This document shows positions 1 to 64,000 of a stretch of 64,000 nucleotides of DNA, in pieces. The notes below the pieces were generated by a model. The model was given only the letters and a program-made list of their open reading frames with translations, had not been told where the DNA came from and did no database searches. Positions within the stretch are counted from its first letter, which is position 1. Each line of letters begins with the position of its first letter. The stretch is from positions 1,054-65,053 of the forward strand of contig JAGVLX010000002.1 of the NCBI GenBank assembly GCA_020054065.1. Direction: 5' to 3'. Source of the DNA: Parachlamydiales bacterium. Its GTDB lineage: Bacteria; Chlamydiota; Chlamydiia; Chlamydiales; JAEYWL01. The translations under genes were made by a program, and so were the position numbers.

Positions 1-975
1 TTTGATCTCATTCAAGGATTTTTTACCAAAATTTCTAAATTCAAGCATTTTGCGTTCTGGAATCGAAACGAGTTCAGCGATCGTTTCGATATTCGCACCG
101 CTCAAGCAGTTTGTCGAACGAACCGAAAGCTCGATCTCATCGATGCGGAGAGCCAGTTTCTCCATCATCTCATCGGAGTCTGTATCTTCCCCTTCTAGTC
201 CTTCATCAAAGACTAACGCATGGGACTTGATTTTGTTGAACACTTCATAGTGCTTGGTCGCGATTTGCGCGGCAAACGTCAACGCTTCAACTGGCGTAAT
301 ACGCCCATCGGTCGTGACTTCCAAAATCAACCGGTCAAAGTCGGTGTCTTGTCCAACGCGTGTGTTTTCGACGAAGTAGTTAACCAAACGGACAGGTGAA
401 AAGGCAGAGTCGATCAAGATTTCGTCAATGGCCTTATCTTTGACGGTATGGCGTTCTGATGGCACATATCCGCGTCCGATGGCGACTTTCAAGTCGATCT
501 GACGCTTCATTGGCTTCGTCACGGTATAGATATGTAGGTCAGGGTTGACCACTTCGTAATTTCCATCGGCGATAATATGGCCGAGCTTGACGGAGTGCTG
601 TCCCTTGCCTTTATCGATATCGGATTGGGTCACTTCAATCACTTTCGTGATGACACGGAAATCACGTGCGGAAGGTTGGTCGTCGGTCGGCAGTTTGCGC
701 AACAGAGCACCCTTTAAGTTAAGGATGATGTTGGTCATGTCTTCTACGATGCCTTCGATCGACATGTACTCATGCGGAATCCCTTCGATGCGTACAGAGA
801 TGATCGCGGGTGCTTCCAGAGAGGATAGCATGATCCGTCTCATAGAGTTGCCGATGGTGTGTCCAAAGCCACGTTCAAACGGCTCTGCAATAAATCTTGC
901 AAAGGTGTTTGTCGACTTTGTTTCATCGACGACTATCTTTTGGGGCATCTCGAATTTGCCGTATTTTACTGACAT
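1..975 (-). CDS. rpoA: DNA-directed RNA polymerase subunit alpha (3' end beyond window)
   Basis: Missing from the ORF track because it runs off the left edge. Reverse translation from ATG at 975 gives MSVKYGKFEMPQKIVVDE..FARFIAEPFERGFGHTIGNSMRRIMLSSLEAPAI..VENTRVGQDTDFDRLILEV..IDEIELSVRSTNCL, open to base 1. It lies downstream of rpsK as in Chlamydia. Confidence 0.93.
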   Translation of the reverse strand, partial: MSVKYGKFEMPQKIVVDETKSTNTFARFIAEPFERGFGHTIGNSMRRIMLSSLEAPAIISVRIEGIPHEYMSIEGIVEDMTNIILNLKGALLRKLPTDDQPSARDFRVITKVIEVTQSDIDKGKGQHSVKLGHIIADGNYEVVNPDLHIYTVTKPMKRQIDLKVAIGRGYVPSERHTVKDKAIDEILIDSAFSPVRLVNYFVENTRVGQDTDFDRLILEVTTDGRITPVEALTFAAQIATKHYEVFNKIKSHALVFDEGLEGEDTDSDEMMEKLALRIDEIELSVRSTNCLSGANIETIAELVSIPERKMLEFRNFGKKSLNEIK

Positions 976-1024
976 GTATTTAAACTCCCGATGGTAACTT
1001 GATTACGGTACTCTTAAAGCTATC

Positions 1025-1444
1025 CTAAACGCATCTTCTCTTTCTAGCTCTGCAGCCGTTATGCGGCACAGGCGTCGTATCGCGAATGATCGTCAAATTC
1101 AACCCTGCGCTTTGCAGGCCTCTGACAGCCGATTCACGGCCGGCACCAGGACCATTCAGGTTGACTTCAACATCGCGCAATCCGGCAGCCATGGCGATTT
1201 TGGCTGCATCTTGAGCAGCAACCGTCGCGGCGAACGCGGAGGATTTGCGGGAACCGGAGAAATTGACTTTACCGGCGGATGACCATGCGATCACTTTACC
1301 GGATGGATCGGTGATCGAGATGATGGTATTGTTAAAGCTAGCTTTAACATGTGCGACGCCGTTGGTGAACGTGAGTGCGGTACGTTTCTTAGCTTTAACA
1401 GGTTTTTTAGCGGGGGTAGCTGGTTGTTGTGGCTTAGTATTCAA
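1025..1444 (-). CDS. rpsK: 30S ribosomal protein S11
   Basis: [41 protein letters not shown]. The first codon is TTG, with an in-frame stop 3 codons upstream and AGGAG 9 nt upstream. Confidence 0.95.
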
Positions 1445-1459
1445 GGTTAGTTACTCCTG

Positions 1460-1828
1460 TTATTTCTTCTTATTGGCTACGGTTTTGCGTTTACCTTTAC
1501 GTGTACGCGAATTGGTGCGTGTTCTTTGTCCACGAACCGGCAATCCGAGACGATGACGCATGCCGCGATAAGAATGGATGCTGACTAAACGCTTGATGTT
1601 GTTTTGAACCTGGCGACGCAAGTCCCCTTCCACGACATAGTCCGTTTGGATGACGCCTTGGATTCTGGCGATGTCATCCGGCGTGAGTTTATGTGCGCGC
1701 ATATCGGGGTCGAGTCCGAGTTTTGCGATGATTTCATTCGACACGTGGCGCCCGATACCAAAGATGTATGTCAGGGCAACTTCTAGTCGTTTATTATCCG
1801 GTATGTCGATACCGACAACTCTAGGCAT
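1460..1828 (-). CDS. rpsM: 30S ribosomal protein S13
   Basis: [35 protein letters not shown]. Confidence 0.95.
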
Positions 1829-1903
1829 TGATTTCTCCTACATTATTCAAAAAGATACGAAAAGTTTAACAAATTCTTCAATAAGCTTCAAGCAGTAAAG
1901 GCC

Positions 1904-3280
1904 TTAACGCCCTCGTACACGCCCCTTCTTCATAAAGCCATCATAGCGCTTCATAAGTAGATGGGATTCAATCTGTTTCATCGTGTCTAACACCACCCCA
2001 ACCAAGATCAGAAGGGCGGTTCCGCCGAAAAAGTAGCTAATCGTTGGGGACAATCCGAGAAAGCGGCCGATCAGGTTAGGCAAGACAGCGATTGTGGCTA
2101 AAAACAGGGCTCCAAGCAGGGTAATGCGGTTCATGGTCGCTTCAATATACTCTTGGGTGGGGCGTCCTTGGCGGATCCCTGGGATAAAGGCTCCATTTTT
2201 CTTCATTTCCGAGGCAATTTGCTCGGGATGGAACTGCGTCGCGGTCCAGAAGTAGGTCAGTAGAATGATTAAACCGACATAGAGGCCTAGATAAAGGAAC
2301 GAGTTGGAACCTGGGTTAAGCCAGCTTGCCATGACACCCAGGATGTTATCTTGTCCGATCAACCCCCCAATCGTGGCGGGAAACATGAGGAGTGCGGAGG
2401 CAAAGATGACGGGAATGACCCCTGCATAGTTAATTTTTAAAGGGATATAGGAACTCCCCCCTTGGACTTCGCGCCGTCCGACGACCCTGCGGGCATATTG
2501 CAGCGGGATCCGGCGGTGCCCTTGGATAATCAAGATCGTGCCTAAGGTGACGATGACAAATACGATCGCAATGACGACGAGATAAGCAAAGTTTAGCTGT
2601 CCTGGCAATTGAGAGTCGAGGTTCAATTGTTGGATGATGAGTCCGAGCGCGGTAGGGAATTGGGATAAGATCCCTAGGGTAATGATCAAGCTCATGCCGT
2701 TGCCGATGCCGCGGTCGGTGATTTGTTCACCAATCCACATCAAGAACATGGTGCCGGTGGTCATGGTGGCCATCACAACTAAGAAGAACAGCCAAGGGAC
2801 TCCGAACAATTGGACATCGAGCAGTTCGTTGGCGACTAACCCTGGGGCAGCTAAATCCATCCGCATCGCGTAACGGGCAAACACAAACGATTGTAAGAGC
2901 GATAGCCCGACGGTTAGCAAGCGGGTTAATTTATTCACTTTGCGTCTGCCGGCATCTTGGTTCTCTTTGATTTCACGTTGCAGCGATGGGATGACAGCGA
3001 CGAATAGCTGCATCATAATCGATGCGGAGATGTAGGGAACGACCCCTAAGGCGACAACGGTCATTTGGGAGAATGCTCCCCCCGTATAACTATCGACCAA
3101 TTGGAACAGATTCTGTGTGCCGCCAGTCGCGCTGCGCATCATATTAAAGGCGATTTCGCTGTTGATGCCGGGAACGGGGATGAAGTTGCACAAGCGGCAG
3201 ATGACTAACAGCAAAAAGGTGAATAAGATTTTTGCTCGAAGCTCGGGGATCTGAAATACTCGGCTGATGGAGTTGAACAT
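1904..3280 (-). CDS. secY: preprotein translocase subunit SecY
   Basis: Polytopic membrane ORF with [11 protein letters not shown] and [10 protein letters not shown]. Start set at ATG 3280 ([21 protein letters not shown]), which fits SecY N-termini. The track ORF begins 20 codons earlier at 3340. Confidence 0.93.
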
Positions 3281-3360
3281 TTCGTTGTCCTTACCGTTTG
3301 AAGGTCGTACAAAGAGACAAGCGGCAGAAATCTGCCGCACATTTCATTTTCGGTAGTTGC

Positions 3361-3807
3361 TTACTTGCCAAAAGGAATTTTGGCTTGCTGCAACTTCTCG
3401 CGTGCTCCGGAAGAGATCGCTGTCACTTCAAAAGTGACTTTTTTGGTCAGGTTACCTTCGCCTAAGATTTTAACTCCGTCGGCGTTGCCTCTGATCAATC
3501 CGCGATCCTTAAGCGTTTCGGCGCTGACAACTTCTCCGTCTTTGAAGAATTTGTCGATTTGCCCTAAGTTAACAGCTTCGTATTCGCGTCTGAAGGGAGC
3601 GTTGCTGAACCCGCGGGTCGGTGTTTTCATGTGAAGGCGCATTTGACCGCCCTCATAGCCCCAGCGGCGTTTGTAACCGGCGCGTGCGCCAGCTCCTTTT
3701 TGACCGCGCGAGCAGGTTTTGCCGCGATTGGATCCAATTCCACGGCCGACGCGCTGGACTTGCTTCCGGCCGCGGCTTTCGTTTTTCAAATTCGATAATT
3801 TAATCAT
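3361..3807 (-). CDS. rplO: 50S ribosomal protein L15
   Basis: GRGIGSNRGKTCSRGQKGAGARAG. The ATG overlaps the rpsE stop (ATGA). Confidence 0.95.
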   Translation of the reverse strand: MIKLSNLKNESRGRKQVQRVGRGIGSNRGKTCSRGQKGAGARAGYKRRWGYEGGQMRLHMKTPTRGFSNAPFRREYEAVNLGQIDKFFKDGEVVSAETLKDRGLIRGNADGVKILGEGNLTKKVTFEVTAISSGAREKLQQAKIPFGK

Positions 3808-4301
3808 GCGATACCTCGCGCTCTCTTAATTTGCTCACGTCTGCGTAAAGCCAAAAGTGCTTTGAATGTTGCACGCACTTGGTTGAGCGGGTTGTTAGCG
3901 CCTAAATTTTTGGCCATGACATCTTTGATGCCGACAGCTTCTAAGATCGCGCGGACTTTGGAGCCGGCGATGACACCTGTACCAGCAGGAGCGGGCTTCA
4001 TCAACACTTGAGCGCCGTCCCATTTCGTGCGAACTTCGTGCGGGATAGTGTTCCCTTCGAGTTCGATGGTGTACATATTTTTACGTGCAGCCTCGCCCCC
4101 TTTACGGATGGCATCGGTCAATTCGTTGGCTTTCGCAAATCCATATCCGACTCTGCCCTTGCCGTCGCCGACCAAGATCAAAGCGGAGAAACTGAATTTA
4201 CGTCCCCCTTTCACAACTTTTGCAGAACGGTTGATATAGAGGACCTTTTCAGTCAGTTCGCTATCGACGTTCTTTTTTGGTGAATCGCTATTTTTTGCCA
4301 T
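3804..4301 (-). CDS. rpsE: 30S ribosomal protein S5
   Basis: INRSAKVVKGGRKFSFSALILVGDGKGRVGYGFAKANE. Confidence 0.95.
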   Translation of the reverse strand: MAKNSDSPKKNVDSELTEKVLYINRSAKVVKGGRKFSFSALILVGDGKGRVGYGFAKANELTDAIRKGGEAARKNMYTIELEGNTIPHEVRTKWDGAQVLMKPAPAGTGVIAGSKVRAILEAVGIKDVMAKNLGANNPLNQVRATFKALLALRRREQIKRARGIA

Positions 4302-4319
4302 TGTTTGTCCTACTAGTGA

Positions 4320-4691
4320 TTAAAGTTTGAGGCCTTTATTGCGGGCCGCATCTGCGATTTCAGCAAGGATGCCATGATATTTGAAAGGGCCTCTATCAAA
4401 CAAGACTTCTTTAACATTTTTTTGTTTGGCGATGTCAGCAATCAGTTCGCCCAATTTTTTAGCGGAAGCTTTATTCTTTTTACCGAATTCAGACTTCTTC
4501 AATTCTTTAGATTGGGTGGAGACTGAACCAAGCGTTACGCCGGCTTCATCGTCGATCAACTGCACGCTGATATGTTTGTTGCTTTTGAAGACGCTGAGGC
4601 GTGGCTTTGCGCTGTTCCCTCTCAGTTGGGCACGGACACGCAGGGCTCTTTTATTTCGTCTGACTCTACTATTTAATTGTTGGTTGATCAT
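4320..4691 (-). CDS. rplR: 50S ribosomal protein L18
   Basis: PRLSVFKSNKHISVQLIDD..VLFDRGPFKYHGILAEIADAAR. Confidence 0.95.
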   Translation of the reverse strand: MINQQLNSRVRRNKRALRVRAQLRGNSAKPRLSVFKSNKHISVQLIDDEAGVTLGSVSTQSKELKKSEFGKKNKASAKKLGELIADIAKQKNVKEVLFDRGPFKYHGILAEIADAARNKGLKL

Positions 4692-4721
4692 ACAACTTAG
4701 CCTTTTAACAACTCGTGTTTA

Positions 4722-5270
4722 TTACTTTTTAGCGGCCGCAGCAGCTTTACCGGCTTTCTTACGGACATATTCGCCTGCATAACGGATCCCTTTTCCTTGG
4801 TAAGGTTCGGGTGGACGCACAGCACGGATCGACGCAGCGAATTGGCCGACGGTTTGTTTGTCGATTCCCGTGATCGATAAGGCGGTCCCCTTATCAATTT
4901 TTACAGTGACACCGGCAGGAATCGGCAGCTTAACCGGGTGGGAGAAACCGATTTGGATATCGAGCAGGTTGCCTTGGACGGCAGCACGATAACCGACACC
5001 GATCATCTCCAATTTTGTTTCGAACCCCTGGGTTGTTCCAACCACCATGTTGTTGATGAGGGAACGGTAGAGTCCGTGGAATTTGCTTAAAGATGGATCG
5101 TCGTTTGTCGTTCCAACAATCAATTGGGTTCCGTCTTGCTTAACGGTGATTCCATCCATCAGATCACGTTCCAAGGTACCTTTCGGACCTTTGACCGAGA
5201 TGTGTTTGCCTGTAATTTTGACTTCTACTCCTTTTGGGAGAGGAATCGGAAATTTACCTTTGCGGGACAT
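4722..5270 (-). CDS. rplF: 50S ribosomal protein L6
   Basis: MSRKGKFPIPLPKGVEVKI..GVGYRA..PEPYQGKGIRY. Confidence 0.95.
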   Translation of the reverse strand: MSRKGKFPIPLPKGVEVKITGKHISVKGPKGTLERDLMDGITVKQDGTQLIVGTTNDDPSLSKFHGLYRSLINNMVVGTTQGFETKLEMIGVGYRAAVQGNLLDIQIGFSHPVKLPIPAGVTVKIDKGTALSITGIDKQTVGQFAASIRAVRPPEPYQGKGIRYAGEYVRKKAGKAAAAAKK

Positions 5271-5314
5271 TGCTCTATTACTCCTTCATTACCTTATCGT
5301 TACCACACATTGAA

Positions 5315-5713
5315 CTACCACACTAGGCACAGTAGTTCGCCTCCAACTTTCCGTTTGTGTGCTTCCGCTCCGGAAAGGACGCCTTGCGATGTGGATAGAA
5401 TAGCTACCCCTTGTCCGCCAAAGAACATCGGGATATCTTCGAATCCGACATATTTTCTCAGTCCAGGCGAAGAAACACGTTTCAGTCCGGTAATCACAGG
5501 ACGGCGGGCGTCTGCGTACTTCAGGTAGATCCGTATTTGCGGAATGCCGCCTTCTTTTTTGACAGCATAGTTTTCAATAAAGCCGAGGTTTTTCAACAGG
5601 TCGGCGATATTTTCCTTCATTTTACTCCAATTCACATCAACATAACGATGTTGTGCTGCAAGGGCATTGCGTATTCTTGTCAGAAAATCGGCAATGGGAT
5701 CGGTTGGTCTCAT
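5315..5713 (-). CDS. rpsH: 30S ribosomal protein S8
   Basis: DPIADFLTRIRNA..GVAILSTSQGVLS..GGELLCLVW. Confidence 0.95.
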   Translation of the reverse strand: MRPTDPIADFLTRIRNALAAQHRYVDVNWSKMKENIADLLKNLGFIENYAVKKEGGIPQIRIYLKYADARRPVITGLKRVSSPGLRKYVGFEDIPMFFGGQGVAILSTSQGVLSGAEAHKRKVGGELLCLVW

Positions 5714-5729
5714 TTAAATCTCTCCTCTT

Positions 5730-6293
5730 TTACGCAGCTACTACGATTGGTAAGTTTTTAAACGGCAGGCCCAGCAGGCGCAGAAGCTCCACACACTCTT
5801 CGTCGGTTTTGGCAGAAGTCACAAATGTGATGTTCATCCCTTGGGCGCGCTTGACTTTATCAAGGTTCAATTCGGGGAAGACTTGGTGGTCATCGATCCC
5901 GAGGGTATAGTTCCCTTGACCGTCGCATTGGACATTAAAGCCTCTAAAGTCGCGGATGCGTGGGCACACGATATTGAAGAAGCGGTCGAGGAATTCGAAC
6001 ATCCGGACGCCGCGCAAGGTGACTTTAACACCAATGGGCTGGCCTTTGCGGAGTTTGAAATTCGAGATCGCTTTTTTCGCTTTGGTCACAACGGCTTTTT
6101 GGCCGGCCAAGAGCGTCATCTCGTTCACGCAGTCCTGAGTCGCATTTTTATCTTTAGAAGGTTCGGCAATTCCCATATTCATCACTACTTTCAATAAAGC
6201 AGGGACTTGCATTGGGTTTGCGTACTCGAACTTCTTCTGAAGCTCAGGTTTAATTACTTTTTTATAACGTTCCTTTAATCTAGACATTGTCAT
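5730..6293 (-). CDS. rplE: 50S ribosomal protein L5
   Basis: MSRLKERYKKVIKPELQKKFEYANPMQVP. Start is ATG 6293 or ATG 6287. Confidence 0.95.
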   Translation of the reverse strand: MTMSRLKERYKKVIKPELQKKFEYANPMQVPALLKVVMNMGIAEPSKDKNATQDCVNEMTLLAGQKAVVTKAKKAISNFKLRKGQPIGVKVTLRGVRMFEFLDRFFNIVCPRIRDFRGFNVQCDGQGNYTLGIDDHQVFPELNLDKVKRAQGMNITFVTSAKTDEECVELLRLLGLPFKNLPIVVAA

Positions 6294-6314
6294 TCATTCC
6301 CATCGGATTGATGA

Positions 6315-6671
6315 TTAAGCCGGCGCTTTTCTAACCGGTCTGTAAGTCACTTCTTTTTTGCCGTCGTTAAAGTAAAAGACTTTATGGTGGTCTTTTCCAG
6401 CCGTCTTTACTTTCAACTTAACGGTTTTGTCATCTTCTACACAGAGCATGACGTTCGAGATATGGATCGGACGTTCGATCGAGAGGATATTTCCTTTCTG
6501 CCCTTGTTGTGTAGGTTTCACGTGTTTTTTACGTACGTTGACGCCTTGCACGGTCACGGTTTCGGCGTCACGTTTGATGACGGTTCCGACTTGGCCGCGG
6601 TAGTTGCCAGCGATCACTTTTACTTTGTCGCCTTTGCGGATTTTTTTATTCGTATTGGTTTTAACGCTCAT
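6315..6671 (-). CDS. rplX: 50S ribosomal protein L24
   Basis: IRKGDKVKVIAGNYRGQVGTV (KOW motif). Confidence 0.93.
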   Translation of the reverse strand: MSVKTNTNKKIRKGDKVKVIAGNYRGQVGTVIKRDAETVTVQGVNVRKKHVKPTQQGQKGNILSIERPIHISNVMLCVEDDKTVKLKVKTAGKDHHKVFYFNDGKKEVTYRPVRKAPA

Positions 6672-6684
6672 TTATAGCCTCGCT

Positions 6685-7053
6685 TTAAATCACTTCAGGC
6701 GCCAGTGAACAGATTTTGACATACCCTCTGTCGCGAACTTCGCGCGCTACAGGTCCAAAGATACGTGTTCCGAGCGGGTTGCCTTTGTCGTCGATCAAGA
6801 CGCAGCTGTTGGAATCGAAGCACAGTTCAGAGCCATCCGCGCGGCGGATTTTACTCTTCGTGCGGACGATCACAGCGCGGACGACCTGCCCTTTCTTTAC
6901 GCTGCCTTCTGGGTCTGCATCTTTAACGGAGCAGATAATAATGTCGCCTGTCTGGGCATAGCGCCGCTTACTTCCGCCAAGCACTTTGAAGCATTTGACA
7001 CGCTTTGCGCCCGAGTTATCAGCGACTTTCAGTTGTGTTTCTTGCTGGATCAT
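6685..7053 (-). CDS. rplN: 50S ribosomal protein L14
   Basis: [28 protein letters not shown]. Confidence 0.96.
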
Positions 7054-7082
7054 ACGTTTGATTCCACTTTTTGCTTATACGT

Positions 7083-7334
7083 TTACTCTGTTTCGACAAC
7101 TCTCCAGCGCTTCAGTTTTGAAAGCGGCCGGGTTTCCATAATTGTCACGGTATCCCCGATTTGGAGGGGTTTATCTTCATTGTGCGCGTAGTATTTCTTC
7201 GCTTGCTCGACAACTTTGCCGTAGCGCGGATGTCTTAAGGTCCGGGTCACTTTTACGACCACAGTCTTTTGCATCTTATTCGAGACGACGACGCCTTTTT
7301 TGAGCTTGCGACTCGCGCGTGATTGCTGTTCCAT
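7083..7334 (-). CDS. rpsQ: 30S ribosomal protein S17
   Basis: [29 protein letters not shown]. Confidence 0.94.
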
Positions 7335-7336
7335 GA

Positions 7337-7543
7337 TTACCTCGTGGCCTTCATTTCTTTTTCGGTCAACACGGTCAAGATGCGTGCGATCTCTCTGCGT
7401 GTCTGCTCAATTAAATGGGGTTTTTCAAACTTTTTCTCTTGCGAGCGTTGGTTGATGTGCTGAAAAAGCTCTTTCCTTTTATCATCCAGGATGGCTTTCA
7501 GCTCGTCAACAGACTGATCGCGATGTTCCTTAGCTTTTGACAT
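7337..7543 (-). CDS. rpmC: 50S ribosomal protein L29
   Basis: Start set at ATG 7543 ([16 protein letters not shown]), with AAGGA upstream, 10 nt after the rplP stop. The longer track ORF (to 7576) would overlap rplP. Confidence 0.9.
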
Positions 7544-7553
7544 AGTTGAATCC

Positions 7554-7973
7554 TTATACCTGTTCGACACGTTCAACGAAACGGGTCTTGAGTCCTAGTT
7601 TAGCAGCTGCGCGTCTTAAGGCGCTTTGAGCGACGTCTTTGGGCACGTTCGCCACTTCAAACAGCACACGTCCCGGGCGCACAACGGCTACCCAGTGGTC
7701 AACGCCCCCTTTACCTTTACCCATCCGAACCTCTGCAGGCTTCTTGGTGACGGGTTTATCGGGGAAAATGCGGATCCACACTTTTCCACGGCGGTTAAAG
7801 TAACGGTTGATCGCCACACGGGCGGCTTCGATTTGCTTGTCGGTAATCCAACCGCGTTCGAGCACTTGCATGCCGAATTCGCCGAAGTGGACGAAATTCC
7901 CGGAACGGCTGATCCCGGCGTGCTGCCCTTTTTGCATTTTGCGGTGTTTAGTACGTTTTGGCATTAAAGGCAT
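7554..7973 (-). CDS. rplP: 50S ribosomal protein L16
   Basis: [33 protein letters not shown]. Start is ATG 7973 or 7964. Confidence 0.95.
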
Positions 7974-7978
7974 GGTAA

Positions 7979-8623
7979 TTACGCCCCCTTATTAACGGTG
8001 TTCTCGTCACCGCGGTAAATCCACACTTTGACTCCAATGCTGCCATAGGTGGTTTCTGCGCGGCCTGTTGCATAGTCGATGTCGGCTCTAAGGGTATGTA
8101 AAGGGGTGCTGCCCTCTTTATATCCCTCGGTACGGGCAATTTCAGATCCGGCTAAACGTCCGGATACTTGAACTTTGATTCCCAATGCGCCGGCGTCGAG
8201 TGTAGACTGCATCGCTTTTTTCATGGCGCGGCGGAAAGGGATCCGTCTTTCGAGTTGTTTTGCGATCCCGTCGGCGACGATTTTGGCGTCGAGGTCAGGG
8301 CGCTTGATCTCTTCCACTTCGATCCATACTTCTTTACCGGTCAGTTTGAAGAGTTCATTCTTCAATACATCGATTTCGGAACCTTTTTTCCCGATGACCA
8401 AACCTGGCCGTGCGGTTACGATAGTGACTTCGATCTTATCGCTCATCCGTTTGATGCGGATGGTCGCCGTACCTTGGCAAACGGGCTTTTTGAGCAGATA
8501 GTCACGGATCATTTGGTCTTCAATGAGCAGTGTGCCGAACTCTTTTTTGTTAGCATACCATTTGGAGCGCCAGTTTTTGTTGCGTACGAGCCGGAAACTG
8601 ACTGGATTTACTTTTTGTCCCAT
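7979..8623 (-). CDS. rpsC: 30S ribosomal protein S3
   Basis: [14 protein letters not shown]-domain [22 protein letters not shown]. Confidence 0.95.
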
Positions 8624-8626
8624 GTT

Positions 8627-8965
8627 CTATTCTCCTTGACCTACAACAACGGTGAAGTGGCTGGTTCTTTTAATGATCGCGTGGGAGCCGCCTTTGTTTT
8701 TGGGCTTGCTCCGTTTCATGCGCGGGCCTTCGTCAACGCGCACTTCAACCACTTTCAGGTTATCACGGCGCAGTTCGAGTTGTGTTTCCGCGTTAGCGAC
8801 GGCGCTGTCGAGGGTTTTCTTCAGCAAACGGCCAGCTTTAAGCTGGCTGAATTCGAGTTGCACAGAGGCCTGTGCGACTGGAAGTCCGCGGATGAGCCCA
8901 GCAGCAAGGCGTGCTTTCCTTGGGCTTATTCTGACATATTTTGTTTTCGCTGTTGCATTAGCCAT
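8627..8965 (-). CDS. rplV: 50S ribosomal protein L22
   Basis: KYVRISPRKARLAAGLIRG..KRTSHFTVVV. Confidence 0.94.
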   Translation of the reverse strand: MANATAKTKYVRISPRKARLAAGLIRGLPVAQASVQLEFSQLKAGRLLKKTLDSAVANAETQLELRRDNLKVVEVRVDEGPRMKRSKPKNKGGSHAIIKRTSHFTVVVGQGE

Positions 8966-8979
8966 GATTGATTACCTTG

Positions 8980-9270
8980 TTACGAGGCTGCAGGGGTTGC
9001 AGCTGCTGCAGTTTTCTTTGGGTGTCCTTTAAAGATACGGGTAGGCGAAAACTCGCCGAGCCTATGCCCGACCATATTTTCGGATACGAACACCGTAATA
9101 AACTTACGTCCGTTATGAACGTCAAATGTATGTCCGATCATTTCGGGAATGATCATCGAACGGCGCGACCATGTTTTGATCGGCTTTTTGCTGCCTTCTT
9201 TATTCTGTTTCCCGACTTTTGCAAGAAGGTGGTGGTCAACAAACGGGCCTTTTTTTAATGATCTTGCCAT
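8980..9270 (-). CDS. rpsS: 30S ribosomal protein S19
   Basis: [35 protein letters not shown]. Confidence 0.95.
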
Positions 9271-9272
9271 AG

Positions 9273-10118
9273 TTATTTCTTCCTTCTATCTTTCACAATA
9301 AACTTCGTAGACTTCTTGAGGGATCTTGTGCGGAGCCCTTTCGTAAAGAGAGCCCAAGGTGTTTGAGGAATATTCCCTTTGTGGCGTCCTTCACCACCCC
9401 CGTGTGGGTGGTCGACCGGGTTCATTGCCGTCCCGCGGACAGTGGGACGGATCCCTTTCCAACGGATGCGTCCGGCTTTCCCTTCCACGCGCAGGTTGTG
9501 CTCGGGGTTGGAGACAGCGCCGAAGGTCGCACGGCAGTTTTCGTTGATGAGGCGTACTTCGCCAGACGGCATGCGGATCGTTGCGTAGCCGTCACTACGG
9601 GCCATTAGCTGAGCTGAGAGGCCGGCGGAGCGGACGAGTTGTGCGCCTTTGCCTGGTTTCATTTCGATATTATGGATCGTCGCACCGAGCGGCATAAATT
9701 TGAGACGCATGCAGCAGCCGACGCTAAATGGCGGTTGGTCGCTGGTTTGGACGGTGTCCCCTTGCTTAAGCCCTTGCGGAGCGATGATATAACGCTTTTC
9801 CCCGTCAGCATAGTTCAGGAGCGCGATGTAAGCAGAACGGTTAGGATCGTATTCGATCGAGGCAACGCGGGCTGGGATATTCTCTTTATCCCGCTTAAAG
9901 TCGATCACCCGGTAGTGGCGCTTATGGCCGCCGCCGCGATGACGGCAAGTGATGTGACCGTGGTTATCGCGTCCATTGGTTCTTCTTTTGGGAAGGAGGA
10001 GCGATTTTTGCGGTTTAACGGTTGCGCGTGTGCCATCGGCTTTACGGGTCAGTTCTTCATTCATCGGAAGAATGAGCTGTCTGGTCCCTGGCGTAATCGG
10101 TCTGAATTTCTTTAACAT
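9273..10118 (-). CDS. rplB: 50S ribosomal protein L2
   Basis: Start set at ATG 10118 ([14 protein letters not shown]); the track ORF begins at a TTG 3 codons upstream. [25 protein letters not shown]. Confidence 0.95.
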
Positions 10119-10132
10119 AGTCGTCAACTCCT

Positions 10133-10471
10133 TTAAACGTTATCCAGGGTGTCTTTCGGTTCAAGGGTCACGATCGCTTTTTTGAAAGCGCTCTTATTGC
10201 CGCGTCCAAATTTGTTTTGGCGGGTTGGCTTCGCTCTCACATTGATCGTATTGACAGCGACCACTTTAATGTGCTTGTCGCTGTAGATCGCCTCGACTGC
10301 TTGCGCAATCTCCGCTTTGTTAGCATTGCGGTCGACGATGAACACATACTTGGGATTTTCGCAGCGTGCGACAGACTTGTTGCTCTTAGCATCTTTGAGG
10401 TGCTCAAGCACAACAGCTTTTTCGGTGACATGCCGACGCTTGATGATGTCGTATGGATTTTTTGCGGTCAT
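10133..10471 (-). CDS. rplW: 50S ribosomal protein L23
   Basis: [28 protein letters not shown], located between rplD and rplB. Confidence 0.92.
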
Positions 10472-10506
10472 TTGATTGTCCTAATTTAAAACCTTTCTCA
10501 CCTAGT

Positions 10507-18765: not shown

Positions 18766-19227
18766 TTATTGTTGCGGCTTATCAACGAGAACGAAACCGA
18801 TTTCCGCTTCAGCTGCAGTTTTTTCTCCGACGAAAGCTTCAGCTTTAAACTTTCCGCCTTTATTACTCATGTGGCCCACTTCACAGCGTAGATGCAAGAT
18901 GTCCCCAGGACGCACGGGATTACGAAATTTGGCGTTATTGATATTTAACAAATAGGCTGACTTATTCTGGAATCCCTTTAGGTAGATGAACACCGCTCCT
19001 GTTTGAGCGAGGGCTTCTATCATCAACACACCAGGCATAATCGGCTCATTCGGAAAGTGCCCCTGAAAGAACAGCTCGTTCATCGTCATATTTTTTTGTC
19101 CGACAATATAGCCTTTATCGTAATCCACTTCGGTAATCTTATCGACTAAGAGAAACGGATAGCGATGAGGCAGGATTTTTAAAATATCCTTAATATCCAG
19201 CGTCGTTTGCTGCAGCGTCGCACTCAT
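18766..19227 (-). CDS. fabZ: 3-hydroxyacyl-ACP dehydratase FabZ
   Basis: LPHRYPFLLVDKI..FFQGHFPNEPIMPGVLMIEALAQ. Confidence 0.95.
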   Translation of the reverse strand: MSATLQQTTLDIKDILKILPHRYPFLLVDKITEVDYDKGYIVGQKNMTMNELFFQGHFPNEPIMPGVLMIEALAQTGAVFIYLKGFQNKSAYLLNINNAKFRNPVRPGDILHLRCEVGHMSNKGGKFKAEAFVGEKTAAEAEIGFVLVDKPQQ

Positions 19228-20114
19228 TCTGTTTTCTCCATCGTAATATGGTTAAGGATTTTTTTAGCAAACTCATAATTAGCCTTGTGGCCAGTTTTGA
19301 TGCCGATGATATGAGCCTGGAAATTAAATCCAATTAAGGAGAGGTCTCCAATCAAATCTAAAATTTTATGGCGGACCATCTCATCCGGAAAGAACAATCC
19401 CCCCTTGCTAAAGACCGCTTCGCGGTGAATCAAGACGGCATTAGAAAGGCTTGCCCCTTTGATTAGCCCTTTATCGAGCAGGGTGGAAAGCTCTTCGTAG
19501 GGGGAGAACGTACGGCACGCAGCAATGTCGGTTTTAAACCGCTCGGGGGTAATCTCAAAAGATTGATACTGAGCTCTTAACACTTCGACTTTGGGGTAGC
19601 TCAGGGTGTAGCTGATGCGATACGATTCATCTGGCAGCGCAATCAAGACCGAGTCCCCTTGGGACCAGTAGATCGGTTTTTCCAGTTTGACGATCGGAAG
19701 AGTATGAGACTGTTCGACCACGCCCGCGGATTCGATCATGTCGACAAACACATCGGATGAACCATTAGCGATCGGGGGTTCAGCATCGGAAACTTCGATG
19801 AGTAGGTTGTCTATATTATAGGCTCTGATAGCTGCTAGAACGTGTTCGACTGTATGGACAAACACATCGGTGAGTCCGATTGTCGTGCTGCGGTTGGTAT
19901 CGCGGACATATTCCAATCCAGCCGGAATGATTGGGCGGCTGGGCAAATCGGTCCGTTGGAATAGGATGCCGGTCCCCTCTTTTGCGGGGCAAAAGCGAAG
20001 TTTGACCTGACGTCCGGTATGGATGCCGATCCCAGAATATTCGACCGGACCCTTTAGCGTATTTTGCCTGCGGGTAAGGACCGATCGTGATGGATGAATA
20101 GATGTCTTTGTCAT
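19224..20114 (-). CDS. lpxC: UDP-3-O-acyl-N-acetylglucosamine deacetylase
   Basis: RRQNTLKGPVEYSGIGIHTG..HTVEHVLAA..HKILDLIGDL. 4-nt overlap with fabZ. Confidence 0.93.
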   Translation of the reverse strand: MTKTSIHPSRSVLTRRQNTLKGPVEYSGIGIHTGRQVKLRFCPAKEGTGILFQRTDLPSRPIIPAGLEYVRDTNRSTTIGLTDVFVHTVEHVLAAIRAYNIDNLLIEVSDAEPPIANGSSDVFVDMIESAGVVEQSHTLPIVKLEKPIYWSQGDSVLIALPDESYRISYTLSYPKVEVLRAQYQSFEITPERFKTDIAACRTFSPYEELSTLLDKGLIKGASLSNAVLIHREAVFSKGGLFFPDEMVRHKILDLIGDLSLIGFNFQAHIIGIKTGHKANYEFAKKILNHITMEKTE

Positions 20115-20195
20115 AAGCTTGAATAAGTCTATTTTAATTTATACATTAAATTCAACATTAAGATATGATCCGAATTAATTCACAAGAGATTGACG

Positions 20196-22094
20196 ATGAG
20201 TGGTATCGCGGGAATTCTCTATCCCGATGTTTTTCAAATCAATCATCTCACTGCCTTAATCCTGAAAGCGCAGTCCCATCGCGGCTCGTATTCTGATATT
20301 TATACCTATAAAAATTTAGAACTGGGCGTTTGCGGCTGTAAGATTGCATCTGACTCTAAAAAAAACATTTACGCAGCAATCGATGGCAATATTTTTAATT
20401 TGCCGCAGCTGCGAAAAGATTTAGAGAAAATCGGATATGTTTTCACCGATCAGGAGGAAAGTGCCGAAGCGTTAGTCTTTGCCTACGATGCGTGGGGAGA
20501 AGAATTTTTGACCAGGTTGGACGGGGAATTCGCCCTGTTTCTTTTTGACCGCCAGCAAGAGTGGGTTTACATCGCCCGCGACCGGATCGGAAACAAACCG
20601 CTCTATTGGTATCAAGAAGGGTATAATTTTATTTTTGCGAGCGAGTTAAAAGGCATTTTAGCCACGGGAATGGTGCCGCAAACACCGGCATTGGATGGAT
20701 TTGCCGCTTATTTAACATTAGGTTACTTCCCGCAAGATATGACGCCGATCCAAAAAGTCAATAAACTGCTGCCGGGGCATTTTTTGCGCTTTAGCTTACA
20801 TTCATCGAAGCTGATCCACCCCTACTGGTCGTATAGTTCCTATTTTACCTTTAGCACCATGGACAACTCCGCGTTGACGGCTTCCAAGCTGGACCGTCTG
20901 TTGCAAAGTTCGATTGGGATGCGTGCTCCTGAAGGCATCCCGCTGGGAACATTCATATCGGGCGGATTAGGATCGGCAAGCATCGCCTATTATCTGAAAC
21001 GTCTGCGCAGCGAACAGCCGTTGCACGCTTACTCAGCGGGATTCCAAGGCCAGAACGAAGAAGATCTTCAAGCCGCCTTGACGATTGCGCGCAAACTCCA
21101 TCTGCCGCATGAATTAGATATCCTCACTCCCAAAAACTTTTTGGAAGATTTTGTGAAGATCATTTGGCATTTAGATGAGCCGCTGGCCGATCCAAATATC
21201 TTGGCGACTTGGCAGCTTGGACGATTGGCGCACGCTAAATCCAAGATTGTTTTTTCAGGCATGGGGAGCGATGAGTTGCTTGCAGGGCATTCCCGCTACA
21301 CGCTGGGAGAGCGCAACCTGCCGTTCACAACCTTGCTCGCGCAGACAGCGTATCCTTTAATTCAATATATTATCTCGCCTTTGATCAGCTTTATTTCCCC
21401 GCGCCTGGGTTATAAGTTGCTGCTGGAATCTCGGACAAATCCGTGGCAATCAGGCTACCTCCAAAGCAATGCGTTATTTGACGAAAACATGATCCAAGCA
21501 GCAGCCCCCACATTATCTGGATTGTTTGATCTCGATATTTTACTGCATAAATTTCATCACCTGAGCCGGATTAAATCGATTGTCTCCTCCTTCCTCTATT
21601 TCGATGTTAAAACCCGATTGCCCGATTTATTCATGCTGCAATACGAGCGGTTGACAGCGGCATTTGGATTGGATTGGCGCACGCCGTTCCTCTCCGCACC
21701 CATCGTCGAGTATTTGGCGGGATTCACCGAACCGGAAAATTTGCAAGAGCGGGACACGGCATCCGCGTTGAAAATCATTTTACGGGACGTGTTTCCGCCT
21801 GAAGTCACCAACCGCCCGAAACGCACCCGCCGGCAGTTTTTAAGGCCGTGGGTCGAATTGTCAGACCTTCCCTATTTGTTCGGCCTGCTTTCACGCGGCA
21901 CGCTTGTCGAAGCGGGTATTGTTGATCCAGGATGGATTGAAAACCATAATGCGAATCCAGATAAACGGCGCGCGGCATTCCCCTACCTCTGGGCGATCTT
22001 AGCTTTGGAGGTGTGGTACCGGCTCTATATCAATTATCCGCCGCTGATGACCCCTCCGGAAATTACCCTTAAAGAATTGCTTGAAAAAACATAG
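20196..22094 (+). CDS. asparagine synthetase (AsnB)-family protein with degenerate active-site motifs
   Basis: Two-domain AsnB architecture (..HRGS..DGNIFN..GEFALFLFD..RDRIGNKPLYW..; PP-loop region FISGGLGSASIA; FSGMGSDELLAG). The N-terminus is MSGIAG, not MCGI. ATG 20196 is preferred over the track's TTG at 20190. Confidence 0.8.
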   Translation: MSGIAGILYPDVFQINHLTALILKAQSHRGSYSDIYTYKNLELGVCGCKIASDSKKNIYAAIDGNIFNLPQLRKDLEKIGYVFTDQEESAEALVFAYDAWGEEFLTRLDGEFALFLFDRQQEWVYIARDRIGNKPLYWYQEGYNFIFASELKGILATGMVPQTPALDGFAAYLTLGYFPQDMTPIQKVNKLLPGHFLRFSLHSSKLIHPYWSYSSYFTFSTMDNSALTASKLDRLLQSSIGMRAPEGIPLGTFISGGLGSASIAYYLKRLRSEQPLHAYSAGFQGQNEEDLQAALTIARKLHLPHELDILTPKNFLEDFVKIIWHLDEPLADPNILATWQLGRLAHAKSKIVFSGMGSDELLAGHSRYTLGERNLPFTTLLAQTAYPLIQYIISPLISFISPRLGYKLLLESRTNPWQSGYLQSNALFDENMIQAAAPTLSGLFDLDILLHKFHHLSRIKSIVSSFLYFDVKTRLPDLFMLQYERLTAAFGLDWRTPFLSAPIVEYLAGFTEPENLQERDTASALKIILRDVFPPEVTNRPKRTRRQFLRPWVELSDLPYLFGLLSRGTLVEAGIVDPGWIENHNANPDKRRAAFPYLWAILALEVWYRLYINYPPLMTPPEITLKELLEKT

Positions 22095-22099
22095 GATCG

Positions 22100-23068
22100 A
22101 TGATGGCATTAAAAGTTGTAGCGGTGACAAACGATTCCCAAGGATCGGAACCGCGCCCAGGTTCTTTACGAACAAACCGTAAAAATAGCTTAGAAGCGCG
22201 TATGGAACGGATGTGGCTGACAGATCCGCAGCAATTCAATCCAGACCGGAATGCTTGTGAGAGGGAACGGATCCGCCGTTCATGGGATTTAATTCAGTCA
22301 CTCAAAGCGTGGAAGGGTAAGCAAGCGGTCGACCTAGGGTGTGGATGGGGTGTGTTAAGCTATAAACTCAAAGATGCCGGGGTGGATATATTAGCAGTAG
22401 ACATTGCCAATAATGCGCTCAAACGGTTAAGCGGCCTGCACACCCAGCAGCACGCGCTTCCGGTCACCAAACTTCCGGATGACACATTTGACTTAGTGAT
22501 CTGCACCGATGTGATTGCCTACCTGCATCGTGACGATTTCCGCTTAGCCGTTGCTGAGATGTGCCGCATGTTAAAACCGGATGGGTGGGTGATCTGTTCA
22601 ACTCCTGTCGACATCAATTCAGAAGACGCTCTCGAACGCTTCCAAGGGCTCTTTGCGACCGAATTCCGGATTGAGTTCGAACGGCTAAGCCACTTCGCGT
22701 GGTGGATACGTTTATTCCAATGGTTGGATGCCCCGAAAACATTTTATCAAGGATGGAACAATCCAGAAGAGCGTCAAGAGGGCTTAAAAAATCGGCACGG
22801 ATTTCACTATTGGTGGTACAAGCTAAATAGTTCTTTTGCTTTAGGATGGTTCTGGGGTGGCATTCAATTCATCACCCAACCCCTCGTCAAAGCCCTTAAA
22901 CAATCGAGCGGTTTGCTGATTTTCATGGAAAAATTGTGCGCCAACATCAGCGACCGCAACGGCATCAGCCATGTGATTGTCGCCGGACCGCGAAAGCCAC
23001 TGTTTGAAGGGGTAGAGAAAGTTTCCGATGACCAAAGACCTTTTAGAAAAGAAGTGAAGTGGGAATGA
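22100..23068 (+). CDS. class I SAM-dependent methyltransferase
   Basis: Motif I VDLGCGWGVLSYKL, followed by ILAVDI..DLVICTDVIAYL..LKPDGWVI. It starts 5 nt after the AsnB-like stop. Confidence 0.8.
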   Translation: MMALKVVAVTNDSQGSEPRPGSLRTNRKNSLEARMERMWLTDPQQFNPDRNACERERIRRSWDLIQSLKAWKGKQAVDLGCGWGVLSYKLKDAGVDILAVDIANNALKRLSGLHTQQHALPVTKLPDDTFDLVICTDVIAYLHRDDFRLAVAEMCRMLKPDGWVICSTPVDINSEDALERFQGLFATEFRIEFERLSHFAWWIRLFQWLDAPKTFYQGWNNPEERQEGLKNRHGFHYWWYKLNSSFALGWFWGGIQFITQPLVKALKQSSGLLIFMEKLCANISDRNGISHVIVAGPRKPLFEGVEKVSDDQRPFRKEVKWE

Positions 23069-23160
23069 CAGGACCAGGACAAACAGGACATCCACGACAT
23101 ACAGGACAAGCACGACATTTTTGTCCTGTGTGTCGTGGATGTCCTGTTTGTCCTGGTCTG
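23069..23160. repeat. Family B palindromic element, copy B1
   Basis: caggaccaggacaaacaggacatccacgacatacaggaca (23069-23107) pairs with tgtcctgtgtgtcgtggatgtcctgtttgtcctggtctg (23122-23160), 39 bp with 2 mismatches. It fills the gap between two convergent stop codons exactly. Confidence 0.92.
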
Positions 23161-24531
23161 TTATCTTAAGACGCGCGGATCGGTGCGCTTGATGATGAGG
23201 CTGACGTTTTTCTGATTGAACCCTTTATACCCTTCACGGCGCTGCAGGTTTTCCATATGGCTGCCAACCGCCCCGTATTTTAAAAAGAGATCGGCTTGTT
23301 CATCGGTGATGAATCCTTGATCGCGTAGCTGGTACACTTTTTTCTCGGGAACCGGCCACACTTCGCCAACGGTGAAGGCTTGACGAAGGTAAGGAAAGTT
23401 GCTGAATGGCTCCATCATCCCCACGCCATGGTGATTCAAATCCGTCTTCAACTCATCAAACATGAACTGGGCTTCCAAGTGATGCATGCCAGATTTTAAA
23501 ATGGAATCCCCATGCAACGCACACCACAACCCGATTGTGCCAAGCTGCTCGAGTTCGGGAAGGGTGTGATGGGCAAAATCGTAATCGATCTCTTCATCAG
23601 CAAGATCGACATCAAGGAAGGTGACCAACCGGCAATTGGTGTTTTCCATGACCTGTGCACCCCATCCTGCTTCCTTCCCCGCATAAAACCGCTCGCGGCA
23701 ATGAAAACCTAGAATTTCAAACAGGCGGACTAGCTGGCTAAAGCGATGACGCGACGAACGAAACGTATGATGGTCATGATTCGCCCATCCCATTCCCAAA
23801 CCATCCTGCCGGTTTTTTTGAATCTGTCCAGCAGTATTCCTAAACTGCCAATAACGGCGCTCACACTCTAATACGATCCAAGCAGCAAGATCCTGCCCCA
23901 CCATGTTGACTAACTCTTCCGCAAGCGCCAAGGTCTTGCTCATCGCTAAATTCTCATTCTCCAGATCACGCTGGCGCGTCATCCATTTTTCCGATGCGGC
24001 AATGTATTTTTCTAGATAGGTGGGCTCATGATAGGTGGGTTCTAAGATGCGCGTTCCACGCCGCTCCACGACCCAAAGGGAGATTCCTTCCTCATTCGAT
24101 ACGATAGCCCGCCGATAGCCTCCGAATGGACCGCCTTCCATCTCAGCTTGCATGCCGCGCACCATCAAAAAGTCGGCGATGCTCTCCACACAGATTGCAA
24201 TTCCTAATACACTCGGCGCATGATCCCGTACCACCACCATCGGCAATTGCGCGCCAGGGTGATGAAACACCCGGTAGGAGGGCGCCGCATGCAATGGCTC
24301 GAAACCGCTATCTTCTAAATCGCGTTCCGCTTGAGGAGAATGTCCGACAATGACGTGATCCAACCAATCGAACAGCCGCGTACTCGTATGCTTTAACAAA
24401 TCATGCTGCAATTGATGAATGAAATGATTGTGCATGCAACATTGTTCAAGAACGTCCAAAACGAACGATTCCGCCTTGGGATGGCACTGCCAATCATACT
24501 GCACAAGTGTTTTAGACATCATACTCCTCAT
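23161..24531 (-). CDS. hypothetical His-rich enzyme-like protein (possible VOC/DUF1338-like metalloenzyme)
   Basis: 456-aa ORF. GWANHDHHTFRS and GSHMENLQRREGYKGFN loosely resemble the His/His/Glu metal motifs of DUF1338/HPPD-type VOC folds. The assignment is weak. Confidence 0.35.
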   Translation of the reverse strand: MRSMMSKTLVQYDWQCHPKAESFVLDVLEQCCMHNHFIHQLQHDLLKHTSTRLFDWLDHVIVGHSPQAERDLEDSGFEPLHAAPSYRVFHHPGAQLPMVVVRDHAPSVLGIAICVESIADFLMVRGMQAEMEGGPFGGYRRAIVSNEEGISLWVVERRGTRILEPTYHEPTYLEKYIAASEKWMTRQRDLENENLAMSKTLALAEELVNMVGQDLAAWIVLECERRYWQFRNTAGQIQKNRQDGLGMGWANHDHHTFRSSRHRFSQLVRLFEILGFHCRERFYAGKEAGWGAQVMENTNCRLVTFLDVDLADEEIDYDFAHHTLPELEQLGTIGLWCALHGDSILKSGMHHLEAQFMFDELKTDLNHHGVGMMEPFSNFPYLRQAFTVGEVWPVPEKKVYQLRDQGFITDEQADLFLKYGAVGSHMENLQRREGYKGFNQKNVSLIIKRTDPRVLR

Positions 24532-24570
24532 GAATCTAATTGCTTATATAGCAGATGGGTAGAATTAGAA

Positions 24571-25893
24571 CTAGTTCAGGAGAGCAGAATGGTGGTCAAT
24601 ACGCTTAAGTTTTTTACTTTCAAATAGATACACTTCTGAAGGCACAAGCTGTTCACAGAATGTGCGCAAATGATGATGGTTGAGGATAATGAAATCAATT
24701 TCGCGTAACGAAGCCAGCAAGGAGATAAACTCTTCGGGTGGATTCGGATTGCGTAAGAAAATCAGGAGTTTTTGGGCTTTATTTTGCGATAATTGTCGGA
24801 TGGTCCGGTATAGTTCGGTTGTCAACCCCTCGCTTCCATCCAGTCCCAGCAAAATAAATGGTTTATCTTTTAAGACTTGTTTGAGAGCAAATAGGTGCTC
24901 TTCATCGAACACTTTATTGTCCGTATCATATTCCAACAGCCGCTGAGCCATATCTTCGAGGGTAATTCTTGCGCAGCCTAAACGTTCGATAGCGATCCCT
25001 GCAGCAAGGTTTGCTAATTGCGCTGCCGTGCCCAAAGGCAAGCCATTGGCCATCGCACTGGTCAGCATCGCCAGGACTGTATCGCCCGCACCGGTCACAT
25101 CTTTCACTTCTCGGATCCGAACCGGAAAATCATGCCGTTCTCCGGTATGATGAAAAATCGAAATCCCCGCTTCAGACCGCGTAATCATCAGCGATTCTGC
25201 ATCGGCCTGCTTCAACACCCGTTCAGCAATCTGATCGAGCGGAGCGTCCGCAGTGAGTCCAGCAGCGGCTACTGCTTCAGAAAAATTCGGTTTGATGACT
25301 GTCGCACCCGCATATTTGGTAAAATCAGCGCCTTTAGGATCGGCAATAATGATAATCTTACGTGCCTTTGCTTGCTCGATCAAAGCCGAAAGCAGAGTGC
25401 GGGACAAAAGCCCTTTCCCATAATCGGAAATTGCGACGATTTGTACGGAGTCCAATAAAGCAGGCAACAGTTCAATCAATTGCTGTTCAAGCTGTTCAGG
25501 AATGGGAGAAACAATTTCATAATCGACCCGTACCATCTGCTGGTTTTCGGCGATGACCCGATTTTTCACAGGGGTTTGATAGCGGTTTTCGGTCAGCAAG
25601 GCGGTGCAGTCGACCCCCTCATCCTGCAGAGCACGGCGTAAAAATGAACCGGCTTCATCCGATCCGACACGTCCGATCGCGACCACTTCCGCGCCTAAGG
25701 AGATTAAGTTTAACACCACGTTGCCTGCACCGCCAGGACGGTGTTCAACCGACTTCACCTGAACAACGGCAACGGGTGCCTCTGGAGAAATCCGCTTGGC
25801 TTTGCCGATGGTATAGGTGTCGAGCATAAAATCCCCGATCACCAGTGCTTTGCACGGTCCAATGCGGCTGAACGGTCCAGACAACCTTTTCAT
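24571..25893 (-). CDS. hldE: D-glycero-beta-D-manno-heptose-7-phosphate kinase (HldE domain I) with degenerate C-terminal nucleotidyltransferase-like domain
   Basis: ALVIGDFMLDTY..RISPEAPVAVV..ERPGGAGNV..DVTGAGDTV, matching E. coli HldE domain I. The C-terminal 110 aa align to domain II, but the HxGH motif is absent. Confidence 0.8.
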   Translation of the reverse strand: MKRLSGPFSRIGPCKALVIGDFMLDTYTIGKAKRISPEAPVAVVQVKSVEHRPGGAGNVVLNLISLGAEVVAIGRVGSDEAGSFLRRALQDEGVDCTALLTENRYQTPVKNRVIAENQQMVRVDYEIVSPIPEQLEQQLIELLPALLDSVQIVAISDYGKGLLSRTLLSALIEQAKARKIIIIADPKGADFTKYAGATVIKPNFSEAVAAAGLTADAPLDQIAERVLKQADAESLMITRSEAGISIFHHTGERHDFPVRIREVKDVTGAGDTVLAMLTSAMANGLPLGTAAQLANLAAGIAIERLGCARITLEDMAQRLLEYDTDNKVFDEEHLFALKQVLKDKPFILLGLDGSEGLTTELYRTIRQLSQNKAQKLLIFLRNPNPPEEFISLLASLREIDFIILNHHHLRTFCEQLVPSEVYLFESKKLKRIDHHSALLN

Positions 25894-25896
25894 GAA

Positions 25897-26883
25897 TTAC
25901 CACCTTTTGTCGGTCACTAGGTAATTGCGAACATAGTCAATGACAGCGTCTTCCAGAGGCATGCATTCGGTGGCTTTGCCTAACGCTTTCTTGGTCTTCG
26001 CCATATCCGCACAGGTATAATTTTGGTATTTGCCTACCAAGTCCTGCGGCATCGGAATATACTCGATATTCACCGGTTTCTGCAATGCTTTAAACACTGC
26101 GTTAGAAAGCTGGTTCCATGTGCCAGCAATCCCCGATCCCACATTAAAGATGCCGGTGTGGTCATTCTCTAGGAAGGCGCACGTCATTCTGACGGCATCT
26201 TTCACATATATAAAATCGCGCTTCTGCCCTCCGTCTTCAAATTTATCCGGCTCAGTGGATTTAAAGAGTTTGATTTTCCCTTCTTTGTGAATTTGCGGGA
26301 CGAAATGAAAGATGGTGGAAGCCATGCGTCCTTTGTGAAATTCATTGGGGCCAAACACATTAAAATATTTTAATCCGACGACTTTATCCAGCAACCCTTG
26401 CCGCCTCAGCCAGAGGTCAAACAGATGTTTTGAATATCCATACATGTTTAATGGTTGCAACGGTTCTAACCCATCGTGGCTGTCGCTGAACCCAAGATTG
26501 CCATCCCCATAAGTGGCTGCAGAGGATGCGTAGATAAAGCGGATGTGATGGGAAATCGCTACATCGGCCAGCCGCATGCTGAACCGGGTGTTATTTTCCA
26601 ATAGATAGCTGGCATCCGTCTCCACCGTGCTGGAGCAAGCGCCTAAATGAATGATCGCTTCAATCGCCGACTCCCGCCCCTTCAACCAATCGAAAATTGC
26701 ATGCTTGGAGATCGCATCCACAAAACTTTTGCCAACCAAATTGCGCCATTTTTCTGATTTTCCTAAATCGTCGACGACGATGAGGTGGTGGTGCCCTTTA
26801 TCATTTAAATGCCGCAAGATTCCGGATCCGATAAATCCGGCCGCACCGGTAACAATAATGTGTTTTTTGTGTTTCGATCGCAT
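25897..26883 (-). CDS. hldD: ADP-L-glycero-D-manno-heptose 6-epimerase
   Basis: IIVTGAAGFIGS..HLGACSST..FIYASSAATYG..NMYGYSKHLFD..YFNVFGPNEFHKGRMAS..KRDFIYV, collinear with E. coli RfaD/HldD. Confidence 0.92.
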   Translation of the reverse strand: MRSKHKKHIIVTGAAGFIGSGILRHLNDKGHHHLIVVDDLGKSEKWRNLVGKSFVDAISKHAIFDWLKGRESAIEAIIHLGACSSTVETDASYLLENNTRFSMRLADVAISHHIRFIYASSAATYGDGNLGFSDSHDGLEPLQPLNMYGYSKHLFDLWLRRQGLLDKVVGLKYFNVFGPNEFHKGRMASTIFHFVPQIHKEGKIKLFKSTEPDKFEDGGQKRDFIYVKDAVRMTCAFLENDHTGIFNVGSGIAGTWNQLSNAVFKALQKPVNIEYIPMPQDLVGKYQNYTCADMAKTKKALGKATECMPLEDAVIDYVRNYLVTDKRW

Positions 26884-26928
26884 AGGGTTCCCTTGGTTAT
26901 AAGCAATAAATTTAAACTAAACCGGTTA

Positions 26929-29556
26929 TTAATTCCATGAATCGATCATGATTTGCAGCAAATCGTACGTAGTTGTCAAAAGATGCTGCATCTGTTGAGA
27001 CGCAGCCAATCTTTCTGGTTCCTTAAAGGGAAGCCCCAGGCTTGTCTGGATGAATTTAAGGAAACGAGCTACCTCCTGATTCTGGAAGGTATGCTCGTAA
27101 TGGGGGTAGCGCAGCTGCGTGCTCAATTGCCGGCAATCTTTTAAAAACTTGATTGCCGAAGCAGTCAGAAGAATTGGGCAAGTTTTTTCTTTAATGGCCA
27201 CTAAATCGTGTTTGGCTTCAGAAACGAGAGCATGTCCATTCACGATTTCGGGATTGTGAGCAATCAAGATTTGTTCCATTAACGGATGAATGTTTAAGGT
27301 CACACCATAGGCACCTAACGATTTGATCTGACGGATCGGAACGTTTTTCAATTGCAGCAACGCATGGATTTGACATAAATAAAATCCAACATTTTTATAG
27401 GCCCGGACTTGTTCATCATTTCCTCCCGCGAGGGTTTTTTCCTTAACCCACGCAATCAATTTTTCAAGGGTCATCGGCTGGATATTCAACATTTCAAAAA
27501 TAACGTTCAACGAATCTTGAAGCAATTTTTGAGCAAATTTTTGTTCTTCACACGGGTGAGTATCCTCGACGACGGTATAATCGCTCGGTTGTCCGATCGT
27601 CGCTGCATAATCTTGCTGTTGTTTGATAGATGCCGCTAGCGAAGCGTGCATCTTAGAGGTATAGGGATAACGCATCCACATGCTGCCTAAATCGTTCCCC
27701 CATAGCCATCCTTTTTGTTCATGGTTCAATGCAGAAGCCTCGTCTATGCAGTTGTTCCATAAAGCGGAAAGGCTATGCTTTGAAATGGGATTCATCAATT
27801 GATAAATCTCGTTTCGATCGTGACGAAATAGCTCAATGCCGCGCAATGTTTGTTCTAGGCATAGGTGGGTGACGCAGCGGATGAGCGGCTCCGTAGAAAA
27901 ACGGGGCAGTCCAGGATAAGAAAGCAGCGCTGGTAATCCTTGTAAAAGATTAAAATGAAAGAGCGCGTTATTGAAATGGCTGTCGAGATCTTTGATATGG
28001 GTAGACCCGAATGTCTTTGCCATCTCTAAAGCATCTTTTTGGAGTCCGGAAATCCCTGAAAGGATTGTTTGATGCTGCTGTAAAAACTGTGCCATCCAAG
28101 AAAGCGGTGCAGCCGGTGCTTTTGCTACTGGAGGGGCAGCAGGCTGAGCAGGCGCGGGAGTAAGATTTTCAGGGACAGAAGTGCCGTGAGGCTTATGACG
28201 ATTCCGCCGGGGAGCTTTCTTCTCTTGTGCAGGCTGAACCATGTCTGCAAGCTGATGCCGTTCCTGCAAAATGACAGGAGTAGCGACCATGAACGTCGGC
28301 CAAAAACATCCCATAAGGCTGCAATGGATCGCATCATACAAATTTAGCAACTGGTCTAAATCCCTTGCGAATTTTTCGAGCTTATTAACGATTTCCGGCC
28401 TCTCGATCTCCGAATGAATCCCTTCTTTAACTAACTGCTCCATATATGCCATCGATAAAGCTTGCCGTTCCTGTATATTAACTGTTTTGGATAACTTATC
28501 TTTGAACGCCTTAACTTTTTCGAATGGAGCGACAGCAGCAATCTTGCATAACTGATCCATAAAAATAATGTAGCGGTGGATCGTGTTGCCTGTATCGTGG
28601 ATTTTATTTTTCATCGCGCGCAATAGTTTATGATCAGACGCAAATTTCAGTTCCCATTGGGTCGGCGTCGCAAGGTGTGTCCTTGTCTCCATTTTCTTGG
28701 TTAAGTTTTGGTAATAGATGAGCAAGATACGCAACTGCTGAATCAAATCTGTGGGAAGAGAGCGGTGAACAAAATAGTTCATCAGCGCTTCAAACATCAG
28801 TTTGCGCGGTGCCGAGAGGGCTTGTTTTAATTCTTCAAAAGAGTCGAGGACTTGCTTCCCTACTTCGACGATGTTCTGTGCACTTGATTGGTTGATAATC
28901 GCCATTTGGGAACGCAGATCCATCCATGATCTTTGCTGAAACACCCGAACCTGACGTTCCCCTTCTTCGAGTTCCTTCTCCGTCATCGGTTTTTCTGCAA
29001 CAAATTGGCTGACCCGTTTTTCTAGATGGGAATTAATGTAAGGGAGGTGAACTAGCGTATAGAGTTCCTTGCCACACCGTTGAATTTCTTTTTCAGAATA
29101 GTGGTCGCAAATCACAGAAGGTAAAAAAGAGTGCCCGTCCGCATTCGTTTTTTTGGCGGGAAGTTCTAATAAATAACGCTTCCAAACTTCATCTTCCCGG
29201 GGACGTTCGGCACGGACGGGAGTTCCAAACAATAACCTTCCCGCCACAAAATTCCTTACCTCATAGACTCTCTCTCCATGATTTGTGTAGTTATTGATAA
29301 AAAGAGCCCTCTGAACAATAAACTCACGCAACGTCAGGCTTGTTTCGAATGCTTGGATTCCCAAACGACTTACAATGGCGCCGATGCACACTTCTTGTTG
29401 TTTATTCAGGATCATTTCAAATGATTTATCAATGAGGTCCGCGACAATTTCGTCACGGATCCAGGCTAATGCTTCAGATGAAACCGTGGGTGCAGAGGTG
29501 ATTCCGCCTACTTGAGGGGTTGGACCATGCGGCAATGAAACAGAACTGAGCTCCAT
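26929..29556 (-). CDS. large hypothetical protein with Pro/Ala-rich linker and two C-terminal HEPN-like modules (effector candidate)
   Basis: 875 aa with no TM. Disordered Ser/Thr/Pro-rich N-terminus. Linker PENLTPAPAQPAAPPVAKAPAAP (aa 462-484). Modules CLEQTLRG..SKHSLSAL..WMRYPY (aa 565-632) and LMEQILIA..AKHDLVAI..LRYPHYEH (aa 759-822). Confidence 0.6.
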   Translation of the reverse strand: MELSSVSLPHGPTPQVGGITSAPTVSSEALAWIRDEIVADLIDKSFEMILNKQQEVCIGAIVSRLGIQAFETSLTLREFIVQRALFINNYTNHGERVYEVRNFVAGRLLFGTPVRAERPREDEVWKRYLLELPAKKTNADGHSFLPSVICDHYSEKEIQRCGKELYTLVHLPYINSHLEKRVSQFVAEKPMTEKELEEGERQVRVFQQRSWMDLRSQMAIINQSSAQNIVEVGKQVLDSFEELKQALSAPRKLMFEALMNYFVHRSLPTDLIQQLRILLIYYQNLTKKMETRTHLATPTQWELKFASDHKLLRAMKNKIHDTGNTIHRYIIFMDQLCKIAAVAPFEKVKAFKDKLSKTVNIQERQALSMAYMEQLVKEGIHSEIERPEIVNKLEKFARDLDQLLNLYDAIHCSLMGCFWPTFMVATPVILQERHQLADMVQPAQEKKAPRRNRHKPHGTSVPENLTPAPAQPAAPPVAKAPAAPLSWMAQFLQQHQTILSGISGLQKDALEMAKTFGSTHIKDLDSHFNNALFHFNLLQGLPALLSYPGLPRFSTEPLIRCVTHLCLEQTLRGIELFRHDRNEIYQLMNPISKHSLSALWNNCIDEASALNHEQKGWLWGNDLGSMWMRYPYTSKMHASLAASIKQQQDYAATIGQPSDYTVVEDTHPCEEQKFAQKLLQDSLNVIFEMLNIQPMTLEKLIAWVKEKTLAGGNDEQVRAYKNVGFYLCQIHALLQLKNVPIRQIKSLGAYGVTLNIHPLMEQILIAHNPEIVNGHALVSEAKHDLVAIKEKTCPILLTASAIKFLKDCRQLSTQLRYPHYEHTFQNQEVARFLKFIQTSLGLPFKEPERLAASQQMQHLLTTTYDLLQIMIDSWN

Positions 29557-29623
29557 AATCTTTCCTTAAATTATTGATTATTAATAGAGTACGATAATAT
29601 CTTTTTTAACTAAATTTTACTAG

Positions 29624-29652
29624 TTAAACTTCCCGCACAGAAATGGTACAAT
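29624..29652 (+). promoter_or_regulatory. candidate sigma70-type promoter of hisS
   Basis: TTAAAC-N17-TACAAT, 38 nt upstream of the hisS ATG. Confidence 0.3.
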
Positions 29653-29689
29653 AACGCTCATCACCAAACTCTTAAATGGGAAATCCCTT

Positions 29690-31138
29690 ATGACAATCAA
29701 TATCGCCCCTGGTGTTTTTGACATCATCCCCAACGACCCTGAGACATGGCGCAGCTCCTTCCTATGGCAATATGTAGAAAAGGTCATGCGCGAGACGGCT
29801 GCCCAATTCGGCTTTCAAGAGATCCGCACCCCTATTTTTGAACGGGTTGAGTTATTTAAGCGAGTCGTCGGAGATACCTCGGACATTGTGGCAAAAGAGA
29901 TGTATGCCTTTGAAGATAAAGGGGGGAGAATGATGGCCCTGCGTCCGGAAGGCACAGCAGCTGTGATGCGGGCGTTTATTGAAAACCAACTGCAGAACCA
30001 AAGCCCCATTCAAAAGTTTTTTTACATCTGCCCCATGTTCCGGTATGACCGCCCGCAGGCAGGCCGCTACCGGCAGCACCATCAGTTCGGTGCGGAAGCG
30101 ATCGGCAGCAATACGCCCGAGCAAGATGTGGAGTTGATTGATTTGCTCACCACTGTCTACACCCGTTTGGGACTCCAAAACTTAAAAGTGTATATCAACT
30201 CCATCGGCGAACCAGATGCGCGTGCGCAATTCCGGGAAGCACTAAAAGCGTATTTGAAGCCCCACTTCGCAACGTTATCGGAAGAGAGCCAAAAACGGTT
30301 TGAACAAAACCCCTTGCGGATTTTGGATTCGAAAGATCCTACTGATCAAACAGTTGTAGCAAACGCTCCCTCCATTTTGGATTTTTTAAGCCCCGAAAGC
30401 AAGGCCCACTTTGAAAAAGTGCAAAGCTATCTGAAATTGCTAAACATTGATTTTGAAGTGAATCACCGTCTGGTGCGCGGGCTTGATTACTATAATGGGA
30501 CCGTGTTTGAAGTTGTGGCTGGCGATCTAGGCGCGCAGAATAGTGTGGGGGGCGGCGGCCGCTATGATGGATTGCTCAAAATGCTGGGCGGTCAGGATCT
30601 GCCAGCCATCGGATTTGGGTGCGGCATTGAGCGTACCATTCAAACGATGTTGAAGCAAAACGTCACCCTTCCAGCGGATCAAGGGGTTTCGTTATTTATT
30701 ATTCCTTTGGGTGAAGAAGCGCAAAACGAGTGTTTTACCATGACCCATTATCTTCGGCAGCAGGGAATTTCGGTCCAAATGGATTATTCCGGGCGCAAGC
30801 TGAATAAGGTGATGCAATATGCGAATACGATCAAGGCCAAGCATGTGGTCGTGATCGGAGAAAACGAATTAAAAACTGGCGAGGTTGATTTAAAAGAGAT
30901 GGCCACCGGAGATGTCATCCGTATCCCCATTAAGAGTCTTTTGAACATCCTCAAGATCGAGCGGGATAGCGCTGATTTTGTTCGCAGCTGGGACGAAATG
31001 AACCGTCCTTTCGATGATCCGCGGGAAGCGGAGTATTTCAAACGCAAGGTGGAACATGCGATTAAAGAGACTCAAAAAATCACGAACAAACTGAAAACCA
31101 GCTTGGAGTCGCTCAAAACCTTCCTTGATAACGTCTAG
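29690..31138 (+). CDS. hisS: histidyl-tRNA synthetase (with about 50-aa C-terminal extension)
   Basis: GVFDIIP..FQEIRTPIFE..MMALRPEGTA..FRYDRPQAGRYRQHHQFGAE..GGGRYDGL. Confidence 0.93.
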   Translation: MTINIAPGVFDIIPNDPETWRSSFLWQYVEKVMRETAAQFGFQEIRTPIFERVELFKRVVGDTSDIVAKEMYAFEDKGGRMMALRPEGTAAVMRAFIENQLQNQSPIQKFFYICPMFRYDRPQAGRYRQHHQFGAEAIGSNTPEQDVELIDLLTTVYTRLGLQNLKVYINSIGEPDARAQFREALKAYLKPHFATLSEESQKRFEQNPLRILDSKDPTDQTVVANAPSILDFLSPESKAHFEKVQSYLKLLNIDFEVNHRLVRGLDYYNGTVFEVVAGDLGAQNSVGGGGRYDGLLKMLGGQDLPAIGFGCGIERTIQTMLKQNVTLPADQGVSLFIIPLGEEAQNECFTMTHYLRQQGISVQMDYSGRKLNKVMQYANTIKAKHVVVIGENELKTGEVDLKEMATGDVIRIPIKSLLNILKIERDSADFVRSWDEMNRPFDDPREAEYFKRKVEHAIKETQKITNKLKTSLESLKTFLDNV

Positions 31139-31142
31139 CAAA

Positions 31143-31190
31143 AACAGGACCAGGACATGCAGACAAGTAATTTTTTGTCCTGGTCCTGTT
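31143..31190. repeat. Family B palindromic element, short copy B2 (terminator-like hairpin)
   Basis: aacaggaccaggaca (31143-57) pairs with tgtcctggtcctgtt (31176-90). The loop ends in tttttt. It lies 5 nt after the hisS stop. Confidence 0.85.
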
Positions 31191-31200
31191 AGCAAGAAAG

Positions 31201-31230
31201 TTCGTTAAAATCCCCAACCTGTGATATAAT
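31201..31230 (+). promoter_or_regulatory. candidate extended -10 promoter of aspS
   Basis: TGaTATAAT at 31222-31230. Weak -35 (tcgtta) 17 nt upstream. Confidence 0.3.
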
Positions 31231-31259
31231 AATTCTAAATTTTTGATTATTGGTTATTT

Positions 31260-33047
31260 ATGCAAGATTTTCGACGCACCCACACGTGCGGTCAGCTGAC
31301 GGCAAAAGATGTGGGCCAAAAAGTTAAACTTTCCGGATGGGTTCATCGCCGCCGCGATCATGGCGGGTTGATCTTTATCGATTTGCGCGACCGTTTCGGA
31401 ATCACGCAGTTAGTTTTTGATCCCGTGTTATCTCCTGCTGCTCATAAAGAAGCTGACAAAATGCGCAACGAGTGGGTGATCACCATCGCGGGAGAGGTGA
31501 TCATGCGCGCGCCTGATATGGCAAACGCCAAACTGACAACCGGCGAGATCGAAATCAAAACCAGCCAAATTTCCGTCCTCTCTAAAGCGCATACGCCTCC
31601 GTTTTCCATCTGCGACGACTTTATTGAAGTCAATGAAGAGCTCAGGTTGAAATACCGCTATCTGGACATGCGGCGCGGCGACATCGCGCAAAAGCTAGTC
31701 AAGCGGCATCAAGTGATGATGGCCGTGCGGACTTATTTGGATCAACAGCGGTTTTTAGAAATTTCCACGCCGATTTTAGGCAAGTCGACTCCTGAAGGAG
31801 CGCGGGATTATTTAGTGCCTTCACGAGTACATCCGGGGGCATTTTATGCTTTGCCGCAATCGCCCCAAATTTTTAAGCAGCTTCTGATGGTCGGGGGAAT
31901 GGATCGCTATTTCCAAATCGCCCAATGTTTCAGAGATGAAGACTTACGTGCCGACCGTCAGCCGGAATTCACCCAGATCGATCTGGAAATGAGTTTTGGA
32001 ACTCCCGACGAACTCTTCCCCATCATCGAAGGATTGGTCGGACAAATTTTCAAAACGTGCGGCGCCATCGACATTCCCAAAACATTCCGACGTATGAGTT
32101 ATGCGGAATGCATGAACACATATGGAACTGACAAGCCCGATCTGCGGTTTGATATGCCGTTAGTCTCGATTGACGATATCGGCGAGAAAAGCGCGTTTGA
32201 AGTGTTCAAAGCCCAGCTAATTGGCGGAGGAATCGTGAAAGCGATCTGCGTCAAGGGCGGAGCCGACATCACCCGCAAAGGAATTGAAGAGTATACCGCA
32301 TTTGTCGGACGGTTCGGCATTCAAGGACTCGCCTGGATGAAAGTCCAAGAAGATGGAACATTGAATTCCAATATTGTGAAATTCTTCAGTCCGGAACTCC
32401 AAACCGAACTGCTGAAACGTTTGGAGTGCCAGCCATCCGATCTTATTTTTATGGTTGCGGATACTCCGGAACGCACGAATCAAGCCTTGGATCACCTTCG
32501 TCGCAAAATCGCCCGCGACCGGGGGTTGATCGATAGGAACCGTTACGAATTTTTATGGGTGACCGACTTCCCGTTGTTTACCTGGAACGCTGATGAAGGA
32601 CGGTTGGAAAGCGAGCACCATCCGTTTACCTCTCCGCATTTTGAAGATCTTGGATTGCTTGCGATTGAACCTTTAAAAGTGCGATCCTCCAGCTACGATT
32701 TAGTGTTAAACGGCTACGAGATCGCATCAGGATCGCAGCGGATTCATGATAGCAGCTTGCAACAACAAATCTTCTCGATTTTGCAGTTGTCAAACGAAGA
32801 AATCCGTTCCCGCTTCGGCTTCTTTGTGGAAGCATTAAGTTATGGGACGCCGCCCCATTTGGGTGCTGCGCTTGGATTAGACCGTTTGGTCATGATCTTA
32901 ACCCAAACGGAAAATATTCGTGATGTGATCGCCTTCCCCAAAACCCAGAAGGCCAGCGATGTGATGATGGATTGCCCTTCATTCGTTGCCCAAAAGCAAT
33001 TGCATGAACTTAACCTTGCGATTGAGGCACAGGAAAATATTCCTTGA
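31260..33047 (+). CDS. aspS: aspartyl-tRNA synthetase
   Basis: RTHTCGQL..GWVHRRRDHGGLIFIDLRD..FRDEDLRADRQPEFTQID..GSQRIHD..YGTPPHLGAALGLDRL. Confidence 0.95.
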   Translation: MQDFRRTHTCGQLTAKDVGQKVKLSGWVHRRRDHGGLIFIDLRDRFGITQLVFDPVLSPAAHKEADKMRNEWVITIAGEVIMRAPDMANAKLTTGEIEIKTSQISVLSKAHTPPFSICDDFIEVNEELRLKYRYLDMRRGDIAQKLVKRHQVMMAVRTYLDQQRFLEISTPILGKSTPEGARDYLVPSRVHPGAFYALPQSPQIFKQLLMVGGMDRYFQIAQCFRDEDLRADRQPEFTQIDLEMSFGTPDELFPIIEGLVGQIFKTCGAIDIPKTFRRMSYAECMNTYGTDKPDLRFDMPLVSIDDIGEKSAFEVFKAQLIGGGIVKAICVKGGADITRKGIEEYTAFVGRFGIQGLAWMKVQEDGTLNSNIVKFFSPELQTELLKRLECQPSDLIFMVADTPERTNQALDHLRRKIARDRGLIDRNRYEFLWVTDFPLFTWNADEGRLESEHHPFTSPHFEDLGLLAIEPLKVRSSSYDLVLNGYEIASGSQRIHDSSLQQQIFSILQLSNEEIRSRFGFFVEALSYGTPPHLGAALGLDRLVMILTQTENIRDVIAFPKTQKASDVMMDCPSFVAQKQLHELNLAIEAQENIP

Positions 33048-33106
33048 TAATATACCGACTAGAGTCTGAAAATAGGTCATAAACAATCTTTTTTTAAGGA
33101 TCATCT

Positions 33107-33853
33107 ATGATGAAATATCGCTCCCTTTCTCTCTGGATTAGCACCTTGACATTCTCACTTGCGATGCCTTTAGCTGCACATGAAACCGGAGAAGCCCATA
33201 CTCATGACGACAAACCGGTCGATATCAGCAAAGTTTCAGAAGCTTTTGGGAATTTCATTGGACGCACGCTCAATAATCCTTCTCTAGGGATTAAATTTGA
33301 CATCGAAGCGGTCATCAAAGGCATTCGTGAAGGTTCAGAAGGGAAGCCTTCCCCGATGAGCGAAAGAGATTACGAGGAAGCGGTTGTGATCTTGCAAGAG
33401 CAAGGGATTAAAAAACTCGCTGAGGAAAACTTAGCAAAGGCGAACGAGTTCTTAGCTAAAAATGCAAAAAATAGTGGTATCATCGAAATCGAACCGGGCA
33501 AGCTTCAATATGAGATTATTCAAAAAGGAGACGGCCCAAAAGTGGCGGAGCACACCTCGCCGTTAATTCAATACACCGGTAAATTTATCGACGGCACCGT
33601 TTTCGGAAGCTCTGAAGAATCGGGGCCCATCCGCATCAACCTCGACCGTACCATCACCGGTTTCAGCAAAGGGTTAATCGGGATGGAGAAAGGGGAAAAA
33701 AGACGCTTGTTCATCCACCCTGACTTGGCTTATGGGACAAAAGGAGACTTAGCCCCGAACGCACTTTTAATTTTTGAAGTAGAAGTGGTCAATGTCGGCG
33801 AGCCAGAGCAGGTGAACGCGGCTGCCCCAAAAATTGAAACCGAAACAAAATAA
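33107..33853 (+). CDS. mip: FKBP-type peptidyl-prolyl isomerase, Mip-like
   Basis: Signal peptide, Mip-type N-terminal helix, then FKBP core YTGKFIDGTVFGSS..ITGFSKGLIGMEKGEKRRLFIHPDLAYG. Synteny aspS-mip-trmL-trxA. Confidence 0.9.
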   Translation: MMKYRSLSLWISTLTFSLAMPLAAHETGEAHTHDDKPVDISKVSEAFGNFIGRTLNNPSLGIKFDIEAVIKGIREGSEGKPSPMSERDYEEAVVILQEQGIKKLAEENLAKANEFLAKNAKNSGIIEIEPGKLQYEIIQKGDGPKVAEHTSPLIQYTGKFIDGTVFGSSEESGPIRINLDRTITGFSKGLIGMEKGEKRRLFIHPDLAYGTKGDLAPNALLIFEVEVVNVGEPEQVNAAAPKIETETK

Positions 33854-33867
33854 CGAAAAATATCAAC

Positions 33868-33954
33868 GTCTCTGTGATTAAATCAAATTAACCACAGAGG
33901 CACAGAGGTCACAGAGTTATTTTTTTATCTCTGTGATCTCTGTGCCTCTGTGGT
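33868..33954. repeat. Family A palindromic element, short copy A3
   Basis: accacagaggcacagaggtcacagag (33891-33916) pairs with ctctgtgatctctgtgcctctgtggt (33929-33954), with a T-rich loop. An extra arm fragment gtctctgtgat lies at 33868-78. Confidence 0.9.
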
Positions 33955-33975
33955 AATTTTCTTTAGAATTCAACT

Positions 33976-34422
33976 ATGAAAGTTGTTTTAGTTCAACCCC
34001 AAATCCCCCAGAATACCGGTAATATTGTTCGCACATGTGCCGTAACGGGCTGTGATTTGATTCTTGTGCGTCCGCTTGGATTTAGTGTAAATGACCGTTG
34101 GTTGAAACGTGCCGGATTGGATTATTGGGAAGGGGTTAAAGTAGAAATGGCCGATTCAATTGACGCTGTTTTGGAATCTGCAAAAGGTCGCTTTTATTTT
34201 TTCTCAAGTAAAGCCAAACAACGTTATACCGATGTTATTTATCAACCAGAAGACCTTTTGATTTTCGGCTCGGAAACGTCAGGGCTTCCCCCACATCTTT
34301 TTGAGACCTATCCCGAACAATTCGTACAAATCCCCATGTTGGAGAATGTTAGGTGTTTAAACCTCGCGACGTCAGTAGGGATTGCCGTGTATGGCGCATG
34401 GCATCAGTTAGGATTTAAATAG
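33976..34422 (+). CDS. trmL: tRNA (cytidine/uridine-2'-O)-methyltransferase TrmL (SpoU/YibK)
   Basis: MKVVLVQPQIPQNTGNIVRTCAVTGCDLILVRPLGF..LIFGSETSGLP..NLATSVGIAVYGAW. Confidence 0.9.
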   Translation: MKVVLVQPQIPQNTGNIVRTCAVTGCDLILVRPLGFSVNDRWLKRAGLDYWEGVKVEMADSIDAVLESAKGRFYFFSSKAKQRYTDVIYQPEDLLIFGSETSGLPPHLFETYPEQFVQIPMLENVRCLNLATSVGIAVYGAWHQLGFK

Positions 34423-34495
34423 AAAAAGGACCTAAATGACTTTATGTCGTTTAGGTCCTTTTTGTCCCTTTGGTCGTTTTGTCGTTCGTCCTTTT
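34423..34495. repeat. Family B-related element B3: perfect 18-bp bidirectional terminator hairpin plus solo arm
   Basis: aaaaaggacctaaatgac (34423-40), 5-nt loop, gtcgtttaggtccttttt (34446-63), followed by the arm gtccctttggtcgttttgtcgttcgtcctttt. It lies between the convergent trmL and trxA stops. Confidence 0.88.
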
Positions 34496-34820
34496 ATGCC
34501 ATTGCAGCGGTGATTAGCTTTTTAAGGGTACTTAGATCTTTAACTCCGACGATCCGTTTGACCTCTTGTCCGTTTTTAAACAAGATCAACGTGGGAATTG
34601 AAGTGACCTGATAGGTCTGAGTGGTTTTTTGCGACGCATCAATATCCAATTTCCCAACCGAAACTTTACCCGTCATCTCAGAGGCAAACTGGTCGATCAC
34701 CGGCGACATCATTCTGCACGGTCCACACCAATCTGCGTAGAAATCGACTAAGGTAAATCCATCCGCTGTTTCTGCTGAGAAATTATCATCGTGCAGTTGC
34801 TTAATTTGATCGCTAGCCAT
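34494..34820 (-). CDS. trxA: thioredoxin
   Basis: DFYADWCGPCRMMSPV..IPTLILFKNGQ. Start set at ATG 34820 (MASDQIKQL, 108 aa, GAGGA SD); the track ORF starts 10 codons upstream. Confidence 0.93.
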   Translation of the reverse strand: MASDQIKQLHDDNFSAETADGFTLVDFYADWCGPCRMMSPVIDQFASEMTGKVSVGKLDIDASQKTTQTYQVTSIPTLILFKNGQEVKRIVGVKDLSTLKKLITAAMA

Positions 34821-34893
34821 GTCCTCATCCTTTTTTGATTTTTCTACCATCTTCTACTCTTATTTTTTCATATTTTGCCGATTTTTTCCACTA

Positions 34894-43010: not shown

Positions 43011-44304
43011 GCGACTCCAAAACTCCTATTTTTTCATCGACATCGATGAAATGTTCGATAAGCAAGGCCGCCAACCGTTCAACTGAACCGAAGAGCGAGC
43101 TTACTACCATTGCGGGGCAATGGGTTTGTCCCTGATGCGGTTTGGAAAATACTTTAATGTGCTTAGGCAGATTAAAGTCGATTTCCACAAAACCGCAGCT
43201 CCACGCGCGTTGATAAACATCCCGAATCTGCACTTCAGCCCAAGGGCCGTGGCGAACAAGATTTTCCTCATCAACTCGATAGGCAATGCCACACTGTTTC
43301 AAGGCATCTACTAACGTGGCAACACCGGCATCCCATTCAGGAAAAGCGGGTGTTTTTTTATGGGTTCGAGCTCTTAAAATCCACTCATGCTCGAAACCGA
43401 GAATTGTAATCATTTCCCGAATGAATTGCAAGGACGAAATCAGCTCATGCCCCAGCTCTTTCATTCCTGAAAACGCATAAGTGAGCCCCATGGTCGCATG
43501 GGTGTGATCCATCAGATTGTGGGTGTACCCAACCTCTTCGGTGCGAGAAATTTGAACCCATTCAGCCCATCGTAGGGAGTCCGTTGCAACGAGTTTAGCG
43601 ATCTCTTGCAGCGATGCTGTAGGATCTCTTTGAATTTCAGGAAATTGCCTGTGGCCCACTCCCTTACGCCAATACGCCTGCAGGGCATGGAGTAAGGCTG
43701 CGCCCTTGGACAGCCATACCAGTTGACCGGACGGCAGGAACGTAAAATATTTCTTTTGAGGGCCTAGGGTGCGATGGTCGCGCGCGCGGGCTGACTCGAG
43801 GTGCTTCAAAAAAGTTTTAAGGGTTTGTTTGTCACTTGCGGCAGTCCCCGTGATGCGAATGATCTCCAGCTCTTCCTCCCCTTTCATTTCTGAGATGTCA
43901 AACAGCTTATAGGCGGCTAACGCTTTGGTGGTCGGAGTGAAGGGCCCAGCCGAGAGGTCATAAAAATCGCCGATGCGGCAGAGGTCGACAAATTTAGTTT
44001 TAAGGGCTTCAAGCTGTTCAACCAACAACACTTGTTTGCGGTGCGCCATGAGTTGGATGGCGTTTGTGCGCAGCATGGTTACTGATTCAATGGGGAGATC
44101 CTCGGTGATTAAAAAGCGGACCCGTTCTTCGATTTGAGGTAAATATTCTTTTGAAATCGGTTGGGAGAAGTAGAAATCGTAGTGAAACCCTAATTCATTT
44201 ATCGCGCTGCCAATAAGTTTCGCGTGAGGAAATAGGTCTAAGATGGCAGAAGCGACAACTTCGGCTAAGGAGCGGTGCAGGGTGGGTAAGGGTGAAGAAG
44301 TCAT
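42979..44304 (-). CDS. truncated, catalytically degenerate threonyl-tRNA synthetase paralog
   Basis: FPHAKLIGSAINELGFHYDF, ARARDHRTLG and QRAWSCGFVEIDFNLP..SSLFGSVERL align with ThrRS. There is no TGS or anticodon-binding domain, and the motif-2 region is missing. Start set at ATG 44304, because the track's longer ORF would overlap the tRNA. Confidence 0.75.
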   Translation of the reverse strand: MTSSPLPTLHRSLAEVVASAILDLFPHAKLIGSAINELGFHYDFYFSQPISKEYLPQIEERVRFLITEDLPIESVTMLRTNAIQLMAHRKQVLLVEQLEALKTKFVDLCRIGDFYDLSAGPFTPTTKALAAYKLFDISEMKGEEELEIIRITGTAASDKQTLKTFLKHLESARARDHRTLGPQKKYFTFLPSGQLVWLSKGAALLHALQAYWRKGVGHRQFPEIQRDPTASLQEIAKLVATDSLRWAEWVQISRTEEVGYTHNLMDHTHATMGLTYAFSGMKELGHELISSLQFIREMITILGFEHEWILRARTHKKTPAFPEWDAGVATLVDALKQCGIAYRVDEENLVRHGPWAEVQIRDVYQRAWSCGFVEIDFNLPKHIKVFSKPHQGQTHCPAMVVSSLFGSVERLAALLIEHFIDVDEKIGVLESLESKPRNSRP

Positions 44305-44378
44305 TGGGATATAGCTGACTCGAACAGCTGACCTCCACGATGTCAACGTGGCGCTCTAACCAACTGAGCTAATATCCC
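44305..44378 (-). tRNA. tRNA-Val (anticodon GAC)
   Basis: Reverse complement GGGATAT-TA-GCTC-AGTTGGTTA-GAGC-G-CCACG-TTGACAT-CGTGG-AGGTC-AGCTG-TTCGAGT-CAGCT-ATATCCC-A. Full cloverleaf of 74 nt, with no encoded CCA. Confidence 0.92.
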
Positions 44379-44433
44379 GTGTTGATTAAGAAACTGAGAG
44401 CATACGCTAGGGGAAGAAAAAAATGCAAGTGGA

Positions 44434-44462
44434 TTGACAAGTTTACCAGAGGGTGACAATAT
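44434..44462 (+). promoter_or_regulatory. candidate sigma70-type promoter of 44491 gene
   Basis: TTGACA (44434-39), N17 containing TG, then CAATAT (44457-62). A strong AAGGAGG SD lies 7 nt before ATG 44491. Confidence 0.45.
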
Positions 44463-44490
44463 GTCGCGCTTACCGATAAGGAGGAAGGGT

Positions 44491-45132
44491 ATGGCTTGGG
44501 GAATCATGATCTACACATCAGTTAGGGATACTTATTGCGGAAAGCTATTTTGCAAACACATCGATTCCTATCAAAACGGGCCGAAGGATAATGCGATCAA
44601 GCGTTCGGGTAACAATGTGGCGATCCGTTTTCGTTTAGGATTGACGGCTATACCCGCTCTTTTGGCGATGATCACTGATTTTGCATTAGGATTGATTATC
44701 GGCGTCGGCGATTTATTAATCGGCCGGTTTGTCCCGCTGGCGTACCATGCCAAAAAGTTTACGGTGTTTGGAATTTCTAATGGGTATACGGCATGCGTGT
44801 GTTTAAAAGGCGCGCTCGCAGGACCCTCGTTTGTTGCGCATATTCCGCAAGATGCGTTGAATTGTGAGCAGGGATATTTGAACAACAAGAAATTCAAATT
44901 TTCCAGATTATTTAACGATCAAGATCAAAATATTCAAACAATTCGCGGGCTTGTGGAGGCGTTTAATCAATTATGTACGCTTTCAAAAAGACGCCTGATT
45001 GGGTCGATTCGTTATGAAGTGGATCACCCGGAATTTTCCATCACCCATTTTGAATTTATAGACCGCATTGAAAAGACGTATCGGGAGTTGTTTAGGTTTG
45101 CGACCCAGTTGCGCGAAGGGTATGTAGTGTAA
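44491..45132 (+). CDS. hypothetical membrane protein with bilobed hydrophobic domain (Inc-like candidate)
   Basis: LGLTAIPALLAMITDFALGLIIGVGDLLIG. Start set at ATG 44491 (AAGGAGG SD), not the track's TTG at 44434, which coincides with the -35 box. Confidence 0.6.
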   Translation: MAWGIMIYTSVRDTYCGKLFCKHIDSYQNGPKDNAIKRSGNNVAIRFRLGLTAIPALLAMITDFALGLIIGVGDLLIGRFVPLAYHAKKFTVFGISNGYTACVCLKGALAGPSFVAHIPQDALNCEQGYLNNKKFKFSRLFNDQDQNIQTIRGLVEAFNQLCTLSKRRLIGSIRYEVDHPEFSITHFEFIDRIEKTYRELFRFATQLREGYVV

Positions 45133-45226
45133 AAACGACAAAACGACCAAAACGACTAAAAGGACCAAAAGGACAATTTTTGGTCCTTTACGTCCTTTTG
45201 GTCGTTTTGTCGTTTGTCCTTTTTTG
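45131..45226. repeat. Family B palindromic element, copy B5
   Basis: aaaaacgacaaaacgaccaaaacgactaaaaggaccaaaaggaca / ggtcctttacgtccttttggtcgttttgtcgtttgtccttttt. The right arm encodes the last 12 codons of uvrC. Confidence 0.88.
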
Positions 45227-47041
45227 AAACACTTCCAAAAGGGTTCTGGCATTGCTATCGGAAATCCCTTTCACTTCTTTGAGCTGCTCTAAAGTCGCTT
45301 CTTTCATGGCGCGCACACTGCCAAAATGTTTCAGTAGGGCTTTCCGTTTGACTGGGCCGATCCCGGCAATCGCATCCAACACACTCCCCAAGCTTTGCTT
45401 AGAGCGGCGGTGACGTTGAAATGTAATGGCAAAACGGTGCGCTTCATCGCGGATTTGCTGAAGCAAAAAAAGGACTGACGAATTCGGTTTTAAAGTCACC
45501 GGCTGATCAAGATCGATCACAAACACGCGCTCGGCCGTCATTCCTTTATCATGGCGTCCCTCTTCTTTGGCCAAGCTGATGATGTCGACTGTCGCAATAT
45601 CCAATTCTTCGAATACCTCGTGAGCCACCCCTAAATGCCCTTTTCCGCCATCGATCATTATGAGATCGGGCAGATTATTTTCTATTTTCGCTTTTTGATA
45701 TCTTCTTAAGAGCACTTCACGCAATGCCGCATAATCATCGTAAGCCCCGGCGGTTTTGATTTTGAACTTGCGGTAATTCGATTTATCTTTTTGTCCTTCT
45801 TTAAAAGAGACTAAAGCAGAAACCGGTTCGGTTCCCCCGAGGTTGGAGTTATCGATGCATTCAATGCGCCGTGGATAGTGCTCCAATTGAAACAGCTCTT
45901 GCATCTCCAATAAGATTTTCTCTTTGAGTGCCTGTTGATCTTTACCTAATTTAAAGGCTTCCTCCGCATTGGTGTAAGCCATTTCTAACATCGTACGTTT
46001 CGCCCCACGCTGGGGATAAAGAATCTCCAGAGTGCGCGGACGAGAGGCGGACAACACTTCGGCGATGACCGAGTGATTATCCAACTGCAGCGGCAGCAAA
46101 ACCTCATGCGGAATTTCCGGCTGCTGCGGATAATGTTGCATCAAAAACGACTCAAGCAGCTCTGCGTCGGTTTGGAGGTTATTCGAAAAATGATAGTGCT
46201 TCACGCCCAGTAATTTGCCCGAACGGTAAATCATGAGAGCGACTGCAAGCTCCTCTCCTTGACGATACAGTCCCACGACGTCTGTATCACTTCCCAGTGG
46301 CTTATCAACGAGCTGTCCTTCAATCGTGCGTTCAATATGCTGAATGGTTTTTAGAATCTGATCGGCCTGTTCAAATTCAAGATTTAACGCCGCTTGCTCC
46401 ATGTCGGCATAGAGTTCTTTTAAAATTGCTTGATCCTGCCCTTTTAAAAATTGAATCGTCCGTTTGACAAGCGTATCATACTCTTCTTGAGTGCACATCC
46501 CCACACAGGGAGCAATGCAGCGCTTCATATCATAGAGGATGCACGGGCGCGTGCGGCGCGCTAATTCCTGATCGGAGCATTGCCGCATCGGGAAAAGACG
46601 TTGCAGCAAATCTAATGTTTGCCGTGCGCTATACGCACTAGTGTAGGGACCAAAATATTGGCCATCTGCTTTGGGCTTCCCGCGGTACCGCACTAACTGG
46701 ACCATTGGCCACTGATCGCGGGTGGTGACTTTTAACGCGATGTAGGTTTTATCATCCTTAAGGATCGCATTATATTTGGGGACGTGTTGCTTAATCAGGG
46801 TATTCTCAAGCAGCAACGCCTCTTTTTCCGAGGTCACAATGATGCATTCAATCGCTTCCACTTTGGAGATTAGAAACGGGATCATTTCCCGGTTGTCGCG
46901 GCCAGGAAAGAAATATTGCTTGACCCGTTGCTTGAGATTATTGGCTTTCCCCACATACAGCACTTTGCTGTGAGCGTCTTTCATGACATAGACACCCGGC
47001 TTTTGGGGAAAATCTTCTAATTTTTTTAGATCGAAAGGCAT
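45188..47041 (-). CDS. uvrC: excinuclease ABC subunit C
   Basis: PGVYVMKD..VLYVGKANNLKQRV (GIY-YIG); UvrBC-interaction and RNase H-like regions; C-terminal HhH (IAGIGPVKRKALLKHFGS). ATG 47041 is preferred over TTG 47065. Confidence 0.92.
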   Translation of the reverse strand: MPFDLKKLEDFPQKPGVYVMKDAHSKVLYVGKANNLKQRVKQYFFPGRDNREMIPFLISKVEAIECIIVTSEKEALLLENTLIKQHVPKYNAILKDDKTYIALKVTTRDQWPMVQLVRYRGKPKADGQYFGPYTSAYSARQTLDLLQRLFPMRQCSDQELARRTRPCILYDMKRCIAPCVGMCTQEEYDTLVKRTIQFLKGQDQAILKELYADMEQAALNLEFEQADQILKTIQHIERTIEGQLVDKPLGSDTDVVGLYRQGEELAVALMIYRSGKLLGVKHYHFSNNLQTDAELLESFLMQHYPQQPEIPHEVLLPLQLDNHSVIAEVLSASRPRTLEILYPQRGAKRTMLEMAYTNAEEAFKLGKDQQALKEKILLEMQELFQLEHYPRRIECIDNSNLGGTEPVSALVSFKEGQKDKSNYRKFKIKTAGAYDDYAALREVLLRRYQKAKIENNLPDLIMIDGGKGHLGVAHEVFEELDIATVDIISLAKEEGRHDKGMTAERVFVIDLDQPVTLKPNSSVLFLLQQIRDEAHRFAITFQRHRRSKQSLGSVLDAIAGIGPVKRKALLKHFGSVRAMKEATLEQLKEVKGISDSNARTLLEVFQKRTNDKTTKRT

Positions 47042-47065
47042 TCCTCTATCATAGGGAAAGCGCAA

Positions 47066-48124
47066 TTAGCTGGCTAGCTTAAGAGGCGACTCTTGGGCTT
47101 CTTGCAGGGCCAATTGACCGCAGGCGGCGGCAATATCATCCCCTTTCGTGTAACGGCAGGTATTGGTAATCCGGGCGCCAAACAAGACGCTGCGGAAATC
47201 TTTGATCGCCCTCTTTTCCGGCCGGCGCAATTTAAGTCCTGCCACCGGATTATACGGGATTAAATTGATAGTGCAGTGTTTTCCAGCTAGGAGATGGGCC
47301 AGCTCAAACGCATGGTCCGGATGGTCGTTGATTCCCGCAATCAGGGTGTACTCATACGTAATGATCCGTTTGGTTTGGGCGGCATAATCATCCATCGCCG
47401 CCAAAATATCTTCTAATGGATACTTACGAGCATAAGGAATGATTTTTTGACGGATCCGCTGGTTCGGGGCATGAAGCGAGAGCACTAGATTAACCTTAAT
47501 CCCCTCACGAGCTAACCGCCGGATGCCCTCAACCACGCCGACGGTGGAGACCGTGATGCGGCGCGGCGATAACGCTAATCCTTTCGGATCGGTCAGCATA
47601 TGGATCGACCGGATCACTGATTCATAATTTTTTAGGGGTTCGCCCATCCCCATGAAAACAATGTGGCACACCCGCTCTTTTTTCCGTTCCAGCCACTTAT
47701 TGATATGGAGCACCTGTCCGACAATTTCTCCGGGATGCAGATTGCGGAAAAATCCCATTTTGCCTGAAGCGCAAAACGCGCATTTGGCGGGACAGCCGAC
47801 CTGAGAAGAGACGCAAACGGTGCGGCGGTCGTCGGCACAAATCAAAACGGCTTCGACCAGTTTTCCATCGGTTAATTTATAGAGAAATTTGAAGGTTTGT
47901 TTGTCTTCTGAGGGGGTAACTTTGACCAGTTCGAGTCCGGAAAGGGTGAAATGCTCATTGAGCTGTTTTCTCAATTCTTTGCTCAGATTGCTCATTTCCT
48001 CGAAAGAAATCGCCGCTTTTTGATAAATCCATTGATAAATCTGTTCAGCGTGGAAACGCTGATGACCTTGGCGCTCTAGCCAGTCAATCAATTCTTGCAG
48101 GGATAGTTCTAAAAAATTTTTCAT
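47066..48124 (-). CDS. rlmN: 23S rRNA/tRNA m2A methyltransferase RlmN (radical SAM)
   Basis: VCVSSQVGCPAKCAFCASG..FMGMGEPL..LSLHAPN. Start set at ATG 48124 (MKNFLELSLQEL); the 60-codon upstream extension in the track is AT-rich and non-homologous. Confidence 0.9.
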   Translation of the reverse strand: MKNFLELSLQELIDWLERQGHQRFHAEQIYQWIYQKAAISFEEMSNLSKELRKQLNEHFTLSGLELVKVTPSEDKQTFKFLYKLTDGKLVEAVLICADDRRTVCVSSQVGCPAKCAFCASGKMGFFRNLHPGEIVGQVLHINKWLERKKERVCHIVFMGMGEPLKNYESVIRSIHMLTDPKGLALSPRRITVSTVGVVEGIRRLAREGIKVNLVLSLHAPNQRIRQKIIPYARKYPLEDILAAMDDYAAQTKRIITYEYTLIAGINDHPDHAFELAHLLAGKHCTINLIPYNPVAGLKLRRPEKRAIKDFRSVLFGARITNTCRYTKGDDIAAACGQLALQEAQESPLKLAS

Positions 48125-48292
48125 ATAATACTGGATTTTTGATTTATCATTTCTGAAACAGTTTACCACATTGAGAAATTTGAATAAACAGAACATTGCA
48201 TAATCTTTTTTATTTTGACTAAATATAAGAAAATGAAGTAACTTACCTAAAAGTTTTAAGAACATCTTAATTTTTATAAACAGGAGATAACC

Positions 48293-48775
48293 ATGATTAA
48301 ACAATTCTTTCTCTTAGGCGCAGTGTCTGCATTAGCTTTTTCATCCGGTCTGTACAGCGAAGAAACAGATAACCAAGACGACAACAATAAGCCAGGTGTG
48401 ATCTTCGTGGCCGAAGATAACAACGACGAAGAGAACGACAAACTTGCTTGCTTCTGCAACAATGACGAAGACGAGCAAAAGTATGCGACTGAAGAAAACG
48501 ACCAAGAAGACGAAGATGATGTTGTTTTCGCTTCTAACGAAGATGAGCAAGACGAAGAGAATAAATTGGCTTGCGAAGGGTGCACAAAAGATGGCGATGA
48601 CGATCAAGAACAAACGATCTTAGCTAGCTGCGAAGGCGGCAAGTGCCCATCCTTGATGGTTGAGCGTCTTAGAGAAGAGAAAAGAAACCAAAACAACCAA
48701 CAATACCCACAAACCCAGCCAGCTCCAGCTCCTCAGCCAACCCAAGCTCCACAATGCAATTGCCAGTACGCTTAA
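48293..48775 (+). CDS. secreted highly acidic Cys-motif protein
   Basis: Signal peptide MIKQFFLLGAVSALAFSSG. The D/E/N-rich body has the repeated motifs DKLACFC, NKLACEGC and ILASCEGGKC, and a Q/P-rich tail. AGGAGA SD. Confidence 0.7.
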   Translation: MIKQFFLLGAVSALAFSSGLYSEETDNQDDNNKPGVIFVAEDNNDEENDKLACFCNNDEDEQKYATEENDQEDEDDVVFASNEDEQDEENKLACEGCTKDGDDDQEQTILASCEGGKCPSLMVERLREEKRNQNNQQYPQTQPAPAPQPTQAPQCNCQYA

Positions 48776-48804
48776 TTCAACGTTAAATTTTAAAGTTTGT
48801 TAGA

Positions 48805-48836
48805 AAAAGGCACTCAGAAATGGGTGCCTTTTTTAT
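48805..48836 (+). terminator. Rho-independent terminator
   Basis: aaaaaggcactcagaaatgggtgcctttttt: GC stem plus T-run, 30 nt after the stop at 48775. Confidence 0.7.
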
Positions 48837-48860
48837 TTAAAAGACAGAACGACAATATTT

Positions 48861-49034
48861 ACCACAGAGGCACAGAGAACACAGAGAGATAAAAAAATAA
48901 CAAGGGTGACGACTATAACCAGGATTAGAGAAAGAATGAAATCGATGTCGGTAAGGAGAATCGATTCATGCAAATTCTAATTTTATCCCTTGTATCTCGG
49001 TATTTTATCTCTGTGATCTCTGTGCCTCTGTGGT
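48861..49034. repeat. Family A palindromic element, copy A5 (longest form)
   Basis: accacagaggcacagagaacacagagagataaaa (48861-95) pairs with ttttatctctgtgatctctgtgcctctgtggt (49003-34). The 107-nt core has further nested palindromes (acaaggg/cccttgt; gaatcgat). The core start aaaaataacaa.g..ataaccagga is shared with A1. Confidence 0.9.
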
Positions 49035-49038
49035 GAAA

Positions 49039-49893
49039 TTAGACTTTTTGACCAGAAAAGGCGGACTTGACATTGCGCCACCAGATTTTTAGAAGGCGGC
49101 CAATATCTTTTTGACTCCATAACCAATTGAGTACAGTTGCCATCCCGAAATACGAGTTCAACACACGCATCGTCTCCCAAAAGTGGGTCATAATCATCGA
49201 ACGGGTGAACCCGCGCAAATCATAATCGGTGAGGACGCGAGGTGTAGAAAAATGCCGGAGTTCATCCTGCAGCGCAAAACGGCACATCAGGTCAAACCCC
49301 CCGCGCAAGTGATAGTCGGTATGAAATTTTCCCAGCTCGCGCAAGGTGTCCGCCTTAAACCAGCACGACTGGAGGCTGGTCGGCTGCAACCCCTTTTTTA
49401 ATAGGGAAAGGGACATGGGGCGGTAAAGGATTTTTACTTCAGAGACCCCATCGCGTAAGACGCTGCCGCCATATACGAGTTCCGGTTTATCATTATTTAA
49501 GGCGAGCGCCATCATGATTTTATGCGTCCGGTAATCGATATAATAGTCTCCGGGAAAGAGGAAATTAATATACTGCCCATTCGACATGGAGATCCCCTTA
49601 TTTAACATATCGTAGCGGTGGTAGGTCGTCACCGTGCAGATACGAATGCGCGGATCAAAATAACTTTTTACCATTTCGATCGTACGGTCAAGGGAACCCG
49701 CGTCGATCACAATGATCTCCAAATCGGGGTAATCCTGCGCTAGCACACTGTCGAGGGTCAGCGTAATGGAACTGGCATTGTTTAGGGTAGGAATGACAAC
49801 CGTGACCTTGGGATAGTCTGAATGGTCATAATGTTTCTCCTCGATGAGCAGATCCCAAGGAGTGACAACAGGATTGTTAGACTCGCCGTTCAT
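49039..49893 (-). CDS. family 2 glycosyltransferase
   Basis: VTVVIPTLNNASSITLTLDSVLAQDYPDLEIIVIDAGSLDRT. Confidence 0.82.
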   Translation of the reverse strand: MNGESNNPVVTPWDLLIEEKHYDHSDYPKVTVVIPTLNNASSITLTLDSVLAQDYPDLEIIVIDAGSLDRTIEMVKSYFDPRIRICTVTTYHRYDMLNKGISMSNGQYINFLFPGDYYIDYRTHKIMMALALNNDKPELVYGGSVLRDGVSEVKILYRPMSLSLLKKGLQPTSLQSCWFKADTLRELGKFHTDYHLRGGFDLMCRFALQDELRHFSTPRVLTDYDLRGFTRSMIMTHFWETMRVLNSYFGMATVLNWLWSQKDIGRLLKIWWRNVKSAFSGQKV

Positions 49894-49985
49894 ATTTTTA
49901 GAATAGTGATGCCATTAAACAGATTCAATAAGAAAATTATTCAATTCGTTTATATTTAACTAGAGCGCGCCCTTCGCGCGCACCT

Positions 49986-51329
49986 TTATAAAATACCGGC
50001 ACGACCGCGCGTTTCAATCGAATGTTTTAGCTCACGCTTTGTTTTGACATGATCGGCGGCTTCAAAGAATAACTTGAAAAAGCGTTGATCATCGATCTGG
50101 CTTAACAATTGTTCCCCATTCGGTGATTTTTCAATCACCAATCGCGCTTCCTCACGCTTGCTTGGGTCTGACAAAATGCGCTTGATTTTCTCTTCACTAC
50201 GCAACGACATGAAGTACCGGAAGGCGTGCATATTCTTCGAAGACATATTCTCACGCATAAATCCCGTTAAAGCCCGCATCGTGCAGGTGCCTAACTTTTG
50301 CTCATGGTGCCAAAACCGTTCATCTTCCATCCGGGCTTCATGGCCGCCACCTTGCTCGACCAAAAAACTCCGTGCTAAGGCATACACCTCAAAGATAGGT
50401 TGGTTGCCTTTCCAACGATAGGCTTCTAACTGTTCCGATACAAACGGAATCCATGGTTCAGTGCGCGGCGACAACACTTTTAAGTCCATCATGCTAGCAA
50501 GAAAATTACCTTTTTCAATGGCGCTAGGATCAATATCGGTGATGACAAAACTTTGATAAATGATTTGCCCTTCTAAATCTCGATCGTGCAGGTGTTGTGA
50601 AATCCCCCACCCACGATTAATAATCTCAAACTGCAACCGGCGCTCCCCTGCTTCATTCAAATAAGCCGAAATCACATAGTGAAACGCATGGCCACCGCCG
50701 CGCGACGCTTTTCGAAGCATTCCGCCTGGCAATAAAAAAGGACCATCATTGGGTTGAATAGTTGCGATGCGCTCTTTTAACATCGCGACAAACTCATTAA
50801 ACCGGTCCAGGTTGTCAACACCATGCCGGTAATCTGCATCTAAAATTTCCAAACAGGTTTGGATTTCATACGCCTCATTCAACCGGTATCCGACTTTCAG
50901 CAGCTCAACACTATCTGGATTTTCGTCAATAAAGGCCCAAAAGTCCTCCATTAAACTGACTAACGAACCGGAAATCGTCATTCCCTCAAAATTGGAAGGC
51001 ACTTGATATTTGAAAGAGTCCAAGTTCTTATGAAAGTAAGCTTTTAAGGCCAACTTGACGTTGCCGTTCAATTCGTCGCTCATGACTTTGAATTCAGGGT
51101 ATTTTTCGAGGATTTCTCGCTTAGATTCCCTAAATTTGGCGCGCCAGAGGGTTAATTCAGGATCGCTAAGTTGCGTTTGTCTAGATTTCTCCGAAATTCC
51201 CATTTCTGGCTGTTCTTTGACGATCCGGGAGTGGGCTAACCCATTGCGTAAGATTAAGCTTTTGTCGTACTTAGCAGGGAGGAACGACAAGATGACTAAC
51301 ATGACTATAATTACAGAAATATTATTCAT
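49986..51329 (-). CDS. hypothetical protein with N-terminal signal anchor
   Basis: 447-aa ORF. MNNISVIIVMLVILSFLPA, then a soluble domain with no recognisable family. Confidence 0.6.
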   Translation of the reverse strand: MNNISVIIVMLVILSFLPAKYDKSLILRNGLAHSRIVKEQPEMGISEKSRQTQLSDPELTLWRAKFRESKREILEKYPEFKVMSDELNGNVKLALKAYFHKNLDSFKYQVPSNFEGMTISGSLVSLMEDFWAFIDENPDSVELLKVGYRLNEAYEIQTCLEILDADYRHGVDNLDRFNEFVAMLKERIATIQPNDGPFLLPGGMLRKASRGGGHAFHYVISAYLNEAGERRLQFEIINRGWGISQHLHDRDLEGQIIYQSFVITDIDPSAIEKGNFLASMMDLKVLSPRTEPWIPFVSEQLEAYRWKGNQPIFEVYALARSFLVEQGGGHEARMEDERFWHHEQKLGTCTMRALTGFMRENMSSKNMHAFRYFMSLRSEEKIKRILSDPSKREEARLVIEKSPNGEQLLSQIDDQRFFKLFFEAADHVKTKRELKHSIETRGRAGIL

Positions 51330-51428
51330 TTACGAACCATTTATTAATTAATATAGATTAATATTTTAACATTTATAAAGATTAATTGTAAAGATTAAAT
51401 TTTAAATAGTTTTTAACCTTACCCTAGA

Positions 51429-51477
51429 CGTGTTTGTCGTGCAGGTCCTGTTTGTCCTAGTCGTTTTTGTCGTTTTT
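51429..51477. repeat. Family B solo arm, copy B6
   Basis: cgtgtttgtcgtgcaggtcctgtttgtcctagtcgtttttgtcgttttt mixes both B sub-motifs (gtcctgtttgtcct and gtcgtttttgtcgtt). No partner arm. Confidence 0.75.
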
Positions 51478-51519
51478 CGGGTAAGATAGATCCATTAATT
51501 CCACCTTTTGAGAGCGAAA

Positions 51520-54500
51520 ATGTTGACTTTTCAAGAAATGTTGATCCGATTGAGCGATTTTTGGAACAAGCAAGGCTGCGCCGTCCACCAAGGATACGAT
51601 TTAGAGGTAGGGGCTGGGACCTTTAATCCAGCCACTTTTTTACGCTGCTTAGGCCCTGAACCGTATAAAGCTGCCTATGTCGAGCCTAGCCGCCGCCCCC
51701 GCGATGGGCGGTTTGGAGAAAACCCTAACCGGATGCAGCACTATTTTCAGTATCAGGTGATTTTAAAGCCTTCTCCCCATGATATCCAACGGGTTTACCT
51801 GGAATCGTTAGAAGCGATCGGGCTGGACCTTTCCAAGCACGACGTCCGGTTTGTCCATGACGACTGGGAGCAGCCGACCCTAGGCGCCTGGGGATTAGGA
51901 TGGGAAGTGTGGGTCGATGGGATGGAAGTGTCCCAAATCACCTATTTCCAATCTGTCGCAGGGATTGATGTCAAACCGGTGACCGGAGAACTGACGTATG
52001 GAACTGAACGGTTGGCGATGTACCTGCAGAAGAAAAACCACTTTACGGAGATCCAGTGGAATGACGAACTCACGTATGGGGACATCTACCAGCGGAATGA
52101 GTTTGAATTTTCCACCTACAATTTCGACAAAGCGAATACCGAGATGTGGTTCAAGCACTTTGACGACTACGAACGGGAAGCGAACAAGATGTTCGACCAA
52201 GGACTTCCGTTAGTCGGCTACGATTTCGTCATCAAGGCCTCCCATGCCTTCAACTTATTGGATTCGCGCGGCGCCATTTCTGTCACCGAGCGCACGGGAT
52301 ATATTACGCGAGTCAGAAATTTAGCCAGCCGTGCCGCAGCTGAGTATATTGCAAGCCGTGAAAAACAAGGATTTCCCCTGCTCAAGAAAGTCAAGAGTAC
52401 AACGCATCAAGCGCAAGCGGTGCAGAAGGTGGATTGGAGCAAGCAGCCAACTGCTGATTTTCTCCTGGAAATCGGATCGGAAGAGCTGCCGGCAGTCTCT
52501 GTCCCAATCGGCATGGCTAATTTGGAAAAGGGGTTTAGACAACTACTCGAGAAAGAAGGCATTCCTTTTAAAAGCATCGTGGTCTATGGCACGCCCCGCC
52601 GCCTAGCCATCTTGATTAAAGAGCTGGCGGCCTCCAAGCCTGCGAAATCGACGGAGAAAAAAGGTCCACCGCTCTCCACGATTTATCAAGAGGGCAAGCT
52701 GACGACCGCTGGAGAAGGATTTTTTAAATCGGTCGGATTCCCCCCACAAACCGAGCCAGAGATTCGCAATGGCAAAGCAAAAGGATTAGAAATCCGTTCC
52801 ATCAAAGGCGTAGACTATATCTATGCAAATCTGGTGCAGGAAGCGCGCCCTACAGGCGATATTTTAGCTGAATCACTCTCTAAAATTGTGCTGGGGATCG
52901 ATTTTCCCAAACGGATGCGTTGGGGGGATTTGAATATCTCTTTTGCCCGACCGATTTTATGGCTGACCGCCCTGTACGGAAAAACGGTTGTGCCTTTTGC
53001 CATCGAAGATATCGTATCCGGCAATGTATCGTGGGGGCATCGTCAGTTAGATCCGCAGTCGTTTGTCATTGATGAAGCCAGCCGTTATGTCGAGTTACTG
53101 CGACAACATAAAGTGATCGTTGATGTCAAAGAACGGCGCGATACCATCATCAGGCAGATAGATGAGTTGGAAAAAACACTGGATGGCAAAATCATCGCCC
53201 GTGACAAAGTGTTGCCAGAAGTCGTTCAGTTAACCGAATGGCCCTTGGTGACTGTTTCGGAATTCGACAAAGCTTATCTCAAAGCCCCAAAAGATGTGCA
53301 AATTTCTGAAATGGTGGAACACCAAAAATATTTTCCAGTGGTCCATTCAGACGGTTCCTTGAAGAACCTATTTGTCATTACAGCGAACAATACGCCGAGC
53401 GATCAAATCCGCGAAGGGAATCGCCGGGTGCTTTCCGCACGCCTATCTGACGGAGTCTTCTTGTATGAACAAGATTTAAAAATCCCGTTTGAGCAATTTA
53501 ATGAAAAGCTGGCCTATGTCACCTTCCAGAAAGATTTGGGCTCGGTGTTTGACAAAGTCAAGCGCATCGTCGGCAACGCAGAAGTGATTCAATCCTACCT
53601 CAACATCGGGAATGGGACGGATGCCAAACGCGCTGCGTTGCTCTGCAAAGCCGATTTAGCCTCTGGAACCGTGGGCGAATTCCCGGAACTACAGGGAATC
53701 ATGGGAAAATATTTCGCGCTGGCGCACAAAGAAAACCCGGAGGTCGCGCAAGCGATTGAAGAGAGCTGGATGCCGCGCGGAGAAAACGCCCCTTTGCCTG
53801 AATCTGCAACTGGCATTATCGTCAGCTTAGCCGATAAGTTTGACAATCTTTTAGGCTGTTTCTGTGTGGATCTGAAGCCCACTTCGTCCAGCGATCCGTA
53901 TGCGCTGCGCCGGCAGGTGTTGGGGATGATTAAAATGATCATTCGCGGCAAGTATAACCTTCCGTTGCGCGAAGTGCTGGAAAAATGTTTTGCCCAGTTC
54001 CCCAAGCAATTCGCAGCCAAGAAAGCAGACGTGATTAACGATATCGAAGCGTTTATCATTAACCGGATCAAAACGGTGTTCCAGGAGTATGGTTTCAGCA
54101 AAGATGAAATCGAAGCGAGTGTATCGCACGGGATTAAAGACATTTATGATGCGTATTGCCGGGTTGCGGCCTTGCATCAATTCCGTCAGCAACAGGCGTT
54201 CGCTTCTTTGTATGAAGTGTATAAGCGTGCAAAAGGGCAAATCACGGAATTTGGCAAACTGACGTTTACAGCAAACTTGTTGAATGAACCGGCAGAAAAA
54301 GAGCTCAGCCAAAAATTGGATATGCTGCGTCCGTCTTTCGATCAGGCGATGCAAGGACAAGTGTACGATCAAGCTTATCACTTGATTGCTCAAGTGCAGC
54401 CGCCCTTAGCCAAACTGTTTGATGAGGTCAAAATTTTGGCAGATGACCCAAAGATTCGCGATAACCGGATTGCGTTGTTGCAACGGGTATTCGGGTTGTT

Positions 54501-54537
54501 TGATGAAATTTTGGATTTCAGCAAGATCCAACAATAG
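51520..54537 (+). CDS. glyQS: glycyl-tRNA synthetase, fused alpha-beta chain
   Basis: N-terminal GlyQ ([37 protein letters not shown]..) is continuous with a GlyS-like beta region, about 1005 aa in total. ATG 51520 is preferred over TTG 51508. Confidence 0.93.
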
Positions 54538-54588
54538 GACAGATTTTGTCGTGTGTGTCGTGGATGTCCTGTTTGTCCTGGTCCTGTT
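54537..54588. repeat. Family B solo arm, copy B7
   Basis: tgtcgtgtgtgtcgtggatgtcctgtttgtcctggtcctgtt is nearly identical to the right arm of B1. It fills the gap between the convergent glyQS and DCC-gene stops. Confidence 0.82.
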
Positions 54589-54991
54589 AAGGTAAAAAGC
54601 GGTGTTCGGTGGCGGGATTAGGAATGGGACATGTGGTAGTGGGAAAAAGCTTGTGTCGATTACGGGCTACAAGACGGTAAGCCCAATCGTAAAGGAAAGA
54701 GGGCAAAAACGAAATCCATCCAACTAACGTCCACAATCCACCTAAAAGCCATAATGTGCGAAACGCCCCTTTTCCCATCACATGCATTTTGGGTTGAAAT
54801 TGGTAATTCTCTACCAATACTAAACTATCTAAATTTTTAAGCTCAGGCGACAAATCCTTGAGGAACATCTTCGCTGTCTCCCCTTGCAAAGGGGCAAAAG
54901 CAAACCGTTCATCATCATCTCGTTCTAACACCCATTGGACCATTTTGTCGCACAAGCCGCACTGCCCATCATAAAATAGAAGATGCTTCAT
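54587..54991 (-). CDS. DCC-family thiol-disulfide oxidoreductase (DUF393)
   Basis: LFYDGQCGLCDKMVQWVLERD plus C-terminal hydrophobic helices. Confidence 0.8.
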   Translation of the reverse strand: MKHLLFYDGQCGLCDKMVQWVLERDDDERFAFAPLQGETAKMFLKDLSPELKNLDSLVLVENYQFQPKMHVMGKGAFRTLWLLGGLWTLVGWISFLPSFLYDWAYRLVARNRHKLFPTTTCPIPNPATEHRFLP

Positions 54992-56762
54992 CGGCAGCTC
55001 CTAACTTAACTGCAGGTTTTGGTTCCTTAAACGCTTTGGTAAGCTCAAGGACTTCCTCTTCAGAACACCGTCCGCTTTGAATCTGGATCCGCACTTGTTC
55101 CCGCTTCTGCATCCAATTCCGCTCTAAAATCTTTTGAATCGTTTCGATCACATGCTGCTCGGCACGATCCTTATTGATCTTTCGGTCGCAGATTTCGGCG
55201 ACGACACGCTGCCCCTCTTTTTCTCCTAAAGCAATCAATAAATCAATCAATTGTAGAGGAGTTTCCGATTGCATATAGAGAGAAAAAATAGTCTTGCAGT
55301 CCTCGACCAGCAGATCAGAGTCCCGCAGGTTCGCTTTGACTAACTCCATCACCCGTGGATGTGTTTTTGAAGCCATGATCATCCAGCGCAACAAATCGGA
55401 TTCCAAGATACGATCAGGGTCAACTTGCGTATGGCCAGCGCTAGCATTGCTTTTAAAATAGATATTCGGAATCGGCCGATGGTCGTTCATGACCATTTGT
55501 TCGGGAACATGTAAGAGATCGGCCAATTTTTTTAAACTTTCATGCACCATCAGTGTGCTTTCCCAGCTGCGGATTTGATTCGACAACTCTTTAATCAACT
55601 GGTCTTTGGCAGCTGGCGACTTGAGATCCATGTGCGAAGAGCGCTTATCGACTAGAAATGTTAGGTAATCTTTTCCTTTCTCCAACAGATTCAAAAATGC
55701 GTCCGGTCCATATTGACGCAAATAGCTGTCCGGGTCTTCTCCCGGCGGCAATTTGACGGCGATCACTTCCACTCCCACTTTTTGGAAGAGGTTGCCGATC
55801 TTAATCGCTGCTTCCTGGCCGGCATTATCCGAATCGAGGGCCAAATACACTTGCGCAACCCCCAGATTGACCAGTTCGCGCACATGCCCTTCGCTAAAAG
55901 CCGTTCCTTGTCCGGCCACGGTGATATTAAAACCTTCGTAGATAAGCCGTAGGGCATCAAGTTGCCCTTCTACGATAATCGCTTTCTTCTCCTTGGCAAT
56001 CCGGCGCCGGCTGTAGTTCAATCCAAACAACACTTTGGATTTCTTAAAGAGGACGGTTTCGGCCGTATTGACATACTTCCCGCCGAACGTTTCTTCCTTG
56101 AACTTCCGGCCGGAAAAAGCGATGACGGCTCCGGTCGGTCCATGAATCGGCACCATGATCCGGTCGGAGAAAAAGTCGCGCCAATCTCCTTGTTTGCCAG
56201 GCGCAATCAATCCAGCTTCCACCAGAATCTCATTGGAAAACGATTTTGAATTGAGGTATTTGCGCAAAACCCCCGGAGCATGCGGCGCAAACCCCAGCTT
56301 AAAATGTTGAATAAAGTTTAAGTCAATGCCGCGGCTATAAAGGTAATGGAGCGCTTCATGTCCCTCTGGGGTATTTAGCAGTAGGGTATGATAAAACAAA
56401 CACGCTTGTTCCAGGGCGTCTTGCAGCAATTTTTTATTGGGGCCTTTGTTCTCTGGACCGCCTTCTATTTTCTCTAAAGGCACTTGAAACCGCTGTGCTA
56501 GCAACTCCACCGCATCGCCAAAATTTAAGCGTTGGTGGTTCATGAGGAAGCTAATCGCATCGCCATGGGCGCCGCACCCAAAACAGTGATAATGGGTGTC
56601 CCCTTTTTGAATCATGAAGGAGGGGCTTTTTTCATCGTGGAAAGGGCAGAGAGCTTTGTAGGCTGCGCCCGAACGTTTTAAATCGATGTAGCCTCCCAGA
56701 ACATCCACTAGGTCAATGCGTTGCCGCAGATTTTCCAAACTTTCTTTGCTATAAATAGTCAT
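54969..56762 (-). CDS. dnaG: DNA primase
   Basis: Zn finger ALCPFHDEKSPSF..YHCFGCGAHGD; TOPRIM AIIVEGQLDALRL..ALDSDNAGQEA. Confidence 0.94.
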   Translation of the reverse strand: MTIYSKESLENLRQRIDLVDVLGGYIDLKRSGAAYKALCPFHDEKSPSFMIQKGDTHYHCFGCGAHGDAISFLMNHQRLNFGDAVELLAQRFQVPLEKIEGGPENKGPNKKLLQDALEQACLFYHTLLLNTPEGHEALHYLYSRGIDLNFIQHFKLGFAPHAPGVLRKYLNSKSFSNEILVEAGLIAPGKQGDWRDFFSDRIMVPIHGPTGAVIAFSGRKFKEETFGGKYVNTAETVLFKKSKVLFGLNYSRRRIAKEKKAIIVEGQLDALRLIYEGFNITVAGQGTAFSEGHVRELVNLGVAQVYLALDSDNAGQEAAIKIGNLFQKVGVEVIAVKLPPGEDPDSYLRQYGPDAFLNLLEKGKDYLTFLVDKRSSHMDLKSPAAKDQLIKELSNQIRSWESTLMVHESLKKLADLLHVPEQMVMNDHRPIPNIYFKSNASAGHTQVDPDRILESDLLRWMIMASKTHPRVMELVKANLRDSDLLVEDCKTIFSLYMQSETPLQLIDLLIALGEKEGQRVVAEICDRKINKDRAEQHVIETIQKILERNWMQKREQVRIQIQSGRCSEEEVLELTKAFKEPKPAVKLGAADEASSIL

Positions 56763-56871
56763 AGGGATAGGCTACAAAATATATACCATTTTCACCTGGA
56801 GGACCATTCTTTTGCAAGTGCTGGATCGCTAAAGCTGATTTTTTATAAAACACTGATTTAAAGGAGTTTGT

Positions 56872-58173
56872 ATGGAAGTCCGAGCGTTGCAACCTACCCT
56901 GACGAAGAAAGCAGAGGTAAAGAAAACCGAAAGACCAAAGCCGCTCCTAACCCACTTTGCTTATGAATTATTAAATGAAATTTTTACCCATTTAGCGCCC
57001 CGGCAATTGGTAAGGATCCGCTTAGTCTGCCATGATTGGAATCTCATCATCAAGTGTGCCTGGTTTTGGAAGCAGCTCGTTTTAAATCATTGGCCCCATT
57101 TAGTCACCTATACGCCTCAGGCGCTGCCGGATATCGCGCATCCGGATCGGCAGCCCATGATTGAGTGGAACCAGCATCTACATCGTTTAAAAGATACCGA
57201 AAGACAAAAATACAACTTTAGAACGCAAGTTTATCAAATTCGTTGGAAAGAGATACGCATTTCTCCGCTAGCTCCAAGCCATCCGAACTATTTTTTACCT
57301 TTGCGCGATTCGCTCCTTTATGCCAGTACAGATGGACACGTAGATGTGTTGGATCTTAGAACTTACACTTTGAGGGCCTCATTTTTTGGGGCAAATGGGC
57401 TGACCATTCCGCTAGGAATGAGTGGAACGCGTTTGGTCGCGATGCAGGAGGATGGAGCCATTGTCATGTGGGAAGGGGGAAAACTCATGTGCAATCATGG
57501 CTTTGACATGGGGTTGACAGACAGTCGAAATGTAGAACGGTGTGGTGTGGAACGGGATTGGATTGTCTATAAGCTGATAGATCAATCGGCGATCCACACG
57601 TATCACATTCGCAATTTATCGGCAGGCACCAGTTTTTTAACCAATAGTCCGGAATTTTGTTTAATCGAGAAAAGCCCGTTCCTGCTTGCTTATATCAAAA
57701 GCGATGAAAAATTCAACCATGTGATGTTGGCGAATCCTGTTTCTGGGGAAGTACAAGCTGTAGCGCAGAACTTAAAGGAAGATCATTATCATGTTTGTTC
57801 AGTTGGAGCTTCTTTGTTTATCCAAGAGCGCAGTCAAATCTCGGTGTTCGATTGTCAAAAGATGAGAATGATCAAATCGTTTCCCATTGAACATGGAGGT
57901 CACAGGGAAAGACAGATTCTGCGCTTGCATGTGGTGGGTCTGCTAGCCATGGCGGTGTATGATAACAACATCATCAGAGGATGGGATTTAACCACAGGTC
58001 AACTGGCGGGTGAAATTCCCGATTTTGTCACTGTACGCCCGGAAGAGCGCTATACGATTTACACCAATCAAAACCGCCTTATCGGCATTCCGATGCATCC
58101 GCAAGATAAGAAGATCAAATTTGCGAATTTAGCGCGCCGAAACTATGCGCTTTGCGAACGTATCTATGCATGA
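56872..58173 (+). CDS. F-box protein with beta-propeller-like C-terminal domain (eukaryote-like effector candidate)
   Basis: LLTHFAYELLNEIFTHLAPRQLVRIRLVCHDWNLIIKCAWFWKQL matches the F-box consensus LPxEILxxIFxxLxxxxLxxxxxVCKxWxxLxxxxxLW. Downstream WD-like strands (DGAIVMWEGG, NNIIRGWDLTTGQL). AAGGAG SD. Confidence 0.8.
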   Translation: MEVRALQPTLTKKAEVKKTERPKPLLTHFAYELLNEIFTHLAPRQLVRIRLVCHDWNLIIKCAWFWKQLVLNHWPHLVTYTPQALPDIAHPDRQPMIEWNQHLHRLKDTERQKYNFRTQVYQIRWKEIRISPLAPSHPNYFLPLRDSLLYASTDGHVDVLDLRTYTLRASFFGANGLTIPLGMSGTRLVAMQEDGAIVMWEGGKLMCNHGFDMGLTDSRNVERCGVERDWIVYKLIDQSAIHTYHIRNLSAGTSFLTNSPEFCLIEKSPFLLAYIKSDEKFNHVMLANPVSGEVQAVAQNLKEDHYHVCSVGASLFIQERSQISVFDCQKMRMIKSFPIEHGGHRERQILRLHVVGLLAMAVYDNNIIRGWDLTTGQLAGEIPDFVTVRPEERYTIYTNQNRLIGIPMHPQDKKIKFANLARRNYALCERIYA

Positions 58174-58244
58174 CATCCAGGACCAGGACAATTAAATGCC
58201 TTCGTCGTGCTTGTCCGGTATGTCTTGTTTGTCCTGGTCCTGTT
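58174..58244. repeat. Family B palindromic element, copy B8
   Basis: catccaggaccaggacaa .. tcgtcgtgcttgtccggtatgtcttgtttgtcctggtcctgtt. It lies between the convergent F-box and czcA stops. Confidence 0.85.
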
Positions 58245-61200
58245 ATAGATCAATAACTTGCTGGGCTGGCTGTAATTTTCCGAGAGTGAAGAGTTTCTTT
58301 TCACGGGAGAAAAGCCGATAGAGCGCTGGCAACACAAGCAGGGTTAAAAAGGTCGAACTGATCAATCCGCCAATGACGACTGTAGCCAGCGGCTTTTGCA
58401 CTTCAGCGCCGGCTCCGGTGGCTAACGCCATAGGCAAGAACCCTAAAGAGGCCACTAAGGCTGTGACCAAGACGGGGCGCAGGCGGGTTAAGGCACCTTC
58501 GTTAATCGCTTGTTCCGGATTTTTTCCCTCCTCTCTGAGCTGATTAATATAGGTAACCATGACCAATCCGTTCAGGACAGCAATCCCGGATAAGGCGATA
58601 AATCCCACGGCAGCCGAGATGGAGAAAGGCATATCCCGCAGCCACAGCGCAGCGATGCCGCCGGTTAAGGCGAGAGGTACTCCAGAAAAGACTAGCAAGG
58701 CATATTTAAATGAGTTGAAAGCGGTAAACAAGAGGACGAGGATCAGGAAGAAACAAATCGGCACCACGATGAGGAGACGGTCGCGCGCGGACATCAGGTG
58801 TTCAAATTGGCCGCCCCAAGCAATCCAATAGCCGGGAGGGATTATCACCTTAGCCGCAATTTCTTTCTTTGCAGCTTCCACAAAAGTTCCAAGATCGGAG
58901 CCGCGCACATTCGCTTGAACCAAGACTAGCCGTTTGCCGTTTTCGCGGCCGATTTGATTGAGTCCTTCTTCCAAGTTGAAGTCCGCTACTTGCTTAAGGG
59001 GTACATAATTGAAACCTTCCGACTCTTTGCGGTTCGGCAGAACTACCGGGAGGTTTTCAAGCGTAGCGATGTTTTGACGATCGCTTTCGGCTAGCTTAAC
59101 GACGATATCAAAACGGCGATCCCCTTCAAAAAGTTCCCCCGCGTGTCCTCCGCCAACCGCCACTTGAACCACATCTAACACGTCTCTGACGCTCAATCCA
59201 TGACGGCTGATCGGTCCACGTTTTAAGTTCACTTCCATAATCGGCAGGCCGTCGGTTTTATCGACGATGATATCCGCAGCACCCGGAATTTGTTTTAACA
59301 CTTTAGCAATATCGACAGCGGTTTGGTGCATGATTGAAAAATCGTCGCCATACACCTTGACTGCGACATCGCTTTTGACGCCGGCGATCAATTCGTTAAA
59401 GCGCATCTCGATTGGCTGGGTGAATTCAAAATTGTTGCCTGGGAGCTTACGAAGTTCCTCTTCCATTTGAGCAATGAGCTCCGATTTATCCAACTTGGGA
59501 TTGGGCCATTCACTGCGCGGCTTCAACATGACAAACGTGTCGGAGGCATCGGGCGGCATGGGATCGGACGCCATTTCTGCCGTTCCGGTTTTTGAGTAGA
59601 CCAAGTTGACTTCAGGGAATTGTAAAAGCGTTTTTTCCACTTCAAATTGCATTTTGGTGGCTTGGTTGAGCGATGTGCTTGCTGCACGCGTGGCTTGAAC
59701 GGCAATGTCTTGCTCATCCAGGGTGGGAACGAACTCTTGCCCTAAGCGCGTAAAAAGATAGCCTGAACCGATCAACAGGACGACTGCGGCTGTAACAACG
59801 GTCAGTGGATGATTGACCACTTGTTGTAAAACAGGCGCATAAAGCTCTTTCGATTTATGAATAGCGGCATTTTCATGCTCTTGCACTTTGCCGGTAACAA
59901 AAATGGCGATGACAGCCGGAACGAAAGTGAGCGACAGAATGAACGCAGCGATTAACGCAAAGATCACCGTCATGGCCATGGGCTCAAACATTTTTCCTTC
60001 GACACCCGAAAGGGTAAGGAGCGGAATGTAGACAATCATGATGATCGCTTGTCCAAAGACGGAGGGTTGGATCATTTCTTTACTAGCTAAAGTCACCTCA
60101 TGCAGCCGTTCGGAAAGGGTTAAGACGCGTCCATGCTCTTTTTGCTTGAGTGCTAATCGGCGCAAACAGTTTTCAGCGATAATGACTGCACCATCGACAA
60201 TCAAACCAAAGTCGATTGCTCCTAGACTCATCAAATTTCCGCTGATGCGTGAATCGACCATGCCGATTGCAGTAATTAACATCGATAAAGGAATGACACA
60301 GGCTGTAATTAGTGCAGCTCTAAAGTTACCCAGCATTAAAAAGAGAACTGCGATGACTAGGAGTGCTCCTTCAGCGAGGTTAGTAATCACAGTATGGATT
60401 GTGGAATCGATCAATTTGGTCCGGTTCATGACCATATCAGCAGAAATATCGGGAGGCAGTGTACGGTTGATTTCAGCTAATTTTAGATCTACGGCTTGAG
60501 AGACTGTACGGCTATTGGAGCCGATCAGCATCATCGCCGTTCCGGTGACCACCTCACGACCATTTTTGGTAGAACTGCCGCTGCGCATCTCTTTACCGAT
60601 TACAACATCCGCAATATCTTTTAAGTAAATCGGCATGCTATCGCGTGTTTTGACGACTACTTCACCAATCTCTTGCATGTCATTAATACGGGCATCCGTT
60701 TTAACCAAGAACGCTTCGCCGTTTTGTTCAATAAAGCCGGCTCCGGCTGCAAGGTTATTATTTTCCAATGCTTCGACGATATCGTGCAGAGTGATTCCGT
60801 ACTCGATTAATTTAGAGGGCTTCGGTTCTACGTGATATTGCATGACATAGCCGCCGATCGAGTCGACTCCAGCCAAACCCGTCACGCTCTGCAATTGCGG
60901 ACGGATGATCCAATCTTGGACCGTTCTTAGGTATGCGGCCCGTTCCTCATCCGTGTAAAGACGCTGTCCTTCGGGTGTTAGATAAGCACCATCGTTTTGC
61001 CAGCCTGGATGCCCTTCAACGATGCGCGCATCGTTCCCGCGTGGATGTTGAAAATCCACGGTCCACATGTAGATTTCACCCAGACCGGTGGAGATTGGGC
61101 CCATTGTAGGTTCTGCTCCGGGCGGCAAGCTTTCGCGGATAGCCCCAAGCCTTTCTGTAATTTGCTGCCGAGCGAAATAGATATTCACTTTATCCTGGAA

Positions 61201-64000: not shown

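Follow-up and report, generated by a model that had tools for sequence, protein, structure and literature searches.

Copied palindromes built of 9-nt modules at gene 3' ends in a Parachlamydiaceae-like member of Chlamydiota

The intergenic regions of a 64-kb stretch of chlamydial DNA, called here the window, contain a copied family of palindromes built of nonamer modules (family B), which lie at the 3' ends of genes, where relatives have plain hairpins. The elements resemble REP or terminator-like repeats, yet they fail the REP-tag and MITE-duplication tests. The interpretation preferred here, with moderate confidence, is that family B is a dispersed REP-like hairpin family that serves, or is tolerated, as bidirectional terminators or 3'-end structures. 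The sample consists of this single 64-kb window plus scattered loci from other genomes.

The window makes up most of a 67-kb metagenome contig (JGI Ga0394682_065142, sample 3300038435), has a G+C content of 47% and carries housekeeping genes, including one for a fused GlyQS glycine-tRNA ligase (NF011499). The top named homologues of this GlyRS are from Protochlamydia (60-61% identity) and its other closest homologues are 66-73% identical, so the host is assigned, from the fused GlyQS and these homologues, to an uncultured Parachlamydiaceae-like member of Chlamydiota. A cyanobacterial origin is rejected, since the window has 0 HIP1 sites and the fused GlyQS, like the best homologues, indicates Parachlamydiaceae. 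When close relatives are sought by GlyRS, the cluster contains one contig; a thioredoxin look-up gives no match, and the databases hold no other strain.

The arms of family B are strings of 9-nt modules, each made of a core [A/C]A[G/C]GAC and about 3 variable bases. Units with GGAC and units with CGAC often alternate, which is why Tandem Repeats Finder reports an 18-nt super-period. Two subfamilies are distinguished by their outer ends, GTCCTGTTTGTCCTGGTCCTGTTA in alpha and GGTCGTTTTGTCGTTTGTCCTTTTA in beta, and these ends are the most conserved part of each subfamily. Read from the loop to the outer end on the GTC strand, the alpha arm (B1, B2, B7 and B8) is [GTCGTGCTT GTCCTGTAT] GTCGTGGAT GTCCTGTTT GTCCTG GTCCTG TTA, and the beta arm (B3, B4 and B5) is GGTCCTTTTG GTCGTTTTA GTCCTTTTG GTCGTTTT GTCGTTT GTCCTTTT(A). 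The elements terminate in TAACAGGACC in alpha and in TAAAAGGAC / TAAAAACGAC in beta, and each arm has 14-38 nt. Identity between arms is 79-97% within alpha, 84-93% within beta and 65-77% between the two. The two sub-motifs of the original prediction are borne out, with B6 as a mixture of both. The arms of one element are often unequal, and B3, B4 and B8 have about 2 units on one side versus 5-6 on the other. The spacing of the cores is mostly 9, with 6 at the alpha outer end and 8 or 7 in beta copies, so the strict multiple-of-3 period that had been proposed holds for B1 and the alpha copies and breaks down in beta B3-B5, where 8- and 7-nt steps also occur.

All eight copies that had been predicted are present at their coordinates; six have no assigned strand, and the two solo arms are placed on the plus strand. 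B1 (23069-23160) is a full alpha palindrome with a purine-rich arm at 23072-23109 and a T-rich arm at 23121-23158; these arms of 38 nt each are 97% complementary, are separated by 11 nt and have a core spacing of 6, 9, 9, 9, 9. B1 extends from the stop codon of a methyltransferase gene (plus strand, 23066-23068) to that of a gene for a 456-aa protein (minus strand, 23161-23163). B2 (31143-31190), a short alpha copy between the co-directional genes hisS and aspS, has arms of 15 nt (31143-31157 and 31176-31190) that are 100% complementary around a loop of 18 nt. The beta copy B3 (34423-34495), between trmL (plus strand) and a thioredoxin gene (minus strand), has a hairpin formed by 34423-34440 and 34446-34463 that is bordered by A5 and T5 and is followed by a T-rich tail of 4 units (34464-34495). 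In B4 (37931-38005), also beta, a purine-rich array of 5 units (37931-37979) stands opposite a short T-rich arm, and the outer 20 nt are paired (37933-37952 with 37986-38005). B5 (45131-45226) is a full beta palindrome with arms of 38 nt at 45133-45170 and 45178-45215 that are 92% complementary. B6 (51429-51477) is a solo T-rich arm in which alpha and beta units are mixed, located in the divergent region upstream of glyQS, and B7 (54537-54588), the second solo T-rich arm, is of alpha type and separates the stop codon of glyQS from a minus-strand gene for a 134-aa protein, whose TAA is the element terminus TAACAGGACC. B8 (58174-58244), an alpha copy between a gene for a 433-aa protein (plus strand) and an AcrB-like gene (minus strand), is paired over its outer 14 nt (58178-58191 with 58229-58242; 100% complementary) and its loop holds three extra units of the right arm.

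The copies are related by descent. Arms that are distant from each other keep the same order of variant units and differ by the gain or loss of whole units, which argues against independent local expansions and agrees with the copy mechanism considered in the original prediction. Taking one 9-nt unit from the left arm of B1 gives the right arm of B8, and B7 shares 41 of 43 positions with the right arm of B1, the near-identity that had been noticed earlier.

Chance is a poor account of these arms. The four-unit pattern GTCSTK-N3 x4 has 6 matches in the window and the three-unit pattern has 12, versus 0.00 for each in dinucleotide shuffles. Six of the eight elements (B1-B5 and B8) fold far better than shuffled sequences, with z from -5.5 to -16: the RNA of B1 folds at -76.7 kcal/mol against -25.8 ± 3.2 in shuffles (z = -16), and the z values are -6.3 for B2, -7.2 for B3, -5.8 for B4, -10.2 for B5 and -5.5 for B8. 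The two predicted solo arms are both unstructured, with z of -1.0 for B6, which has no stable fold, and -1.0 for B7. Chance low-complexity sequence had been named as what would overturn the prediction; the shuffles give 0 matches and the element copies share their arms. A related doubt is that assemblies can yield long perfect palindromes as foldback chimeras. The flanking genes are syntenic with a relative, however, and assemblies made independently (JGI, ENA and NCBI) contain this architecture too, so that chance sequence or an assembly artefact has almost no probability as an explanation.

The elements are concentrated where genes converge. In the window, a hairpin-forming periodic palindrome is present in 6 of the 7 convergent intergenic gaps of at least 40 nt, against 0 of the 7 divergent ones (Fisher p = 0.005); five of the six occupied gaps hold family B and one holds family A. 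Six of the eight copies had been described as fitting exactly between two convergent stop codons. Six do lie at convergent junctions, while only B1, B3, B7 and B8 run from stop to stop; in B4 and B5 one flanking ORF enters an arm and stops inside it. The left arm of B4 encodes the final 8 codons and the stop of trhO (plus strand), and the right arm of B5 encodes the final 12 codons and the stop of uvrC (minus strand), so repeat units code for the C-terminal 8 residues of TrhO and 12 of UvrC. Element and stop codon are usually in direct contact: B1 has TGA|CAGGACC on its left side and TAA|CAGACC on its right, B7 and the right end of B8 have TAA|CAGGACC, the right side of B3 has TAA|AAGGAC and the left side of B5 has TAA|AAACGAC. 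Since the right end of B2 is TAACAGGACC and no gene ends there, the TAA belongs to the element.

The syntenic relative L238 (GlyRS 66% identical, 38% G+C) has ordinary unique hairpins at its orthologous glyQS and AcrB junctions. Palindromes with arms of at least 18 nt number 0 in 20 kb of this relative versus 11 in the 64-kb window. The terminator-like placement suspected earlier is upheld, indirectly, by the count of convergent versus divergent gaps, by the plain hairpins at orthologous junctions and by a polarity of 15 to 0, which is described below.

In every periodic palindrome the T fraction is at most 0.14 in the 5' arm and at least 0.36 in the 3' arm. A purine-rich arm followed by a T-rich arm is found 15 times and the reverse order 0 times, counted in the window and 120 genome-scan loci, among the matches listed. 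This measure is strand-symmetric, and either strand reads a T-poor arm, a loop and a T-rich arm. Intrinsic terminators that work in both directions have this arm order. B3 has the textbook form of A5, stem and T5, A and U tracts accompany the inner hairpins of both B3 and B5, and with each 9-nt module a beta arm gains a G+C core in the stem and a U-run behind it. A simple terminator scan calls the inner hairpin of B5 on both strands and does not call the alpha copies; the loops of B1, B2, B4 and B8 are 11-37 nt and no clean U-tract follows their stems. Several observations are against the hairpin terminator reading: B6 and B7 persist without a hairpin, B6 lies in a divergent region, and in some Acidobacteriota copies (as in L031) the cores are conserved while the spacers are not complementary, which differs from what a pure hairpin model predicts. 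For the unpaired arms, loading of Rho on a YC-phased T-rich arm is conceivable. A canonical terminator is present in the window at 48803-48836, so the elements are not the only termination solution of this genome.

Family B shares with bidirectional intrinsic terminators its siting between converging genes and the order of an A-rich arm and then a U-rich arm. It differs from them in being a copied family rather than a set of unique hairpins, in stems that are 3-8 times longer than needed and, for the alpha copies, in large loops and the lack of a clean U-tract. The remark that the stems are longer than termination needs proved right, as stems of 38-82 bp are far beyond the requirement. Repeat families in terminator form at gene ends are known elsewhere, namely SPRITE in Streptococcus pneumoniae and inverted DUS/USS pairs in Neisseria and Haemophilus; these differ from family B in having unrelated sequences and no tandem nonamer arms and in belonging to other phyla. 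The heptamers of cyanobacterial STRR and the TAACTGA repeats of Beggiatoaceae are, like family B, multicopy intergenic tandem repeats of 7-9 nt; they differ in forming direct, non-palindromic arrays and in having no tie to convergent gene ends.

With family B read as a dispersed hairpin family at gene ends, both converging transcripts would end in one common long hairpin, and in beta copies the added modules would build terminator-like hairpins nested in one another, for either direction. The elements would stand in for the unique hairpins found in relatives at these junctions. Long perfect stems are expected to be cut by RNase III, so stems of at least 38 bp would also be substrates of this enzyme. 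Arm length would change by slippage of whole modules, and arm complementarity, which is 97-100% in the window, L234, L047, L101 and L242, may be maintained by template switching at quasi-palindromes, which is a mutational process known from E. coli.

Other candidates fit poorly. A CRISPR array has repeats of 24-48 nt and unique spacers of about the same length, whereas the units here are 6-9 nt, run head to tail and form two inverted blocks. A CsrA or Hfq sponge is rejected because the GGA motifs are buried in the stem, and the elemental-pause consensus because, with a period of 9 nt, position -1 is occupied by G instead of a pyrimidine. A poor fit was also seen for DnaA boxes, restriction sites and uptake sequences. 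At the gathering score, Rfam covariance models detect one tRNA only in the window and nothing at the arrays of related loci; below threshold there are only generic long-hairpin (miRNA precursor) matches.

Similar palindromes are found outside the window. The scan of a genome collection used a degenerate 4-unit pattern, which selects GGAC/CGAC cores and gives no measure of taxonomic spread. Most of the matches listed are from high-G+C genomes (e.g. Streptomyces), lie on a single strand and have no inverted partner, and they are read as probable coding-period false positives. The same architecture is present in four other Parachlamydiaceae loci: L047 with perfect arms of 66 nt, L101 with arms of 82 nt, L102, and L242, where three palindromes lie in 23 kb, one of them at the glyQS/dnaG junction. 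When metagenomes were scanned with an exact 18-mer, the one true relative was L234, from another metagenome, where an alpha copy with perfect arms of 47 nt lies inside a different array. In L239, the closest relative, there is a small palindrome of ATGGAC units, and periodic palindromes were not found in the low-G+C relatives L238 and L240. In Acidobacteriota (Thermoanaerobaculia and Holophagales), CAAGGAC-N2 nonamer palindromes occur in at least 14 loci, several of them between converging ORFs, and among the matches listed nonamer palindromes also occur in Sumerlaeota, Verrucomicrobiota and Hydrogenedentota. Elements lie between converging ORFs in L002, L031, L041, L095 and L234. The same genomes have other palindromes with different units (CACAGAG, CAGTGAGAT and GGGCGAGGT), and since the search pattern selected for GGAC, this core may not be special. 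In viral contigs the only palindrome-like matches are collagen-like coding repeats, and no four-helix-bundle homologues were found there. Literature searches on chlamydial repeats, on palindromes with tandem-repeat arms and on four-helix-bundle or IVS proteins yielded no account of the elements or of the gene association presented below.

The GGAC arrays of other phyla are associated with a gene for a four-helix-bundle-suffix protein. Two loci that were found by their arrays, L099 of Hydrogenedentota and L105 of Verrucomicrobiota, have an ORF for this protein between the arrays (TIGR04258 at 1.8e-21 and 4.8e-21; TIGR02436 at 1.1e-06). Five loci were picked by the protein alone (L244 of Geomonas silvestris, L245 of Verrucomicrobiota, L246 of Pirellulales, and L249 and L257 of Deltaproteobacteria), and in 5/5 the gene has GGAC/GTCC nonamer arrays at a distance of no more than about 150 nt. 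A complete hairpin of purine-rich arm, loop and T-rich arm stands directly upstream of the gene in L244, L245, L249 and L257; in L246 the gene is enclosed by an inverted repeat of 34 nt that is 82% complementary, and in L245 a perfect direct repeat of 19 nt is found on both sides of the gene. Since the neighbouring genes in Geomonas are served by ordinary terminators, the arrays there are a specific feature of the cassette. Homologues of the protein are about 70% identical across phyla, and many are on contigs of 0.6-3 kb, as is expected if repeats flank the gene. The family PF05635 is described as similar to Avd, the accessory protein of DGRs, and the Avd family (CDD cd16375) includes proteins encoded in intervening sequences (IVS) of 23S rRNA (PMC10053308). 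IVS with a PF05635 ORF are similar to the arrays in having long complementary arms able to enclose a four-helix-bundle gene, and inverted GGAC arrays stand on both sides of the gene in L246 and L105. The window copies differ from IVS in having no ORF and in lying between protein genes, not in rRNA; the link to IVS comes only through the array type shared with loci of other phyla. An HMM search found no four-helix-bundle-suffix gene in the window, nor in the Chlamydiota and Acidobacteriota loci (about 250 kb, which is a small fraction of those genomes). A profile of the proteins gave nothing significant against PDB sequences, and a plasmid collection yielded a single distant homologue (Prevotella, 40% identical), which is without a GGAC array. 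The association suggests the protein as a candidate for the repeat-binding protein and a possible IVS-like origin of the elements; for the organism of the window it is a lead, not a finding.

Three other explanations compete with a hairpin family at gene ends, and two of them invoke mobility. The elements could be MITEs that are moved by cut-and-paste by a transposase encoded elsewhere, in which the arms would be terminal inverted repeats with subterminal transposase-binding repeats and the siting at 3' ends would be a tolerated insertion only. With foldback elements and MITEs, family B has in common inverted arms of tandem subrepeats, outer ends that are better conserved than the rest in each subfamily, copies that are decayed or halved (B6 and B7) and palindromes nested in palindromes (14144-14289, 48861-49034, L234 and L242), and both the 80-95% identity of the copies and the patchy presence among related lineages would fit. 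However, there is no target-site duplication in the flanks of B1, B2, B3, B5, B7 and B8, no transposase gene is found among the window proteins scanned, the element is wholly repeat and has no unique core, and neutral insertion alone leaves the strict polarity and the junction bias unexplained, which makes a MITE origin distinctly unlikely. Mobilisation as REP/REPIN by a RAYT (an IS200/IS605-like Y1 transposase) is very improbable. REP sequences are imperfect palindromes of 20-40 nt with a conserved GTAG or CGTC tetranucleotide at one end (PMC3733652). Like the REP/BIME/REPIN of proteobacteria, for which roles in transcription termination and in the control of mRNA 3' ends have been proposed, family B consists of multicopy short extragenic palindromes at gene 3' ends and convergent junctions without target duplications, and the alpha copies have a short conserved tag at the foot of the stem (TAAC...GTTA). 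The GTAG or CGTC tag is absent, though, no REPIN doublets are formed, the arms are internally periodic, being tandem 9-nt modules, and reach 38 nt (82 nt in relatives) against 20-40 nt for a whole REP, and no RAYT gene is seen in the window or otherwise known for the family.

The third possibility is that an oligomeric, nucleic-acid-binding four-helix-bundle-suffix protein (TIGR04258 plus TIGR02436, PF05635) binds the nonamer arrays, which would be either ORF-less relatives of an IVS-like cassette, whose hairpin arms have the gene in the loop or next to it, or conditional terminators controlled by the protein. This would make sense of the arrays that adjoin the gene in all five protein-picked loci, of the gene between arrays in the array-picked L099 and L105, of the cassette-specific arrays in Geomonas, of an Avd-like protein conserved at about 70% identity across phyla, and of the usual array size of 3-8 units. 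Against it, the gene is missing from the window and from the approximately 250 kb of Chlamydiota and Acidobacteriota loci, it may merely insert into such hairpins or travel with them, the same genomes have different palindrome units, which leaves the GGAC core possibly not special, and the 40%-identical Prevotella homologue is without an array. This reading is rather unlikely. A bolder form, in which the GGAC/CGAC nonamer hairpins are a cross-phylum cis-element recognised by Avd-like, probably ring-forming four-helix-bundle-suffix proteins, is regarded as unlikely. One 9-nt module would be bound per subunit, as in TRAP with its triplet repeats; the array that accompanies the gene would be its signal for autoregulation or mobility, and ORF-less arrays would have multiplied at gene ends in Parachlamydiaceae and Thermoanaerobaculia.

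Family B indicates that a self-copying family with arms of 9-nt modules can replace terminator-like gene-end hairpins wholesale, with stems of up to 38 bp here and of 66-82 bp in relatives. Such long perfect palindromes pose the questions of how they are tolerated, how their symmetry is kept up and how they spread. The repeats break assemblies and lengthen ORF calls into the arms, as in UvrC and TrhO and in the false N-termini of four-helix-bundle genes, and variation in unit number could make them strain markers. The module type recurs, among the matches listed and the protein-picked loci, in Chlamydiota, Verrucomicrobiota, Planctomycetota, Acidobacteriota, Hydrogenedentota, Sumerlaeota and Desulfobacterota. 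Its link to a widespread gene without an assigned function, from the Avd / 23S-IVS family, is consistent and gives a testable hypothesis for this orphan family. If the modules are a cis-element for these proteins, they would be a set of protein-controlled terminators or RNA-processing sites, and this would be the first function of the PF05635 '23S rRNA IVS protein' family outside DGRs.

Genes of the four-helix-bundle-suffix protein family (TIGR04258, PF05635; the Avd/23S-IVS proteins) consistently lie within GGAC/GTCC nonamer arrays, and this association was found at seven loci from at least four phyla. Two of the loci were chosen by their array, one in Hydrogenedentota (L099, 1142-2137) and one in Verrucomicrobiota (L105, 756-1746), while the others were chosen by the protein: Geomonas (L244, 2337-3150), Verrucomicrobiota (L245, 2516-3250), Pirellulales (L246, 2393-3130), and L249 (1516-1587) and L257 (1298-1477) (Deltaproteobacteria). 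Some of these ORFs are prolonged into the arrays by gene callers, which creates false N-termini such as GGQRTKATKRT. The GGAC array is absent at a distant homologue with 40% identity from Prevotella nigrescens (L258, NZ_CP082843.1), where a palindrome of TAGGAAY units (2140-2215) follows the gene at a convergent junction.

Coding sequence also runs into the family B arms of the window. The C-terminal 12 residues of UvrC (45188-45226) and the last 8 residues of TrhO (37931-37959) are translated repeat units, and these ends can be read through the units because the arms are nearly free of stop codons, T being almost missing from the 5' arm and A from the 3' arm. Collagen-like Gly-X-Y coding repeats also match the 9-nt GTCSTK pattern used to scan the genome collection, as seen directly in the viral contigs L279 and L343, and are the chief source of false positives for any family B motif scan. 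They are assumed to explain many single-strand matches in high-G+C genomes such as Streptomyces, which supply many of the loci L002-L121.

A second palindromic family of the window, family A, has arm units of 8-9 nt (CACAGAG / CGCAGAGA) and the terminus TTAACCAC. Its copies in the window are located at 14144-14289, 17752-17868, 33885-33960, 40648-40779 and 48861-49034, and most of them are flanked by co-directional gene pairs. The same terminus is present in the Parachlamydiaceae contig L242 (13088-13194 and 22559-22733), there with other units (CAGTGAGAT). This contig also has three matches to the Acido-Lenti-1 RNA motif (RF01687) over the gathering score, at 1482-1528 (minus strand), 1626-1672 (plus) and 8941-8987 (minus), which look like REP-like G+C-rich double hairpins in inverted pairs; a solo ATGGAC/ATCGAC array (8808-8920) adjoins one of them. 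In the closest relative, L239, the two ends of the 6.2-kb contig (1-40 and 6200-6239) are mutually reverse-complementary; a repeat or a foldback made during assembly may account for this.

A canonical bidirectional intrinsic terminator, AAAAAGGCACTC...GGGTGCCTTTTTT, is found at window positions 48803-48836, so the organism uses ordinary terminators too. The convergent gap with this terminator also houses a family A composite palindrome. The loops of some palindromes hold further palindromes (window 14144-14289 and 48861-49034; L242 22545-22745; L234, from another metagenome, 7030-7200). For example, a palindrome of AACCAAGAT units lies inside family A arms, and in L234 a copy of the family B alpha subfamily is enclosed by GGGCGAGGT arrays. 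This nesting suggests that hairpin loops have received insertions, or else that the palindromes grew in layers.
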